Part shown: positions 1 to 64,000 of the stretch, piece after piece
Layout of the letters: every line of letters starts with the position of its first letter
Position numbering within the stretch: position 1 is the stretch's first letter
IMG/VR virus record: IMGVR_UViG_3300025577_000005
Location: 1-64,000 of that record
DNA from: a virus
Taxonomy: Duplodnaviria > Caudoviricetes
Length of the DNA stretch: 64,000 nt
Strand: one strand, 5' to 3'
Notes under the pieces: generated by a model
What the model saw: the letters and a program-made list of their open reading frames with translations, nothing else
Databases searched by the model: none
What the model was told of the DNA's origin: nothing
Program-made: the position numbers and the translations under genes

Positions 1-1329
1 AGTTGCCTTGGTCTTGTTATTGCCTTTCCTAAGCACCCTTCCAATAGACTGGAGATTCCGAATTCTAGATTTGGATGGAGAAGCAAAAATGACATTGTGG
101 AGATTTTTGATATTAATTCCTGTACTGAATGTTCCGTATGATGCAACAATAATCGCATTATTCTCTTGTTCAGTAATCTCCCTTACTTGTTCTCGATCCT
201 TTGTATCTACTCCACCATGGACAAAAAATACTTGTCTTTCATCAACCGTATTATTATTTATCATGTGATATAGTGGCTCACCATGACCCTCAACTCTTGC
301 AAAAAGAACCAAAGTATTTCCTTTGAGATCTAATGCAAGATTTCTTATGAACTTATTTCTGCGTTCATGATTGATAATATACTGAACTTCTTCTTCAAAG
401 TTTTCAAACTTATGTGCTGGGTGCTTCAGTAGAAGTACATTGATATCCAGTTTAGCAACATGACCCTTCGCCATTAACTCTTCGGTACGAATGATTTTGT
501 ACGAAGCTCCAAACAATCCCTCAAGAACCCATTTATGAGTTTGTGTTCCATCAAGTGTTCCGGTAAAACCAAAACGATATTTTGCATCAGCAAGTTTAGA
601 CATTATAGATATTAATGACTTTGATTTAAACTGGTGTGCTTCGTCTCCGATAACTACGTTAAATCTTTCAAAATATTTTCGGGGGAGTTTGTAAATAGAC
701 TGCCAGGTAGTAATAATAACTTGAGAATCCGTTTCTCTTTCCTTTCCCGCATAGATCTTGTGACAATATGAACCTACATCCCAACCATAGTCTGCAAAGT
801 CTTTATACATCTGCTCTACTAGCGAAGTCGTCGGAACGACTATCAGAATATTTTGTTTCTTCTCAACGTAATATCTCACAAGAGAATATATCATCAGAGA
901 CTTTCCAGAAGCAGTTGGGGATATCAACAACTTTCTATTATGTTTTAAAGCGTCGTATACTCCCTCAACTTGGTAATCTCTCGGAGAATACTTACAAATA
1001 GCATTCATATAATCTTTTACACCTTCCTTTGAGATAAAGTCATTCGTCTCAAAAGGAAGACCATAATACTTATTATCTACAAACTCATAAGTATATCCAT
1101 GGTCATCACAAAACTTTGTAACCTTGTCTAACAACCCAACATAAATCTCTCCGGTTTGGGTATTAAATAATCTTATCTTTCCATCCCAGTATTTACTACG
1201 ATACGAGGACATAAACTTTGCACCAGGAACCTCAAAGGTAAACTGGTCTGATAATTCGTAGTATACGTGAGGTTCTGCCTTAACCTGCAAATATACTTCA
1301 TTCTTTTTTGATATAATCAAATGAGACAT
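1..1329 (-). CDS. uvsW: UvsW RNA-DNA/DNA helicase (3' end runs off the window)
   Basis: Manual translation from ATG at 1329 (MSHLIISKKNEVYLQVKAEPH...WDGKIRLF); SF2 motifs SPTASGKS, GDEAH, GFTGT; adjacent to uvsY as in T4-like phages. Confidence 0.93.
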   Translation of the reverse strand, partial: MSHLIISKKNEVYLQVKAEPHVYYELSDQFTFEVPGAKFMSSYRSKYWDGKIRLFNTQTGEIYVGLLDKVTKFCDDHGYTYEFVDNKYYGLPFETNDFISKEGVKDYMNAICKYSPRDYQVEGVYDALKHNRKLLISPTASGKSLMIYSLVRYYVEKKQNILIVVPTTSLVEQMYKDFADYGWDVGSYCHKIYAGKERETDSQVIITTWQSIYKLPRKYFERFNVVIGDEAHQFKSKSLISIMSKLADAKYRFGFTGTLDGTQTHKWVLEGLFGASYKIIRTEELMAKGHVAKLDINVLLLKHPAHKFENFEEEVQYIINHERRNKFIRNLALDLKGNTLVLFARVEGHGEPLYHMINNNTVDERQVFFVHGGVDTKDREQVREITEQENNAIIVASYGTFSTGINIKNLHNVIFASPSKSRIRNLQSIGRVLRKGNNKTKAT

Positions 1330-1351
1330 AACTCATAGGTTCACCTATAAG

Positions 1352-1358
1352 TATTTAG
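1352..1358 (-). promoter_or_regulatory. Late promoter variant (CTAAATA)
   Basis: Variant of T4 late TATAAATA about 20 nt upstream of uvsW start. Confidence 0.5.
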
Positions 1359-1546
1359 TTCATGCTGTCAAACTGATGTTCTAAAATAAGTCGATAAAAA
1401 TTATCTCTCATCGCAATTAAGTTTAGTTGTTCTTGTGGTTCTCCACCAGACCATTTTTGAACTGCTTGTTTAAGACCTTCATGAATGAGACGGATGCCAT
1501 GAATATTTACTTCAATATTATAATAGTTTCCTTCTTCTTGGTGCAT
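1355..1546 (-). CDS. Hypothetical protein
   Basis: 63-aa ORF coupled to the uvsY stop, same strand as the operon. Confidence 0.7.
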   Translation of the reverse strand: MHQEEGNYYNIEVNIHGIRLIHEGLKQAVQKWSGGEPQEQLNLIAMRDNFYRLILEHQFDSMN

Positions 1547-1977
1547 TAGTTGAATCCTGATTGGAATTTGTGCCAGTCTATTGCATTCTTAATTTGGAAA
1601 GTTCTATTCGAAACTGTTTTAATAATTTCTTCTAAGAACTTGAGCATCACATCATAATAACGAATTTTGAGATCAATAGTATTTAACTTCTCATCGGCAT
1701 CCATATACCTCTGTAATGCTTCTTTATCTCTAACTTTGTATGGGAATGGTTCTTCGGCATAAACCTCTGCTGTTGCCTTTCCTGTGTAGTAGTTGTATCT
1801 TTCTAACTTTATACGATTATAAGTTCCTCTCGCCTTCTCTCTCAAAAGAGTGATGGTATTGTATAAAGTGTAATATTTTGAATGAAGTTGTGGAACTTTT
1901 AGTGATTCATCATGTAGATTATCAGGGTCGATTTGGGAATCTTTTTCCCACATCTCCTGAATTTGATCAAGGTTCAT
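1546..1977 (-). CDS. uvsY: UvsY recombination mediator
   Basis: MNLDQIQEMWEKDSQID...HSKY...RTFQIKNAIDW; position between g3 and uvsW. Confidence 0.9.
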   Translation of the reverse strand: MNLDQIQEMWEKDSQIDPDNLHDESLKVPQLHSKYYTLYNTITLLREKARGTYNRIKLERYNYYTGKATAEVYAEEPFPYKVRDKEALQRYMDADEKLNTIDLKIRYYDVMLKFLEEIIKTVSNRTFQIKNAIDWHKFQSGFN

Positions 1978-2522
1978 AGAGGTGTTCTGTTATCAGCAGC
2001 TAATACATTGTACACAGTATACTTGAAAGTGACCTCTGCTGTAAAGTAGTTGATATCCGTATCACCTGCTTCAAAATCTAAAGAAGTCAAATATACTGGA
2101 AATAAATCTTTAAATTTTACAATAGCAACATCTCTAAAGTTACTATTTAAAATGTGAAGACTTCCATCACTAAATTGTTGTTTTAAATCTCTTACTCCAT
2201 TAGCATCTGTTGTTAAATCTTTAAACTCTTGTGCCGTCTCTGGAGAACCTAAACCTGTCATCCAATTATGAATTGCCATATAGTTGACCATATTTTCGTC
2301 AACTAAAAATCTTAAGGAAAAATCTCCATAAGTAAGTTTATCACCAGGAATATCAATATCCTTAAGATAGGTTGGTTGAACTGCTGTTCCTAAACTTATA
2401 TTGGGAATGCTAGCAGAGTTTGAAAAAAAATCAACCTTTGGTTCTTTTGCTAATGTAAATTTAAAACCAACAGGTGATAAAAAATTTCTATTTCCTATCT
2501 GCTTACCAAATGCCGTCGCCAT
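1974..2522 (-). CDS. g3: Tail completion / tube terminator gp3
   Basis: NFLSPVGFKF...PGDKLTYGDFSLRFLVDENM signature; follows g23. Confidence 0.88.
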   Translation of the reverse strand: MATAFGKQIGNRNFLSPVGFKFTLAKEPKVDFFSNSASIPNISLGTAVQPTYLKDIDIPGDKLTYGDFSLRFLVDENMVNYMAIHNWMTGLGSPETAQEFKDLTTDANGVRDLKQQFSDGSLHILNSNFRDVAIVKFKDLFPVYLTSLDFEAGDTDINYFTAEVTFKYTVYNVLAADNRTPL

Positions 2523-2533
2523 TGTTTTATTTG

Positions 2534-2540
2534 TATTTAG
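2534..2540 (-). promoter_or_regulatory. Late promoter variant (CTAAATA)
   Basis: Directly upstream of g3, after the g23 terminator. Confidence 0.55.
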
Positions 2541-2542
2541 AT

Positions 2543-2568
2543 AAAAAAAGAGGGTCCGAAGACCCTCT
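2543..2568 (-). terminator. Rho-independent terminator after g23
   Basis: Minus strand AGAGGGTC-TTCG-GACCCTCT followed by a T-run; cUUCGg tetraloop typical of T4-like terminators. Confidence 0.9.
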
Positions 2569-2591
2569 GTAAAAAATATGTGAACCGTGGA

Positions 2592-3953
2592 TCACATGAG
2601 GTTTTGAACTTTGACTCTTCTGTAGTAACGGTTTTTGTTGGTTTGGAGTCTTCCCAAACTCTCAGTAGTTCCTTCTGCGAAGGGGTTAGAAACGATACCG
2701 TAACGAGTCTTGAATCCGATTTTGGGCTGGAAGGTGTTCTCTCCAACTGCACGAACCATCTGAAGAGGAACGTAAGGGCAGTAGAACAGACCTGCGTCAT
2801 AAGGTGAAGAACCTTTATAACCAGCAACATAGTACTGATCAGCAGAAACGTTTGCAGAATAAGGATCGATGTAGACCTTATACTTACCAGCAAGTACACC
2901 TGCGAAGGTGTTACCGGTGTCATCAACGTTCAGGTTTGCATTGAGTGCAGGGGTGTAATCAAGTACACCAGCCATGGTCAGTGCGGAAGCAACGTCTGCG
3001 GAACACAGAATCATGTTGCCCTTTCCTCTACGAGTTCTTTGTGCGATTGCGTTCGCATCTCTCTCGATTTGGAAAATAAGACCTTTGAACTTCTCAACAG
3101 ACCAACGTCCATTAGAGTCAACGTCAAGGTCGAAAGTACCGGCAGTAGCAACATTCTGTTGAGCACCGGGTTCTGCAACCTTATAGATGGTTCTGATGAC
3201 TTCTCTGTTGATTTCCGCAAGGATTTCAGTGGAGAGAATGTTGGCAAGTTCTGCCTCAGCATTCAAACCATGAATTGCCTTGAGGTCTTGTGCCAGTTCC
3301 AGAGAATACTCTGCTTTCAGAGCACGGGACTTAGCAGTAACGGTGACTTTCTCAATCGAGAATGCCATCTCGTTGAATGTCTGACCATCTCCAAGGCTTT
3401 CGGACATCGATGTGTCCATGCCCTGACCAACGCCATAAGCACCTTGGGTTTGAGCAGTTGGACTCAGAAGACCTGGATTGGAAGGATTACTTCCAGCAGC
3501 TTGTAAACCAGTAATTCCTAAACCAACGTTTGCTTCCTGACCAGCAACATATGGAGTAGCACTTCCGATTCCACTGTTAGAGAATCCAGTATCTGCTTCG
3601 TCGAACAATGCTTCGGTACCACCCTGGGTGCTGAAGCGTGAACGCATTGCGAAGATTAGTCCAGTAGGACCGTTCATCGGTTGAACACCTGCGAGGTCAT
3701 ATGCGACCAAGTTAGGCATTGCGCGTCTGATCAATGAGATCAGAACAGGATCGAAATTATCGATACTGGAACCGGTTGAGTTAGTAGGAGCTTCGGAAAG
3801 GAATTCCTTTTCTTCTCTGATTGTTCTTTCTTGATTCTCCAGAAGAACTGCGGTAACCATTCTCTTATGAGCATCATTGATGCCTCCGAGACCCTCATGG
3901 TTGAGGATAGGTGCCCACTTCTCCTGAAGGTATTCAGCATTGAAACCTTGCAT
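2592..3953 (-). CDS. g23: Major capsid protein gp23
   Basis: EKWAPIL, LISLIRRAMPNLVAYDLAGVQPM, KSRALKAEYS, FYCPYVPLQ, FQPKIGFKTRYG. Confidence 0.98.
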   Translation of the reverse strand: MQGFNAEYLQEKWAPILNHEGLGGINDAHKRMVTAVLLENQERTIREEKEFLSEAPTNSTGSSIDNFDPVLISLIRRAMPNLVAYDLAGVQPMNGPTGLIFAMRSRFSTQGGTEALFDEADTGFSNSGIGSATPYVAGQEANVGLGITGLQAAGSNPSNPGLLSPTAQTQGAYGVGQGMDTSMSESLGDGQTFNEMAFSIEKVTVTAKSRALKAEYSLELAQDLKAIHGLNAEAELANILSTEILAEINREVIRTIYKVAEPGAQQNVATAGTFDLDVDSNGRWSVEKFKGLIFQIERDANAIAQRTRRGKGNMILCSADVASALTMAGVLDYTPALNANLNVDDTGNTFAGVLAGKYKVYIDPYSANVSADQYYVAGYKGSSPYDAGLFYCPYVPLQMVRAVGENTFQPKIGFKTRYGIVSNPFAEGTTESLGRLQTNKNRYYRRVKVQNLM

Positions 3954-4000
3954 TTGAATTTACCTTGTTAAAAATTTTAGTTTGATTTATAATTAAAAAA

Positions 4001-5128
4001 TCACTTTTTAGAAACTCTGGTCAGAGTGTCGAGATAGGATTCCATTAGACCAGTAACTGGTTGTGCAATGGACTCTGAACTCTCGGAGATATTCTCTGAA
4101 GTGTCTCTTTGAGCACCAGCATTTTCTGGGAAATATGAATTTCTCAGGGTTGCTAGTTTCTCACGATAGTTGTCTTCACTATCAAACTCAACATTTTCGG
4201 CAAGAGAAGCGAGTTTATCCTTCTGGGAAAGTGCTAGACCTTCGCAGACCTCGGAGAAGATTACATCAGCAACCGACTCAGCTAATCTTTGATTAAGAGC
4301 AACATTAGATTTAATTTGCTCGTTGAGTTTATCTTCCATTTCATCTAATTTCTCTACCATTGCGGTAGTTACATCATATTTTTCTTCAGGGATTGTTACA
4401 TAATGATCTTCAAAAAGACTTCTCATTCCAGTCAGGAATGATTCGGTCATTTCTGCCTTGAGACCTTGCTCAATTGCGAGTTGATTTTCAGAAATCCACT
4501 CTTCGGCAACATACTCAAGGTATGCATCAACTCTACTAGTTAGTTCTTCCTTAATAACGGAAACTTCTTCTTCGAGAGTTGTTTCGTATTGTGCCTTCAG
4601 TTCTTCTTGAACTTCGGCAACTTTTGTTTTGATAGCAGCTTCAAAAATGGTACGTGCTTTCTCTTGGAAGTCCTCGGAAAGTTCTTCACCGGCAAGCAGT
4701 GCTTCAACATCTTCTTCGATGTTATATTCTGCTTCTGGTGCTTGCTCTTCTTCGGATACAACTTCTTCTTCAGAAGTTTCTTCTTCGGAGACTACATCTT
4801 CGGCCGATGCAGTGGTCTCTTCTTCTTCGACTACTTCACCTGCAACTTCCTCTTCTTCCTTCATACCCTTAGGCATGGGATCAGCAGGTTTAGCACCCCT
4901 ATTCACAATGTCTTTGACAGTTGCGATTTTGGGTTCTGCGAGTTTAGCAGAGTTGTCGTCTACTTTATAGTTTTCTGGAGTAGGGCCACCGAGATCTTCG
5001 TAACTGCCAGTTTGACCAGGGGTCGAAACACCAGAAGCATTGCTTCCGGATTTTGGCATTACCTCAGATGCAGCAGCTCCTTTAGTTACTACGTTTTCCA
5101 TTTCTTGTAAATTGCTACCAACGGACAT
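4001..5128 (-). CDS. g22: Prohead core scaffold protein gp22
   Basis: Acidic coiled-coil protein with KARTIFEAA and VDAYLEYVAEEW, between g21 and g23. Confidence 0.92.
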   Translation of the reverse strand: MSVGSNLQEMENVVTKGAAASEVMPKSGSNASGVSTPGQTGSYEDLGGPTPENYKVDDNSAKLAEPKIATVKDIVNRGAKPADPMPKGMKEEEEVAGEVVEEEETTASAEDVVSEEETSEEEVVSEEEQAPEAEYNIEEDVEALLAGEELSEDFQEKARTIFEAAIKTKVAEVQEELKAQYETTLEEEVSVIKEELTSRVDAYLEYVAEEWISENQLAIEQGLKAEMTESFLTGMRSLFEDHYVTIPEEKYDVTTAMVEKLDEMEDKLNEQIKSNVALNQRLAESVADVIFSEVCEGLALSQKDKLASLAENVEFDSEDNYREKLATLRNSYFPENAGAQRDTSENISESSESIAQPVTGLMESYLDTLTRVSKK

Positions 5129-5160
5129 TTGATTGTATTAGATTTTTATACTAATATATT

Positions 5161-5168
5161 TATTTATA
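5161..5168 (-). promoter_or_regulatory. T4-type late promoter TATAAATA
   Basis: Exact consensus upstream of g22. Confidence 0.8.
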
Positions 5169-5170
5169 AT

Positions 5171-5821
5171 TTAAAGATTTGATAAGAATTCGTTGAACAA
5201 GTTTAACTTATGTTCTTCGAGAACTTTTTGGTCAACAAGAGTGTTAATTCTCTTCTGAGTTCTTTCTGCGAGTTGCTCACGAAGAATTCCTCCTTCCCAA
5301 ACCCACTCTTTTCCTTCCATAATTCCTGATACAAATGCATCGGGTGCAGAAGGATCGGCAACGATATCAGCAGCAGTTGCTAACATGAAATCTTCACCAA
5401 CAACTTTTATACCACCACGGTCTTCTTTTAATGAACCAACACCACGAGAAGAAACTCCAAGCATCACACCTTCATCTAAAAGTGAAGATGCAATTTTACC
5501 CATAGGAGTATTAAGGATTTGTGCCTTACCCCTGAAATTACTACCCTCTTGAGTGAGTGAAGTAATCTTATGTGAAACACGGTCAAGATTTACTGTAGGT
5601 CCATCAGGATGACCAAGTTCTCCAAGAGCACGTCCCTTTTGGACGAATGCCTCATTATATCTTTTTACTTCACGAGAAAGAGTCTCCATAGGATACATTC
5701 TTTTATTACGATTTTCGAGGTCTGCTTGAAGGAAAACTCCTTCAATATAAAGTTTCTTATTAGAACCTTTACCTTCGGTAATAATCTTTACGTTTGAAAT
5801 TTCTTCGGTGATGAGTTTCAT
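5171..5821 (-). CDS. g21: Prohead protease gp21
   Basis: Likely start MKLITEEI at 5821; GELGHP, GVSSRGVGS, DIVADPSAPDA motifs. Confidence 0.95.
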   Translation of the reverse strand: MKLITEEISNVKIITEGKGSNKKLYIEGVFLQADLENRNKRMYPMETLSREVKRYNEAFVQKGRALGELGHPDGPTVNLDRVSHKITSLTQEGSNFRGKAQILNTPMGKIASSLLDEGVMLGVSSRGVGSLKEDRGGIKVVGEDFMLATAADIVADPSAPDAFVSGIMEGKEWVWEGGILREQLAERTQKRINTLVDQKVLEEHKLNLFNEFLSNL

Positions 5822-5826
5822 TTGTA

Positions 5827-6096
5827 TTAACCTGTAAATCCTACTTTTGATCCCAATACACCAGCATTTGCGGCAAACACACACTGAGTTGGATTTTTCT
5901 CAAGATATTCAACTGCACCTGTTGGTAAAGTAAAAGAACCAACCACGTCTCCACTTTGAGTTTCTACAACAGTTACTAAATGGTTGGAAGTATGAGTATT
6001 TACTAAACGAACAACAGTTGCTTGAGTAAAACTAGTTGCGGCACCAGTTGTTGTGGGCAGAGCTGCCTCCGCACCTTTACATAAAGTTCTTGCCAT
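5827..6096 (-). CDS. Hypothetical protein in head-assembly cluster
   Basis: 89-aa ORF between g20 and g21, coupled to the upstream ORF. Confidence 0.75.
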   Translation of the reverse strand: MARTLCKGAEAALPTTTGAATSFTQATVVRLVNTHTSNHLVTVVETQSGDVVGSFTLPTGAVEYLEKNPTQCVFAANAGVLGSKVGFTG

Positions 6097-6266
6097 TACT
6101 CTTCCCCTTCGGAATTATCTTGCTGGTCATCAAACATGGATGCGCCAACTGTTGGACGAATAGTATTAATACGTTCTGCTGCTTTTGCATACAAAACATC
6201 TTTAATTCTGTCACTAATATCAGATGCCGACGAATCGGATCCGACTAAATTTACAATTTCTTCCAT
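6096..6266 (-). CDS. Small acidic protein at the gp67/gp68 prohead-core position (not in ORF track)
   Basis: Manual translation MEEIVNLVGSDSSASDISDRIKDVLYAKAAERIN...EGEE, 56 aa; late promoter just upstream; stop overlaps next ATG. Confidence 0.75.
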   Translation of the reverse strand: MEEIVNLVGSDSSASDISDRIKDVLYAKAAERINTIRPTVGASMFDDQQDNSEGEE

Positions 6267-6291
6267 GAAAATTTAATATATGTATATTTTA

Positions 6292-6299
6292 TATTTATA
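6292..6299 (-). promoter_or_regulatory. T4-type late promoter TATAAATA
   Basis: Exact consensus overlapping the g20 stop codon. Confidence 0.75.
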
Positions 6300-7950
6300 T
6301 CTCGGCAGCTTTACCGTCTACTTCAGTCATGCCACCATCTACTTCAGGTTCCATCGGAACATCACCCATCATTCCCTGCTCACCTTCTTGTGGTAATGGT
6401 TCTCCAGTTATTGGATCCATTGCACTTGGATCGGGAATAATTCCATCTTTGATTTCTTGTTCAATTTGCTCATCCATTTCAACCATCTCTCCATCAGTCT
6501 GACGAAGAACTTTACTACGAACCCAATGAGTTGAATAATACTTACCAATATAAGGTTCAATAGTTGCAAGAACACCAAGTCTCTCATTCAACATCTCAGT
6601 TTCTTTCAGTTCTGCAAACTGATTATCATACAAGAAATCATATTGAATATGATCACTAATTCTATCCCAGTCTTCTACTGAAACAATGTTCTTAAGAATG
6701 AGTTGTGTCTTCAACATATCATTGAACATTTGAGCAAATCTCTTTCTCAAACGACCAACAAACTTAGCAAACTTAAGTTCATCTCTTAAAATCTCTGAAG
6801 AACGACCAAGGTTAAAACCACCATCGGCAGCAATTCTAGATTCTGGAACTCCAAGTGCTCTATAAAGTTTCTTTTGGAAATACTCAATATCAGCAAGTTC
6901 TCCTAAGTTTTGTCCACCAGGAAGAGTTGTAATCTCAGTTCCTCTACCTCCTTCTCTTCTGGGAAGCCAGAAATCTTCCATCATACTCATAAATTTACGA
7001 TCATCACGAACTTCACCCGTATTTGCATCATATACAAGTTTGTTACGATAACGATTCATAACATCACGAAGATATTGTTCTGCCTTTACCTTAGGAAGAT
7101 TACCAACATCAATGTAAAAAATACGACGTTCTGGTGCTCTTGATAATCTATAGATGACCAAAGAATCCTCAATCATTCTAAGTTGATTGAGTGCCTTGAT
7201 TGCTTTGTGGAGATAAGAAAGAATATTTCCTTTGTTTCTATCTACAAGACCTGAAGTGCAGTATGTAATTGCATCTTTTGCAATTTTAGTTCCCTTATTT
7301 CCACCACCACCAGTTAAGTTTCCTGTCGGATATTGAGGTTTTGGAGTGTAAACAAAATACTCTTCAATTTCTGGAGCAATACCATTTTTCTGTTCATCAC
7401 GACCAGCAATATTTGGTCCAATAACATTCTTATCTTGCTTCTTTTCTTGACGGACAAACCGCATCTTCATTGGATCAATGTACCTCAGCTCTTTAATTCC
7501 TTCCTGAGGATTTTTGAGATCAATTACCTTATGATAGTAAAGTCTTCCATCAACATACCAATTTCTAAAAATTTCGTGTGACTTCTTATCAAAATCTAGA
7601 ATTTCTTTAATATACTTAAATTCTTGTCTGATTGCTTTCTTTAAATTATCCGTGGCATTTAAATTAGACAATTCAATTTCAATTGGAGAATCATAAAGAT
7701 CACTCACAATTGCTTCATTTACAACATCTTCGATAGCACCATCCGCTTCTGGATGTAGTGACATCTCTCTGTATCTTTTGATTAAATCAAATTCTGTTCT
7801 ATATTGTCCTTCAATATCTACATATGAACCATAAAATCCACTGCTAATATAGTTATCAACCCCATCCTCGTTATTCACGGGGACAGGGGAAACTACAGAT
7901 TTGGATTTCTTTTCTGTATCATCAATAGAAAAACCAAAAAGTTTTGCCAT
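6295..7950 (-). CDS. g20: Portal vertex protein gp20
   Basis: YRLSRAPERRIFYIDVGNLPK, EDFWLPRREGGRGTEITTLPGG, RDELKF. Confidence 0.98.
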   Translation of the reverse strand: MAKLFGFSIDDTEKKSKSVVSPVPVNNEDGVDNYISSGFYGSYVDIEGQYRTEFDLIKRYREMSLHPEADGAIEDVVNEAIVSDLYDSPIEIELSNLNATDNLKKAIRQEFKYIKEILDFDKKSHEIFRNWYVDGRLYYHKVIDLKNPQEGIKELRYIDPMKMRFVRQEKKQDKNVIGPNIAGRDEQKNGIAPEIEEYFVYTPKPQYPTGNLTGGGGNKGTKIAKDAITYCTSGLVDRNKGNILSYLHKAIKALNQLRMIEDSLVIYRLSRAPERRIFYIDVGNLPKVKAEQYLRDVMNRYRNKLVYDANTGEVRDDRKFMSMMEDFWLPRREGGRGTEITTLPGGQNLGELADIEYFQKKLYRALGVPESRIAADGGFNLGRSSEILRDELKFAKFVGRLRKRFAQMFNDMLKTQLILKNIVSVEDWDRISDHIQYDFLYDNQFAELKETEMLNERLGVLATIEPYIGKYYSTHWVRSKVLRQTDGEMVEMDEQIEQEIKDGIIPDPSAMDPITGEPLPQEGEQGMMGDVPMEPEVDGGMTEVDGKAAEI

Positions 7951-7980
7951 ATTATAAACTAACTTAGACTACTATTTTAT

Positions 7981-7987
7981 TATTTAG
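7981..7987 (-). promoter_or_regulatory. Late promoter variant (CTAAATA)
   Basis: Overlaps g19 stop, upstream of g20. Confidence 0.55.
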
Positions 7988-8583
7988 GTAATATTTTCAC
8001 CACCTGCTTGAGCAGCTGTTCCTCTAAATGCTTCCCAATAATGAACTTGCATTTCTACGGTAAACTCCTGAATAGTATCAGTTGTATCGTAACTCAAATC
8101 AATTGTAGAAAGATTAGTCGGGAAAATATCCCAGAACTTATAGGATCTTAGAAGAGAACCATCACGATCAAGTTGTTTAACAACAGCATCTTTTTGATAT
8201 AGTGCTGGATTTGCAATTCCAGTTCCATCACTCATTTTGTTAATAATATTCATCCATTTTTCGAAAGCAGAACGAATGGAGAAATCAACATCATTCATAA
8301 CCGTGATTGTCCAGGTTTCGAATGTTCTATCTCCAGCAATTTTAAGGATACGACCTCTAAAGGGAATATCAATATTTGCAATTGTAGAGGCAGGCAATGC
8401 TGCTGCCTTTACAAGAAATCTTGCTTTTTCTAAAACTTCAGATTCATTATCTGGTTTAGCAGCACTTGGAAATGCTAATTCAACTTCAAATAGATTGGGT
8501 CTTGCACCACCACCAGTCAGTTTACTTTTAAAATCACTGATAGTTCTTAATGGTGCGGTATTTCGTTGTTGGCGACTAGGCAT
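7984..8583 (-). CDS. g19: Tail tube protein gp19
   Basis: GGGARPNLFEV, FRGRILKIAGDRTFETWTITV. Confidence 0.95.
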   Translation of the reverse strand: MPSRQQRNTAPLRTISDFKSKLTGGGARPNLFEVELAFPSAAKPDNESEVLEKARFLVKAAALPASTIANIDIPFRGRILKIAGDRTFETWTITVMNDVDFSIRSAFEKWMNIINKMSDGTGIANPALYQKDAVVKQLDRDGSLLRSYKFWDIFPTNLSTIDLSYDTTDTIQEFTVEMQVHYWEAFRGTAAQAGGENIT

Positions 8584-8604
8584 TTTTTTCTTTTAACCTC
8601 TAAA

Positions 8605-10806
8605 TTAAACGTTACCGATTACTTCATTAAATGAAACACCAGTTCTGGTGGCAACAAATGTAAGACCAATGAAGTTGATTGATCTTGCAGGTTTGATGAA
8701 GATTTCTGCCACAAACTCGTTATTATCTATAATTGCAGCAGTGTTATTTGTTTCATCGCAAATAACAACATAATCTTGAATACCTCGTTTTGCCTGAACA
8801 TCACGGAGGAATGGTTCAACAATATTTACAAAATTGGTTCTTGTAATTTCATCGTTGAACTCGAAGAGTTGGTCCCTTGCGGCAGCAGAAATTGAATCCT
8901 CAAGGAAGATAAACAATCTACGAACGTTAATACGATCAAACGCTGATGATTTTGCAAGTGCAGTCTTATCTCCAAATAGTGTAATACCACCACCGGGTGA
9001 AACAATAACTGGATTGATTCTTGCGGAATACAACCGATCTCTTTGTGTTTGAGAAGGATTATAAGTCAGTTTAACTGCATTGAGAACTGCACCTCTTGTA
9101 GTTCCAGCAGGTGAGAACCATGGGAAGTTATCAATATCATTACGAGCACAAATACCGGCAATGTCTCCATTTAATGGGATATAACGGAAGGTGTTTGCAA
9201 ATCTATCATACATGTACTTATATCCACTATCAAAGATTGCATAAGATGATGATGTTAGTGGTGAGAAGAATTCTAATATATTTTCAGTGATAGTTTCATC
9301 ATTATTAACTGTAACAGATCCTGCAGCAGTATCAATAATGAATGCTTTTCTATATGGAGAGATAAACGCAAGAGAATCTTTTCTCAGATTAGCAACTGCA
9401 ATTAATTTATTTGCAAGTGCCTGTGCGGTTTCTTTTTCATAATTTGCAGATCCCATCATGAGGAAATCTACTTTATAATTCTCTGTGTTTTCAAATAAAC
9501 TATATCCGGCAACTAATTTGTTTAGATCGACCGAAAGTGCTCCACTACCACTGATTGTAGACCCTCCATCATAATTCTTACCACCTTCCATAACACCATT
9601 GGATTTACCAATAGTCTTAAAGATAGTTCCTTCTGCTTCTTTGTCCCAACTTCCTCCAGTAACTGGAGTAAATCCACCGGCAGCAAATCCGATATCAACA
9701 GTTCCAGATGGCTCATCACCACCAAAAACAAATGCTGAATTTGTTTTTAGATAAGATCTCCAATAAGAAGGTGATCCTGCAGAATATTCTGCATCAGTCG
9801 CTTTGGAAAGATTAAGATGTTTTTCAAGAATTGTTCCTGCATTTCCAGTAACTTTACCATCACCATCAATAATTACAACATGAACCTCATCAAATCTTGC
9901 TCCTCTATCAGCAGCATATTGTGAAGTTCCTGGTTTATCTCCAACAGTATTCCAAGGTTGAGTTGTAGTAACTGTCGATCCACCAACGGTTGAAGTAGAA
10001 ATTGCTACCGTTTGTTGTGAGAACCAATCCTGTCTTGCAGTATATGCAGTAGATCCAAACGATGCTGCTGTAGAAGCAGTATGAATTGCTACATTTCCAG
10101 TATTAGTGAATGCAAAAACTCCACCCTCCTGATAGTCTTTAGCAGTTTCAGTTGCTCCATCAACTTGTGAAAGAACTTTAACACTGATTTGTCCAACACC
10201 AACTTCGGTAATCATACCTTTAAGGTGTCCAGTAAGTGCTGTTGTTGTTCCTGCACCAATATCAGTTTTTCCGACTAAGGTTTGGGTAATACCCATTCCA
10301 ACTGCAATATTAGAAGCTCCACCATTGATTCCTGTAGTATCAATTCCGGTAAGAACCTGATCTGCCTTTGCGTCGATAATACCGATTCTAATTCCATCTG
10401 CCCAAGATCCTGGATTCTTGGAAACAAATGTTTTACCGGTAATTACATTATCATCGTACTGAAGTTGCTCATAGTGCTCAATACTTTTAATTTTAATTGA
10501 ACTTCCTGTACCAACAAAAGCATTCTGAAGATGATCATCATCTGCTCTAACAATTCTCATCTGAGAACCATATGCAAGATATGATGAAGCAGTGAGCCAA
10601 TGCTCATAATGCTTATCATTACTATATGGTTTTCCAAAATTATCAAGTAAACCCTTTTCCGATCCTACTATTGTCGGAAGTTCGACAGGACCTTGTGCAA
10701 AAGGAGCAACAAGTCCACCAACTTTCGCAGAAGATGGATCAATTCTTCCTATAGTAAGATCTACTTCCCTTACCCTAATTCCAGGAGATGCTAAATTTAA
10801 TGGCAT
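8605..10806 (-). CDS. g18: Tail sheath protein gp18
   Basis: Likely start MPLNLASPGIRVREVD; PWFSPAG, FDRINVRRLF, FEFNDEITR, KPARSINFI. Confidence 0.97.
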   Translation of the reverse strand: MPLNLASPGIRVREVDLTIGRIDPSSAKVGGLVAPFAQGPVELPTIVGSEKGLLDNFGKPYSNDKHYEHWLTASSYLAYGSQMRIVRADDDHLQNAFVGTGSSIKIKSIEHYEQLQYDDNVITGKTFVSKNPGSWADGIRIGIIDAKADQVLTGIDTTGINGGASNIAVGMGITQTLVGKTDIGAGTTTALTGHLKGMITEVGVGQISVKVLSQVDGATETAKDYQEGGVFAFTNTGNVAIHTASTAASFGSTAYTARQDWFSQQTVAISTSTVGGSTVTTTQPWNTVGDKPGTSQYAADRGARFDEVHVVIIDGDGKVTGNAGTILEKHLNLSKATDAEYSAGSPSYWRSYLKTNSAFVFGGDEPSGTVDIGFAAGGFTPVTGGSWDKEAEGTIFKTIGKSNGVMEGGKNYDGGSTISGSGALSVDLNKLVAGYSLFENTENYKVDFLMMGSANYEKETAQALANKLIAVANLRKDSLAFISPYRKAFIIDTAAGSVTVNNDETITENILEFFSPLTSSSYAIFDSGYKYMYDRFANTFRYIPLNGDIAGICARNDIDNFPWFSPAGTTRGAVLNAVKLTYNPSQTQRDRLYSARINPVIVSPGGGITLFGDKTALAKSSAFDRINVRRLFIFLEDSISAAARDQLFEFNDEITRTNFVNIVEPFLRDVQAKRGIQDYVVICDETNNTAAIIDNNEFVAEIFIKPARSINFIGLTFVATRTGVSFNEVIGNV

Positions 10807-10840
10807 CTTGTTTGTCCTCGCATCCAAATTTATCTAAAAA

Positions 10841-10848
10841 TATTTATG
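10841..10848 (-). promoter_or_regulatory. Late promoter (CATAAATA)
   Basis: One mismatch to TATAAATA, upstream of g18. Confidence 0.65.
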
Positions 10849-10886
10849 AAAAGGGGTATTTTCAGTGGGGAAACCATGCGTGATAT

Positions 10887-11111
10887 TTACCAATCTGGAT
10901 ATTCCCATACAATTAATTTCTTTTTTTCTTTTTTATTGACTCTTTTCTTTGTACATACTTTACATTCATATGAATATGCAGATGGTAATGTTCCTCTATC
11001 TTTTCGAGTCAAATAAAAATCATCAAGTAAACTTTTGACTTCTCCACATACTCTACATTTGCGATCAAAAAATAATAAATGTTCTAGTTCTATCTCATCA
11101 TCAATGGACAT
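10887..11111 (-). CDS. Small Zn-finger-like protein (CxxC...CxxC)
   Basis: 74 aa with CRVC and CKVC; coupled to g17 stop. Confidence 0.7.
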   Translation of the reverse strand: MSIDDEIELEHLLFFDRKCRVCGEVKSLLDDFYLTRKDRGTLPSAYSYECKVCTKKRVNKKEKKKLIVWEYPDW

Positions 11112-12757
11112 TACCTATAGTCCCACATATATGAACGATCACCATACTCATCTGCATACCATCTATCCCCCGAATCATCTACAAAAGTTGTTTCACCATT
11201 AATTCCATCCTCAATAAATCCAAATGGAGCCATGTCCTGATCAATTTGATTTTTTTGCTCTTCATATATTCTTTTTCTTACATCATTCTCTGTCATCTCC
11301 TTAAAATATTCTTGTGCTACTAACCAGGAAAATATTACAAGACACATTGCCAAGTCATCATTACATCCTTCTTCTGCCTCAAAAGAATTTCCTTTTTGTG
11401 AAAACGTAGTTAGTTCTGATATAATTTCATAATCAGATGCAAGTAATTTATCATCTTCTACAAGAGTTTTGAGATTTGAACATCCCAATTTTTTAACTGC
11501 CGAAGTTGTGCGAACTCCAAGTTGAGTTTTTTTGCCAGAGAACCCTGTTCCCACTATCTGTCCATTTCTACCTCTCATAGTTGCCATTAAAATATTTTCA
11601 TATTCTAAATCATATTGAAGAATACTAGCAACTTGATCACCAATATCATTAACCTCTATCAATAACCAGGATTGATTATAACCTTTTGCTACATCAAATA
11701 TGATATTAGGAAATAGCATTGGTTTGATTTCATTATTTCTATATTTTGCAACTACCTTATAAGGAAACTCTGTGATATCAAAAACAATAAATGCTGAATA
11801 GTCATTACCAAGTCCACGAGCAACGTCAACTGTAATTAGATAATTATGATCCTCAATAGGATTTTCATAAACATCTAATCCGGCATTTCTTTGTATTGGA
11901 TCTTCATATACTAAAGTTTTGAGTTTTGATGGGTTGATAAGTGTATTAACAGAACCTAAGAACTCACATTCAAACTCAACCCGAAATTGTTGTTCCGATG
12001 TGTTTGCAATTGTTTGTTCTTTCCAAACAACATCTCTACCGGGAACTTCTGACCAGTGAACCTCTGTAGGAATATATTCGTTTTTATTTCTTTCCGCATC
12101 ATGCCACATACGGTAGAAATGATTCATACCGTGTGGTGTGGATACAATAATTACCTTTGTGCTTTTACCAGAAGTAATAGTAGGATAAACAGATGCAAAG
12201 AAGGAGTCAGCGACATGATTGGGGACGAATGCGAATTCGTCGAGAAATAAGATATTGAACGACATGCCTCGGACAGCACTCGCAGATGTAGATGATGCCA
12301 ATATCTTACTGCCATTTTCGAGTTCTATATTTCCTTTATTCCATACCAGAATACCTTGCTGCATCCATTTTGGCAAGTTTTCGTATGCGGTTGATAATCT
12401 TGCTAACAATTCTCTAGCAGTAGATGCTTTGTTTGCCAGAATACCAATGTTTACACTGTCATTGAAAAGTGCATAATGTAAAAGATATGATACCACAGTA
12501 GTAGACTTACCAGTCTGTCGTGGCATCTTGCAGATATTAAATCTATTGTTGTGAAAATTATGAATTAATTTCTCTTGAAAATGATATGGATGAAATTGTG
12601 TCAAACCTTCATCAAGAGAAACAATTTTAATATAATTGTTTGCAAAATAAACTGGATCTTGTTTACATTTTAGAAACTCAATAATTTGATCCTCTGTAAA
12701 CTCAATCGGAGTATTTGCTTTTTTTAATAATGGATTACCAAGATATACGTCACTCAT
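11111..12757 (-). CDS. g17: Terminase large subunit gp17
   Basis: Walker A PRQTGKST, Walker B LFLDEFAF, IIVSTPHG, nuclease VDVARG and DDLAM. Confidence 0.98.
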   Translation of the reverse strand: MSDVYLGNPLLKKANTPIEFTEDQIIEFLKCKQDPVYFANNYIKIVSLDEGLTQFHPYHFQEKLIHNFHNNRFNICKMPRQTGKSTTVVSYLLHYALFNDSVNIGILANKASTARELLARLSTAYENLPKWMQQGILVWNKGNIELENGSKILASSTSASAVRGMSFNILFLDEFAFVPNHVADSFFASVYPTITSGKSTKVIIVSTPHGMNHFYRMWHDAERNKNEYIPTEVHWSEVPGRDVVWKEQTIANTSEQQFRVEFECEFLGSVNTLINPSKLKTLVYEDPIQRNAGLDVYENPIEDHNYLITVDVARGLGNDYSAFIVFDITEFPYKVVAKYRNNEIKPMLFPNIIFDVAKGYNQSWLLIEVNDIGDQVASILQYDLEYENILMATMRGRNGQIVGTGFSGKKTQLGVRTTSAVKKLGCSNLKTLVEDDKLLASDYEIISELTTFSQKGNSFEAEEGCNDDLAMCLVIFSWLVAQEYFKEMTENDVRKRIYEEQKNQIDQDMAPFGFIEDGINGETTFVDDSGDRWYADEYGDRSYMWDYR

Positions 12758-12766
12758 AAAATCAAA

Positions 12767-14161
12767 TTAACAATTCCAAGCTCTTAATGATTTAGACAAT
12801 CTATCATCACCAGTATTATTGGAGGGTTTTTGCCTCTTCCGCATTCCCTTCATTCTTGCACAAAAACTTTTCCTACGAGGATTGCCAACTTTTTTACTAG
12901 GTGCTTTCAGATCACTACCAGGATTTTCTCTTTCATAAGACTTGCGTCCTTTTTCATTGAGTCCTCCAGACTTACTCTTACCTGATTTTTTAGTCCAGGC
13001 AGCACCTTCTCCAAGTTCACTCTTCCAATCAGATTGTTCAAATCTTACCTTTGGTTTTAATTTTTTCTTACCATCAGGAGAAGGAACAAACACTCCAGTT
13101 TCTGGAGATTTCATGTCTACACTATCAATATCACCATCCACATCAGCATCAATTCTTTTTGTTGCCTGAATTGCAAGTTTCTTCAAGTTACCACCACCAA
13201 TTCTAGATTCTTCTTTTTCTTCCTTCATTTTTTCACGTTTTGCTTTTGCCTTAGCAAGTAATCTTTGTTTTGCTGCTTCTCTCTCATCTTTAGGAATAGG
13301 AGTTACGGCACCAACTTTTTGATCAACATCACCAACATCATATCCTTCCTTCTTCACACAGTTGTTATAAGTTTTACCAAACATCTTTTTGGTTCCTTTC
13401 TTCTCATATCCCTTCCAACACTTCTGTCCCTCATCAATCTGTTCTTGCCCACCTTTGATGGGTTCTGGTTTGATAATATCAACGAACTCATATTCCATTG
13501 CCTGAAAATCGTTTCTCCAATCAGAATACTCTACAGACTCTGACTTATTTCCCCAGTTAGCAGCACCAACCTTACGGCACTTTACAAGTGCTCCGGAAGC
13601 ATATGCAGAAGGCCATACAGAATAACGTGACTTAACCTTCTTATAACAGGCATCTTTTTCACCTGCCTTTTCTATTACAGTTTCTTCAGTCTTCACGTTG
13701 ATTGCCTTCCCTTTTCTATCTGGATTTGGATCTTGACGTTGCTTTCTATTAAATGCTTTTTTCTCTTCCTTATCATCTAAATTTGCGGCCATTTTGCTGG
13801 ATCCACATTTTGGTTTTGTGGTTTGTCCTGGTTGTTTGGCACAGGGTTTTCCGGCATATTTACCACCCAATTGAACCCAACCAGGCTTGCCATCACTAGA
13901 CCTACTCTTGCCAAACCAGTCACGCAAAGAACTATCACCACTTTTCGATTCACTTACTCCTCCACCATTTCCACCATTCCCATTACCATTACCATTTCCA
14001 CCATTTCCATTACCGTTTCCATTATTATCACTATCTTCTCCAGATTCTTCTCCGTTTTCTTTGCGAAGATATCCACCAGATGCAACACGATATCCTAATG
14101 GAATTCGTTTACACTTTTTATCAGTATAACAGTAATAATATCCTTGCTTACACTTTTTCAT
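12767..14161 (-). CDS. Modular basic protein between g16 and g17, possible internal head protein
   Basis: 464 aa; short basic modules (SLRDWF...KPCA, ACYKKVKSRYSVWPSAYASG, CWKGY, GGLNEKGRKSY...SFCARM) joined by acidic linkers. Confidence 0.8.
   Translation of the reverse strand: MKKCKQGYYYCYTDKKCKRIPLGYRVASGGYLRKENGEESGEDSDNNGNGNGNGGNGNGNGNGGNGGGVSESKSGDSSLRDWFGKSRSSDGKPGWVQLGGKYAGKPCAKQPGQTTKPKCGSSKMAANLDDKEEKKAFNRKQRQDPNPDRKGKAINVKTEETVIEKAGEKDACYKKVKSRYSVWPSAYASGALVKCRKVGAANWGNKSESVEYSDWRNDFQAMEYEFVDIIKPEPIKGGQEQIDEGQKCWKGYEKKGTKKMFGKTYNNCVKKEGYDVGDVDQKVGAVTPIPKDEREAAKQRLLAKAKAKREKMKEEKEESRIGGGNLKKLAIQATKRIDADVDGDIDSVDMKSPETGVFVPSPDGKKKLKPKVRFEQSDWKSELGEGAAWTKKSGKSKSGGLNEKGRKSYERENPGSDLKAPSKKVGNPRRKSFCARMKGMRKRQKPSNNTGDDRLSKSLRAWNC
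13959..14029 (-). repeat. Gly-Asn low-complexity coding repeat
   Basis: ccattt/ccatta/ccattc hexamer reiteration encoding NGNGNGNGGNGNGNGNGGNGGG. Confidence 0.8.
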
Positions 14162-14175
14162 CGATGAAAAGTAGT

Positions 14176-14595
14176 CTATTCTTTATTATTTAGAAAACCT
14201 TGCTTGAGCATTTTTTGAAGTTCTGATGTAGAACCAACAAAGACTGCATTATTAGTAACATTATTTGTGGTTTTTTTAGTTTCGTCTTCTACATCCTTAA
14301 GTTTCTTCTGCAAGTCAATCAATTTATCAGTAGTATCTGCAACACTCTTAATCAACTGCCCTGCGACCTCGTATGCCCTTGGACTGCCTCCTTCCCCTGC
14401 TACCTCCATAATGCCGTTGATTGCCTCCTGACCCTTCTCTATAAGGGAGTAGAGGTTCGCACGACTATAAACATAATCCTTCTCTATATCATCATCCTTA
14501 GATTTTATAATCTCTGGTTTTTTGATTGGTTTTGGCTCCACAATATCACTATCAATATTCAGAGCCTCATCGATTGAATCATAATTATTATTCAT
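14176..14595 (-). CDS. g16: Terminase small subunit gp16
   Basis: DYVYSRANLY, PRAYEVAGQLIK, VFVGSTSELQKMLK; start may extend to 14604. Confidence 0.92.
   Translation of the reverse strand: MNNNYDSIDEALNIDSDIVEPKPIKKPEIIKSKDDDIEKDYVYSRANLYSLIEKGQEAINGIMEVAGEGGSPRAYEVAGQLIKSVADTTDKLIDLQKKLKDVEDETKKTTNNVTNNAVFVGSTSELQKMLKQGFLNNKE
14187..14193 (-). promoter_or_regulatory. Late promoter variant (CTAAATA)
   Basis: In the 3' end of g16, upstream of the 464-aa ORF. Confidence 0.5.
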
Positions 14596-14600
14596 AACAA

Positions 14601-15404
14601 TCAAATATCCTCTTGTCTAGTAGGACTATACTCCTTAGAATCTGGTAAGAAAGACCATTCTTCGGTAAATCCAAAGTCATCACTTGGATCTGCGGTAATT
14701 GGATCGACAGAAGCAACATATCTCATTTCACGTTTTGCGGTCTTTGTATCTGTGCTCGAAGAAATATCAGCTTGAACCTTACGAATAAGACCTTCGGAAG
14801 TTTCAGCAATAGAACCGAACAGATAAGTTTTAGCAGTAAATCTTAAAGTATAAATTAATGCTCTTCTCGTTTGGAATGATCCTTCATAATCATCTTGAAA
14901 ATCAATACTATCGAGAACAATTGGAATATCTCTTTTCTCTCCAATAGAACTGGCTAAATCTACAGTCAAATTAAATGATGGTTGAAAAAATGGAAGTATC
15001 TGCTCAATAATTTGAAGAGCATCATCATTTAACTTACTGAAAATATTAAGTTCAAATCCAATATTATATGGAACCGGCATAAAAACTTTTTTTGTTTTAT
15101 TATCAGTAGTATCGTTTGCCTTAAATGTTTGAGTAACTCCAGTTTTTCTAGTCGAATCATATTGAATTGTGGTCATCTCAAATGACATTCTAGGAAGAGT
15201 AATTGCAACAGATTTTGTTAATTGCTCTTGCTGTTCAATTTTTGCAAGAAATTTTTGCATTGGTCCATAAGAAAGACCAACTTTTGTTTCATCTAAAATG
15301 CTACCATCTTTCTTTGTATGTCTAATAGAAATATCATTAAACAACGTTCCAAAACTAATAATAGTTTTTCTTATAATTTCGTGATAAAAATATGTTCCTA
15401 GCAT
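14601..15404 (-). CDS. g15: Tail sheath stabilizer gp15
   Basis: YFYHEIIRKTIISFGTLFN, LPRMSFE, PVPYN, QILPFFQP. Confidence 0.93.
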   Translation of the reverse strand: MLGTYFYHEIIRKTIISFGTLFNDISIRHTKKDGSILDETKVGLSYGPMQKFLAKIEQQEQLTKSVAITLPRMSFEMTTIQYDSTRKTGVTQTFKANDTTDNKTKKVFMPVPYNIGFELNIFSKLNDDALQIIEQILPFFQPSFNLTVDLASSIGEKRDIPIVLDSIDFQDDYEGSFQTRRALIYTLRFTAKTYLFGSIAETSEGLIRKVQADISSSTDTKTAKREMRYVASVDPITADPSDDFGFTEEWSFLPDSKEYSPTRQEDI

Positions 15405-16831
15405 TAATAAGTACCAAATGGATTTGATTCTGAAAAGTCTAATATATTGTCTGCTCCTAATTCAAATTCTTCATTCGAATCATATGGATTATCATAACTT
15501 TCTAAATTATGTTCCTTGACAACATATGTAGCTGATGAAATTTCTCCCACAATAGTTTCACCAACATAAAATTTTCCCGTATTCAATGAAACTCTTAAGT
15601 TGACTGGTGGATCTATTGTGCTAACAGTAGTATCTCTTCTAAAATCTCTAACTACTGCTGTCAGACCTGATGTCTGTCCAGTAACCTTCTCATTATATAA
15701 GAATGTACCGACACCAACAGTAGAAAATGCACTAAAAGATACTTCCGGTGCTTGCGTATATCCAATTCCTGGATTCAAAATTCTCAAAGATTCAATTTTA
15801 TTACTAGAATTGATTGCAGCAATTGCTGTTGCAGTAATTCCTACACCAGGACTACCAATAACAACTTGAGGAGTAGTCGCATATCCCGCTCCAACATTGG
15901 ATACAACAAGAGAATTGACACTAAACTGAGTTCCTCCAACTGAACATGTAGCAGTTGCTCCTGTGCCACCACCACCACTTATTGTTATTGTAGGTGGGGA
16001 TGTATATCCACTTCCACCATTGGTTAATTCTAATCTAAGAATAGATTGGACATTTAATATAGAAGTCGTTACTGCTACTGCCGTTGCCGTATTTACTCCT
16101 ATATTTGGACTTGAAAAGGTTACCGTAGGAATAGAAGTATACCCACTACCATCATTATTTAAGAATATTTCGCTAATAGCATTATTACTAATTGTTGCCG
16201 TTGCAACAGCAGTAGCAGCAATTCCTGTAAGAACAATGGTCGAAATATATCCTTCGTCTTCTACAGTATTGTCAACTTCTTCAATATTAGTATCGACAAG
16301 TTCATTTTCATATTCATAAAGTTCGCAACTTAACTCATAAACATAATTAGTTCCCAATTGATAAAATGGTTTTTCTGATTCAACTCTTTTAATCTCAAAT
16401 AATCTTTCACCAAGAGGAAAATAGATCAGATCACCTTCTTTAGGTCTAGCAATCAAATCTGCAAAGTCATATTCTAAAATTAAACCATCTTTAATACCTG
16501 CAGATATGCCTTCTAGAAATGGTGCAATGAATTCTTGATATCTATCTCTTGAGATAGTTAAATTTATTTCATTTTTTAATCTCAATCCAAACTTTGTCAT
16601 GATGTCACTATCGGGAGCATATCCATCATAATTATTCAGATATGCTTCTATCAGAAAACTATCATCAAATTTTGACGATTGTATTTCTCTAATAATATCA
16701 TCGGTCTTAAAAATTTTTCTAGGAAGATAATAAACTTCTATACCATAAATTTTTAATTGCTCATTTATTATATCTTGAACAAGAAATTGTTCATTTGTAG
16801 ATCCTTGAAGAAAAAATGGATTTAATGCCAT
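15404..16831 (-). CDS. g14: Neck protein gp14 with cyanophage-type beta-rich extension
   Basis: EQLKIYGIEVYYLPR, PKEGDLIYFP, FYQLG, DFSESNPFG; internal GSGYTxxPT repeats. Confidence 0.93.
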   Translation of the reverse strand: MALNPFFLQGSTNEQFLVQDIINEQLKIYGIEVYYLPRKIFKTDDIIREIQSSKFDDSFLIEAYLNNYDGYAPDSDIMTKFGLRLKNEINLTISRDRYQEFIAPFLEGISAGIKDGLILEYDFADLIARPKEGDLIYFPLGERLFEIKRVESEKPFYQLGTNYVYELSCELYEYENELVDTNIEEVDNTVEDEGYISTIVLTGIAATAVATATISNNAISEIFLNNDGSGYTSIPTVTFSSPNIGVNTATAVAVTTSILNVQSILRLELTNGGSGYTSPPTITISGGGGTGATATCSVGGTQFSVNSLVVSNVGAGYATTPQVVIGSPGVGITATAIAAINSSNKIESLRILNPGIGYTQAPEVSFSAFSTVGVGTFLYNEKVTGQTSGLTAVVRDFRRDTTVSTIDPPVNLRVSLNTGKFYVGETIVGEISSATYVVKEHNLESYDNPYDSNEEFELGADNILDFSESNPFGTY

Positions 16832-16836
16832 ACTAA

Positions 16837-17679
16837 TTATCCAATAAAATCAAGAGGTGGTAATTCATATTCAGAAGACATCCTCTGCTTTATATCTTCT
16901 AATTCTCTTTGACCATCTTCAAATATTGCACGGCCATTGAGTTCAATTCCTCCTGGAAGTTTTACTCCCTGAAATTTAATTAAATTTTGTCCCCATTGTT
17001 TCTTTATTAATGCAGTAAGATACTTTTTAACAAAACTATCATTATAAACTTGAGAAAAACTTTCAGGATCAAGTGCTCGATAGCATTCGAGAACAAGATA
17101 TGTATCTTTAGATTGTGCTCCCCAATCAATATCTAGATACAATCTATCTTGCCTTTTATTAAATCTTACCTGTTTTTCTGTCGTCAGTAAAAAATCAATA
17201 TCTTCCAAATAAGATTTGGTCATTGCATATGTTAGTAAATCAACTGAATTGAAATAATAAAGATCATTCAAAAACAATTGATACTTAATACTAAACATTC
17301 CCCCGGAGATTGTGCTAGTATCAAACTTAAATATTTTTTCAACTCCTATAACAGAGTTTGGAACTTGAATATAGTTTGAAGTCTCATAAAAATTAAATGT
17401 TGTTGTTCCAAAACCAACAACATTTGCAGTTCCGGTTGTTGTTACAATACCTACTCCATCTGTTCCCTTGGCTCTTCCTCTATCAATATCATCTTGAGTA
17501 ATTTTATACTTAAGATACATTTTCTCAACACCATCATAATGTCTTTCATTAAAGTATTGAATAGTATCATCAACTAAATCATCAATCTGCTCATCAGCTA
17601 CATTTATTTCTAAAACTGGTGCTCCAAGTTGTCTTAGGCAATAATCAATAAGTCCTTGTCTAGTGCTAGGTTTTGCCAT
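16837..17679 (-). CDS. g13: Neck protein gp13
   Basis: YCLRQLGAPVLEINV, KKQWGQNLIKFQGVKLPGGIELNG. Confidence 0.95.
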   Translation of the reverse strand: MAKPSTRQGLIDYCLRQLGAPVLEINVADEQIDDLVDDTIQYFNERHYDGVEKMYLKYKITQDDIDRGRAKGTDGVGIVTTTGTANVVGFGTTTFNFYETSNYIQVPNSVIGVEKIFKFDTSTISGGMFSIKYQLFLNDLYYFNSVDLLTYAMTKSYLEDIDFLLTTEKQVRFNKRQDRLYLDIDWGAQSKDTYLVLECYRALDPESFSQVYNDSFVKKYLTALIKKQWGQNLIKFQGVKLPGGIELNGRAIFEDGQRELEDIKQRMSSEYELPPLDFIG

Positions 17680-18677
17680 CAGTAAGATCCTCCATCAATT
17701 ACCGAAGTCCAAGTAGGAATTCCTACATTGTTAGTTGTTAATACGAAATAACTTTCGGTTAATGCATTTTCCGTACTGGCAGCACCAATTAGTTTTCCAG
17801 TATTATCAAAATAAGCAATTCCATTTGGTCCATCATAATCGTTAGCATCATAATATAAACCTTCAGTAACACTTGCAAATCCGGTAATTATTACATTACC
17901 TTCAATATCAATATTACTATTAAAATCTAAATTTCCATTAAAAGTAGATATCCCAGAAACAAATAAATTGGTTGTAGTTACAAGACCAGAAAATTTCCCG
18001 TCTCTCCATCTTTGTGTTGTAATACCAATATCAAAAGTATTATCGACATTTGGAACCAAATTAGATACAAATTCTCCACCAACATCAATATCGTCAGTAG
18101 AAGAATCTCCAATTCCAATTGTGCCACCTCTAAATGTGGCATTTCCAATAAAGTTCGAAGTTCCGGCAACTTCTAGATTAGTACCTACATATAAATTATC
18201 ATCTACATATAAATCACCTCCAGTAGTGGTAATACCACCAGCAGAAGCAAGAGTTGTAATTCCTACAGACTTGAACGTTGAATTTACTGTTAATCCATTT
18301 AAGATGTCAACAGCAGCATTAATATCTAAATTAGAAGAAAATGTTGAGACACCAGCAACTTTTAGATTTCCTCCAATATTTACTGCTTTACCAATTCCAA
18401 TTCCACCATCAACAACCAAAGCACCACTCGTTGGTGATGAAGATTGAGTAGTATTTGAAAATGTTGCAATACCAGTAATATTGAGGGTTGACGAATCAAT
18501 CGTATCCGTCATATAGAAGGATTCTGTTGCCAGATCCCATACCAAAATCATTCCATCTCTAGTTCTTAGAGTGGAATTTACATCAGTTAAATTTAGTAAT
18601 CGTGTTGGTGGAGCAGAAGCATTGGATAAAACACGGATTACATTTTGAGAACCAATCCTGTCGTTGATATTGGGCAT
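17679..18677 (-). CDS. Putative virion fibre/structural protein
   Basis: SGALVVDGGIGIGKAVNIGG and other beta-rich G/T/I repeats; C-terminal IDGGSY; lies in the late structural operon. Confidence 0.7.
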   Translation of the reverse strand: MPNINDRIGSQNVIRVLSNASAPPTRLLNLTDVNSTLRTRDGMILVWDLATESFYMTDTIDSSTLNITGIATFSNTTQSSSPTSGALVVDGGIGIGKAVNIGGNLKVAGVSTFSSNLDINAAVDILNGLTVNSTFKSVGITTLASAGGITTTGGDLYVDDNLYVGTNLEVAGTSNFIGNATFRGGTIGIGDSSTDDIDVGGEFVSNLVPNVDNTFDIGITTQRWRDGKFSGLVTTTNLFVSGISTFNGNLDFNSNIDIEGNVIITGFASVTEGLYYDANDYDGPNGIAYFDNTGKLIGAASTENALTESYFVLTTNNVGIPTWTSVIDGGSY

Positions 18678-19012
18678 TACCTAGTGACTCCCCCTCTTAT
18701 TAGTGCTGCACCTTCCACAGCTTTAAATTCTTTTCCAAAATTTGTTAATTTCACATCAAAAACATATCTGCCAGGTTTTATATTAACAGTTTGTGATGCA
18801 TTCAATGAAATAGAAATAATTCCTAATTCGGGACTAGTTATTGACGATGCAAAAGATACAGATGTTGTAGAACCATAATGTTTTCTCAGTTTAGCTTCAG
18901 CAGAAGCACTAGTCAATATCAATGGAGAATTTGTTCTGGTATCTTCTAGTTGAAATGAAGTATCAAAATCAAATCCTTGTTCGATAACAATATTTGATAC
19001 ATAAACAGCCAT
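18677..19012 (-). CDS. Putative virion structural protein
   Basis: IVIEQGFDF...GRYVFDV...EG pattern common in T4-like tail modules. Confidence 0.7.
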   Translation of the reverse strand: MAVYVSNIVIEQGFDFDTSFQLEDTRTNSPLILTSASAEAKLRKHYGSTTSVSFASSITSPELGIISISLNASQTVNIKPGRYVFDVKLTNFGKEFKAVEGAALIRGGVTR

Positions 19013-19040
19013 TATTTTATGTTGCTAACATACCTTTAGA

Positions 19041-19048
19041 TATTTATA
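19041..19048 (-). promoter_or_regulatory. T4-type late promoter TATAAATA
   Basis: Exact consensus in the intergenic gap. Confidence 0.8.
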
Positions 19049-19065
19049 TGAATTATTGATAGTAA

Positions 19066-19260
19066 CTATTTACTCAAGAAATCTTTGAGTAAATTTTTTA
19101 TTTCTTCAATATCTTTTTTCATTTCATCTAACTCTTTTTTACGTAAATTTTTTTGTGCTAAAGAATTTACGTATTGATTATAATTGGCAGTGTCGCAATT
19201 TATAATACTGCCAGTATCTTCATCTCGATATAGATTTGAATATCCCTTTACTTTTATCAT
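19066..19260 (-). CDS. Small coiled-coil hypothetical protein
   Basis: MIKVKGYSNLYRDEDTGSIIN...; overlaps the stop of the VrlC-like gene. Confidence 0.75.
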   Translation of the reverse strand: MIKVKGYSNLYRDEDTGSIINCDTANYNQYVNSLAQKNLRKKELDEMKKDIEEIKNLLKDFLSK

Positions 19261-22200
19261 CTTAGTGCAATTACTCTAAGGTCTGCTAAACGAGGTGCTT
19301 GTGCCTGATTTGAACTATTCATTACAATTTTGATACCATATCCAGTGAATAAATCTAAATTTTCAACTGTAAATTCATATTCTAAAAATTCTCCATCAAG
19401 ACTTGCTTTAACTTTTGTGTCCGGCAATCCACTATTTTTAGATTGATCAACAACTAAAAATCCTTCAGTAGTCTCTTTCAAATTATTATATCCTGGAAAT
19501 AGTTCATAAGATTGACTAATTTCACTAGAATCTGCTTTTATTGTAGTATAAAGAACTCTAAAATCAGAATCTCCTGGTCTTTCTGCAGCAATAATAACTT
19601 TTAGTCCAGAAGCTGGATTTTTAAGAGTGTTTATATTTGAATAATATACAGAAGCATGTGGATCGAATAATATTGAATTGACACGACTGTCACTGGAATA
19701 ATCATCAATTGGATTGTTTAAACGAGATAGATTAAATTCTGTTCTTGCTTGATTAAGATCAAGTATTGGAGATAATGCACTATTAGGATCATTAGAATTA
19801 AATACGATTGCAGTAGTAAACGATTTCTTTCTTGGTAAAGAAGTCAAATATTCATTTTGATTTGCTTCTGATGCAACCATTCTTACCGAATTTAAAGAGT
19901 TTAATTCATTTAATTGAATTTGTTGATATCCACTATCATTAAACGAAACCTCATTTCCACTAACACTTGTTGCAGTTACAGTTCTGATTTGTCCAGTTAC
20001 AGAAGTTGTTGAACCTGGTGTCAGAATGCCATATATTGGATTTACTGCATCATACATTATGTTTTGGGAAGCAGTAACATTATCCCCACCAATTAATTTT
20101 TCATCATTGAATGATAACTGGGGATCTCCTGCTGAAGATCCATCATTCAATCTTGAAGTTCCTTTATTAGATGACCTATCAATTCTTACATGATAGCTAT
20201 CAATATCTACTGGGGAAGCAATAGAGGTTGTTATCCCATTAACTCTTCTTAATGAAACTCCACCAAATTCATATTTTTCTACATCCGTATCTATAAAGTG
20301 ATTGATTGCAATAGTATTATCAATTCCTCTACCATTACTACTAATATTTAATATTCCGGATCCAACACCTTCATATTTGATAACTTCATTTCCAATTTTT
20401 ACATATCCTGGATATGATCCAGAAACATTTTTCCCTTCAAAAGTTACGAAGTTTGATGTAGAAGCAACACTAATAGTAGATGTTTGATCAACATTTAGTT
20501 GGGAACTTAATACAGTTGTCGGAACATCGGATTTAATATTATCTACTACCAATTTATTAGTAGTAGAATACATTCCATGATTAAAATGATCTACCTTAAA
20601 ATAATCACCAGAGTAGACTCCACCATCTGAAGAGGAACTTAAAATATTTGTTCCTGCAGCAGATACAATTGTAGAAGCATCACTATAATAACTAACAGCA
20701 GCACCTACAGCAAATTCTTTTCCACTACCACTACCACCAAATTGACCTTGAACATTTGAAAGATATAAAGTATTCAATCCTGATATTCCAGCAATTGTAA
20801 CTGTAGCATCTCTACCAGTTTGTTTAGATGTTGTTGAAGTTTGAATGCCAACAACATCTCCAACTTGATATCCAGTTCCAAAATCAATAGTAGAGTGTCC
20901 AACTCCGGTAATAACTCCACTTGAATTTGTGTCTATAAGAAGTTTAAGATTTTCACCTTTTCCGGATACATTGTAAGTACTCACTATTTGATTACTAACA
21001 CTTGCCGGATAATTCGCACCTGCATCTGTGAGACTAACACTACTAACAGAACTTCCCTGTCCAACAACAATAGCAGATCCTCCATTATTATTGACTCCGG
21101 CAAGTTTTCTGCCAACAGTTACAATACCAATAAAATTAGAATTTGTTGTTGTAACAATGCCAATTTTTCCTGTTTTTGGAAGAATAGTAATAGGATTATT
21201 ATTTAACTTTCTAATATATCCATTACTTTCATCTAGTGGTGGGTTATAAAAATATACGGACCCTGTTGTTTGAGTAAATTCTGCTTTGTATAATTTAAAT
21301 TTAAGATCTTGGTTTTGATCTGTTGTCCAAATAGAACCATTTTGAGATTTAAATAATGAACCAAGAGCAAACTGTTGAGTATAGATTACCTGATCAACAT
21401 CTGGAAGAGATTGTGTATTAATAGTTTTTTCTCCCATAACTGCAGACCATACTTCATATTCATCACTTTGTGCAGAAATTAGAACAATCGCATATTCTCT
21501 TCCTGGTGACAGGAAAATAGGTTCTGGAAACTTGACATTAGTTGCAATTTCTCCAGTATCTGATGTTTGAATGAGTTGAGTTTCAACACCATTTTCATCA
21601 ACAGATCTAGGTCTAAGAGTTACTGATGAATTACCAATAACTTCTAACGTAGGAGTTCCTAGTAATGTAGATCTAACTTGAACTGTAACAGGTGCAGTAC
21701 CACTATCAATAGATGCAAAGTATATGTCTACAGAGGTTAAAAATACTCCATTCACATCATCTTCAGTATCAATATCAGATTTAACTTGAATATTTCCACC
21801 AACAGTAAAGGTTTGAGCAAGAGGATCAAAATATGCTACCTCAACACTTCCCCCACTAGTTGCATTTACAGTATTATTAATCGTAGTAGTTGTAGTATTT
21901 GTTGTTACCGTAGCTTGGAAGTTAATTAAGGTTGCATTTGCAGTATAATTTGTTTCCGCAAAAGAAACGGAATTACTTCCAGGCAATCCAGGGGTATTTG
22001 TAGAACTTGATGTAAGTTTATAAGTTTTTGTTCCTGTGGATATTCTTGTTGAAGGTCTTGGTGTTGCATTTGGATCTCTTAAGAAAAAAGATCCAATAAG
22101 ATCTCCATAATTATCTGATATTAATCTAATATCTTTTACAAATGCAATTGCTTGGCTAGTTTGTCCCACCAACTGCATTCCACTTTCAAGATATCCAAAA

Positions 22201-25200
22201 AAGTCCCCTTGAGAATTTTGTGCAAGTGCTGCGGTATCTACATTAAGAATTTTTGATGTTGAATTGTAATTGTTGGATATGGTAGGATTATTTGGATTAT
22301 ACGGATTCTGATTGTAAATTGATGTTGGTGAATTAAAAGGTCCTAATTTATGATTCGGATTACAAACTCTAAATCTTATTCGTTCTTGACCATTAACAGT
22401 TCCAATTACAGTTTCTCCAATCCTAAATGCACCGGAAGAACCATTTCCAGTAAGTCCTTGATTATCAGAAATTTCAATTAGTTTAGGAACCAAATCAACA
22501 GCACTATTACCATCCAGAAATTGATAAAATCTGGTGTTTGGTTTGAGATTAGAAGCATTGAACTCAACATTTCTAGACCTCATAAATTCTTCATCAGGTG
22601 TACCAACCACCTCATTGCGAATAAATGTATCTACAGTATCAAAACTATCACTTGCAGTGCTACTAGCACTTGTAGTGCCACCAAGTGCCCCAGCAAAGTT
22701 TCTAAGTGCATTAGCTACTCCACCACCACCACCTCTAAATCTTGGAGCTAATGGAACATTGAAAGATCTATTTTGAGTAAGATTTAGATTATTGACAAGA
22801 TTGACTTCTTGTGTAAAACTATTATTTACATTCACATCCTGCAATTGAACTGTTCTAGTCCAACTATCAACCTCTGGTTGTAATTTAACCACTCCATCAT
22901 AAATGACAATATTGAAAGGGTTTACATTTTCTACTTTAGTTGCAAATGGTTGTTCTAGCCAATCAATTTCGTTATATGCAAGAGTTAATGCTCGACCAGT
23001 TTTTTGAATAGAAGAGTCTAATAAAATTAAATTTTCATCATTTAAATCTAGTTCTTGTGGTGACAAGTCATCTAAAGTTGCTACTAGTGAATCTAATGAA
23101 TTTCTACTAATGTTTGGATTTAAAGTTCTAGTAGATTGATCAACCAAAGTTGTTGAAAGAAAGGTATCAAACTTAGAATTGTCGGAAAATGAGTCAACAA
23201 AGAAACCACTTTTAAATCTATCTCTACCTTCAGTATCTTGAATTCTCAAAGTGTTTGCATTTATTTCTAGAAGAGATAATGTTGTTACTCTTTCTAAATT
23301 TTCAACTCTATCTTCAATAATACCAATGTCTCTCATCGTGTATCTTCTATTGTCAGTTAAGACAATACCAGCATTAGATGTATTATAAAGATACGCAGGA
23401 TATGCAATTGTTGCAAGTTCTATGAAATCCCCTCTCTTGCTAGGTGGTTTTGGATTTTTTGAGGAAATTCCTTTTTCAACAACAAAATTGCCAAGAATAT
23501 CCAAATAAACTTTGTCCATTCTTGGAAGATAAAAACTTTGACTGACTATTGCATTCTCTTTTGGTGCTAATAATCTTAATGGAGAAGTATTAAATGCCGA
23601 AGTTCTAGCATTAAAATCATATGGTGATTTATCAGTTGTTACTGCAGGATTAAATATTGCCACTCTAGGTCTAAAGTCTAAAGTATCTGTTGCTCTAATG
23701 GATCCTCCAATATTTGGAATATCTTTAGAAAATCTTTCTGCATCATAACTATCGACGGTAAATACATCTCCAGAATCATCTGTTGGAACTGTATAGTGAT
23801 CAAAAACTATTAATAAACGACGAGATGGTTCATGAATATTTTTTCTTCTCTCAATTCTTGAATAATCGTAATATTGATTTTTCTGTCCTCTGTTTAATAC
23901 ATATGATCCAGTTATATCATTATAATTGCCCTTTGTTATAGAATCAATTTGAGAATTAATTTTTGATTCCTCAAATACTACAGATTCACCTACGGAAAAT
24001 TTGTTTTCGTTTAAATAAATAACTCCCAATTTATTTGTACTTCCTGACGAAGGAGATGTAGTGTTATTAGTAACAATTCTGGCTACAGTATTACTTTTAG
24101 TCCCTATAATATTTTCACCAATTAATGCATTTGCTCCAACATTTGATATGACTGGAAAATCAACTATATCTAAAGTCGGATTGGATTCATTTAGAGATTC
24201 ATAAATTGAAAGAACCTTCACCACATCGGGATAATTTAATGATATTTCTTCGTCCTGAATTCTCAGACCATAATATTGATTATATGTTAACCCATCATTT
24301 TTAGAGGTTACGGCATTATTTCCAGACTCTTTTAATTTTGACCCATTTACAGATAAAATTCTACTTCTACTGTAAGTTTTAGTTTTACTTTGAATATTAT
24401 TTTTCACTGCTGTTACATTAACAACAGTATCACTATTTGAAAGAGTGCTGTCTAAACCTCTAATAGTTACTGTATTTCCACTAATACTGAATGCATCCGA
24501 AGTAATCGTTCCTATACCTCCTCCACTATATCCAATACCAAATCTCTCTTGATCAAAATTAACCCAAGATACATCGCTAATACCACTAATATCACTAGTA
24601 TTGATAGTTATAGTATTGTCAGAATTATCAACATCTTTTCCAATTAACTGTTCAGTAATGAATAATTGAGAATTAGAAAGATCAATACTAGAGGCATTCG
24701 GTTCTACTAAGGGTGCAAATAATGTTCCAGATCCTCTTACTATTGGTGCTCCTAAAAATCCATCAACTTGAATATTTGATGTTGGAAGTGTTCCATTAAA
24801 TACTCCAGCAACACTTGATAGTGCAGAAATTTGAAATGATAATGCATCGGTTGCAATACTAGATATTCTATTAAAATACTCTAATGAAGAACCAGATTGT
24901 TGATATCTGATCACAGTATCAGTTCTAATACCAACAAAAGTTCTACCTGGAGAAGTTACTGTAGAGATACCTCCCCCAGTTGCAGTAATTGTTAATTCAG
25001 ATACTGATCCTGGAAAATTAAATTTATCTAAAATTGAATCCGCTCGAAAATTGCTAGTCCCCCAACTGGGCCCAAAAGGTGATGTTTGTTTTACTGACTT
25101 AATGTTTTGAGTATTATATGCATGAACTTCAGTTATAGATCTTGAAGATTGTATTCCATTAATAATTAAACTTTCACCTTTTGCAAAAGTTCCAGAAGTT

Positions 25201-26705
25201 TGTCTTAAAAATATTTGATTTGATGACCCATCTGCTGTAGCAAATCCTGTTGATCCAGTACTATTTCCTTTAACAAAGAATGATTGTTTTATTTCATCTG
25301 AAGAAACAGATTGATTTAATGTTAATCTAGTATATGTCTGAATATCATACAATCTCAAATCCCAACTAGTTGCTGCATTAGAATATGCCGCATCAGTTAA
25401 ACTAAATGAATATACTCTTGCTTCTCCAATTTGAGTCCCCAAACATCCAAATTGTGCATAAAGAGCGATTGTTTTTCTTACCTTTGCTACTCCAGTTACA
25501 TTATTAACTCTCAGTATATTTCCCATTTCAAATGGGACTGTAGTATTCTTAATGTCTGCAGTATCTCTAGGTTTATCTACATCTACAATAGAAGTAGATA
25601 CTTTTTCAATATCGTAACCTTGAACATATGCCTTTCCAGGTGATATTTTTAGTACTGCTAAACTTTCTGATGGAATATTTCCTTGATCTGTTGTTTCATT
25701 ATTGAAAAAAGTTCCATCACTGCCTAATCTATCATTTAAAGATTCTTCTACATGTAAATCGAATTGATTTATGGTATAGTTGCCAGATTCGTCAAAAGTT
25801 CTCTCCGCAAGATAATCACGAATTCTATTATACTCAGTTTTGGTTGTAATTTTTTTAACTTTTCCATTTTTTACTCTAAGCAACTCTACAAAATCAGTAT
25901 CATTTGAATCTGTTAGAGGTCTTTTTGTAAGTGATAAAGATATTTTTAATCTATCAGATCCTGGTGATGCATAATTTGTAAATCCTTTTGCATTATCAAA
26001 TAAAGATTCATCTTCTTTTGCATTAATAATAGACTCATCAATTTTTAATCCAACTCTATACGATGGAGTATTTGTATAATAATCTAAAATAATTGTCTGC
26101 TTTGAAACTTTTACAAAATAACCCCTTATAAAAAATATTCCTTCTCCAATTGACGACGAAGATCCAATGTCGGTTGAATCTGAACTAATTGAAGACGCAA
26201 AAGGTGATCCTGCACTTATAGTCGTATTTCCATAAACAACATTTTCATTTGCTGATAATAATTCTCCATCAATAAACTGCGAAAATTCAAAATTTTCATC
26301 CGATTTTAAATATTTTACATATAGAGTTATATTATCTACTTCATTACTTTCTGACGGAAAAACTACCTTTTGAATTTTGGCAGTAATTCCAGAAACTTGC
26401 CCAGATATAGTTTTTCCAACAAAATTCTTAATGTATACTGATAAATCAACTCCAAATTGAGTCGTATTCACTTTAACGGAGTAGAATTGTCCGTCGTATC
26501 CAATATTTCCAGGAACAACAATCGATCCTTCTTTAAAAATATGATCCGCAAAATCTTCTACCTGATTTTGAAGTATAGATTGTAAAGTTGTTAGTTCTCT
26601 ACTCTGAACAGGATATCCCGGTTTAAATAATACTTTTAAAAAATTTTTCGATGCATCAAAATCATCATAATATGGATTAATGTTTAAATTTGTTTTTTGC
26701 GACAT
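19257..26705 (-). CDS. Large baseplate/tail protein, VrlC-like (DUF4815-type)
   Basis: 2482 aa; NLNINPYYDDFD, FKPGYPVQSRELTTLQS, RTFDESGNY, RFKSGFFVDSF, DPLAQTF, GSLFKSQNGSIW. Confidence 0.88.
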   Translation of the reverse strand: MSQKTNLNINPYYDDFDASKNFLKVLFKPGYPVQSRELTTLQSILQNQVEDFADHIFKEGSIVVPGNIGYDGQFYSVKVNTTQFGVDLSVYIKNFVGKTISGQVSGITAKIQKVVFPSESNEVDNITLYVKYLKSDENFEFSQFIDGELLSANENVVYGNTTISAGSPFASSISSDSTDIGSSSSIGEGIFFIRGYFVKVSKQTIILDYYTNTPSYRVGLKIDESIINAKEDESLFDNAKGFTNYASPGSDRLKISLSLTKRPLTDSNDTDFVELLRVKNGKVKKITTKTEYNRIRDYLAERTFDESGNYTINQFDLHVEESLNDRLGSDGTFFNNETTDQGNIPSESLAVLKISPGKAYVQGYDIEKVSTSIVDVDKPRDTADIKNTTVPFEMGNILRVNNVTGVAKVRKTIALYAQFGCLGTQIGEARVYSFSLTDAAYSNAATSWDLRLYDIQTYTRLTLNQSVSSDEIKQSFFVKGNSTGSTGFATADGSSNQIFLRQTSGTFAKGESLIINGIQSSRSITEVHAYNTQNIKSVKQTSPFGPSWGTSNFRADSILDKFNFPGSVSELTITATGGGISTVTSPGRTFVGIRTDTVIRYQQSGSSLEYFNRISSIATDALSFQISALSSVAGVFNGTLPTSNIQVDGFLGAPIVRGSGTLFAPLVEPNASSIDLSNSQLFITEQLIGKDVDNSDNTITINTSDISGISDVSWVNFDQERFGIGYSGGGIGTITSDAFSISGNTVTIRGLDSTLSNSDTVVNVTAVKNNIQSKTKTYSRSRILSVNGSKLKESGNNAVTSKNDGLTYNQYYGLRIQDEEISLNYPDVVKVLSIYESLNESNPTLDIVDFPVISNVGANALIGENIIGTKSNTVARIVTNNTTSPSSGSTNKLGVIYLNENKFSVGESVVFEESKINSQIDSITKGNYNDITGSYVLNRGQKNQYYDYSRIERRKNIHEPSRRLLIVFDHYTVPTDDSGDVFTVDSYDAERFSKDIPNIGGSIRATDTLDFRPRVAIFNPAVTTDKSPYDFNARTSAFNTSPLRLLAPKENAIVSQSFYLPRMDKVYLDILGNFVVEKGISSKNPKPPSKRGDFIELATIAYPAYLYNTSNAGIVLTDNRRYTMRDIGIIEDRVENLERVTTLSLLEINANTLRIQDTEGRDRFKSGFFVDSFSDNSKFDTFLSTTLVDQSTRTLNPNISRNSLDSLVATLDDLSPQELDLNDENLILLDSSIQKTGRALTLAYNEIDWLEQPFATKVENVNPFNIVIYDGVVKLQPEVDSWTRTVQLQDVNVNNSFTQEVNLVNNLNLTQNRSFNVPLAPRFRGGGGGVANALRNFAGALGGTTSASSTASDSFDTVDTFIRNEVVGTPDEEFMRSRNVEFNASNLKPNTRFYQFLDGNSAVDLVPKLIEISDNQGLTGNGSSGAFRIGETVIGTVNGQERIRFRVCNPNHKLGPFNSPTSIYNQNPYNPNNPTISNNYNSTSKILNVDTAALAQNSQGDFFGYLESGMQLVGQTSQAIAFVKDIRLISDNYGDLIGSFFLRDPNATPRPSTRISTGTKTYKLTSSSTNTPGLPGSNSVSFAETNYTANATLINFQATVTTNTTTTTINNTVNATSGGSVEVAYFDPLAQTFTVGGNIQVKSDIDTEDDVNGVFLTSVDIYFASIDSGTAPVTVQVRSTLLGTPTLEVIGNSSVTLRPRSVDENGVETQLIQTSDTGEIATNVKFPEPIFLSPGREYAIVLISAQSDEYEVWSAVMGEKTINTQSLPDVDQVIYTQQFALGSLFKSQNGSIWTTDQNQDLKFKLYKAEFTQTTGSVYFYNPPLDESNGYIRKLNNNPITILPKTGKIGIVTTTNSNFIGIVTVGRKLAGVNNNGGSAIVVGQGSSVSSVSLTDAGANYPASVSNQIVSTYNVSGKGENLKLLIDTNSSGVITGVGHSTIDFGTGYQVGDVVGIQTSTTSKQTGRDATVTIAGISGLNTLYLSNVQGQFGGSGSGKEFAVGAAVSYYSDASTIVSAAGTNILSSSSDGGVYSGDYFKVDHFNHGMYSTTNKLVVDNIKSDVPTTVLSSQLNVDQTSTISVASTSNFVTFEGKNVSGSYPGYVKIGNEVIKYEGVGSGILNISSNGRGIDNTIAINHFIDTDVEKYEFGGVSLRRVNGITTSIASPVDIDSYHVRIDRSSNKGTSRLNDGSSAGDPQLSFNDEKLIGGDNVTASQNIMYDAVNPIYGILTPGSTTSVTGQIRTVTATSVSGNEVSFNDSGYQQIQLNELNSLNSVRMVASEANQNEYLTSLPRKKSFTTAIVFNSNDPNSALSPILDLNQARTEFNLSRLNNPIDDYSSDSRVNSILFDPHASVYYSNINTLKNPASGLKVIIAAERPGDSDFRVLYTTIKADSSEISQSYELFPGYNNLKETTEGFLVVDQSKNSGLPDTKVKASLDGEFLEYEFTVENLDLFTGYGIKIVMNSSNQAQAPRLADLRVIALR

Positions 26706-26711
26706 TTTTCT

Positions 26712-28289
26712 TTAGAATTCCAGAATAATTTTGATGTCTTCTTTTTGCCTAGAGTCTCTTACAACAAGAGAACGATTGTCAATGTAAATAACATCTCCCG
26801 TGTTTTTATTTATCTCAGGATCAGCAACCCCTCCTGTGAAAGTTACTCCCAAATTAATTACTTTAGATCCAATTGTAGTTGTAATTCCAGTAAAATTTGT
26901 ATCAACTGCTGCTGTAAAAGTTCCATCAGAAATTGTATTTGTTGTTGAGGCAAAACTTACAACATTTGCTTTATTAGTAACATCATTTCTGTCAGTTTGA
27001 TCTAAAGTATTGCCAAAGTTTAAAGATCTATCTTGATAATATTTCAATACATTAGTCTCAGTATCATATGATGCTATATATCCTCTTGCAGTGCCAATTG
27101 AAGTAGACTGCTCAATTTTACCTCCAATAGTTGGACTATCACTAAAATCTGATGTTAATTTAATTGCTCCTAATGATGAATAATCACTCGCATTATAAAG
27201 AGACGTAGAATTATATTTTTCTGGATTTTTTATAATTCCTACCTGAGCAAATTTAGTATCTGTCGGAAAATCTCTTGTAGAATCATCAAATCTAGAATAT
27301 GCAAGAACTTTATCCGAACCCAATTCCTCATATATGTTATATCCATGACCTCTTGATGGGGGTATTATTGGAATTAATTTTGCTGGATTTGAAATAGTGT
27401 CTGTTGCTCCATGTCCAAAATCAACAATTCCAAATGTATATCCACTACCACCAGAAACAACTGTTGTTTTAATAATAGTTCCAGATGTATTAACTTCTAT
27501 GTTTACTTTTGCTCCTGATCCATCACCTTTAATATCGTAAGTACCTGCCGTATAAATACCACTTCCACCGTTCTCAATATACACATATTTTATTTGATTA
27601 TTATTGATATTAGAATCTCCAGAATCTCTTACAGACTGAATTTGAAAATTATCTGACGTTAACCAACCACTCGGAAGAACAATATATTCTGTGGAATCAA
27701 ATTTGATAATATCGGATGGTGATATAGTAAACAAATACTTCCAAAGATATCCATCTCCACTTGTTCCTGCAGAAGATACTTCTAAATCTGTAAATGTTGG
27801 TTCGTCCTGAGATGTATTTCCATTTAACTTTGATGCTCCTCCAATATCACCATGAGATCCATTATAGATGCATATATAAACTTTAAAGTCACTATTGACA
27901 ATATAATAATTACTATCATAAAGTCTTGCACTTTGTGAAATGGGTGCTAAATTTGAAACACTATAATCATGACGATACATTTCATATCTATTATTTGAAA
28001 CCCAATTAACTTTTTTTACAACTCTTCTAATATTTGAACTATTTAATTTTTTTCCAAATAATGCGGTATTTCTATAATGACTCAAATACTGTTGATTATC
28101 AATTGGACTTGGAGGGTTTGATGGGATATTTCCCCATGACGAAGTTCTGCCAAATCCTACAGGAGTGGATGTTGTTCCGGGATTTGAAAGTCCTAAAAAT
28201 ACATAATAATTATTGTCGGCACTTAAGACAGACTCTACAAAATTATTAGCATTAGCAATTCTAAATTGATCTGTTACTATAGCAGACAT
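26712..28289 (-). CDS. g8: Baseplate wedge subunit gp8
   Basis: MSAIVTDQFRI, YEMYRHDYS, VYICIYNG, DGYLWKYLFTI, EDIKIILEF. Confidence 0.92.
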   Translation of the reverse strand: MSAIVTDQFRIANANNFVESVLSADNNYYVFLGLSNPGTTSTPVGFGRTSSWGNIPSNPPSPIDNQQYLSHYRNTALFGKKLNSSNIRRVVKKVNWVSNNRYEMYRHDYSVSNLAPISQSARLYDSNYYIVNSDFKVYICIYNGSHGDIGGASKLNGNTSQDEPTFTDLEVSSAGTSGDGYLWKYLFTISPSDIIKFDSTEYIVLPSGWLTSDNFQIQSVRDSGDSNINNNQIKYVYIENGGSGIYTAGTYDIKGDGSGAKVNIEVNTSGTIIKTTVVSGGSGYTFGIVDFGHGATDTISNPAKLIPIIPPSRGHGYNIYEELGSDKVLAYSRFDDSTRDFPTDTKFAQVGIIKNPEKYNSTSLYNASDYSSLGAIKLTSDFSDSPTIGGKIEQSTSIGTARGYIASYDTETNVLKYYQDRSLNFGNTLDQTDRNDVTNKANVVSFASTTNTISDGTFTAAVDTNFTGITTTIGSKVINLGVTFTGGVADPEINKNTGDVIYIDNRSLVVRDSRQKEDIKIILEF

Positions 28290-28308
28290 ATTACACAATT
28301 TTTTTAAA

Positions 28309-28316
28309 TATTTATA
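28309..28316 (-). promoter_or_regulatory. T4-type late promoter TATAAATA
   Basis: Exact consensus between g7 and g8. Confidence 0.8.
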
Positions 28317-28320
28317 TGGG

Positions 28321-31300
28321 TTAATTATCTTTTGTGTCGGGAAGTGCTCCTGTCAATCTAATACCTTCACCTCTTCTCTGAATTGTTGGGAAAGTTGACA
28401 ATCCAACATCAACAGTTTTTCCGGAAACCCCAATAGAAATTGGAGCAGAAGATCTGGTAATTGTAGTAAATAATCCCCAAGAAAATTCACCAACATAATC
28501 TCCATCAGTGGAAAGTCCTGTTATATCAGTTCCAGAGTCTATATTGCAAGTAACGATACCAACAAAATCACCAGAACGGCTCAATTGGTTGATATAGTAA
28601 ATATTATCTAAGAATGTAGTTCCAATACCAACTACAGCAGTATTTGAACTATCCACCGATGTAACACCAAATCCAATCATAGTGTCCTTAACAAATATTG
28701 GATACCCAACTTCTAGATCATTTCCAAAATTTGTTGTTCCCATATCGAGGAAAAACTTAAGTGCTAGTGGATGTCCACCAGATCCGGAAGTAGTTCCTAT
28801 TCCCGTTATAATTCCAGAAAATCCTTTAATAAATTTAATTTGATTGAGATTTTCAATATTTGAATCTGGTAAAGGTGTGATTGTTATGGGATTTGTAGTA
28901 TATCCAAATCCAGGATTTGTTATTGTAGTTCCAGTAATTACTCCATCAGTGACTGTTCCTGTAGCTTGAGCAGTAGTTCCAATACCAACACCAATTTGGA
29001 GTGGTGATTGGAACTTGATATTCACTGTCGATCCTACATATCCACTTCCACCATCTACAATTGTGAGTGAGGAAATTTTCCCACCACCAACGGATGCAGT
29101 GATATTAGCAGGGGAAGGATCTACTTTACCATCAACAATAATGCCTGCTACATTGTTATATGGGCCAGGAGCAGTTAAATCATAACCAAAATTACTTATA
29201 TTATCAACAAAAATTCTGGAATCAGAAGTTGTAATATCTTTAATAATTTTTGCGGTTGGATAAATTTGAGCAATCGTAGATTGTCTTGTCTTGTAAACAA
29301 ACTCTCCATTAATTACTCTATCAGTTTTTTGTTTTGTCCATGACATTGGTTTATGATTAACTTGATCAATACCTTGATCTACATACAAACTTGTCTCAAA
29401 TTTGTCTGAAAAAGATATATCAAAAATTGTTCTTTGATCTTGAGTAATGGTTTCTATAATAGAATCATTTTTGAATACTTTAACATCATCACCCTTTTCT
29501 AATGTTGGAAGGACATTATTTACCTGTATGTCATCTATACCTCTAGTTCCTCTATAGTAGAAAATATCAATTTGATCTTCTGGTTTTGGTGGAACAGTAA
29601 ATGCGAATGAAGTGCCCCCATCAAATACATAAGCAACACCAGGATCTTGAATGACACCATTCATAATAACGATCAATACATTTTGGAGTTCTATTACAGA
29701 ATTTTCAGGTTTTTCGAAACTCAATATTGATCCATTATATTTAAGTGGAAATCTTATTCTAACTCCATCTTGAAAATTCTTAACAGAATCAATATAATCA
29801 AGTTCTCCAAATTGCCATGAACCAAAATTATCACTAAAAGTTTCTAATACTGTAAACTCATATTCCGAAATAGGAGATGTTAAATTTTTATCAACAACAA
29901 GTCCGACTGGTTTGAATACATCACCTTTTTTAAATGAATATCCAGATCTTGTTATAGAGAAATTTTTAACTTCAAAATAAGTTGATCCAATACCTGTTAC
30001 AGAACTTTCATTAACATCAATATTCAATAACAATCCAATTCCAGTATCAGTCGTTGCTCCAACACCGACTCTAGAAACACCCACCACTTCAAGATTTTCA
30101 TATGTTGGTTCGGAAACAAATATTTCTGGATTATTATATCCAGTTCCTCCAGCACTAACATTAAATGATAATGTTCCACCAGCACCAACAGATGCTGTTA
30201 TTACAGCAACATCTCCAATATGATTATCTTCATGAACACTTATCCCAATCGATACTATTCCATTATATCCAGAACCATTATTATCAGAAATTCCAAGTCC
30301 AACAGATACAATTGAACCACCAGCACCAACGACAGCAGTTACTGCTGCACCAGCAAGAGGTGCGTATCCAAGTCCTCCAGTTGATCCTAAAGAAACAATA
30401 AGTCCTCCTCTAGGAATTTGATTTTGATTTATATCAGATTCAGAAACCAAAATACTATTAGGATTAATTACATCTGTTCTAATACCACTGAATATAATAG
30501 ATGATATTCCTGTAGGTGATGTTTGTTCAATAATACGGAAATTATTTTCTGGATTATTTTCAGTTGTTGGGGTTTGAAATATTCCATTAATAAATACGAG
30601 TCCATTTCCACCAATTGTTCCGACACCACTAGTATTTGCCCCACCAACAGTGAGTGTAAATGTTCTACCAATTCCATTGAATCCATCAGAAATGTCATCA
30701 TAAACTTCATTTGTAGTATAATCCTTCCTAAGAAATACTCTACCAGTAAAGTCTGATGTTTCAAATATTAAATTGTTATTAGTTCTCGTAATATTAGAAT
30801 TTCCTCTAGGTGCTTTTGTAAAGAAAATACTATCATCAACAATATTATAAGATCCTTTGTAAATTCTAGATGATGTACCGTCTGTATGAGATGTTGCAGA
30901 TGATCCAACAAATCCTCTCTCAACTTCTACTAGTTTTTGGGATCCTATATTTGTTATTGGTCCAATGTTTGAAGTTCCGAAACCAACATTGATAACTTTC
31001 ATATATTCATTATCAATTCTCAATATATCGAGAGGAGATATGGTAGAAATGCCACTTAAAGCAAAAATAGTTGCTCCTATTGAAATGCTTCCACCATTTC
31101 CAGATAAATCTTGTGAAATTTTAGTGAAAGCAATTGGATACTGAACAATATTATCTATAGTGACGATAGCTTTTTCATTTTTCTTTGCCATCGCAAATAC
31201 GTGAGCATTTCCTTCACCTACAGATGTAAATGTAACTGCCGATCCTGCTTTAGTTGTTGATATCGAAAAACTATCATCAGTATTAACAATCGCAAAAACT

Positions 31301-34300
31301 TGTGAAGGAAGTTCTTCATTTATAGAACCATTTTTATACATCATTGGAGTTGATCCAATACCGATAAAAGTTGATTTTGGAGTGTATATCAATTCTTCAT
31401 TGTTACTAAAGAAATGACTATCGATTGAAAATTTGCCCGTTGATAGATCGAGAGTATCACTATCTGATGGATTAAACGATTTTGCAAAAATTGGAGTAGT
31501 ATTTGATTTCAATACAAAATCATTCTTATTGATTCTACTTCCATTAATTGCTAGATATGAGGAAGTATTTACAGTTTCAATAGAGTTTCCATATAAAAGA
31601 TTTGGTGCCTGATTAATAAGATCAACCGTAGTATATAAACATTCACTAAAAGAATTAATTTTTATATCTCCAGTAAAGTTAGAATCTGGATAAAACTTAA
31701 CTAAAACATCATCTCCGGAATATTCTCCTCCAAAAGTTCCTACTCCTAGTGGAGTGGACTCTCCACTTGTACTTCCTATTGATAGTAATGAATATTGTTG
31801 AATGTAAATATCAGTAGTATCTTGAACCATCATAATTTGATGGATTGATTTTGTAGATCCAATACTAACTTCAACTAAAGATCTTGCAGAATCAAAAATG
31901 TTTTTATCTAAAATTAGGAACGAGGTAGAAACACCAGAAGTTGTTGCAGAAAAACCTGATTCATAAATTGCAGATCTTTCATTACCTGCAGGTTGATTTG
32001 GTAAAACGTATCTAAAGGTTCCAACACCAACAGAAGTTGTTCCAAATCCAACTATACGTGTATTAATAATTACATCTTCATCAGTATCATTAGAATACTT
32101 TAAATTAAATAATCCTGATCCAGAATCTATATCTGCTTCGAAAGATCCTATAAGATTACTTGATCTTGAAAAATCTTCCGTATCAAAATAGAATTCTGAA
32201 ATATTTGTATCAGTTCCGTCATGAGTTACATATAATTCAACAAAGTTCATTTCATTAGTAACTTCTTTATAAACCTGTGCATTAACATGGAAAGAGGTAA
32301 ACTTGTCAGTTGAGACTCCAATAATATTAGTTGTATTACCCGTAAGGGACACTTGACTGCGAGAAGTTAAATCAACAAACCCTATTGATATTGTGCCTAC
32401 TCCAGTAATTTGGTTATTAAATTTTTTGTCAATATACTTAATATCATATTCAGTATTGTAAGGATCTTTGGGAGTGAATCTCAAATACTTATCATCAAAT
32501 TCATCAATTTCTATCGAAAAATCACCATATTGTTCTCCAACTATTGTAGTAAATCCCGATCCTACATTAACTAAAGATTGTTTTTCTAAAATAGCAATAT
32601 TATTATTAACTGAATTATTTAAAAATATTAAACTTGTTAACTGTATTTCATTTTTACCACTTATATCGGAAACTTTAAATAGGTAATTATTATAAGAATT
32701 TCCATCATTAATCTTTAATATGTTTTTATATGTAAAAGGTTCATCTTCAAAATTGGAGAATTGATTTGAAATATCATCTATCTTCAAAACAATATTGGAT
32801 ATAGATTCTTGATAATTTGTGAGTCTTTTATTTTTTAATTTTAAGAATTTTGATTTATTTTGTAAAATATCTACATCTGTCACAAAAGCAAAATTATTAA
32901 CTGTATCAACTCTTTTTTCATCAATATAATTTCTTATAATAGTTGTTGAATCGGAAAAACTAGTAATTCCAACTTTTTCATCTCCATCAGAAATAATCTC
33001 CGTATCTGAGAAATTTTTAATGCCAACAGAATGAACTAAACTATTAATAGGTGTTCTAATATCATTCCATTGTTGTTTACTCTTAATAGAGTATGAAAGA
33101 TTTTGATAGTAATCATTATCTTCAAGAACTTGGACACTTTCACTCAATTTTCCAGTTTCATTTTCCCAACCTTCAGATATTCTATTAGAAAATTTAATAT
33201 CAAAAATTCCATCATAATTTACTAAGGATTCTATAGTAGCAACATTTCCTGTAGATTTGCCTACAATTACTTCATTAGAGGAAAGATTGTAAGAACCAAA
33301 TACTTTGAGTGATCCGGAACTGTCGTAACCAATAACCTCAAGATCTCTTTCGATACCATTGGATAATAATTTTTCACCAACTTCAAATTCCGATGGAGAT
33401 AATGAAATTAAAAAAGTTGGATAATTTGTTTTGGATATAATAGTTCCAAATGAATCTTGAATTGTTTTTGCAATTCCTGTATTTGTTCCTAATCCAGAAA
33501 TATTAACTGTAACCTGATCATCATTTATTCCAGGTGTAAATTTATTTTCATATTTCGTTACTTCAAAAAACTTATATCCATAATCACTGGAATTAAATCC
33601 ATCTCCGGTAACACTAAACTTTTCAATTCCCTCTATAAAAACTTTTTCGCCTGAAGTAAAAACATCTGTAGAGAACCCTGCAAGTGGTGTTGTTATAATA
33701 CATGTAAAAATGCCAGTATTTGATGATTGAACTTCTTTAATACTAACTCCATTAGTATTATCAACAGTAAAAAGTTCTGCCGATTGATCGGATATTCCTT
33801 TGGGTAAAATATCAACAATTAAACTGGTGATTGAACTGCCAGTAATTTCTGGTATTATTAATCCACTATTCAATTCTGTTCTTGTATCATTATCTACAAC
33901 AACAATTTGTGGTGGTGAAGTATATCCAGCACCCCCAGAAGTTATTGTCACAATACCAATTGTATTCGAATCTTTTAATTTAATTTTTGGAGATATAGAA
34001 ACGTGTGGTCTTAAAGTTATATCCGAAGAATATTCAAAGTTTTCATTAATTATTCTTGTTTCTTCAATTTTTCCAATAGTATCAGAATTTAAAGAAACAG
34101 ATAAATTTGTTCCACTTATTGTGTTTACATTTGAAAGTGATGGTAATTTTTTATATTCAGATCCACTAGATATAATATTAATTTTATTTACTGGACCAGA
34201 AGATGATGTTGAAGTTGTTGTATATTCTAAATTATCGCATTCTGAAGAAATATAATTTAATTTTTCTGGAGATTCTTGTAAAGAAATTTGAAAGCTAGTT

Positions 34301-37300
34301 GATCCTATACCAAAAACATCATAAGTTTGATTATAAACACTATCGATAAATAAAATTTCGGAGAAATTATTTACATTTCTATCAGAGGAACTTATATATC
34401 CAGATTTTTCTAAAGAATAATAAAGTCTTTCTGGCAATCCGGAACTATAATTAATGGTGAATGAAGCATTGGTTGATATTCCTATTGTTCCAACACCAAC
34501 TGTACTAAAAGTTTCTGTAGAACCTGTTGATATAAACTCACTATTAAAATCTTGATCGTAATAAAGTTTAAACTCATATCCAGATAAAGAAGAATCCGAT
34601 AAATCAAATACTAAATTATTATTTGCAATTGTTTGTATTTGTGGATTAATTGGTGATATTGATTGTGAAGGTCCTCCTGTAGAAGCAAAACTTACGACTA
34701 TTGGAGGATTTTTTTGTGAATTAATATAAGTTTCACAGAATTTTATAGTATTTTCGTCAGTTTTATAAATGTAGTATTCTCTCTCAGTATTACCATCTTC
34801 GTAAAAAACTTTATCTCCTGTTATTAATCCATGTTCCGAAATAGTAATTTGATTAGTTATAGTATTGATTCCTGTAGAGTTAAACCCAATAGGATTAATC
34901 ACAATACTATCAATTTTGGATTTGTAAATAACATTAACTGCTATTGAAGTTCCAATACCCACTGAAAGGTTTGGTTTCACATTCATAGTGATTGAATCAC
35001 CCTTAACTAATCCATGCGAATAAGAAGTTGATATTGAAACAGTTGAGGTAATTTTCTCAATTTTTCCAAGTTTTTGTATGTTATTAGTATCGAAATAATA
35101 ATTATCAACATTATCACCTCCTGTTATGAAGAAAACTTCATCGGAAGTGAGAGAAGTTTTTATCCCAATAGTGCTTGGAGACTTATTGACAGCATATACT
35201 GGTTCTGTTGTTGGAAGATTAAATGGGGTTCCTGTAGGAGATGTTGAAATTGAAATTGCATTATTGCCATTTTGACTAAATGTAAGTTTTTGATTAGTTT
35301 GAAGAAAATGATCTTTAATACTAATTCTTTGTGTAGGAATAGATCCTGATATTACCTCCTGACCAAAAGAATATGATACATTATGGCCAGTTCCTGCTGT
35401 TGTACCAAAACCAACCGATTCTTGTGGATTGAAGTACATTCTATTATTAACTTTAGACTCAAAATAATCTACGTTTTGATCAATTGTAAATGTTTTTGAT
35501 TTAAATGATACTGCTGTTCCAACGGTATGTGCAATCCCAGAATTACCTCTTTTTACTCTAAAAATACTTTTATCTGAATATATGTTTAAAACTTCCAAAG
35601 TTTCAGTTCCAATTCCAATACTACTACCAGCAGAAACTCCTGCAGGAATCTGTGATACATATATTTCTGTTGTAGCTGCTCCGGAAGATGCAACTTCTGC
35701 CGTTAATCCTGCATTTGAAATAAATGGAATATTAACTTTAAAGGAATCATTCAATACAGAAAGATTTGAAGTACTAAATCCAGATATTAAAACATTATCA
35801 TTGTTTGACAACGTATGAAAAGGAGAAATTGTTATATTTACTTTATTATCTCCACTCCAAGTAAATACGGCATCATTATAAACTTCATGTAAAGTATCAA
35901 TTTTATCAACTTTTCTTCCTTTTAAAGATGAAACATTGGCATAAATTCCTCCACCGTCAGTATTATCATTATTGAATTTTAATAAATCGTTTACTTTATA
36001 ATTATCTCCATTATTAATAACAGAAATATTGGAAACTGATCCTTTACTAATAGATTCAACTATTACTCTTTGTTTTTTAATTGCATCATTTTCAATAATA
36101 AAATCATTACTAGCGTTCTTTTCTAAAATTTTATACCCTAAAGTATTTCTAGAAAGAGATGAATTATTAAAATCAAATTTTTGATCTAAACTTTGATTTT
36201 CATCAATAGTATTTGATCTAAAAGAATCTCCAATAAAATATGGGAATTGTGGTTCTCCTGTAATTCCATCTACAATTGCATGGTATGCATAAACACCATT
36301 TGGAAAATCTTCTGTCTTTGCAAATCTTCCATTATTTTTGTCTAAATCTCCATTTTGATTATTATAAACATAATCTTCGACAAAAAATCCTAAAGGAAAA
36401 TCAGATATAGATGGTCTGTCATAAACATTGGATATATTTGTAGTATAACCAGATGTCATGGTTTTAATACCAGAACTTACATTCTCCGGATCTACAGATG
36501 AATATGGTCCGTAAATAGGATTCCCATCATATGCCCATCCAATAATGTTAGACAAAGTTGTACCAGTGTCATTAAATGAGGATTGTAAATCTCCAAAATA
36601 TGCAGTTACTGAGTATGATAATTCATCATTTATATCTTTTAATATTTCAGTTTGTTGTGTAGGTAATTTTTGAACTTGATTAACTGTAAGTTCTCTTATA
36701 GATGCGTCTAAAATTTCATTATTACCAGAAGAGATGACTTTAATTACAGTAGAAGTAGAATATCCTATTCCTGCATTAATAATCTTAATATCAGTAATTT
36801 TTTTATCAGAAATTACTGCTCTTAATTTGGCACCACTTCCCGATTCAGTTGGATCAGAAACAATCAAATCTGGAATTGAAGAATATTCAAGTCCTCCAAA
36901 TTGTATATTTGTTTCATTGATAGATCCATTAACTATGATAGGAGTTATTTGAGCATCTCTACCAGTTTTAACCGTTAGAGAAGGTTTTTTCTCAAAATTG
37001 AGAATATTTGATCCATATCCAGTTCCTGGTTCATAAACGTAAATTTGTTCTATAGATCCTTTAACAACTGGTGTTGCTTCTATGGATTGAATTTGTGTCG
37101 ATGTCCCGATACCAACTGCAGTAAACTCAATATTTGCTCTTATGTTTGGATATTTAAACTCTTGGAAACCATTTCCAGTACTATCCAGTTCTTCATAATT
37201 TTGTGTTTCATAATTCGTAATATTTGTTCCTCCAATACCAGCATCACATAATCTAAAAGAATTTTCATCAAGTTTTAAGACATAGTATTGATTTGCAGTT

Positions 37301-40281
37301 GTAAGTCCTGTTATTCCACTTGTTTCATAATTATATTCTATAATTTCACCACTGTTGAATCCATGATTATTAAAGTTTATTGTATTTTTTGTGGTAGAAA
37401 TTCCTGCAGGTTTTACTAAGAGATTTCTATTCGTAAATGATCCTCCTTCTATTACTTTTATTTCCGAAATAGTATTATTTACAGATTCGGTTAAAAATTT
37501 ATGAGTTCCACTTAATGAAGTTGTTGCAAAAGAAATTTGATTAGTTTCATTTGAATAATCATCAAAATTATTAAATAATCTTATTGTTGTGTTATTATCT
37601 ACTTTTGCAAAATAATTTGCATTATTAGATAATTGAGATACTCCTATTCCAATACTAACACTTTCATTACCATTATTTCTATAAGTAATTTTTTGTCCAT
37701 TCGAAAAATTGTGATTATTTAAAAATGTTAACTGATTTGTAGATGCACTTATGCCTCCACCTTGTGCAATTTCTCTTGCATCAAATAATACTTCTCTTCT
37801 TCTTTTAACCAATATTGGTTCGAAAGATCCTCCAGATCCATTTCCACCAATAATATTAACTGACAATACTTGTTCAATGTCAAAATTTTGTTTATCTACA
37901 TCAATATCCGTTATTGTCCCACTTAAAACCGGTCGAACTAAAGATGTTATTCCAATACCAGCAGATACTTGTATATCTGGAGGATTGATAACATCAAAAT
38001 TAATTCCACCGTTTAAGATTTTAATATTTTCAATTGGACCAGAGTAAATTTTATCTAAAGTTTTATAATTAGAAATTTCAACACCATTAATTAACATTCC
38101 AATTGATCCTGGAATTGTTTTTTGCCCAATTCCATTTTCAATATTGGGATTGAGAGTGAATTTTTTTAGAATTTTTTGGGGATTTAATGTTTCTGATTTT
38201 TGAGAATATAAAATAAAATTGTGAGTTTCTAATGTTGAGGTTGGTGATTTGAATTGAACACTATTTGCATCAGAATTAATAAAGGAAAGAGAATTATAAA
38301 GTTTTATTTTTTTAGTATCAGATAAAACCTTAACATAATATGAACCTTCTTCTAACCCATCTAGAGGTCTTCCAGATGGTCTATATTGAATTCTTTCTCC
38401 ACTTATGAACGGAACAGGATTATCAAAGAAAATAGTAGTGTATAATCCAGTATTAGAATCAAGATCAATAATACTTCCAGAAGAAGACGAAATTGATATT
38501 GAATTAATTTCTTTTGTTATCTGATAAGCATATGAATTTGAAAATCCCCTTCCCCAGGATGGAAGTGAGTTTGAAGCTATGTATGCAAAGTTATCATCAT
38601 CAACATACATATTCTGAACATCAGAAATAATACTATTATTTTGATATTTAAAATTAACATTAGCACTATTTGCTTTATTAATTTTTCTTCTTAACTTTAT
38701 ATTTTGTTCTAAATTTGGAGAAAAATTACTTAAATTTGATATAGAAACTGAATTTGATGTAATATTTGCATTTACGTATGGCAAGTCTGTAGTATTTGTA
38801 GGATATATTACATTATTTGTTTTTTCATCTATAAATTCTACAAAATCACCCTTTTTTAATTGTGATCTATCAACAGAAGTTTTTAATATGACACCAGTTG
38901 GATTTTGACCACCAATAAAACTATCAATTTTTATTGAAGAACTGGTATTATAGATCCAAGAATTTGCAAAAATTTCCCTATACGTTTTATTTTGTTCTGG
39001 ATTTTCAATTAAAGTTCCAATACTCTTAACTGTTAAAATTTGATCTTCATCAACAGAAATTAAATCTGATTTTTGAATAAAATCTGAAAGAACACCATTC
39101 AATTTAAGAACAACTTTTTTCGATGTATCCCCATTTTCATAAGAAAAATATGTATTATCCGAAAAAATGTCTTCCGTAATAGTAATATTATCAACAATTC
39201 CAGAACATCCTAAAAACTGATTAACACTTTTATCAGAATATGTAATAGTATTATTTCCAGAATATATTGTTCCTGTCTGTTCAAATCCAATTGTAGAATC
39301 TACAGATATTACAGAAGCACCAATACTAACATTCTCTAAAACTTTTGAATTGGGAGTAATTGTAAAATTGCCCTGAACATTACTATTATCGCCATATCCA
39401 ACAAATAATCCTATTTTAAAATATTGCTTTTGTCCTCTTGTAAATATTTCAACTGAAGATATTGAAGCATTTGTTGCAGAATCTGTTGATTTAGTTAATG
39501 TCTGTCCTACTATTTTTGTAATATCTCCACTAATAGATTCGGCGACACATATTTCCTTTCTAATGAAGTTTGCATCTGATGGTTTTATTAAATATTCTTC
39601 AAGATTAATTACTTTTGGAGTTTCTCCGTATAATACATTAAATAATATTCTAAAGGAATCATCAGTGCCTTTTGATTCGTAAAAAGATCTTGATTCTTTT
39701 ATAAAGTTTCCGGCATTTATTTTAGGGTCAAAGACTCTATTTTCAAATCCAGGAGTATATGTATACTTTAATTTTTTATAAAATTCCTTTAAAAATAAAG
39801 AACTTAAATTATATACTGTAGAATTTGAACTATGAGAATTAGTAGTTGTATCTGAAAATATTAACTCTTCTTCATTTAAATCTTGATGATAACTAGTAAT
39901 TCCACTAAAACCACGAATACATCCAGTAAAAGTATTTGTAGTGAGTCCAGTATATGTGATTATCTCATCGTCAATCTTCAACAATCCATATTCTTGAGGA
40001 AATCCTTTTGTATTAGGAACACTAATTATGGTACTATCAGTATTGATATCAAAAGATAGAGTTGTTGATCCTACAACTACTTCTGGAATTAAGTTATCTA
40101 ATTTTAAATATTGATCCAGATTTTCTGCAATGTCAACAGGACCTCCCTGATATTCCTGAGAAATATAATATTGCTTTAAAAAATCTACTGCCTTTGGACT
40201 TTCACCTAGGACATATTCCGGTAATTGATTGGAAATTATGTCCTGAATCTTGATTCTAGATTCAATTCCAGTTTGTATCAT
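28321..40281 (-). CDS. g7: Baseplate wedge initiator gp7 (very large cyanophage form)
   Basis: 3986 aa between g6 and g8; FLKQYY, FYESKGTDDSFRILF, IIGWAYDGNPIYGP, DNDYYQNLSYS. Confidence 0.85.
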   Translation of the reverse strand: MIQTGIESRIKIQDIISNQLPEYVLGESPKAVDFLKQYYISQEYQGGPVDIAENLDQYLKLDNLIPEVVVGSTTLSFDINTDSTIISVPNTKGFPQEYGLLKIDDEIITYTGLTTNTFTGCIRGFSGITSYHQDLNEEELIFSDTTTNSHSSNSTVYNLSSLFLKEFYKKLKYTYTPGFENRVFDPKINAGNFIKESRSFYESKGTDDSFRILFNVLYGETPKVINLEEYLIKPSDANFIRKEICVAESISGDITKIVGQTLTKSTDSATNASISSVEIFTRGQKQYFKIGLFVGYGDNSNVQGNFTITPNSKVLENVSIGASVISVDSTIGFEQTGTIYSGNNTITYSDKSVNQFLGCSGIVDNITITEDIFSDNTYFSYENGDTSKKVVLKLNGVLSDFIQKSDLISVDEDQILTVKSIGTLIENPEQNKTYREIFANSWIYNTSSSIKIDSFIGGQNPTGVILKTSVDRSQLKKGDFVEFIDEKTNNVIYPTNTTDLPYVNANITSNSVSISNLSNFSPNLEQNIKLRRKINKANSANVNFKYQNNSIISDVQNMYVDDDNFAYIASNSLPSWGRGFSNSYAYQITKEINSISISSSSGSIIDLDSNTGLYTTIFFDNPVPFISGERIQYRPSGRPLDGLEEGSYYVKVLSDTKKIKLYNSLSFINSDANSVQFKSPTSTLETHNFILYSQKSETLNPQKILKKFTLNPNIENGIGQKTIPGSIGMLINGVEISNYKTLDKIYSGPIENIKILNGGINFDVINPPDIQVSAGIGITSLVRPVLSGTITDIDVDKQNFDIEQVLSVNIIGGNGSGGSFEPILVKRRREVLFDAREIAQGGGISASTNQLTFLNNHNFSNGQKITYRNNGNESVSIGIGVSQLSNNANYFAKVDNNTTIRLFNNFDDYSNETNQISFATTSLSGTHKFLTESVNNTISEIKVIEGGSFTNRNLLVKPAGISTTKNTINFNNHGFNSGEIIEYNYETSGITGLTTANQYYVLKLDENSFRLCDAGIGGTNITNYETQNYEELDSTGNGFQEFKYPNIRANIEFTAVGIGTSTQIQSIEATPVVKGSIEQIYVYEPGTGYGSNILNFEKKPSLTVKTGRDAQITPIIVNGSINETNIQFGGLEYSSIPDLIVSDPTESGSGAKLRAVISDKKITDIKIINAGIGYSTSTVIKVISSGNNEILDASIRELTVNQVQKLPTQQTEILKDINDELSYSVTAYFGDLQSSFNDTGTTLSNIIGWAYDGNPIYGPYSSVDPENVSSGIKTMTSGYTTNISNVYDRPSISDFPLGFFVEDYVYNNQNGDLDKNNGRFAKTEDFPNGVYAYHAIVDGITGEPQFPYFIGDSFRSNTIDENQSLDQKFDFNNSSLSRNTLGYKILEKNASNDFIIENDAIKKQRVIVESISKGSVSNISVINNGDNYKVNDLLKFNNDNTDGGGIYANVSSLKGRKVDKIDTLHEVYNDAVFTWSGDNKVNITISPFHTLSNNDNVLISGFSTSNLSVLNDSFKVNIPFISNAGLTAEVASSGAATTEIYVSQIPAGVSAGSSIGIGTETLEVLNIYSDKSIFRVKRGNSGIAHTVGTAVSFKSKTFTIDQNVDYFESKVNNRMYFNPQESVGFGTTAGTGHNVSYSFGQEVISGSIPTQRISIKDHFLQTNQKLTFSQNGNNAISISTSPTGTPFNLPTTEPVYAVNKSPSTIGIKTSLTSDEVFFITGGDNVDNYYFDTNNIQKLGKIEKITSTVSISTSYSHGLVKGDSITMNVKPNLSVGIGTSIAVNVIYKSKIDSIVINPIGFNSTGINTITNQITISEHGLITGDKVFYEDGNTEREYYIYKTDENTIKFCETYINSQKNPPIVVSFASTGGPSQSISPINPQIQTIANNNLVFDLSDSSLSGYEFKLYYDQDFNSEFISTGSTETFSTVGVGTIGISTNASFTINYSSGLPERLYYSLEKSGYISSSDRNVNNFSEILFIDSVYNQTYDVFGIGSTSFQISLQESPEKLNYISSECDNLEYTTTSTSSSGPVNKINIISSGSEYKKLPSLSNVNTISGTNLSVSLNSDTIGKIEETRIINENFEYSSDITLRPHVSISPKIKLKDSNTIGIVTITSGGAGYTSPPQIVVVDNDTRTELNSGLIIPEITGSSITSLIVDILPKGISDQSAELFTVDNTNGVSIKEVQSSNTGIFTCIITTPLAGFSTDVFTSGEKVFIEGIEKFSVTGDGFNSSDYGYKFFEVTKYENKFTPGINDDQVTVNISGLGTNTGIAKTIQDSFGTIISKTNYPTFLISLSPSEFEVGEKLLSNGIERDLEVIGYDSSGSLKVFGSYNLSSNEVIVGKSTGNVATIESLVNYDGIFDIKFSNRISEGWENETGKLSESVQVLEDNDYYQNLSYSIKSKQQWNDIRTPINSLVHSVGIKNFSDTEIISDGDEKVGITSFSDSTTIIRNYIDEKRVDTVNNFAFVTDVDILQNKSKFLKLKNKRLTNYQESISNIVLKIDDISNQFSNFEDEPFTYKNILKINDGNSYNNYLFKVSDISGKNEIQLTSLIFLNNSVNNNIAILEKQSLVNVGSGFTTIVGEQYGDFSIEIDEFDDKYLRFTPKDPYNTEYDIKYIDKKFNNQITGVGTISIGFVDLTSRSQVSLTGNTTNIIGVSTDKFTSFHVNAQVYKEVTNEMNFVELYVTHDGTDTNISEFYFDTEDFSRSSNLIGSFEADIDSGSGLFNLKYSNDTDEDVIINTRIVGFGTTSVGVGTFRYVLPNQPAGNERSAIYESGFSATTSGVSTSFLILDKNIFDSARSLVEVSIGSTKSIHQIMMVQDTTDIYIQQYSLLSIGSTSGESTPLGVGTFGGEYSGDDVLVKFYPDSNFTGDIKINSFSECLYTTVDLINQAPNLLYGNSIETVNTSSYLAINGSRINKNDFVLKSNTTPIFAKSFNPSDSDTLDLSTGKFSIDSHFFSNNEELIYTPKSTFIGIGSTPMMYKNGSINEELPSQVFAIVNTDDSFSISTTKAGSAVTFTSVGEGNAHVFAMAKKNEKAIVTIDNIVQYPIAFTKISQDLSGNGGSISIGATIFALSGISTISPLDILRIDNEYMKVINVGFGTSNIGPITNIGSQKLVEVERGFVGSSATSHTDGTSSRIYKGSYNIVDDSIFFTKAPRGNSNITRTNNNLIFETSDFTGRVFLRKDYTTNEVYDDISDGFNGIGRTFTLTVGGANTSGVGTIGGNGLVFINGIFQTPTTENNPENNFRIIEQTSPTGISSIIFSGIRTDVINPNSILVSESDINQNQIPRGGLIVSLGSTGGLGYAPLAGAAVTAVVGAGGSIVSVGLGISDNNGSGYNGIVSIGISVHEDNHIGDVAVITASVGAGGTLSFNVSAGGTGYNNPEIFVSEPTYENLEVVGVSRVGVGATTDTGIGLLLNIDVNESSVTGIGSTYFEVKNFSITRSGYSFKKGDVFKPVGLVVDKNLTSPISEYEFTVLETFSDNFGSWQFGELDYIDSVKNFQDGVRIRFPLKYNGSILSFEKPENSVIELQNVLIVIMNGVIQDPGVAYVFDGGTSFAFTVPPKPEDQIDIFYYRGTRGIDDIQVNNVLPTLEKGDDVKVFKNDSIIETITQDQRTIFDISFSDKFETSLYVDQGIDQVNHKPMSWTKQKTDRVINGEFVYKTRQSTIAQIYPTAKIIKDITTSDSRIFVDNISNFGYDLTAPGPYNNVAGIIVDGKVDPSPANITASVGGGKISSLTIVDGGSGYVGSTVNIKFQSPLQIGVGIGTTAQATGTVTDGVITGTTITNPGFGYTTNPITITPLPDSNIENLNQIKFIKGFSGIITGIGTTSGSGGHPLALKFFLDMGTTNFGNDLEVGYPIFVKDTMIGFGVTSVDSSNTAVVGIGTTFLDNIYYINQLSRSGDFVGIVTCNIDSGTDITGLSTDGDYVGEFSWGLFTTITRSSAPISIGVSGKTVDVGLSTFPTIQRRGEGIRLTGALPDTKDN

Positions 40282-40282
40282 A

Positions 40283-42175
40283 TTACTTTCTAATTAAACT
40301 TCCGTTTGAATAACTTGATGTGTAAAAATCTCTATTAAAGACTGTACCTGATATTTCATCGCCGGATGAAATAACATCCTTAATCATATTTATTTTACTT
40401 GTTGCGATGTCAAAATTAAGATAGAGATCTCTTAATCCGACAACATCATTTGATTCTGGAAATGCTTGTATTTCTATAACGTTATTTGGTTTAACAGTTG
40501 ATACAATATTTATTGTTCCTAAATTAATTTCACCTTTTATATAATCAACTGTTCCTGCAGATTTTGAAATAACTCTTATAGTTCCGTCCGATAAATCTTT
40601 GACAATAGAGAGAAGTCCAGTTTTTTTATCCTCATTTGGTACATCAGTCAAATAGACAATATCACTTTCTCCAGATATTCTAAATCCAGTAGATTTAATA
40701 TTTTTTCCATCTTCAGACACATGGAACTGATTGCCAAAACATAATTCATACTGAGCAAACTGATTGAATAAGGCAAATAAATTTCTTCTTACTGTGACTC
40801 TAGTAATATTTGATGTAATAGAAGTGTCAGTATTATCAATGGTTCTTAAAACTTGACTATACCTCATTCTTCCTCCAAATTTATTCATATCAGTTGATTT
40901 AGAATAACTTGTAAGTGTATTAATTACTTTAGATTTTAAATTTTCTGGTGTTGATATCATTGAATCATTATAATAAATAAAGGATTCAATCTCAACATAT
41001 AAAATTTTAAGATCTACGATTTTTTGATTTATTCCAGATATTGAATATTGTTTAAGTTTTGATAAAATTCTAGATTTATTAAACTCAGATACTAAAAATC
41101 CATTTTTAGGTTTAATTGAAATTTGAACGGTTCCAAACTCTGGAGGATCTAGTTCTTCACCACCAACAATAGATACAGATTCAGTATCTGGATATATTGT
41201 TTTGACAATTGATTCATAATCTCTCCCAGTAACTGCTCTATTTTGTGCAGAATATATTCTCGGAGCAAAATATTTAACAGAATCTACAGATTCAATATCT
41301 CCTCCATTTTGAGATGATTGATTTGTAATAACAGAAAATGGTTCCGGAGAAACTGAATTGTTATCACTATCGACTATATTTCCAGAAAATGAGAACCTAT
41401 TAGCATTATTACCATCTTTTCCGTCAGTAACAAGATAATTTACGGTAACTACTTCTCCAGTCTCCAATTTTCTTCCAATTAAACCATCACCAAATAAAAG
41501 TTCATACTTTTCATCTTGAATTTCTTGAATTAGATACACATATGAGGACGCAGTAATATTATTGATATTATTGATTAATTCATATTCTGTCCCTAACCCG
41601 GAATCTCCTTCTTTTTTTACATATACTTTTATTGTTGATGTATCAATAAATGAATTATTAAGAATAAATTTTTGATCTAAAGATGAATCGACTAAGAATT
41701 GTTTAGTAAGAAATGTTCCTTCAAAAATCTCAATATTTTCAAATGTTGCGGTTCCTTGATTTGCTTGTCTTTGTATATCCTCTAATATTGAAAATGTATA
41801 CGAAGTATCATTTGCATCTCCGACACAAACTAATCCTTTCTTTAATGTCAACGTTGGTGACAAAGATCCATTTACAGTCGTTGTAAAGGTCACAGATGCC
41901 TTTGCAGCACTTCTTGACTTGGGAACATACCCAATATTCCTAGCAAGAGAAACAACGTTCTCACGGAGTGTTGCAGAGTCCAAGAAAGACTCATTCACAA
42001 CCATGTTTGAGTTGAATGCTGTTATGTAAGTATTATATGCTAAAGTATCAATCAATACTGAAAAATTAGAACCCTCAAAGTCAAATCCTGTGAAATCTGA
42101 ATTTGCACGTAGATAATCTTTAATAGATTCTTTTATTTGATCGAAATCTAAATTGGTAAATTTTGTAAAAGGCAT
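40283..42175 (-). CDS. g6: Baseplate wedge subunit gp6
   Basis: LDFDQIKESIK, FEGSNFSVLIDTLAYNT, ESFLDSATLRENVVSLAR, QNRAVTGRDY. Confidence 0.95.
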   Translation of the reverse strand: MPFTKFTNLDFDQIKESIKDYLRANSDFTGFDFEGSNFSVLIDTLAYNTYITAFNSNMVVNESFLDSATLRENVVSLARNIGYVPKSRSAAKASVTFTTTVNGSLSPTLTLKKGLVCVGDANDTSYTFSILEDIQRQANQGTATFENIEIFEGTFLTKQFLVDSSLDQKFILNNSFIDTSTIKVYVKKEGDSGLGTEYELINNINNITASSYVYLIQEIQDEKYELLFGDGLIGRKLETGEVVTVNYLVTDGKDGNNANRFSFSGNIVDSDNNSVSPEPFSVITNQSSQNGGDIESVDSVKYFAPRIYSAQNRAVTGRDYESIVKTIYPDTESVSIVGGEELDPPEFGTVQISIKPKNGFLVSEFNKSRILSKLKQYSISGINQKIVDLKILYVEIESFIYYNDSMISTPENLKSKVINTLTSYSKSTDMNKFGGRMRYSQVLRTIDNTDTSITSNITRVTVRRNLFALFNQFAQYELCFGNQFHVSEDGKNIKSTGFRISGESDIVYLTDVPNEDKKTGLLSIVKDLSDGTIRVISKSAGTVDYIKGEINLGTINIVSTVKPNNVIEIQAFPESNDVVGLRDLYLNFDIATSKINMIKDVISSGDEISGTVFNRDFYTSSYSNGSLIRK

Positions 42176-42176
42176 A

Positions 42177-42578
42177 TTATCTTGTTGCCTCTAAAAGGAA
42201 AGAATATTCTTGTGTTGGAAACTCTTGACCAATAATATCAAATATTACGGTAACATCAAATGCATTACGGTCTGGTCTTGGTAGAACTTCGACTTGCAAA
42301 TTATCGACTCTTGGTTCAAAATTATTGATGGATATTTGGATCTGATCACTAATTACGGAAGCTGTACCAAAATCAACAAACTCAAATAAACTTCCTCTTA
42401 CGTCAGATCCAAATATTGAATTGAAGAACTTTTCGGTAGGTATTGTTTGAACAATATTTCTCACAGATCTACGAATTGCTGATTCATTTTTTAGAATCGG
42501 AAGGTCTTTTGTCACAGGATGGGGCTCAAAAGACAAACTAATGTCCTTAAATGCCCGTGATATCCTCTGAATTGCCAT
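42177..42578 (-). CDS. g25: Baseplate wedge subunit gp25
   Basis: FKDISLSF, AIRRSVRNIV, EKFFNSIFGS, FEPRV. Confidence 0.93.
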   Translation of the reverse strand: MAIQRISRAFKDISLSFEPHPVTKDLPILKNESAIRRSVRNIVQTIPTEKFFNSIFGSDVRGSLFEFVDFGTASVISDQIQISINNFEPRVDNLQVEVLPRPDRNAFDVTVIFDIIGQEFPTQEYSFLLEATR

Positions 42579-42600
42579 TGTTAAAGAGTTTTCTTAATTT

Positions 42601-42608
42601 TATTTATA
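42601..42608 (-). promoter_or_regulatory. T4-type late promoter TATAAATA
   Basis: Exact consensus upstream of g25. Confidence 0.8.
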
Positions 42609-42610
42609 CT

Positions 42611-42787
42611 CTATTCCTGAAGATTTTTCTGTCCTTCCTTTAAATCATCATGCATAATCTCCTGAAGTACTCTTTCTTCAGGATCATTCGTTTTTTTGGG
42701 TAATGACCAGTAATCTGTGGTCAAACTTGTCGTTCCCCACACTTCTTGCATATAATTTTTATTTCTGTCTACTGGTGAATTGCCCAT
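42611..42787 (-). CDS. Hypothetical protein (not in ORF track)
   Basis: Manual translation MGNSPVDRNKNYMQEVWGTTSLTTDYWS...KNLQE, 58 aa, AGGAG RBS upstream. Confidence 0.75.
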   Translation of the reverse strand: MGNSPVDRNKNYMQEVWGTTSLTTDYWSLPKKTNDPEERVLQEIMHDDLKEGQKNLQE

Positions 42788-42840
42788 TTTACTCCTATTT
42801 TGTTAGAATAGAACTTTTTGAGGGGTTCCTATCCCTATTT

Positions 42841-42848
42841 TATTTATT
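42841..42848 (-). promoter_or_regulatory. Late promoter (AATAAATA)
   Basis: Overlaps stop of the 224-aa ORF, precedes a structured leader. Confidence 0.5.
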
Positions 42849-43518
42849 TTTCACCCTCTTCGGATGAATTTTCACGTTCTTGTGCAGTCTTCCAAAAATA
42901 TTCGTCCTCTCTACCCATTCCAAGTCGTTCAAATCCATTTTCAACTTGATAATATTGAGTCGAAACCTTAAAATCAGGCATTTTTGGTTCGACAGGTGTC
43001 AGACTATTGTCAAAAATACGTAATCTATTGTTTGGATATAGTGCATACTGTCCATTCTCAAGTTCAATCAGGTTATGAGACTTGTGTTCGGCAGGATTTT
43101 CACTGGTCGCCCAATCAACATAGTCCGGATCATGATGATAGTTATCAATAGTACAGACATACGTACCTTTTACATTACCAAAGTCCCTTGTATAACATTC
43201 AAAGTCCATTGAACCAATAAGTTTCTTATCCACCGAGACAACCCCGTAGTCCATACAATTCCAAAACTGTAGGTTTGGTAGGTTCATGTCCGGACTTGGT
43301 GTCTCAGGGTCCGCCACAAAGGCACTGATAGGCAATTTGTCATACATTGCCGCATATTCTGGTAGATAGGTCTCAAAATAAAAAGCACGTCCAGGAATCG
43401 ATTTAACCGATACCCAAACGCCCTTTACAAATTCACCATGTCCACTTTGATGATCCGTTAGATATTCCTTACGAACCCATACTTCCTGTGATGGAAGATT
43501 TGCAATCAAACATGCCAT
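42844..43518 (-). CDS. Conserved cyanophage hypothetical protein
   Basis: MACLIANLP...WVRKEYL...LPISAF...WNCM...HKSHN...YPNNR. Confidence 0.85.
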   Translation of the reverse strand: MACLIANLPSQEVWVRKEYLTDHQSGHGEFVKGVWVSVKSIPGRAFYFETYLPEYAAMYDKLPISAFVADPETPSPDMNLPNLQFWNCMDYGVVSVDKKLIGSMDFECYTRDFGNVKGTYVCTIDNYHHDPDYVDWATSENPAEHKSHNLIELENGQYALYPNNRLRIFDNSLTPVEPKMPDFKVSTQYYQVENGFERLGMGREDEYFWKTAQERENSSEEGEK

Positions 43519-43546
43519 ATAGTGACAATAAAACTACACTTATATA

Positions 43547-43699
43547 TTAACCTCTTCCTTGTCCACGATACATCTTCTTTTTTCCGTTACGAGAAGTCGC
43601 GGCATATTTCGTGTGCTTACCACTCCCTTGACGAGTTTTCTTCGGTTTTCCTTCTATAAAACCATCACCACTTAATCCAACTCTTGAACGCATTGCCAT
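43547..43699 (-). CDS. Small highly basic protein (not in ORF track)
   Basis: MAMRSRVGLSGDGFIEGKPKKTRQGSGKHTKYAATSRNGKKKMYRGQGRG, 50 aa. Confidence 0.75.
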   Translation of the reverse strand: MAMRSRVGLSGDGFIEGKPKKTRQGSGKHTKYAATSRNGKKKMYRGQGRG

Positions 43700-43708
43700 A
43701 ATAACTTC

Positions 43709-43870
43709 CTAATACTTTGTGATTTTTGTTTCTAAATCTTGTGGTCTTGGAAAACCTTTCTGATAATACTCTACCGAAAGGTTTTCCATCATATCAAAAT
43801 ACTCTTCCTCCGTCAAGTTCTTGCGTAATACTTTCCCTTTATGGAGAATTGTATACCTTGTCAGACTCAT
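43709..43870 (-). CDS. Hypothetical protein
   Basis: Start MSLTRYTILHKG coupled to the glycosyltransferase stop (TGATG). Confidence 0.7.
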   Translation of the reverse strand: MSLTRYTILHKGKVLRKNLTEEEYFDMMENLSVEYYQKGFPRPQDLETKITKY

Positions 43871-44628
43871 CAGATCACTCTTGTCTTCTCGTGTCCAACT
43901 CTGATACGTGGATCGCACCATATCTCAAATCCTGCTTCGATAGCATCGAGACAGAATGATACATCCTCTCCACACATATCCTGCACCTCTCCACTCTCAA
44001 AGACTTGCATCTTTGGAGCAAACCATGGATACTTCATACCAGAATGCTCAAAGACTCCGTGCTTAAGAAGTAACCATCCAAATCCTGCATAATCTACAGT
44101 AAATGGTTTGCGACGCTTCGAAATACTCTCCCCAGTCTCATGATTCATGACTCCACCATTATTACGGAAATCATCCTCTTCCATCCAATGTGCAACTGAA
44201 GTGGTCTTACCATCCTCTGTCATATACCATCCACTCGCAATGTCTTGGTCCATCAAAACTAATTGCCAAAACTTCTCAGATGAAAATACAATGTCACTAT
44301 CAATCCATAATTGCCAATCATACTGCAACTTTCCGTCCCATGGAATTTGATCCGGTCCTCGCAATACATTCGCACCTAAACACTTACATCTGGCAAAATT
44401 TACCATCGAACTGTAATCTTGCGAAATCTGAATACTTGCTCCTGCCTGTACTAAATCAAAACAAAGTTGTACAAAGTTTTTGAGATACGTATAAGAAACT
44501 CCTCTACCTGGTAAACAAAAGACAATGGACTTGCCTTTTACCATTTCCTTTGCCTTCGCATAGTCCCATTCTGGACCACTCTCAGATGGTTTGGGTGTCT
44601 TTGCTTTTACTGTAAATCCTTTAGCCAT
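43870..44628 (-). CDS. Glycosyltransferase-like protein (GT-A fold)
   Basis: LWIDSDI DxD motif, GFGWLL, GEDVSFC, DPRIRVGH. Confidence 0.8.
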   Translation of the reverse strand: MAKGFTVKAKTPKPSESGPEWDYAKAKEMVKGKSIVFCLPGRGVSYTYLKNFVQLCFDLVQAGASIQISQDYSSMVNFARCKCLGANVLRGPDQIPWDGKLQYDWQLWIDSDIVFSSEKFWQLVLMDQDIASGWYMTEDGKTTSVAHWMEEDDFRNNGGVMNHETGESISKRRKPFTVDYAGFGWLLLKHGVFEHSGMKYPWFAPKMQVFESGEVQDMCGEDVSFCLDAIEAGFEIWCDPRIRVGHEKTRVI

Positions 44629-44651
44629 AACTGTAAATGAACTTCTTCACT

Positions 44652-44680
44652 ATCATAACACTCTATCTATACACCGTCAA
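44652..44680 (-). promoter_or_regulatory. Sigma70-type promoter
   Basis: TTGACG-17 bp-TATGAT upstream of the glycosyltransferase. Confidence 0.75.
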
Positions 44681-44686
44681 GACCCC

Positions 44687-44863
44687 TCAAATCTCTTCGA
44701 GATCCTTAATAATAATACAATCATTCTCTACCTCGATATTTACTTCTGTTCCCTCGTACCACCCCTTCTCATCACATATCCATTCCGGTATCGTAATAAC
44801 ATGTTCCCCACTTACTGGGTCGATCTCTACAGTCGTAAAATTTTCTGCGGAATTTTTTTGCAT
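44687..44863 (-). CDS. AbrB/MazE/SpoVT-like small DNA-binding protein (not in ORF track)
   Basis: MQKNSAENFTTVEIDPVSGEHVITIPEWICDEKGWYEGTEVNIEVENDCIIIKDLEEI matches the swapped-hairpin pattern (ITIP..I...GW..G..V.I.V....III). Confidence 0.7.
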   Translation of the reverse strand: MQKNSAENFTTVEIDPVSGEHVITIPEWICDEKGWYEGTEVNIEVENDCIIIKDLEEI

Positions 44864-45001
44864 ATCTTTGAATCCTGTATCCGTTTTTTATATATGAAAA
44901 CTTTTTTTTATTAGAGTATTATTGAGAACGGACTTTGGGTCGTTTATAGCTTAAAGTAGTAGGGGGGTTTTATATACGGGGCACGGCAACGCATAACATA
45001 A

Positions 45002-45019
45002 GGGGGGCATATACCCCCC
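45002..45019 (-). terminator. GC hairpin at end of the early gene cluster
   Basis: GGGGGG-catata-CCCCCC immediately downstream of the 45028-45225 ORF; weak T-tail. Confidence 0.55.
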
Positions 45020-45027
45020 ACTGCTGT

Positions 45028-45225
45028 TTACGAACGAATGCCCATATCTATCAACTGCCTGCGAACTCCCCTTCTTACTTGATTCATAGCATGAGGGCAT
45101 GATGGTGATGATGGGGCAGTATATGTAAATCCTACATAATGCCTAAAGACTAAATGTGTCCTTTGACGTTCTAAGTCATAACCCATAGAATCCATGAAGA
45201 TGCGAACTTCTTTTTTGTATTTCAT
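45028..45225 (-). CDS. HicA-like (dsRBD-fold) small protein
   Basis: KEVRIFMDSMGYDLERQRTHLVFRH...TAPSSPS resembles HicA G-Y-x-x-x-R-x-x-x-H-x-x-F-x-H. Confidence 0.55.
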   Translation of the reverse strand: MKYKKEVRIFMDSMGYDLERQRTHLVFRHYVGFTYTAPSSPSCPHAMNQVRRGVRRQLIDMGIRS

Positions 45226-45261
45226 TGGAGAAAGTAAAGAGAAAAAAAACGAGAGAGTTGA

Positions 45262-45453
45262 TCAACTCTCCAGAACCCAGGTTCCCAGTTCACCAGCATC
45301 TAGACGTTCGTTCATCAGTTCCCAGTAAGGGGAGGCAATGAACGCATCCAGCAATCCCAGGTGATGAACGAACCGCAAACCCTGTAACCAGGAAACGGTG
45401 CCATCCCATTCAGCAGAGGTGAGAAACTCATCCCAGATAAGGTCAGAACGCAT
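45262..45453 (-). CDS. Hypothetical protein
   Basis: Likely start MRSDLIWDEF at 45453, downstream of a promoter. Confidence 0.7.
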   Translation of the reverse strand: MRSDLIWDEFLTSAEWDGTVSWLQGLRFVHHLGLLDAFIASPYWELMNERLDAGELGTWVLES

Positions 45454-45478
45454 GAGGTGCTTTGCTTGGTTCCTCCAT

Positions 45479-45506
45479 ATTCTACAGCATCGCACCCCCC
45501 TGCCAA
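45479..45506 (-). promoter_or_regulatory. Sigma70-type promoter
   Basis: TTGGCA-16 bp-TAGAAT; leader resembles those at 54805-54834 and 60817-60841. Confidence 0.55.
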
Positions 45507-45545
45507 CCCCCTGAACGATAAGGGTTGCTGATGAGGGTGATAAGA

Positions 45546-46457
45546 TTATTTGTCTACACTTTGGAACTTATTGTTGCTGAAATTGGCATAACTGAATTGC
45601 TCACGATTGACTAACTTAAATGTACCGAACTCATTGGAGTAGACATAACCCTCACCACCGATTGGAGTTTGTCCGATGTATGCCTTCGGTCCATTATTCC
45701 GACAGAGATAGATAGCGTCCTCTTTAATCGACTTAACTAACAACCAGAAACTGATGAGATTCTCATTCATAAAGGTAGAAGCAATCACGGGACGATTCTC
45801 ACGGATACAGGAATTGAGTTCCTGTTTAATAAGTACGGCATCCTTATCTGATACAAACTCAACGTTCTGTGCCATTACCTTAGCAAAGGCAATTACGTCA
45901 TCTAAGTCATGGAATCTCTTCAGACCATCATCATACAAACCAGACGCAATCGTTGCCCTAGGTTTCACGAACTTGCAATAGAATGTGTCTGTAATAGTGA
46001 AGTTCATCGGGTGTGCGATTGCATCCCTTAAATCACTCTCTGCTGTGTAATACGTATGAGGGGCAATGATAATCTCCTCCTCTATAATATTATCGAACTG
46101 ATAGGTGATTGTGTTCGGTGTATATTCATCAGACCCACCGAATCCGATAAAGTCACCCTGAAAGATGCCGTCAGTTAGTGGAAGATAGTCATAGCACTTA
46201 TGAAGAATATTAGCAACATTGCCTGTGTGGTTCCTATCAATATCCTGATGCGATTCGTTGATTTTGATCTTTACTTTGTTAAAAACTGACTTAGTACCAA
46301 CGAAGAAATTACCCGTCGCAGGATTCTTTCCCCATACGATTGCAGGTGCTCCGTCCATTTTCACTGACAGATTGCCTTCGTTACGTAGACAATCAAGAGC
46401 ACTTAAATCACCAGTGAGAATGGAATCTTCGGGATGTTCGATGTGCTTATTTTGCAT
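45546..46457 (-). CDS. Conserved cyanophage protein (DUF6267-like) with ligase-type nucleotidyltransferase motifs
   Basis: NKHIEHPED N-terminus; SVKMDG, IFQGDF, GEGYVY, FKLV. Confidence 0.75.
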   Translation of the reverse strand: MQNKHIEHPEDSILTGDLSALDCLRNEGNLSVKMDGAPAIVWGKNPATGNFFVGTKSVFNKVKIKINESHQDIDRNHTGNVANILHKCYDYLPLTDGIFQGDFIGFGGSDEYTPNTITYQFDNIIEEEIIIAPHTYYTAESDLRDAIAHPMNFTITDTFYCKFVKPRATIASGLYDDGLKRFHDLDDVIAFAKVMAQNVEFVSDKDAVLIKQELNSCIRENRPVIASTFMNENLISFWLLVKSIKEDAIYLCRNNGPKAYIGQTPIGGEGYVYSNEFGTFKLVNREQFSYANFSNNKFQSVDK

Positions 46458-46531
46458 TTAGAGAATGATGAGAATGAGAATAATTGAGTAGAATTGGGCA
46501 TAGATTGATGCCCATTCTTTTTTGGTTTTAA

Positions 46532-46849
46532 TCATGCAAGACGCATCCCGTCAAAGAAAGGAATTGGAGAACCTTGATAGTTAACGAACCACTGAAAGTT
46601 CTTTTGAAAAACATATTCACCGTCCATTCCGAAGGCAGAAAGTAAAGCATTCAAACGTGACTTTGTGGTCTTTGATTGATAACCACCGTCAAAGATCTGA
46701 ATCCAGGTATCACCAACGGTTGCGATTTTGTTTCCGTGGAGGTATACATCAGAGGTGCCCTCCCAACCGGGGATAACAGTCGTATTGGCAGATGACCAAC
46801 GTTCGTCGTTCTGAACTGCTGTGATCATCTGGGTTTCGATTTTACGCAT
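46532..46849 (-). CDS. Hypothetical early protein
   Basis: MRKIETQM...VYLHGNKIA...TTKSRLNALL...VFQKNFQWFV; preceded by repeated promoter cassette. Confidence 0.8.
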   Translation of the reverse strand: MRKIETQMITAVQNDERWSSANTTVIPGWEGTSDVYLHGNKIATVGDTWIQIFDGGYQSKTTKSRLNALLSAFGMDGEYVFQKNFQWFVNYQGSPIPFFDGMRLA

Positions 46850-46901
46850 GAGAGGCAGGTAGAAAGGTCTGAGAGGTGTGGTGAGGTGCTGTCCCCTCCA
46901 C

Positions 46902-46964
46902 TTCTATACAATACACGATTTTGAGGTCTGTGCCGGAACCTTGTGCCACCTATCCGATTGTCCC
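46902..46964 (-). promoter_or_regulatory. Early promoter cassette copy 1
   Basis: -10 TATTGT at 46908-46913 within TACAATACACGATTTTG; palindrome GTGCCACCTATCCGATTGTCCC at 46943-46964. Confidence 0.75.
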
Positions 46965-47180
46965 ACCCATCATGGTGCTGTATTGTGAGATGGGAAGGAC
47001 TTTCATCAGCACGTACTCAAAATCATCTTTGATTTCTTCCTTGTAGGCATCTGCCGTTGATTGACAGTCAAAGAGACGAAGAGAATCGAAGAACTCTCCT
47101 TCATAATGCCCATCAAGATAATGACCACCGATAACGGCAATGCATTTTGGTTCGGTCATGGTCTCGGTTTCGTTGTTCAT
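46950..47180 (-). CDS. Hypothetical protein
   Basis: MNNETETMTEPKCIAVIGG...; start could be 47159. Confidence 0.65.
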   Translation of the reverse strand: MNNETETMTEPKCIAVIGGHYLDGHYEGEFFDSLRLFDCQSTADAYKEEIKDDFEYVLMKVLPISQYSTMMGGTIG

Positions 47181-47190
47181 ACTGTTAGTA

Positions 47191-47406
47191 TCAGTTACCG
47201 AAGAATTCATCGTGACAATCAGCAACGAAATCTATCAGTTCATCGGTGCAATTAAGACCGAAACGATCACATACCCAATCGACACACATTTCAAGATCAG
47301 GCATCATCTCCAGCATGTAGTTTGCGAGGTCTGAAGCAATCTCTTCCTTGAGACGGTTCATATCATTTTGCATGGCATAAGTGCAGGGGTCGGTGTAAGT
47401 TTGCAT
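47191..47406 (-). CDS. Hypothetical acidic protein
   Basis: Start MQTYTDPC directly after cassette copy 2 leader. Confidence 0.75.
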   Translation of the reverse strand: MQTYTDPCTYAMQNDMNRLKEEIASDLANYMLEMMPDLEMCVDWVCDRFGLNCTDELIDFVADCHDEFFGN

Positions 47407-47489
47407 TTGGTGAATTCCTTTGACCCTTCTACAATACACGATTTTGGGGTCTGTGCCGTGACCTTATGCCACTTTGTCCAACTGTCCAC
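47407..47489 (-). promoter_or_regulatory. Early promoter cassette copy 2
   Basis: Leader TTGGTGAATTCCTTTGACCCTTCT, -10 TATTGT at 47431-47436, palindrome from 47466. Confidence 0.75.
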
Positions 47490-47509
47490 TCGCGGCCGAC
47501 CGGTTTGTG

Positions 47510-47617
47510 TTACTTAGTGTGAGGTGAGTTAATAACTGTAACCCAGTTGCTTGGAGGTGATAGTTTGTTCGATACTTTCACCCATTGACCTTTGAAACGA
47601 ACGAGAGTAAATTTCAT
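47510..47617 (-). CDS. Small hypothetical protein (not in ORF track)
   Basis: MKFTLVRFKGQWVKVSNKLSPPSNWVTVINSPHTK, coupled by TGATG. Confidence 0.5.
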   Translation of the reverse strand: MKFTLVRFKGQWVKVSNKLSPPSNWVTVINSPHTK

Positions 47618-47766
47618 CAGTAATCAGTGTTTCCGTTAATGTAACCTTCTACGTCAAACTTCTTATCATCTTCATACTCTTCCTTATATTCAATCACATC
47701 ATAAATCTCACCCGGCATGTCATTAATCTCAGAGAAGATGTCAGTGTCGAAAGTGTCGTAATCCAT
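47617..47766 (-). CDS. Small acidic protein (not in ORF track)
   Basis: MDYDTFDTDIFSEINDMPGEIYDVIEYKEEYEDDKKFDVEGYINGNTDY, 49 aa. Confidence 0.65.
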   Translation of the reverse strand: MDYDTFDTDIFSEINDMPGEIYDVIEYKEEYEDDKKFDVEGYINGNTDY

Positions 47767-47808
47767 TTGAAAAAAAGTGTTAGTTAGTGAGAGTTGAGTA
47801 AGGGTTAC

Positions 47809-48045
47809 TTAGTCTATAAGTTCTTTCATCATTTCGTTTACTTCTATTCCGTTGATATTAACATCGTCCCACTTACATCCGTCTGGTGTTTCTTTACTAC
47901 ACTCTAAAATCATACTAACCATATGACCATAAGTTCCACCATCCCTGGCAACATCACATGCAAGTTCATACAAACCAGGATCATTTCCGATCCAGAGAGC
48001 AACATTCCAGGTTTCCCAATTTGTCCAACCGTTGTAACCTTGCAT
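47809..48045 (-). CDS. Hypothetical phage protein (YNGWTNWETWNVALW family)
   Basis: Recognisable widespread phage motif; follows cassette copy 3. Confidence 0.8.
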   Translation of the reverse strand: MQGYNGWTNWETWNVALWIGNDPGLYELACDVARDGGTYGHMVSMILECSKETPDGCKWDDVNINGIEVNEMMKELID

Positions 48046-48127
48046 TTGGTGAATTCCTGATGACTTAACTACAATACACGATTTTGGTGCCAGTGGGGAG
48101 ATTAGTGGACACCTCTACGACTGGCAC
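48046..48127 (-). promoter_or_regulatory. Early promoter cassette copy 3
   Basis: Leader TTGGTGAATTCCT, -10 TATTGT at 48071-48076, palindrome TGGACACCTCTACGACTGGCAC at 48106-48127. Confidence 0.75.
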
Positions 48128-48136
48128 ATATTCTTG

Positions 48137-48304
48137 TTACTTAGTGGGGAAATTACGACAGACAGCATCACATAGACGCGTCACCAATTCATTACTCAAT
48201 CGATCACTTATAATGCCACTAAGTTCACCATCAACAATTGCGTCGATATCATGCATCAATTGTTCCCGTGCTGATAACATCTCAAGTGTGTCGTTGTTAA
48301 TCAT
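48137..48304 (-). CDS. Hypothetical protein
   Basis: Likely start MINNDTLEML at 48304 after cassette copy 4. Confidence 0.7.
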   Translation of the reverse strand: MINNDTLEMLSAREQLMHDIDAIVDGELSGIISDRLSNELVTRLCDAVCRNFPTK

Positions 48305-48429
48305 TTTTGAGGTGAATTTCTTTGACCCTTCTACAATACACGAATTCGATGCCCTGTGCTCATTTAGTGGACGGTTCCACGATTGGCACAAGACACTAGT
48401 TTAAACTGTGCCGATCCACGAACTGGCAC
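48305..48429 (-). promoter_or_regulatory. Early promoter cassette copy 4 with two palindromes
   Basis: -10 TATTGT at 48333-48338; palindromes at 48368-48389 and 48408-48429. Confidence 0.75.
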
Positions 48430-48430
48430 A

Positions 48431-48583
48431 CTAATATAGATCTGCAGTCTCTCTGATGCTAATATCAATATTCTCATCACCTTCTAGTCCTAAGATATCA
48501 ACCCAATTGATATTCTGCAGGTCTAGATCTTCATAACACTCAATGTCTAATGTAACACTTACAATGCGTTTCTGTGCGTACAT
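48431..48583 (-). CDS. Small acidic protein (not in ORF track)
   Basis: MYAQKRIVSVTLDIECYEDLDLQNINWVDILGLEGDENIDISIRETADLY, 50 aa, own promoter. Confidence 0.65.
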   Translation of the reverse strand: MYAQKRIVSVTLDIECYEDLDLQNINWVDILGLEGDENIDISIRETADLY

Positions 48584-48607
48584 GTGTATCTCGTGTGATG
48601 TTTACGT

Positions 48608-48636
48608 ATTATATCATGCGTAATGTTTGTATGCAA
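48608..48636 (-). promoter_or_regulatory. Sigma70-type promoter
   Basis: TTGCAT-17 bp-TATAAT. Confidence 0.65.
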
Positions 48637-48805
48637 GCTCGACGTAATCATGTGTATCTCGTGCATACTCATCATCATCGTATGCATCTAGTTGCATATC
48701 TAGTGATGTATTATGCATGTATGTCTCACACATCTCGTCGAGATCGTATACATTATGATCATTACTTAATGATGTATAGTCGAGATTGTGATCGTAGTAA
48801 TACAT
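48614..48805 (-). CDS. Small Asp/Tyr/His-rich protein
   Basis: 63-aa ORF downstream of a perfect consensus promoter; unusual base composition. Confidence 0.55.
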   Translation of the reverse strand: MYYYDHNLDYTSLSNDHNVYDLDEMCETYMHNTSLDMQLDAYDDDEYARDTHDYVELAYKHYA

Positions 48806-48885
48806 GGGTCTCGTCGAGATTTGTATGTTACTTGTATATTATACTGTTATCTCGTCTAGATGTCAAGTGCATATCTAGTCGAGAT
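48732..48885. repeat. Cluster of ATCT(C/A)GTC(G/T)AGAT palindromes
   Basis: ATCTCGTCGAGAT at 48732, GTCTCGTCGAGAT at 48808, ATCTCGTCTAGAT at 48849, ATCTAGTCGAGAT at 48873, partial ATAGTCGAGAT at 48776. Confidence 0.75.
48838..48866 (-). promoter_or_regulatory. Perfect sigma70 consensus promoter
   Basis: TTGACA-17 bp-TATAAT; spacer contains the palindrome ATCTAGACGAGAT. Confidence 0.85.
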
Positions 48886-48895
48886 CCATAAGCAT

Positions 48896-48903
48896 TATTT
48901 ATA
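48896..48903 (-). promoter_or_regulatory. T4-type late promoter TATAAATA
   Basis: Exact consensus in non-coding DNA. Confidence 0.55.
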
Positions 48904-48954
48904 AGTCTCGACGATAAAAAATGTGTGGGTCTCAGAATTTTTATGCGGGGGTGG

Positions 48955-48983
48955 TTGACAAAATGCTCTGAGTGTGATAGCCT
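48955..48983 (+). promoter_or_regulatory. Plus-strand sigma70-type promoter with no downstream ORF
   Basis: TTGACA-17 bp-TAGCCT with TGn extension; points into the repeats and DnaA boxes. Confidence 0.55.
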
Positions 48984-49011
48984 GCGGGTAAAGGTCACAA
49001 GTCTCAGAAGG

Positions 49012-49077
49012 TTTATAAGGCATAAGATCTGAGGTTTATAAGAACTTTATAAGGCATAAGATCTGAGGTTTATAAGA
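49012..49077. repeat. 32-bp perfect direct repeat, two copies
   Basis: TTTATAAGGCATAAGATCTGAGGTTTATAAGA at 49012-49043 and 49046-49077. Confidence 0.9.
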
Positions 49078-49079
49078 GG

Positions 49080-49131
49080 TTTTCCACACAAATAATAGGG
49101 TTTATCCACAGAAATACAATACTTTTCCACA
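49080..49131 (+). promoter_or_regulatory. Three co-oriented DnaA boxes
   Basis: TTTTCCACA (49080), TTATCCACA (49102), TTTTCCACA (49123); start-to-start spacing 22 and 21 bp. Confidence 0.7.
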
Positions 49132-49224
49132 ACTATGTAAAAAACAGTTTTATATTTATAATCATATTTAAAACCTATTTTTTAATCAATAATGTATCCG
49201 TTGTTACCATTAGTTCATTAGTAT

Positions 49225-49503
49225 TCACCATTTACCTATTGGACACTGACTCACACCGAACTTCACCTTAGTACCCAGATAACAACCACACTGTCTACAT
49301 CTATTCTGTCTTACACTATAATAATCACACTTCTTACATATATCCATTCTTTCCTTCTGTTCTTCTTTAGATAGAAGTAACTTACTCTCATTACTAGGTG
49401 ATAGATCAATTACATTCTTGACTACTTCAAATGTAAACTTTGCTAAATTCTTTCCTTGTTCATTAACAGAAGGAAAGTCTTCATCTCTATTCTTCTCTTC
49501 CAT
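49225..49503 (-). CDS. Small Cys-rich protein (CxxC...CxxCGC...CP.GKW)
   Basis: ERMDICKKCDYY...RCRQCGCYL...CPIGKW. Confidence 0.8.
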   Translation of the reverse strand: MEEKNRDEDFPSVNEQGKNLAKFTFEVVKNVIDLSPSNESKLLLSKEEQKERMDICKKCDYYSVRQNRCRQCGCYLGTKVKFGVSQCPIGKW

Positions 49504-50113
49504 AATTCATTCCTCCCAGATAGAACCATCCTGTCGCAACATACTTATTCCCCTTTAATACTAATCCTCCTCTATGGCAATGTGTCATACCTGCAGGCCA
49601 TATAAGTAACTTACCTCTCTCTGGTTGTATTCTTTTCTTATAATACAAGTACTCTGTTTCTCCTCCTTCATAATCATCATTCAAATAGATCATCCATACA
49701 AGAGATCTTCGTGCTTCTTGTACACTACTATTCTCATCGTGCCAGACATGATAACCTCCTCCTGCTGGTGTCTTCTGTATCTTTTGTGCCAATGAATAAA
49801 ATGGTACTATTTTTAAATGACCAAAGACTTGTGTATACTCTTCTAAACATTCAAACAATACTTCATTCATTTGTTGTGATACAGGACCATTCATACTCGG
49901 ACTCATATCATGTAAATCTAATGCCCAATCAAACCTACCGGCATTACTATTCTCAAATTGATCATCCTCACAATAAACTGCATCAATATCCTGATAATAA
50001 TCAAAACCCCTTATAATCTCATTACAATACTCCGTAGAATATACACATGAGTATTCTCCAATGAAATCAGAATACCTTCCCTTCAATTCAGTTGATTCTT
50101 TCATGTCTTTCAA
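49487..50113 (-). CDS. 2OG-Fe(II) oxygenase, prolyl-4-hydroxylase-like
   Basis: YHVWHDE, WMIYLND, GGETEY, LIWPAGMTHCHRG, KYVATGW. Confidence 0.88.
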   Translation of the reverse strand: MKDMKESTELKGRYSDFIGEYSCVYSTEYCNEIIRGFDYYQDIDAVYCEDDQFENSNAGRFDWALDLHDMSPSMNGPVSQQMNEVLFECLEEYTQVFGHLKIVPFYSLAQKIQKTPAGGGYHVWHDENSSVQEARRSLVWMIYLNDDYEGGETEYLYYKKRIQPERGKLLIWPAGMTHCHRGGLVLKGNKYVATGWFYLGGMNYGREE

Positions 50114-50420
50114 TAAGTTCTTGATATTCTGGATACTTCTCTATTATAACATCTTTTAACTGATTATAATGTTTATTCTTCCATTCCTCATCATTTGATA
50201 TCCATTTATCTAAAGGACAATCACCCCATGGATCTTTTATCTTATGTGGCAAATAACATCCACATTCCTTACATCCTTCCTCCGGTTCATCAAAGTGTTC
50301 ACATCCTTCACATATACTCCACCGTTCTTTCTGACAATTCTTTGATGCATGAAATGATTCGTGCATCTCTTGAAGAAAAAACTCATCCATAAATTTAAAT
50401 ATCAATTCATTTAACATCAT
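50088..50420 (-). CDS. Small Cys-rich protein, paralogue of 49225-49503
   Basis: ERWSICEGCEHF...GCKECGCYL...CPLDKW. Confidence 0.8.
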   Translation of the reverse strand: MMLNELIFKFMDEFFLQEMHESFHASKNCQKERWSICEGCEHFDEPEEGCKECGCYLPHKIKDPWGDCPLDKWISNDEEWKNKHYNQLKDVIIEKYPEYQELIERHERIN

Positions 50421-50432
50421 ATTGTTTTTTTA

Positions 50433-51608
50433 TTATATATTAGTGATTGATCCCTTTACAGTATTGTTAGTATAATATTCGACTCTGGCATTTCTTTTCT
50501 GAATTGATTTTCCTCCACTTCCTCCTCCAACCACACTCTGTCCCCATTTACCACCAGAATTTCCGGGATTACCACTATTACCTGTCGAACTTCCTCCACT
50601 ACAACTATTCGTGGATCCACTTCCTCCAGGATTACCACTTCCTGGACTATTGAAATTACTAAATCCCTGTCCAACTCCTCCACCACCGGCAGCTCCAGCT
50701 GCACCTCCACCAATACTAAAATTGATTGGTTTGTAACAATTAATCGACCAATTTGCCGAACACTGATAATTACCTGCCGGATATACACCCATTCCTCTTC
50801 TTGATCCACTTCCACGACAACGATTTCTGATAGCAGTTTGATTCGCATTCATCCACCTTGCTCCAGATCCCAGTGCAATGCGACACGACCGACCAGGCAT
50901 TGCAGATGCTAAATTAGTTCCACTCGTATAAGGATTAGATACACCATACCTATACTGAGTAGCACTACAATTATTAATAGATCCTCCAGGATTTCCGGGA
51001 TTGCCCGATGTACCTGCTCCACCACCAGCCCAGATCCTACCATAAGATCGAATCTCAACATCTGATTTCGTATAAGTATTGTTCACATATAATGCATCTC
51101 CTCCACTTCCTCCAAGAGCACCACCTTCTCCATAAATTGCACCCGCTTGATCAACCTCTATCTCTAAATTATATAAATTTCCATCAAATGTAAGTGCATC
51201 TTTATCAGTTTGATTTGCAAAAATCGTTCCTGTTACATCAAACTTCTTTAAAACATTACGACTTAAATTTCCATTCCATGTTGATGTATTAGTATCACCA
51301 TATTCCAATTCTTCATTATTTCCACTCTGAGTGACATTATATCCTGTAATTGTATCTCTTAATGAATCTACCGTCCAGTCATTATTTGTTGAAGTAACAC
51401 TACTATTTTCTGTTGCATCCGGTATCCTTGGACTAATTGATGATGCATTAGGTCCATCCCAATCAACATCATCACCAGTATTTCTTAAATATGCACTCGC
51501 CTTGATATCAGAAGTATTTCCACCAAATTGCGCCTTAATCTGCGAAAATGAAATCGGATTACCCGCACCAGATGTAAAGTGTGATGTTTTTGTGACGTTC
51601 GTTGCCAT
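50433..51608 (-). CDS. Gly-rich adhesin/fibre-tip-like protein
   Basis: Start MATNVTKTS at 51608 behind a late promoter; PISFSQIKAQFGG N-terminus; IYGEGG...GGDALY...GRIWAGGGAG motifs reminiscent of T-even gp38 polyglycine adhesins. Confidence 0.65.
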   Translation of the reverse strand: MATNVTKTSHFTSGAGNPISFSQIKAQFGGNTSDIKASAYLRNTGDDVDWDGPNASSISPRIPDATENSSVTSTNNDWTVDSLRDTITGYNVTQSGNNEELEYGDTNTSTWNGNLSRNVLKKFDVTGTIFANQTDKDALTFDGNLYNLEIEVDQAGAIYGEGGALGGSGGDALYVNNTYTKSDVEIRSYGRIWAGGGAGTSGNPGNPGGSINNCSATQYRYGVSNPYTSGTNLASAMPGRSCRIALGSGARWMNANQTAIRNRCRGSGSRRGMGVYPAGNYQCSANWSINCYKPINFSIGGGAAGAAGGGGVGQGFSNFNSPGSGNPGGSGSTNSCSGGSSTGNSGNPGNSGGKWGQSVVGGGSGGKSIQKRNARVEYYTNNTVKGSITNI

Positions 51609-51627
51609 GAATATAATGACTTTTTTA

Positions 51628-51635
51628 TATTTATT
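51628..51635 (-). promoter_or_regulatory. Late promoter (AATAAATA)
   Basis: About 20 nt upstream of the Gly-rich gene start. Confidence 0.6.
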
Positions 51636-52128
51636 GTGGAGAATACTTAATTGCAACCGTAAATCGATGACCATTCCGAAATGATGTTGCACGATGTAAA
51701 ATCCTACCATCAAACATGACTAATCGATTTGGTATTGGAATCACACCATAAATGTTCTCATCCACATAAAATTGTGTCTCCCCTCCTTCTTGTAAATCAA
51801 ATCTATCATTCGCATAATGTAAAAATGTAACTCCCTCCCCATCAGTATGAAAATATGGATTCTCATTTGGAGCAAAACAATTAATATACATCCGATATAA
51901 TTTCATATTAGAAAGAAATGAACATTTATCCATTAACTTCTTACGAAATAACTTATATACAAATTCTGTCTCTGGTATGTTATGCACCATTCCCGTCACA
52001 ATATCATCACCATTATCACTCTCACCATAATGATATGATGCATTTAAACAATAATCCCGAACAATCTTAAATTCTTTATTTTCTAAAAAATTATCATCAA
52101 AATTAATTTCCATGTTTTCGATCTCCAT
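51631..52128 (-). CDS. 2OG-Fe(II) oxygenase
   Basis: YFHTDG (HxD), GGETQF, PNRLVMFDGRILHRA, RFTVAIK. Confidence 0.88.
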   Translation of the reverse strand: MEIENMEINFDDNFLENKEFKIVRDYCLNASYHYGESDNGDDIVTGMVHNIPETEFVYKLFRKKLMDKCSFLSNMKLYRMYINCFAPNENPYFHTDGEGVTFLHYANDRFDLQEGGETQFYVDENIYGVIPIPNRLVMFDGRILHRATSFRNGHRFTVAIKYSPQ

Positions 52129-52750
52129 ATTGTTTGATCCAAATATTAAATGAAATTGATATTCTTGGATTGTTTGGTGTCGGATCCGACTTACTCACAT
52201 AATGACTCAAATATGGTGGAAACATTAATAAATCACCCTCACGAACATAAGGTGACCATCTACCATTACCATAATAATTTGAATCCATCTCTATTGTATT
52301 ATATCTTTTTTCCTCAATCGGATCAACAAATATTACTGGTTCATGAACTTCTGAGTCAAATTTTAAATAATGAATACAAGAGAAATGTGATCTTCTTGAG
52401 AAAACATCAAAACTTGAATGTGTGTGCTGTTCCTGAAATTCACCTTTTGAATAAACATTTAACCAAATATCATCAAACTCAAATTCAACTGGTTTATCAA
52501 AAAACTTTTTTACATAATCATGATAGTACTTGAAAAATATACTATCCTCATGAAAAATAAATGAATTAATTTCATTTATATCAAATGTAGTAAACAGACT
52601 GTCAGTCAACCAACCATCAGGAACTTTTAAATTTTTTTTCTTATAAAGATATTCGATTTTATCTAATACATCATCTAAGATTAATCCGTTTTCACGAATA
52701 TTTGTCTGAAACAAATGTATAGGAAATAATACTTTCTTATAACGATTCAT
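52103..52750 (-). CDS. Putative 2OG-Fe(II) oxygenase (HxH, TIGR02466-like)
   Basis: WLNVY...QEQHTH, FSCIHY, EGDLLMFPPYLSHYV, RISISFN. Confidence 0.85.
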   Translation of the reverse strand: MNRYKKVLFPIHLFQTNIRENGLILDDVLDKIEYLYKKKNLKVPDGWLTDSLFTTFDINEINSFIFHEDSIFFKYYHDYVKKFFDKPVEFEFDDIWLNVYSKGEFQEQHTHSSFDVFSRRSHFSCIHYLKFDSEVHEPVIFVDPIEEKRYNTIEMDSNYYGNGRWSPYVREGDLLMFPPYLSHYVSKSDPTPNNPRISISFNIWIKQYGDRKHGN

Positions 52751-52985
52751 AAATGCTCTTCCGGCTCTTCACATAAGTTAGATCTTTCCATTGATGAGGA
52801 TAACAACAAAGCAGAGTATGAATATACTTATGTTTCTCTTCTCTGGTATACTCACAGTTTGGTTTAGGTCTTACTCCTGTCTCAATCGTAATATAGGCAC
52901 TATCAACAAAGTATACCCATCCCTCATGTATAATACCATGATGATTCCATATTACATAATCATTAACCTTTGGAACATAACTCAT
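52737..52985 (-). CDS. Hypothetical protein
   Basis: 82-aa ORF overlapping neighbours in operon fashion. Confidence 0.75.
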   Translation of the reverse strand: MSYVPKVNDYVIWNHHGIIHEGWVYFVDSAYITIETGVRPKPNCEYTREEKHKYIHTLLCCYPHQWKDLTYVKSRKSIYESL

Positions 52986-53260
52986 GAATACAATATTGCT
53001 TCTAATGGATTTAGGTTCTTTTTCATTGCACTATAAGGAGTTGTATCCTGAATCAATACTTCCTTACCTACCTTCTTTGAATTAATCGGTGCATAATACT
53101 TTCCCTTCTTTGATGAATAGAATCCCCATATTGATTTGGGTGGTGTATCTCTATAAGAGAAGTCTGCATGATTGACTATCCATACTGCATCATACCTTGC
53201 GCTAAATGATTCAAATGAATAAGAAAAACCTTCGGGTGGTAGGTGTGGGAAATCAATCAT
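52982..53260 (-). CDS. Hypothetical protein
   Basis: 92 aa; SIWGFY...APINSKKVGKEV...TTPYSAM. Confidence 0.8.
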   Translation of the reverse strand: MIDFPHLPPEGFSYSFESFSARYDAVWIVNHADFSYRDTPPKSIWGFYSSKKGKYYAPINSKKVGKEVLIQDTTPYSAMKKNLNPLEAILYS

Positions 53261-53409
53261 TGGACTCTTACAATCTTTAATCGTTTTGGATTTGTACCAT
53301 CATTTAAATTTTCTTCATATTGTCTCTTACATTCCTCCTTTGTTAATGCTCCCGTAACATCAGTCCATCCCATCGTCCCTTCTTCCTGTAGTTTATATAA
53401 TTCTTCCAT
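53257..53409 (-). CDS. Small hypothetical protein (not in ORF track)
   Basis: MEELYKLQEEGTMGWTDVTGALTKEECKRQYEENLNDGTNPKRLKIVRVQ; ATGA coupling. Confidence 0.7.
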   Translation of the reverse strand: MEELYKLQEEGTMGWTDVTGALTKEECKRQYEENLNDGTNPKRLKIVRVQ

Positions 53410-53414
53410 AGAGA

Positions 53415-53645
53415 TTAAGTGCAGAATGCTTCTATTATACCAGATTCATATTCATCTAGCAAGCTGAGTTTATTTGCGGTAATAATCTTTTCCATAATCA
53501 AATGTCCATAGTCCTCATTAAATGATTCCTCATCAGATAACAATTCAAGGGCTTCTGCATCATTCTCTGCAATCAATGTAATTAACCCTCCATACTCTGA
53601 CTGTGGAAATGGCACCCAGTAATCAACAACATACATGTATTTCAC
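53415..53645 (-). CDS. Hypothetical protein
   Basis: YVVDYWVPFPQSEYGGL; GTGA coupling. Confidence 0.75.
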   Translation of the reverse strand: MKYMYVVDYWVPFPQSEYGGLITLIAENDAEALELLSDEESFNEDYGHLIMEKIITANKLSLLDEYESGIIEAFCT

Positions 53646-53818
53646 AAGAACTCCGCAGTAAAGTAATCAACAGTCAGTTCCATCTTTGCAGCAGTGTTTT
53701 CAATAAACTGATCTAATACCTCAGGTGCATCTTCTTTGACCACATTATACCATGAATACCATAACTCTGGATTTGTTTGTGGGGTCACTGGTGTTCTTTT
53801 AGAAAGAGGGTTCAACAT
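53642..53818 (-). CDS. Hypothetical protein
   Basis: ...AAKMELTVDYFTAEFL; start may be 53827. Confidence 0.65.
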   Translation of the reverse strand: MLNPLSKRTPVTPQTNPELWYSWYNVVKEDAPEVLDQFIENTAAKMELTVDYFTAEFL

Positions 53819-54014
53819 AAGATTCATAATTGAGTTCGACGTTTGTTGTGTCTAATGTGGCATAATAATCATACAACCGATCATACAAGGTGTCAATACT
53901 ACCTGATGATCGATTGATCTGTATCTCATCTCCGTTCTCTACTAATTCAAGTGCCTTGAGTATAATATCTAACTCATGCACATTCAGTTCAATATTAATC
54001 TCAGTCTTTTTCAT
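53799..54014 (-). CDS. Hypothetical protein
   Basis: 71-aa ORF, ATGA coupling. Confidence 0.7.
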   Translation of the reverse strand: MKKTEINIELNVHELDIILKALELVENGDEIQINRSSGSIDTLYDRLYDYYATLDTTNVELNYESYVEPSF

Positions 54015-54280
54015 TCATTAACTCCTGATAATTCAATTGGTTGTGATTTGAAATACAGTCCGGCAATTTGCATCATATCAATTAACTTTGATTGTATCTC
54101 CTCCAATTCTTCCACATCCAAATCACATTCCCAAAAATCTACCATATTAAATTCATCAAAATCTATCTTTCCATCATTATGAATAGGTGCATAAAACAAT
54201 TCACCTTCAGTGCAAACAGTATAAATGCATCCATAATCTTCACAAGTAACAAATACACCAGAAAAAGTTAGATCAGTCAT
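54011..54280 (-). CDS. Hypothetical protein
   Basis: 89-aa acidic ORF, TAATG coupling. Confidence 0.75.
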   Translation of the reverse strand: MTDLTFSGVFVTCEDYGCIYTVCTEGELFYAPIHNDGKIDFDEFNMVDFWECDLDVEELEEIQSKLIDMMQIAGLYFKSQPIELSGVNE

Positions 54281-54423
54281 TAGAAGTCAAGAATGAGTTT
54301 TTCAAATTGGAGATGGTCATCACAAGAATCATCATCGTGCAAATCAATCATGTCCGTGTCTGTGTGCTTAAAGAGTTTGTCAAACAAGTCATTCACGAAC
54401 TCTTGATTCGATTGTTGAGTCAT
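54280..54423 (-). CDS. Small acidic protein (not in ORF track)
   Basis: MTQQSNQEFVNDLFDKLFKHTDTDMIDLHDDDSCDDHLQFEKLILDF. Confidence 0.6.
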   Translation of the reverse strand: MTQQSNQEFVNDLFDKLFKHTDTDMIDLHDDDSCDDHLQFEKLILDF

Positions 54424-54535
54424 AATAGTTCATCATTTTGGTGTCACGTTCTGCAAGGAACATCAAATAAGATGACATTGCGAACATCGTGATGATAAAT
54501 GCCAGCATGTATTGAATAAAATTAACCTTACTCAT
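54389..54535 (-). CDS. Small membrane protein (not in ORF track)
   Basis: MSKVNFIQYMLAFIITMFAMSSYLMFLAERDTKMM...; one hydrophobic helix; TGATG coupling. Confidence 0.6.
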   Translation of the reverse strand: MSKVNFIQYMLAFIITMFAMSSYLMFLAERDTKMMNYYDSTIESRVRE

Positions 54536-54804
54536 CAACCTACTGCCATAGGAGTATACTCTGAACGTGGCATTTTGTCAAGATTGAAATCAGTTACCAC
54601 CGCACCATTCGCAATACGTGTGTCCCACTCATTACGTGCATTCAGTGCCGTCACAGTTGAATAAGACTTCAGACCATTAGCATTGAAAGTAACACGTTTC
54701 TGAAAACGTTTGACCACAGTGATCATTCCTTTCTCTTCATCTGCCTCGGCAATGAATGCCTCAGGAAAGAAATCAACCGTGGTGACATTGTTGGTGATTT
54801 GCAT
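54535..54804 (-). CDS. Hypothetical early protein
   Basis: Likely start MQITNNVTTVDFFPEAF at 54804 after promoter cassette. Confidence 0.75.
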   Translation of the reverse strand: MQITNNVTTVDFFPEAFIAEADEEKGMITVVKRFQKRVTFNANGLKSYSTVTALNARNEWDTRIANGAVVTDFNLDKMPRSEYTPMAVG

Positions 54805-54892
54805 GGTGAGTGGTGTTCCCTTGATTACCTCTGTATTATAAGGCATCCTGGTGGGGTTTCAGGACACCCTGTGCCACTTGTTTAGGTGTCCA
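54805..54892 (-). promoter_or_regulatory. Early promoter cassette with stem-loop
   Basis: -10 TATAAT at 54835-54840, hairpin TCCTG...CAGGA at 54846-54864, palindrome GTGCCACTTGTTTAGGTGTCCA at 54871-54892. Confidence 0.75.
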
Positions 54893-55352
54893 TTGCTTCG
54901 GCACTATAGACCGTTGTCTGTGCTAGAAATAGAAACTTCATCATATCATGTTCACTATCACTTTGACCGTCTAATCTCTTTGCAGGATCTAATGTATTAC
55001 CCATTAATATTTTTCCTCCTCCCAATCTTTTCTTACATAGGTCAACATTATCTCTCATAATATCCACACCATAGATATCTTTAAGTGCATCTTCCTCACT
55101 CATATTATGAAACAACACTTTCACCCACTTGACTGCTGTTAGAAACTGACCATCTCCACATGCAGGGTCAAGAACTGTTTTGCCTGATACAAACTCATCC
55201 GTACCACATTCACGAATCATTCTTATCACCAAATCAGTCGGAGTAAAAACCTCGGCTGTTACTTTGACTCTGTATTCGTCACGATTAATCTCACCCATAT
55301 AAGAGTGATCATTCATCCTATTCTTTACTTCATCCCACAATTTGTCTGACAT
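54882..55352 (-). CDS. DNA amino-methyltransferase, SAM-binding half (motifs X, I, II, III)
   Basis: Start MSDKLWDEV; EVFTPTDLV (X), VLDPACGDGQFL (I), IYGVDI (II), GNTL (III); no NPPY/F. Confidence 0.8.
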   Translation of the reverse strand: MSDKLWDEVKNRMNDHSYMGEINRDEYRVKVTAEVFTPTDLVIRMIRECGTDEFVSGKTVLDPACGDGQFLTAVKWVKVLFHNMSEEDALKDIYGVDIMRDNVDLCKKRLGGGKILMGNTLDPAKRLDGQSDSEHDMMKFLFLAQTTVYSAEAMDT

Positions 55353-56253
55353 ACACTCTCTCTTGTTCTGTGATGTTGAAGAAATCAAACACATCATCAT
55401 CACTCATTTTACAATCAATTGGTAAATTTGGCAACCTACAAAATACTTTCTCATTACCAAACCCAGACCATTTTGCAGTCTTGAGAATATACTTCATTAG
55501 CGTACTATTCAGGTTATGTGTTAGATTCTCTCCCGATTCTTTATCATTCACCAACACATAATATACCATATCAGTACCACCTAAAATACCATCATCATAA
55601 ACTGGTTTTGTATATCCACTCCGTGACCACATTACTTTCTTCTTTGATGCCCAATCCTGTCGAATTCGTGAATACCAAGTTTGTTTGTTTGTGTGTAGAA
55701 TTGGATGACTATCAATAAACTCTTGTTTAGTTTTAATGTCACAACAGTTATCCCACTTATTGATGATACCAGTCTCCCGTAGCAAATTCACGTTATGACA
55801 CGTCACATAATCATATCTTACATCAAGGTGCTCTCTTATCTCAAACATTACCTTATTATGAACAGATAAGGCATTTTCTGATAAATCTATAGGCAAATAG
55901 AACACTGAATCATCTATTTTACAGTCAAATGTACCGTCTTGAGTAACAACTTTAGTTTTTTCGATGCCGGGACGGTTGGAGACCATATAGTCGGCGAACG
56001 TGCTTCCCACTTCAGGAAAATAAGTTTTTGTATCTAAGTTCAGAAACTTCACTGCCTTAGACTTAAACAGTTGCAGAATCTTACTGGATGGTGATAAGAA
56101 ACTACTAGGAGAAACCTGAAGGAGAATACCTCCAGGTTTTAACCACTCACTGAATGTTTTCTGTGTAAAGTCAATCCATAGCTTATGTTGTGTCTTCTTC
56201 TTATTGGTAGAATCCTGAAATGGTGGATTCGTTACTATTATATCAAACTGCAT
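55330..56253 (-). CDS. DNA amino-methyltransferase, catalytic and TRD half (Eco57I/TaqI gamma-type motifs IV-VIII)
   Basis: Begins MQFDIIVTNPPF (motif IV); LWIDF, LKPGGILLQVSPSSFL, YFPEV; no motif I. Confidence 0.8.
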   Translation of the reverse strand: MQFDIIVTNPPFQDSTNKKKTQHKLWIDFTQKTFSEWLKPGGILLQVSPSSFLSPSSKILQLFKSKAVKFLNLDTKTYFPEVGSTFADYMVSNRPGIEKTKVVTQDGTFDCKIDDSVFYLPIDLSENALSVHNKVMFEIREHLDVRYDYVTCHNVNLLRETGIINKWDNCCDIKTKQEFIDSHPILHTNKQTWYSRIRQDWASKKKVMWSRSGYTKPVYDDGILGGTDMVYYVLVNDKESGENLTHNLNSTLMKYILKTAKWSGFGNEKVFCRLPNLPIDCKMSDDDVFDFFNITEQERVYVRQIVG

Positions 56254-56336
56254 ATTCTCTTAGAGGTGATTTATTTAATTAAACAAACCAATCTCCAATG
56301 AGAATAATGTCGTTATACTTTATCTGTTAGATTAGA

Positions 56337-57413
56337 TCAAACATACTCACGAAACATATCAATCTTCACATAATTTTCCTCATCCTCAAGATGATTATAC
56401 CCATAAAGTTCAAAATTTGCAAACATTATATGAAGTCGCTCATTAATAAATTCTTCCCTTGTTTCGGGAGAAATATATTTATTTTGCAGAGAAAACTGAA
56501 TAGCAATCTTTGCATAATTAATCAAAGTTTTTCTCCAGGTCTCTCTCATTGTTTTCACTTCTTCTGCCGTTTGTGCTTTTTTAGTGAAAATAATGTGACG
56601 AATCTTATTATTTGGATTCATAAACAAATTCCACAATTTAGCAGGAGCATTTGCGCCAGCGTCATCCATACAAATCAAACTGACTTTATATCCATCATTA
56701 CCATTTCCAAGTTCATGATCTTTGACTTCTTGCTTAATTACTCTCTCATCTTTATCATTGATTTTCACAGCAGTGGAAAATCCTTTGTTTACTAAATTTC
56801 TGATAGTTCCCCTTGGAACTTTATGCCAAAATACCTGATTGATTCCAAACTCTGTATCATAAGCATGATCAAATTCATCATCCCCATAGATAATTTCTCC
56901 GGTCACAGGATTAACGGGTTGCCCATGATACCAGGAAATACCTTTATCTTTTTGTGCCCACATTTGTTGTGCAATTTGCTTCATACTCAATTCTCTATGT
57001 GGTTTATGTTGCAGATCAGCAGACATCGCCTCAGAAAATGATGATATTCTTTCATCATATCCCTCAACAGGTGTCATTAACCTAGTTGGATAATACTTAT
57101 ATCCATTGTTTTTAAGAATATTATGACGAGTTCTAGCACTCTTTCCTGAAACATTATTTGTCCCAGGGATAGGAACTGCATGTCCTGGTTCAAAAGAATG
57201 ATCAAATCCCGTTGCTTGTAAATTACTCTCTACTTTTTCATAATTTGTGTGATCATTTATTTTAGTATTTGCATCACACTCATAATCAGACTCCCAATTT
57301 TCAATTGGGATCATCTTAACATCTCCACCATCAATCCATTCATACCCCTCTTTACAATCGGGTGCTTTTGGAAATTTTTGTGCGTTAATTACGCCGAAGG
57401 AATGCTTACTCAT
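56337..57413 (-). CDS. Putative ParB/Srx-domain protein
   Basis: Likely start MSKHSFG behind its own promoter; VESNLQATGF...P...SARTRHNILKNNGYKYYP and later AMSADLQHKPHRELSMKQIA resemble the ParB N-terminal pattern. Confidence 0.5.
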   Translation of the reverse strand: MSKHSFGVINAQKFPKAPDCKEGYEWIDGGDVKMIPIENWESDYECDANTKINDHTNYEKVESNLQATGFDHSFEPGHAVPIPGTNNVSGKSARTRHNILKNNGYKYYPTRLMTPVEGYDERISSFSEAMSADLQHKPHRELSMKQIAQQMWAQKDKGISWYHGQPVNPVTGEIIYGDDEFDHAYDTEFGINQVFWHKVPRGTIRNLVNKGFSTAVKINDKDERVIKQEVKDHELGNGNDGYKVSLICMDDAGANAPAKLWNLFMNPNNKIRHIIFTKKAQTAEEVKTMRETWRKTLINYAKIAIQFSLQNKYISPETREEFINERLHIMFANFELYGYNHLEDEENYVKIDMFREYV

Positions 57414-57435
57414 TGTTTTTTTAAAGGTTGTTTCA

Positions 57436-57464
57436 AGAATACCATGTATATATGAATCTTTCAA
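57436..57464 (-). promoter_or_regulatory. Sigma70-type promoter
   Basis: TTGAAA-17 bp-TATTCT with TGn extension. Confidence 0.6.
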
Positions 57465-57483
57465 GTGAGTTTGAAAGATTCAT
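57452..57483. repeat. Perfect 13-bp inverted repeat
   Basis: ATGAATCTTTCAA-gtgagt-TTGAAAGATTCAT. Confidence 0.85.
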
Positions 57484-57503
57484 TAATAAATCAAAACATT
57501 AGA

Positions 57504-58646
57504 CTACATATAGTCTTTTAATTTAAGATACATGTTTGTAGATGTTGCAAGTTCTTTACTCTTACGTGGTCTTCTTTGACCCCACTTAAGCATAAACTTT
57601 TTACCTTTATCATTCTTTTCACGAACACCCTCAAACTTTGGTTCATTGGTTGCAAACCATGCTCCATTCTTTTGCAGTGTGCATGGTTGATTAATACTAA
57701 TGATTACACCATCAGCATCACAGATATGATAGAAAACTGATTGTCCTCTACTCTCCAACTCAACATGAGTTGCTGCCTTTACACGATTGCAAAGTTTATG
57801 ATAATCCTCATTAGTAACAGAGAATAGATATTCACCTTTACCAAGACAGAGTAGATGCTCATCAGATACTAAACCAGTTGCTTTCTGCATTCTACCAAGA
57901 ACCGATTCATTAGGTAGAAATGAAAGTGCCTCAACAACAAGAGGTGCAACTTCAGTACCAACAGAAGAACAATCCTTCTTCCACTGATCTGCTACATTTT
58001 CATAATGCTCTGCCTCTGGACTATTAATATAGTAGTCACGAATACTATCATTAATATTATCCAACTTACCAAAGAAAGGAAGTAATTCAGGATATTGTCT
58101 CATTACAAGTCCATCACGATACTCTCTATTGCTTCCCTTAAACTTTACACCATAAGGTGAAATATACATTCCAGGAGAACAATCAGTATTATCAAATAAG
58201 ATGTTATTTAATGTAGAATTAAATGTTCCTGAACATACCTGAATAGAAGAATATCCATTCTGATAATTCTTAACACTAACAGAGATTTTCTCACCATCAT
58301 CAAAATGAATAAGAATATCACCTTTCTTTCCTAAATTGCGATACTCTGTATCTACACACTGAAAATAAAACTTACGATCAGGATATTTCTTAATAAGATC
58401 CTGAACTATAGACTGATATGTTGCTTCTATATTTTTAGAATACTTACTCTTAGAGAACTTAGTCTCAATATTACCGTCTACACATGCCTTCTCAAATTCC
58501 TTATTGATTTCTGAAGAAATGCTCTTAGAGGCAACTCCTAATCTCTCTGCCTCTTCTTGTAAACGTGCGGTCAATCGAATCTCTGCTGCATCTTGAATAT
58601 AATGCTCGATTGATGTTCCTGCACCTTGCTTTTTTGTTTTGGACAC
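57504..58646 (-). CDS. Putative PD-(D/E)xK-family (restriction-like) endonuclease
   Basis: GTG start with AGGAG RBS; KKGDILIHFDDGEKISVSVKNY fits the D...SxK active-site variant; N-terminal helix with Glu (DAAEIRL). Confidence 0.5.
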   Translation of the reverse strand: MSKTKKQGAGTSIEHYIQDAAEIRLTARLQEEAERLGVASKSISSEINKEFEKACVDGNIETKFSKSKYSKNIEATYQSIVQDLIKKYPDRKFYFQCVDTEYRNLGKKGDILIHFDDGEKISVSVKNYQNGYSSIQVCSGTFNSTLNNILFDNTDCSPGMYISPYGVKFKGSNREYRDGLVMRQYPELLPFFGKLDNINDSIRDYYINSPEAEHYENVADQWKKDCSSVGTEVAPLVVEALSFLPNESVLGRMQKATGLVSDEHLLCLGKGEYLFSVTNEDYHKLCNRVKAATHVELESRGQSVFYHICDADGVIISINQPCTLQKNGAWFATNEPKFEGVREKNDKGKKFMLKWGQRRPRKSKELATSTNMYLKLKDYM

Positions 58647-58699
58647 AATTACAATCTCCTTAAAGACTAATGTTGATCGGGGATTTCTCCCATGAATCT

Positions 58700-58756
58700 A
58701 ATATATCACCGATTCATGGTAATGTCAAGCATCTGAACCGGTTTGCCGACTGGCAC
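58700..58756 (-). promoter_or_regulatory. Promoter with cassette palindrome
   Basis: TTGACA (58723-58728)-17 bp-TATATT (58700-58705); palindrome GAACCGGTTTGCCGACTGGCAC at 58735-58756. Confidence 0.75.
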
Positions 58757-58759
58757 ACT

Positions 58760-59176
58760 CTATTCCTCATTTAACCACTGATCATATAGCCTTACTTCTT
58801 CCTTCCGTGCCTCAATTTCATGTGGTTGATCCCAATAATCATAATTCTCCACCGGTTCCTGACAATACCTCATTTTTCCATGATGAAACCGCAGAGAACC
58901 ACCTACCCACTGTGCCAGATGAGTCAGTTCATGAAAAAGAGTTTTTATATACATCTCCTCAGACATACGTGCCTGAAGTTCAATCAAGAAGTGTCGTGGC
59001 CGATAATCATTACCAATCACATCACAATACCCAACAACACCATCACGTTTGAGACCTTTATGTTCAATCTCTACCACAATTTTGTGTCGTGGGAAAAATT
59101 CACTCAAAAACCAATGGGCAATATCCTCACACCGTTTTTGAGAATAACCGTATCCACTATGAAAGATGTAAGACAT
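58760..59176 (-). CDS. HExxH zincin-like metalloprotease
   Basis: TLFHELTHLAQW and YWDQPHEIEAR. Confidence 0.75.
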   Translation of the reverse strand: MSYIFHSGYGYSQKRCEDIAHWFLSEFFPRHKIVVEIEHKGLKRDGVVGYCDVIGNDYRPRHFLIELQARMSEEMYIKTLFHELTHLAQWVGGSLRFHHGKMRYCQEPVENYDYWDQPHEIEARKEEVRLYDQWLNEE

Positions 59177-59238
59177 GTTCCCCAATGTAAAACCCAGATA
59201 AAAGATGATAAGAATAAAAGTTTTTCTTTAGCAGTCAT
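59104..59238 (-). CDS. Small hydrophobic protein (not in ORF track)
   Basis: MTAKEKLLFLSSFIWVLHWGTCLTSFIVDTVILKNGVRILPIGF; ATGA coupling; overlaps next gene by 73 nt. Confidence 0.5.
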   Translation of the reverse strand: MTAKEKLLFLSSFIWVLHWGTCLTSFIVDTVILKNGVRILPIGF

Positions 59239-59393
59239 GCTGGTGTTACACTCCATTCATCTGTCGGAACCATTGTATTGATAATGTGCTCAACATTTTT
59301 GATTCCATAGACTACAACTTGCTGAGTTGAAGTGTAACCATTTTTCTTCTCACGTTTCCATGAGACAATCCATCGATCAGATGATGCTTTCAT
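59235..59393 (-). CDS. Small hypothetical protein (not in ORF track)
   Basis: MKASSDRWIVSWKREKKNGYTSTQQVVVYG...; ATGA coupling on both sides. Confidence 0.65.
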   Translation of the reverse strand: MKASSDRWIVSWKREKKNGYTSTQQVVVYGIKNVEHIINTMVPTDEWSVTPA

Positions 59394-59551
59394 TGTTCAG
59401 TCTCAGAATTTTTTTCTTTGCAAGTACAGACTTCAATCAGTGATCCTAATTTGTTCAGTAAATTCTGATTTAATTCAGGATAATCAGCATCTCCTTTACC
59501 CAGAAGATATACAAGATGCTTTATCTCATTCTTTGTTAGATTTACAATCAT
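59390..59551 (-). CDS. Small hypothetical protein (not in ORF track)
   Basis: MIVNLTKNEIKHLVYLLG...; ATGA coupling on both sides. Confidence 0.65.
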   Translation of the reverse strand: MIVNLTKNEIKHLVYLLGKGDADYPELNQNLLNKLGSLIEVCTCKEKNSETEQ

Positions 59552-59931
59552 CCGTCACACCATCCCATAATTTCACAACCTTCATCACTTAACATTTCTT
59601 CCTTAATACCATTTGCCTTACATACTTCCCAGTCTTCATAGGTGCAATCACGGAGATACTTTCCATCCTTATCATGCACTGAGGCATATTGTTGAATAGG
59701 AAGATCCCACTTTAATCCCATCTCTTTGTATTCAGCGTAATACTCATCATCCCAAATATCCCAGTCAATGGGTTCTACATCCATACCCTTCTCTAATCCA
59801 TACTTCTCCACACATGCATCAGTCAACCACAAATAACCAGAGTGATTCTGATCCCAATTGTAATACTCACCATCAACCTCATCTAACATATCAAGATCAG
59901 ATTGTTCCGTGAGATCGTATTCGTGTGCCAT
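59548..59931 (-). CDS. Acidic hypothetical protein
   Basis: 127-aa ORF in operon. Confidence 0.75.
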   Translation of the reverse strand: MAHEYDLTEQSDLDMLDEVDGEYYNWDQNHSGYLWLTDACVEKYGLEKGMDVEPIDWDIWDDEYYAEYKEMGLKWDLPIQQYASVHDKDGKYLRDCTYEDWEVCKANGIKEEMLSDEGCEIMGWCDG

Positions 59932-59967
59932 AATAATTCAGTGTTTAATGAAAAGATTTGGGAATAA

Positions 59968-60336
59968 TCAACGAATGTAAAGATAACCACCTGCCCAATC
60001 ACAGTTCTCCAACACAAACTCACGTTCTTCGATGATTAGCAGATTGAAACGAACACCTTTTGCTGGTGCCTTGTATGATGCTGCCTTGTATACTTCACCA
60101 GTTTTCTTATCAATGAAGGCATGAACTGATTCCGTCTGACCATCGACACACTGCATCACTTTATGATACTTACGACCGGAGATCAGTGCATAAGAATAGT
60201 TACGACCATTTGGATGTTGACGCTGATGAGACTGTTGCAGTGCATCACAAAGCATGAGAGCATACTTGGTGACATTCAACTGAATGGTGTTACGTGCATC
60301 CTGTTGAGCAACGTAGTCAGTGAAAGTGGCAGTCAT
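59968..60336 (-). CDS. Conserved hypothetical early protein
   Basis: GRKYHKV...SVHAFIDKKTGEVYKAASYKAPAKGVRFNL...DWAGGYLY; follows promoter cassette. Confidence 0.85.
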   Translation of the reverse strand: MTATFTDYVAQQDARNTIQLNVTKYALMLCDALQQSHQRQHPNGRNYSYALISGRKYHKVMQCVDGQTESVHAFIDKKTGEVYKAASYKAPAKGVRFNLLIIEEREFVLENCDWAGGYLYIR

Positions 60337-60417
60337 GGTGGTTTCCCTTGTATGAACATATTATAGGGCATCCTGAGAGGGTTTCAGGATGCATTGGGAC
60401 ACTTAGGCAACTGGACC
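60337..60417 (-). promoter_or_regulatory. Early promoter cassette with stem-loop
   Basis: -10 TATAAT at 60360-60365, 9-bp stem GCATCCTGA...TCAGGATGC at 60368-60392, palindrome at 60396-60417. Confidence 0.75.
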
Positions 60418-60816
60418 AGCAGGGATTTCCACAGGTTCTGGTGCTACCATATCTTCAAACTGATGCATGTCATAAGCAAACCAGTTACCATTACGGAAGA
60501 TGTAGGAGTATTCTTCACCATCAGAGAAAAACTCTTCCATATCTTTGTCAAGACGTGGTGCATTATCTTCAAGAGATTCACCACGCATAGTATAATACAG
60601 AGCACCAGACTCAGGCAGAGTTTCATTACCCCAACCAGAATTAGTCCAGGTGCAGGACATATCACCACCATCAATCAGTTCTTTTACTTTCTCAACGGTA
60701 TCATAGTTGTCACGCAGAACTTTACCATTGAACGCAGGATATCCATCATAATGACAATAAACAGAAACGATGCTCTCATCTTGAAGTTGGATGCCGATGC
60801 GGGAACGGGTACCCAT
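60403..60816 (-). CDS. Conserved hypothetical early protein
   Basis: MGTRSRIGI...SVYCHYDGYP...GGDMS...EEYSYIF. Confidence 0.85.
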   Translation of the reverse strand: MGTRSRIGIQLQDESIVSVYCHYDGYPAFNGKVLRDNYDTVEKVKELIDGGDMSCTWTNSGWGNETLPESGALYYTMRGESLEDNAPRLDKDMEEFFSDGEEYSYIFRNGNWFAYDMHQFEDMVAPEPVEIPAGPVA

Positions 60817-60899
60817 GGTGCCTTTGCTTGATTACCTCTATATTATAAGGCATAAAAAAGACCCTGTAAGGGTCAGTGTGACACTTCTCAAACTGTCTC
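60817..60899 (-). promoter_or_regulatory. Early promoter cassette with embedded terminator
   Basis: -10 TATAAT at 60842-60847, palindrome GTGACACTTCTCAAACTGTCTC at 60878-60899. Confidence 0.75.
60854..60874 (-). terminator. Rho-independent terminator after cp12
   Basis: Minus strand GACCCT-TAC-AGGGTC-TTTTTT. Confidence 0.75.
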
Positions 60900-60901
60900 A
60901 A

Positions 60902-61129
60902 TCAGTCTTCATAAACCAAACATTCGGGTTCTGATGGGTTCTGATCACAGAACAACTCAAGGTATGACGGATCGTGATGATCACCTGCTTCAATTTCTTT
61001 CTTATGATGTTCAGCATATTCTTCCAATTCATGTAGTTCACCTTCAATGTGACGACGTTGATTGGGAGAGATCATAGGATTGTCAAGGATTTCTTTGTCC
61101 TTGGCGATGTGAGTTTCGATGTTTTCCAT
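60902..61129 (-). CDS. cp12: CP12 Calvin-cycle inhibitor (auxiliary metabolic gene)
   Basis: 75 aa ending DPSYLELFCDQNPSEPECLVYED (C-x8-C CP12 C-terminus); marine-type N-terminus. Confidence 0.92.
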   Translation of the reverse strand: MENIETHIAKDKEILDNPMISPNQRRHIEGELHELEEYAEHHKKEIEAGDHHDPSYLELFCDQNPSEPECLVYED

Positions 61130-61150
61130 TGTGCTACTGTTCTTATACTT

Positions 61151-61306
61151 TTATTTATTTTGACTTTTTGCCTTTTCTACCAAATAATGAGCAAGAGCTT
61201 CCATTCTTTCAGGATGAATTGCACGTATATCTGCCTCTTTTAGGGCAATTTTCATGCTTTTTTCCTCCATTTCGGTCAATTTCTTGCCGTTTTTTGGTAA
61301 AGTCAT
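61151..61306 (-). CDS. Hypothetical protein
   Basis: Likely start MTLPKNGKK; IRAIHPERMEALA. Confidence 0.65.
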   Translation of the reverse strand: MTLPKNGKKLTEMEEKSMKIALKEADIRAIHPERMEALAHYLVEKAKSQNK

Positions 61307-61380
61307 AGATTTCTTTCGGTGTGTTGATATTCTAACATTAGAATCCAATATTATCTAGGAATTTAAGTTTTTATTCACAT

Positions 61381-61611
61381 TTATTCATCAGTATTAAACC
61401 AAGAGTCAAAGATGCCACTATCTCCAGGATTACGATTTTCAAGTTTATCAAGAATTTCATCAGTAGAGATAACTGATTCTATTTTACTTATCATCTCTGC
61501 AATATTGTTGCAAACCATTGGTCTTTCTTGCCTTGCCGCAAATGCAAGTGCATTGCGAAGTGATTGTTCTGCTTCTTTGAGTGATGCTTCGACTGATTCT
61601 GAGAGTGCCAT
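61381..61611 (-). CDS. Hypothetical protein
   Basis: MALSESVEASLKEAEQSLRNALAFAARQERP. Confidence 0.75.
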   Translation of the reverse strand: MALSESVEASLKEAEQSLRNALAFAARQERPMVCNNIAEMISKIESVISTDEILDKLENRNPGDSGIFDSWFNTDE

Positions 61612-61621
61612 TTTTTTATTA

Positions 61622-61777
61622 TTAAGAGTCAAGTTGATCTTTGATTGCTCGATTTACAATTTCCTGAATTTCCTTACTTGTCATACCATTTAAGAACTTC
61701 CAATTAGGATCATCTTTATCCCATTCAAGACTAAAGGTTCCGTCTTTATTCTGGTCTACTTTCAGACTGTCTTTCAT
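61622..61777 (-). CDS. Small hypothetical protein (not in ORF track)
   Basis: MKDSLKVDQNKDGTFSLEWDKDDPNWKFLNGMTSKEIQEIVNRAIKDQLDS. Confidence 0.7.
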   Translation of the reverse strand: MKDSLKVDQNKDGTFSLEWDKDDPNWKFLNGMTSKEIQEIVNRAIKDQLDS

Positions 61778-61898
61778 TTTTCTTTAATTGCTTTCTAATC
61801 ATTTTAGCATATAAAACTTCTTCTTGAGAATACCATTCAGGATGTTTTTTAGATCTTTTGATAATTTTTTTTGTTGCTTTTTTGTCGGATAAATCCAC
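61746..61898 (-). CDS. Small basic protein (not in ORF track)
   Basis: GTG start; DKKATKKIIKRSKKHPEWYSQEEVLYAKMIRK. Confidence 0.6.
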   Translation of the reverse strand: MDLSDKKATKKIIKRSKKHPEWYSQEEVLYAKMIRKQLKKNERQSESRPE

Positions 61899-61949
61899 TT
61901 TAAGATTTGTTTGGATGTTTTAAGTATTTAACACTTTAACCTTCATATA

Positions 61950-62204
61950 CTAAAGTTTACCACTAACTATGCCACTATTCACTACTCTAGTGCTACCTTC
62001 AGGCCAACCTTCTTGTTCACACTTAAGGTGCCATCGTGTCATAATAGTCACATTTTCTTTAATGGCACCAGTGAGCATTTGACGACCATCTTTGGTCATA
62101 GAAGAAAACAAACCATAACGAGTTGCCCAAACATAGAAACACTCGTCAATAAGTTCGGCACCTTCTGGTATAATGACTTCTGGTTTTGTATCAGTCTGAA
62201 TCAT
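61950..62204 (-). CDS. Hypothetical protein
   Basis: Likely start MIQTDTKPE; IDECFYVWATRYGL...MTRWHLK...VSGKL. Confidence 0.75.
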   Translation of the reverse strand: MIQTDTKPEVIIPEGAELIDECFYVWATRYGLFSSMTKDGRQMLTGAIKENVTIMTRWHLKCEQEGWPEGSTRVVNSGIVSGKL

Positions 62205-62418
62205 TGTTCTCTTCGGGTGGTTTTTTATTAAATCCAAAAGGTCCTACTTTAGTTTCAGATCTTTTCTTCATAACAACACCAGCAAGAGACTCCATAATTT
62301 TAAGGATGTCTTCTGCCTTAGCACCTTCACCAAGTTCTTTGGCAACATAAAAATACTTATCAAAGAACTCTTGACTGTGCTCTTTATAGTCTTCGACTGT
62401 GATTGGTTGATCTTTCAT
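62191..62418 (-). CDS. Hypothetical protein
   Basis: 75 aa; KAEDILKIMESLAGVVMKKR. Confidence 0.75.
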   Translation of the reverse strand: MKDQPITVEDYKEHSQEFFDKYFYVAKELGEGAKAEDILKIMESLAGVVMKKRSETKVGPFGFNKKPPEENNDSD

Positions 62419-62693
62419 TTAAATTTACCGAGTGCTTCTTCTTCAAGTTTAACAAGAATTCTTCTTGATTGTTCCTTTTTGATTTTATTGTAAATGGATT
62501 CATGACGACGGATCTCTCCACCCATCGAACAATTTTTCTCCATTTCACTTACATAAAACTCCAATTGAAGAAGTTCCATATCTTCAAAATCAAGTTTTGC
62601 TTCCTTGATGTTGTTCATTCTTTTCTTGTACCTTTCCAGTCCATCTTTCATTAATTGATCATATTCGTCGTCATTCATAAATTGATCGCTCAT
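62415..62693 (-). CDS. Hypothetical protein
   Basis: 92 aa, ATGA coupling. Confidence 0.7.
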   Translation of the reverse strand: MSDQFMNDDEYDQLMKDGLERYKKRMNNIKEAKLDFEDMELLQLEFYVSEMEKNCSMGGEIRRHESIYNKIKKEQSRRILVKLEEEALGKFK

Positions 62694-62848
62694 TTTCCTC
62701 CTGTATCATAGTTTAGTTGATCATCTTGCTCTTTGAGTTTAGCACGTCTCACTCTATCATGAAGTTGCTTGAGTGCTTCAGTAACCTCAGGAGTTTCTTC
62801 CCACTCCCAAGTTTCACCACCCTTTCCAGTAAATTCTTTTTTAGTCAT
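62690..62848 (-). CDS. Small hypothetical protein (not in ORF track)
   Basis: MTKKEFTGKGGETWEWEETPEVTEALKQLH...; ATGA coupling on both sides. Confidence 0.7.
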   Translation of the reverse strand: MTKKEFTGKGGETWEWEETPEVTEALKQLHDRVRRAKLKEQDDQLNYDTGGK

Positions 62849-62973
62849 GGATTTAAAGTTTTGTAGACAGCAGAGATACTCATGTGCCCGTGAATGTATC
62901 CTGCAAGGATTATAGCAAAGACGGACAGAAATATCAAGCCCGTTGCGATTAGGTTAGGCAACGGTGAGATCAT
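62845..62973 (-). CDS. Small membrane protein
   Basis: MISPLPNLIATGLIFLSVFAIILAGYIHGHMSISAVYKTLNP. Confidence 0.6.
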   Translation of the reverse strand: MISPLPNLIATGLIFLSVFAIILAGYIHGHMSISAVYKTLNP

Positions 62974-63202
62974 TAATTGTGTATTTGTTTTTTCTGAGTT
63001 TGTATCGTTTAATGTGTGCTTGTCTGTGTTCATTACAATCAAAATGGCAGATTCGATCTTCATTTCCGTCCCTGTATTCTAATCGATAAGGGAATGCTTT
63101 AAATGGATGCATTTCTTCAGGTGTTAGATTCTTTTTCTTGGGAGTTTTTGTTGAACTCTTTGCCTTCGCTTTGCGAGTTGTAGTAGTCTTCTTTGCTGGC
63201 AT
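62954..63202 (-). CDS. Basic hypothetical protein
   Basis: MPAKKTTTTRKAK...FPYRLEY...ICHFDCNEH...HIKRYKL. Confidence 0.7.
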   Translation of the reverse strand: MPAKKTTTTRKAKAKSSTKTPKKKNLTPEEMHPFKAFPYRLEYRDGNEDRICHFDCNEHRQAHIKRYKLRKNKYTINDLTVA

Positions 63203-63260
63203 TTTTCTCAATCATTTTTTCGTGTTGTTGAGCACCTAAGTTGTCTAAAAAATCATTCAT
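63117..63260 (-). CDS. Small hypothetical protein overlapping next ORF (not in ORF track)
   Basis: MNDFLDNLGAQQHEKMIEK...; coupled to upstream stop. Confidence 0.45.
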   Translation of the reverse strand: MNDFLDNLGAQQHEKMIEKNASKEDYYNSQSEGKEFNKNSQEKESNT

Positions 63261-63472
63261 CATTTGAAACCTTTTACTTCTTTTTTATCTAGCACATCAA
63301 TATGAGAGAGAAAAGATGTTGGAGTATTCCACCAGATTGATTGTGCTTCTTCCCATGATTCTACTGTAAGAGACTTACCATCAGTTTTTGTAACTTTATA
63401 GTGATGTCGATCATAAGGTTCACTGGATGATTCTGTAAAGAACAATGGGTCGGAGGGATCAATTAAACTCAT
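63260..63472 (-). CDS. Hypothetical protein
   Basis: FFTESSSEPYDRHHYKV...WWN...VLDK...KGF. Confidence 0.75.
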   Translation of the reverse strand: MSLIDPSDPLFFTESSSEPYDRHHYKVTKTDGKSLTVESWEEAQSIWWNTPTSFLSHIDVLDKKEVKGFK

Positions 63473-63882
63473 GGCATTTTCATAATTTGGGTTGTAACTT
63501 CTTGATGTCTTAGATACAATTTAATAAAGCATCTTGCCATTACTTTCATTGTATCAAGATCTTCACAGTTCTCAATTTCTCTGGATAGTTTTTCATATTC
63601 AAAGAGTTTAGATGTGGTCTCTAACTGTATGCTATCTGGATCCATGTCTTTTAGATATTCTAAACTACTATTTACCCCAGAATCTTTCAGTTCAAAGCAT
63701 ACTGAGTTAAACCATCCCTCCTTATTGTAAAGTTTTATTTTCGTATGTTGAGAACGAACATCCACTTTTTCAATAATATATTCTTTACCAATTATAAGAT
63801 GTGAAGTGGGATCATCATTGTTTCCCCATCTTATTTGCTCTTCAGAGCATCCCGTGTATTCTATAACATCATTCTTTTTCAT
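63469..63882 (-). CDS. Two-domain protein; C-terminal 58 aa possibly NblA-like
   Basis: N-part GCSEEQIRWGNNDDP...FNSVCF; internal Met at 63645 starts MDPDSIQLETTSKLFEYEKLSREIE...KLYLRHQE. Confidence 0.65.
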   Translation of the reverse strand: MKKNDVIEYTGCSEEQIRWGNNDDPTSHLIIGKEYIIEKVDVRSQHTKIKLYNKEGWFNSVCFELKDSGVNSSLEYLKDMDPDSIQLETTSKLFEYEKLSREIENCEDLDTMKVMARCFIKLYLRHQEVTTQIMKMP

Positions 63883-64000
63883 TTGTAATCATGCGATCTA
63901 TTGCGATTAAAGTATCATAAGGAATCCATGCAGGATTTTCATCATCAAACTGAACCTGAACTTCCTTCACACTCTTTTCTAAGAACTTGGAATAAGAAGT
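63869..64000 (-). CDS. Hypothetical protein, 5' end outside the window
   Basis: ...KSVKEVQVQFDDENPAWIPYDTLIAI... open to window edge. Confidence 0.6.
   Translation of the reverse strand, partial: TSYSKFLEKSVKEVQVQFDDENPAWIPYDTLIAIDRMITNEKE

Follow-up and report, generated by a model that had tools for sequence, protein, structure and literature searches.

The window analyzed here, a stretch of 64,000 nucleotides from an IMG/VR virus record, carries on its minus strand a pair of overlapping genes between which the motifs of a DNA methyltransferase appear to be divided (Table 1). The preliminary description of this DNA reported an upstream ORF (ORF-A) beginning at motif IV and a downstream ORF (ORF-B) that carries motifs X, I, II, and III and overlaps the first by 23 nt in another frame, and this anatomy was confirmed. 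The N-terminus of ORF-A reads MQFDIIVTNPPF, with the NPPF of motif IV at residues 9–12. ORF-B includes AEVFTP (motif X), VLDPACGDGQFL with DPACGDGQF (motif I), IYGVDI (motif II), and MGNTL (motif III). The stop codon of ORF-A (TGA, 55330–55332) lies beyond the ATG of ORF-B (55350–55352), and ORF-B is in the +1 frame relative to ORF-A. A purine tract (GAGAGAG, 55356–55362) is located 3 nt upstream of the ORF-B ATG. It should be noted that this tract doubles as the coding sequence for conserved ORF-A residues (E-x-E-R); its conservation thus cannot be counted as separate evidence that ribosomes bind there. Based on the E-values of the family matches and on recurrence in all of the 23 related loci (see below), the layout is far beyond chance.

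Table 1. Features of the methyltransferase locus (positions in the window)
Feature	Position	Strand	Description
Variable cassette	54847..58759	-	Flanked by a gp73-like gene (54535-54846) and a 141-aa gene (58760-59185)
MTase subunit B (ORF-B)	54882..55352	-	156 aa; motifs X, I, II, III; predicted AdoMet-binding half
A/B junction	55330..55362	-	ORF-A stop, ORF-B ATG, purine tract; 23-nt overlap
MTase subunit A (ORF-A)	55330..56253	-	307 aa; starts at motif IV; predicted catalytic half of Rossmann-like fold plus TRD-sized C-terminal region
Optional 375-aa ORF	56337..57464	-	Between endonuclease-like gene and ORF-A; tentative ParB_N-like lead
Putative Type II restriction endonuclease	57504..58646	-	380 aa; PD-(D/E)XK, HinP1I/MspI-like; invariant K108-G-D110 ... 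S122 ... K126
Promoter-like site	58700..58728	-	TTGACA, 17 nt, TATATT, with TG; the 380-aa ORF begins 54 nt downstream

The cassette and its putative endonuclease

The gene pair belongs to a cassette whose flanks are 90.5% identical in nucleotides, and 72% identical in amino acids, to those of S-SKS1. At the same locus S-SKS1 holds a different cassette, consisting of a 176-aa ORF and a PF01555 methylase, and contigs break or branch at 54806–54882 in four runs. The cassette, lying between these conserved flanks, occupies a swappable island of an S-SKS1-like marine cyanophage. A literature search on S-SKS1 returned nothing relevant.

The 380-aa ORF is found upstream of ORF-A in 23/23 loci and, in 11 of the 18 measured, ends on the first base of the ORF-A ATG. 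It gave no usable Pfam, PHROG, or NCBIfam match, and comparison of its sequence with solved structures yielded nothing meaningful. Its predicted structure (pLDDT 87.2) is most similar to HinP1I (Z 7.7 and 6.7; for Z 7.7, rmsd 5.2 with 218 residues aligned) and MspI (Z 5.8). Foldseek also returned HinP1I, with middling scores (E 1e-2, probability 0.95), and the Atlas lead was RE_HaeIII/R-HINP1I. We thus refer to this protein as a putative HinP1I/MspI-like endonuclease. The 375-aa ORF is optional, with homologues at the same position in 8 of the 23 loci. It likewise gave no usable Pfam, PHROG, or NCBIfam match, and the Atlas offered only weak leads to ParB_N clusters (TM 0.37–0.45). The promoter-like site, a possible promoter for the cassette, is a consensus match only and by itself lacks significance: scanning for promoters and terminators gave no excess over shuffled sequence (24 promoter-like sites vs. 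20.2 expected). This restriction-modification context was missed in the preliminary description.

Family assignment and motif order

Each half matches only part of a known methyltransferase family. ORF-A aligns with positions 73–159 of the 171 in the Pfam Eco57I profile (E 9.1e-8, above the cut-off), with positions 66–339 of the 348 in phrog_3689 (“DNA methyltransferase”), and weakly with TaqI_C (E 0.018, below the cut-off); a search with its sequence against solved structures found nothing meaningful. ORF-B aligns with the N-terminal part of Pfam N6_Mtase (positions 24–94 of 311; E 1.4e-6, above the cut-off), and its profile matches residues 12–91 of M.BseCI (E 2.4e-4). Within the family, N9, P10, P11, and F12 of ORF-A are nearly invariant (26 sequences), and the DPACGDGQF and AEVFTP of ORF-B are invariant (14 sequences). 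All of the family matches are to amino-methylases and none is to a C5 family; the NPPF motif and these matches suggest N6-adenine specificity. The halves have already been placed in PHROG families (phrog_3689, phrog_21201, phrog_4376, and phrog_11371), two of them labeled “DNA methyltransferase”, and RefSeq gives the same label to PKO111 gp115 and ACG-2014f gp191. However, these are bare labels, without description of a split permuted enzyme.

The assignment to gamma-class (TaqI/Eco57I-like) motifs made in the preliminary description is borne out by the Eco57I, N6_Mtase, and M.BseCI profile matches. Gamma-class enzymes (M.TaqI, CamA, M.BseCI, Eco57I-type modules, and BrxX/PglX) share with the pair the Eco57I/N6_Mtase families, the NPPF and DPACGDG motifs, and, weakly, the TaqI_C match of the C-terminal recognition region. 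They differ in that theirs is a single chain ordered X, I–III, IV–VIII, TRD, whereas here IV–VIII and the TRD precede X and I–III, and the chain is cut between the halves. The order here, which puts motif IV at the start and motif I at the end, is that of the beta class, as the same description had proposed, and it occurs both in the gene order of the pair and within single chains of fused relatives. Passages of PMC7544214 give this linear order for beta-class enzymes (M.PvuII, M.RsrI, M.MboIIA, M.EcoGII, MT-A70; PF01555). Unlike those enzymes, the pair consists of two chains, has gamma-class kin in sequence and structure, and lacks PF01555 similarity: neither ORF matched that profile at E ≤ 0.1, although the S-SKS1 methylase, used as a positive control, did so at 3.5e-36. 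The pair can thus be assigned to the gamma lineage (TaqI/CamA/Eco57I) despite its beta-class-like order, and because it combines gamma-class kin with that order, it looks like a permutation independent of the beta class.

Conservation of the split

The A-then-B layout was present in all 23 IMG/VR loci found with ORF-A, across protein identities of 58% to 99%. ORF-B is in the +1 frame in all 22 loci with an intact ORF-A; the remaining locus (L029) has a frameshift inside ORF-A. Comparing the window with 22 loci, the ORF-B ATG is kept in 23/23 and is preceded by a purine-rich tract, whereas the ORF-A stop codon varies (TGA or TAA), as do the codons before it (GGA, GAG, GAA, TGC). The ATG precedes the stop by 20 nt in the window and in 21 of 22 measured loci, the exception being L028 (17 nt). 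Median dN/dS, calculated for the window and 15 loci, is 0.138 for ORF-A (99 of 120 pairs usable) and 0.166 for ORF-B (102 of 120 usable), showing that the two evolve under purifying selection.

Larger searches gave a similar picture. At E ≤ 1e-3 there were 615 A-type homologues, and 114 of the 120 listed are 290–311 aa in length. The ORF-B profile matched 1831 cluster representatives at the same threshold, of which 142 of the best 150 are no longer than 261 aa. Judging by these lengths, B-type halves that stand alone abound in metagenomes, and are the norm among the best matches.

The sequence itself is well supported. Over 54823–58700, the contigs of four runs (two RNA libraries and two of DNA) from three studies match without a single differing letter or gap, and at least half of the sampled words were present in 17 runs from 13 studies. 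The contigs from RNA libraries are not proof of transcription, given that DNA may be present in those libraries.

Fused and unlinked relatives

The preliminary description called for a search for fused homologues, and had itself missed the single chains that this search recovered. Ten proteins (445–509 aa, 52%–61% identical to ORF-B) are single-chain homologues in the same permuted order. In orf67 of Aeromonas phage ZPAH1, for example, motif IV is at residues 2–22 and the N-terminal part of N6_Mtase is at residues 283–360; P0278, P0154, and P0181 are arranged in the same way. The linkers in these natural fused forms are ~20–45 aa. Three-dimensional likeness to the gamma class was judged on one fused homologue (P0131), rather than on the pair in the window. 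Its model (pLDDT 88.5, pTM 0.88) matches CamA (E 2.8e-10) and M.TaqI (E 7.7e-10; TM 0.47 by target), and also resembles BrxX/PglX and M.BseCI. Given that single-chain enzymes exist in the identical permuted order, the pair is best read as a permuted TaqI/CamA-like (gamma-lineage) enzyme in split form.

The spacing of the halves differs among phages. In Klebsiella phage PKO111, Shigella phage PSD9, and P-SSM2 the B gene is again in the +1 frame, with overlaps of 14, 17, and 20 nt, respectively. In Bellamy, one gene lies between the two halves. In the complete genome of ACG-2014f_Syn7803C7, the only B-type match is at 35.9 kb and the only Eco57I-type match at 135.3 kb, ~99 kb apart. These two are only ~22% (A) and ~33% (B) identical to those in the window, and are taken here to be partners. 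In some phages, small B-type proteins occur without an adjacent A. We considered the possibility that in P-SSM2 one B half serves two A halves, and rejected it: the second Eco57I-type hit there, PSSM2_187, proved to be a whole small methyltransferase that carries a motif I itself.

In a quick tree of 30 A-domains (in which proteins from the database were scored as “split” by length alone, their neighbors not being seen), split and fused forms are interspersed. Only 7 of the 27 inner branches carry a star, and each of the four outgroup branches is saturated. Owing to the weak support and the unreliable root, we claim no direction of change, either from split to fused or from fused to split.

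Predicted complex

Neither ORF-A nor ORF-B alone makes a complete Rossmann fold. Complex prediction, one of the checks proposed in the preliminary description, yielded a model in which the central beta-sheet is rebuilt through the canonical beta4–beta1 pairing: residues 3–8 of ORF-A contact residues 57–63 of ORF-B, placing beta4 of the former alongside beta1 of the latter. The best control had an ipSAE of 0.00, whereas the pair scored 0.85, 0.85, and 0.86, a mark that 58 of 80 solved complexes but just 2 of 110 mismatched pairs attained. At least 94% of contacts are shared among the runs, and the partner has a pLDDT of at least 82. It is important to note that the score may reflect the model's memory of solved single-chain methylases, and that it shows likeness rather than binding.

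Comparison with other split methylases

Split C5 methylases are already known in nature, and split or permuted versions have been engineered. M.AquI and M.EcoHK31I are natural C5 methyltransferases made as two polypeptides from adjacent or overlapping genes, according to passages of PMC3404938. As in the loci described here, two adjacent genes each hold part of the motif set, but their product is a cytosine-C5 enzyme, whereas the A/B pair is from an amino-methylase family. Furthermore, M.AquI is cut in the variable region and its subunits are colinear with monomeric enzymes; the cut between ORF-A and ORF-B falls in the core of the fold, between beta3 and beta4, and the order is permuted. PMC3404938 and PMC5944983 report that fragments of M.HhaI, M.SssI, M.MpeI, and M.BspRI can complement one another, and that permuted forms can stay active. 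Those are laboratory C5 constructs, however, whereas the A/B pair comes from a natural family conserved under selection. No description of a natural split, permuted amino-methylase was found in the full-text literature, a scope outside of which lie most subscription journals and REBASE.

Interpretation

We consider it probable that ORF-A and ORF-B encode a translationally coupled two-subunit methylase of a permuted gamma lineage, predicted to modify N6 of adenine, within a phage Type II-like restriction-modification cassette. ORF-A would supply beta4 with the NPPF catalytic loop, beta5–7, and the target-recognition domain, and ORF-B the motif X helix and beta1–3 with the AdoMet-binding loop. 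Translation of the second protein would begin at an ATG of its own, within the 3' end of the first gene, rather than depend on a frameshift, and the two chains would join by pairing of beta4 (A) with beta1 (B), restoring the central sheet and creating a composite active site. Such an enzyme would be the modification half of a cassette comprising the putative endonuclease, the optional ParB-like gene, and the two methylase genes, possibly serving in self-protection while host or competitor DNA is cut; both the nuclease activity of the 380-aa ORF and this biological role are inferred. The suggestion of a heterodimeric methyltransferase in the preliminary description is favored by the conserved pair, the retained ORF-B ATG, the purifying selection on both ORFs, the predicted interface, and the distant halves of ACG-2014f.

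The same description also raised the possibility that the two products are fused by frameshifting, and a programmed +1 ribosomal frameshift late in ORF-A could in principle generate a single permuted polypeptide as the active enzyme. The +1 phase seen in every lineage (the family in the window, PKO111, PSD9, and P-SSM2), the 38–80 nt before the ORF-A stop that are open in both frames, and the single-chain homologues in the same order are all compatible with this. However, common descent by itself would keep the phase constant, and no conserved shift site of the prfB type (programmed +1 frameshift) was found across the junctions of the window and 22 loci, where it is the start codon of ORF-B that is conserved while the ORF-A stop and the codons before it vary. 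The linkers of natural fused forms are also far longer than a shift here would yield, and fusion cannot be needed where the halves are far apart (ACG-2014f) or have a gene in between (Bellamy). We therefore regard the frameshift product as improbable and the earlier suggestion as unsupported. Less credible still, and in our view very unlikely, is that the pair is a functionless remnant of a once-fused permuted gene broken by a frameshift. Fused relatives in the same order do exist, and L029 has an additional frameshift inside ORF-A, but the split persists in every locus over a wide range of identities, the dN/dS values are low, and the great majority of the A-type proteins listed and of the best B-type matches have the lengths of separate halves; we thus reject a pseudogene.

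That the structure is a sequencing or assembly error in one ordinary gene, the refutation named in the preliminary description, is next to impossible. We found nothing in its favor; the contigs from four runs are identical across the junction, and 23 independent IMG/VR contigs have the same structure. In addition, no single indel recovers an ordinary gamma-order gene, so the earlier argument that a simple frameshift in a gamma gene cannot give this order was right. There is, lastly, the unlikely case that A and B are genuine proteins that do not combine into one methylase, with A being, for example, a dead DNA-binding or specificity factor or a nuclease partner, and B an independent small AdoMet-binding protein. 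The small B-type proteins that lack a neighboring A in some phages, and the fact that half-domains of this kind are unstudied, leave some room for this. Against it, the NPPF and the AdoMet loop are invariant or nearly so, neither half has a full Rossmann fold, adjacency is strict among the 23 loci, and the predicted interface is the canonical one.

Implications for permutation and for phage biology

Textbooks illustrate circular permutation with the differing motif orders of DNA methyltransferases, for which the usual account, duplication and then truncation, has been tested on laboratory constructs. In the present case, several states coexist in one abundant natural family: split swapped halves, unlinked halves, and swapped-order fusions, with close gamma-class structural kin. 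Tentatively, and with the odds against it, we propose that this family preserves, in nature, a record of how gene fission and fusion bring about circular permutation. A methylase of the TaqI type would have been cut at the center of the Rossmann fold into an AdoMet-binding module and a catalytic and recognition module, which would act as a heterodimer regardless of whether the two genes overlap, have another gene between them (Bellamy), or are ~99 kb apart (ACG-2014f), and re-fusion in swapped order would repeatedly have given single chains of beta topology from a gamma ancestor. Because the states coexist naturally, this route could be tested by expressing natural variants. If it is true, the free AdoMet-binding module, with its 1831 cluster representatives, would be a widespread, portable phage half-enzyme.

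There are also consequences for annotation. Hundreds of small phage proteins called “hypothetical” or “DNA methyltransferase” would be half-enzymes that need a partner, which bears on methylome prediction and on restriction-modification calls in phage and metagenome data. A naturally optimized split adenine methylase (as predicted) could serve as a scaffold for targeted-methylation tools. For the phages themselves, the locus represents a candidate restriction-modification cassette in a swappable island of marine cyanophages.

A probable methylase divided between two genes

In ORF-A, the presumed catalytic and recognition half of the methylase, the match to the Pfam family Eco57I begins at motif IV and covers profile positions 73-159 of 171, with an E-value (9.1e-8) that clears the curated cut-off. 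ORF-A also matches phrog_3689, labelled "DNA methyltransferase", beginning at position 66 of that 348-position profile; its TaqI_C match is weak (E 0.018, below the cut-off). ORF-B, the presumed AdoMet-binding half, carries the motifs AEVFTP, VLDPACGDGQFL, IYGVDI, and MGNTL. Its match to Pfam N6_Mtase is confined to the N-terminal third (profile positions 24-94 of 311, E 1.4e-6). Among PHROGs it matches phrog_21201 and phrog_4376, both families of small proteins, and phrog_11371 at the C-terminal end (280-363 of 383 positions). Coordinates and family matches bear out the preliminary description of both ORFs, their motifs, and their overlap in all details. The recognition region of ORF-A contains a nine-residue insertion (around NKWDNCCDI), shared with a few close relatives (307 aa) and absent from the 298-aa majority.

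Features of the window and of related phage loci (L numbers are handles for the related loci)
Feature	Coordinates	Strand	Description
ORF-A	55330-56253	minus	307 aa; start MQFDIIVTNPPF
Insertion in ORF-A	~55720-55750		ORF-A residues ~166-176
ORF-B	ATG at 55352, to 54882	minus	156 aa
A/B overlap	A stop 55330-55332; B ATG 55350-55352		23 nt; B frame +1
375-aa ORF	56337-57464	minus	between 380-aa ORF and ORF-A
380-aa ORF	57504-58646		homologue upstream of A in 23/23 loci
141-aa flanking gene	58760-59185		72% protein identity to S-SKS1
S-SKS1 two-gene cassette	L001, NC_020851.1 6304-7735		versus window 54847-58759; gene overlap 23 nt
L029 frameshifted ORF-A	L029 1827-2716		tblastn match split at ~residue 150
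P-SSM2			193-aa ORF starting MKFTLAIGNPPY, then 132-aa B half; 20-nt overlap
P-SSM2 PSSM2_187	L034 797-1441		214-aa complete small methyltransferase
Klebsiella phage PKO111 gp114	L003 1024-2511		GIY-YIG domain and A half fused (495 aa), then B half; 14-nt overlap
Shigella phage PSD9 ORF103	L006 985-2484		GIY-YIG domain and A half fused (499 aa), then B half; 17-nt overlap
Synechococcus phage Bellamy gp86-gp88	L031 1638-3853		A half (gp86) with 121-aa N-terminal extension, then 187-aa ORF (gp87), B half (gp88)
ACG-2014f_Syn7803C7 (complete genome)	NC_047712.1: B half 35905-36309; A half ~135335-136213		sole B-type match 35.9 kb, sole Eco57I-type match 135.3 kb

Single-chain relatives share the permuted order

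Among longer proteins, a search with ORF-B recovered 10 (445-509 aa, 52-61% identical to B) with motif IV at the start, motifs X and I-III at the end, and a variable linker of ~20-45 residues at the place of the window's stop-start overlap. In Aeromonas phage ZPAH1 orf67 (386 aa), Eco57I motif IV lies at residues 2-22 and the N-terminal part of N6_Mtase at 283-360; three other proteins (P0278, P0154, and P0181) have the same fused, permuted architecture. Fused homologues, which the preliminary description had proposed to seek in either order, are therefore present in the permuted one. Its claim that a frameshift in a gene of gamma order cannot yield this arrangement holds; the comparison that matters, though, is with the permuted single-chain gene, of which the window pair is the split form.

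The predicted structure of one fused homologue (P0131; pLDDT 88.5, pTM 0.88) matches CamA (E 2.8e-10) and M.TaqI (E 7.7e-10, TM 0.47 by target), with further matches to BrxX/PglX and M.BseCI. Because these are gamma-class enzymes, the B profile hits M.BseCI by sequence (residues 12-91, E 2.4e-4), and no PF01555 similarity was found in ORF-A or ORF-B, the lineage is gamma-like, with the motif order that defines class beta (as that class is defined in PMC7544214). A quickly built tree, weakly supported and with outgroups that are saturated, shows split and fused forms interspersed and indicates no direction.

Conservation of the split pair

Searching viral contigs with ORF-A gave 23 loci (58-89% identity), all with a B homologue directly after A; wherever A is intact (22 loci), the frame of B is +1. 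The B ATG lies 20 nt ahead of the first base of the A stop in the window and in 21 of 22 loci measured (17 nt ahead of the stop in locus L028), whereas the codons preceding the stop (TGA or TAA) are variable in the window and 22 loci. A purine-rich tract upstream of the B ATG also codes for conserved A residues and so cannot count as separate evidence of a ribosome-binding site. Median dN/dS (pairwise Nei-Gojobori, window and 15 loci) is 0.138 for A and 0.166 for B, from 99 and 102 usable pairs, respectively, out of 120; L009, L011, L012, L015, L017, L023, L026, and L029, being near-duplicates, cut, or frameshifted, were left out. The frameshift inside ORF-A of L029, which divides the match over two frames, reflects either a decayed copy or sequencing error. 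At E<=1e-3, 615 proteins of a large collection match A; 114 of the 120 listed have lengths of 290-311 aa and six are shorter (209-284 aa).

Run on 1.84 billion cluster representatives, the B profile matched 1831 at E<=1e-3, 445 at E<=1e-10, and 24 at E<=1e-30. Among the best 150 of the 1831, 142 are 261 aa or less, seven are long proteins matched at the C-terminal end, and one (310 aa) was matched at its N terminus. B-type matches occur in 57 records of isolated phages, whose organism names open with Synechococcus in 20 cases, Aeromonas in 17, Klebsiella in 11, Prochlorococcus in 4, and other words in the remaining five.

The arrangement of the halves varies among these phages. In PKO111 and PSD9, both T4-like enterobacterial phages, the A half stands behind a LEM-3-like GIY-YIG domain (E 2.7e-15 and 3.8e-9, respectively), and the protein could be a nuclease-methylase fusion using a separate AdoMet-binding subunit. 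The extension of Bellamy gp86 lacks a clear glycine-rich motif I, and gp87 has no family match. P-SSM2 also encodes PSSM2_187 (motif I and GNPPH; beside gp41 and mazG), which is unrelated to the split pair. In the cyanomyovirus ACG-2014f_Syn7803C7, the halves lie ~99 kb apart, so the enzyme, if working, must assemble in trans; its A half comes immediately after the gene for an 892-aa "cytitidyltransferase".

Predicted assembly of the halves

Complex prediction with a separate alignment for each chain gave ipSAE values of 0.85, 0.85, and 0.86 for A with B and 0.00 for the best control, a pass for the proposed check on a reconstituted fold that expresses likeness, not binding, and may draw on solved single-chain methylases already known to the model. 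The ipSAE mark was reached in 58 of 80 solved complexes and two of 110 mismatched pairs. Runs agreed in at least 94% of contacts, with partner pLDDT of at least 82. The tightest predicted contacts link beta4, the strand ahead of NPPF (A residues 3-8), with beta1, the strand ahead of DPACGDG (B residues 57-63). In the methylase fold, beta1 and beta4 are adjacent at the sheet centre, where AdoMet and target base meet (see also PMC7544214); because the contacts fall between these neighbours, the model rebuilds the canonical domain from two chains.

A cassette with a putative endonuclease

The stop of the 380-aa ORF homologue ends on the first base of the A ATG in 11 of 18 loci measured, and an extra ORF separates the two in the window and eight of 23 loci. 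In the window this is the 375-aa ORF, for which a family match was sought without result and Atlas gave weak ParB_N-like leads. No family match was found for the 380-aa protein, which has an invariant K-G-D ... S ... K. The best structural matches of its model, a confident one (pLDDT 87.2), are restriction endonucleases, all middling: HinP1I (Z 7.7, rmsd 5.2, 218 aligned; also Z 6.7) and MspI (Z 5.8), followed by other PD-(D/E)XK nucleases. Foldseek against HinP1I is likewise middling (E 1e-2, prob 0.95), and the Atlas leads are RE_HaeIII and R-HINP1I. This gene is probably a Type II endonuclease, and the cassette would then be a phage-borne restriction-modification unit.

The IMG/VR record (89,431 bases, estimated 42% complete) is represented here by a window syntenic with Synechococcus phage S-SKS1 (11 pieces, 87.9% identity, 150.5-164.5 kb of S-SKS1), and the gp73-like flank is 90.5% identical in nucleotides. 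Between the same flanks, S-SKS1 has an ORF of 176 aa, in which a PD...ECK-like motif was read by eye; this ORF overlaps the gene of a classical beta-class methylase (PF01555, E 3.5e-36). Because flanks are conserved but the content between them differs, the split pair sits in a swappable cassette, and the locus looks like a hot spot for exchange of restriction-modification cassettes. In four sequencing runs, contigs break off or fork at the downstream edge of ORF-B (54806-54882), which fits several cassette variants sharing the gp73-like flank in natural populations; short contigs and loose ends accumulate there in all four, and longer contigs diverge to other sequence.

Proposed mechanism and alternatives

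The endonuclease-like gene, the optional ParB-like gene, A, and B lie head to tail on the same strand and either overlap or leave short gaps, an arrangement suggestive of a single transcription unit. Because the B ATG falls within the last 23 nt of A, ribosomes ending A could reinitiate on B, and this would give roughly matched amounts of the chains. These would dock via beta4 and beta1 into one active site, with a flipped base, presumably adenine, held by NPPF of A, AdoMet held by the glycine-rich loop of B, and the DNA sequence read by the C-terminal TaqI-like domain of A. The methylase would mark phage DNA, and the putative nuclease would cut only unmarked host or competitor DNA.

Programmed +1 frameshifting, raised earlier as a possible means of fusing the chains, would accord with B being in the +1 frame in all overlaps (the window and its related loci, P-SSM2, PKO111, and PSD9); common descent predicts the same constancy, which thus does not separate mechanisms. 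No shift site is conserved, however, the B ATG is, and pairs are unlinked or interrupted in some phages, so we regard frameshifting as very improbable. It seems unlikely that A and B, though both real proteins, fail to make up a single methylase. Two further readings, a gene in decay and a fault of assembly, are all but refuted. Near-identical DNA is present in 17 runs from 13 studies, and contigs of two DNA runs and two metatranscriptome libraries span 54823-58700 and match the window there letter for letter, without gaps (contigs from RNA libraries are no proof of transcription). With 23 loci of the same layout, these identical contigs rule out, for practical purposes, misassembly of one ordinary gene; conservation and dN/dS of both genes do the same for a pseudogene.

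Significance of the split pair

PMC3404938 describes natural two-chain methylases among cytosine-C5 enzymes, M.AquI and M.EcoHK31I; here, in contrast, an amino-methylase is cut at the fold core in permuted order. Circular permutation of methylases is classical (PMC7544214, PMC4738411), and split and permuted methylases have also been made by engineering (PMC5944983). A natural amino-methylase cut at the fold core, permuted, and with same-order fusions was not found in the full-text literature searched, which covers few subscription journals and not REBASE. Some halves are already labelled "DNA methyltransferase" in databases. The pair brings to light a great many half-enzymes that had gone unrecognised and offers natural material with which to test the fission-fusion route to circular permutation.
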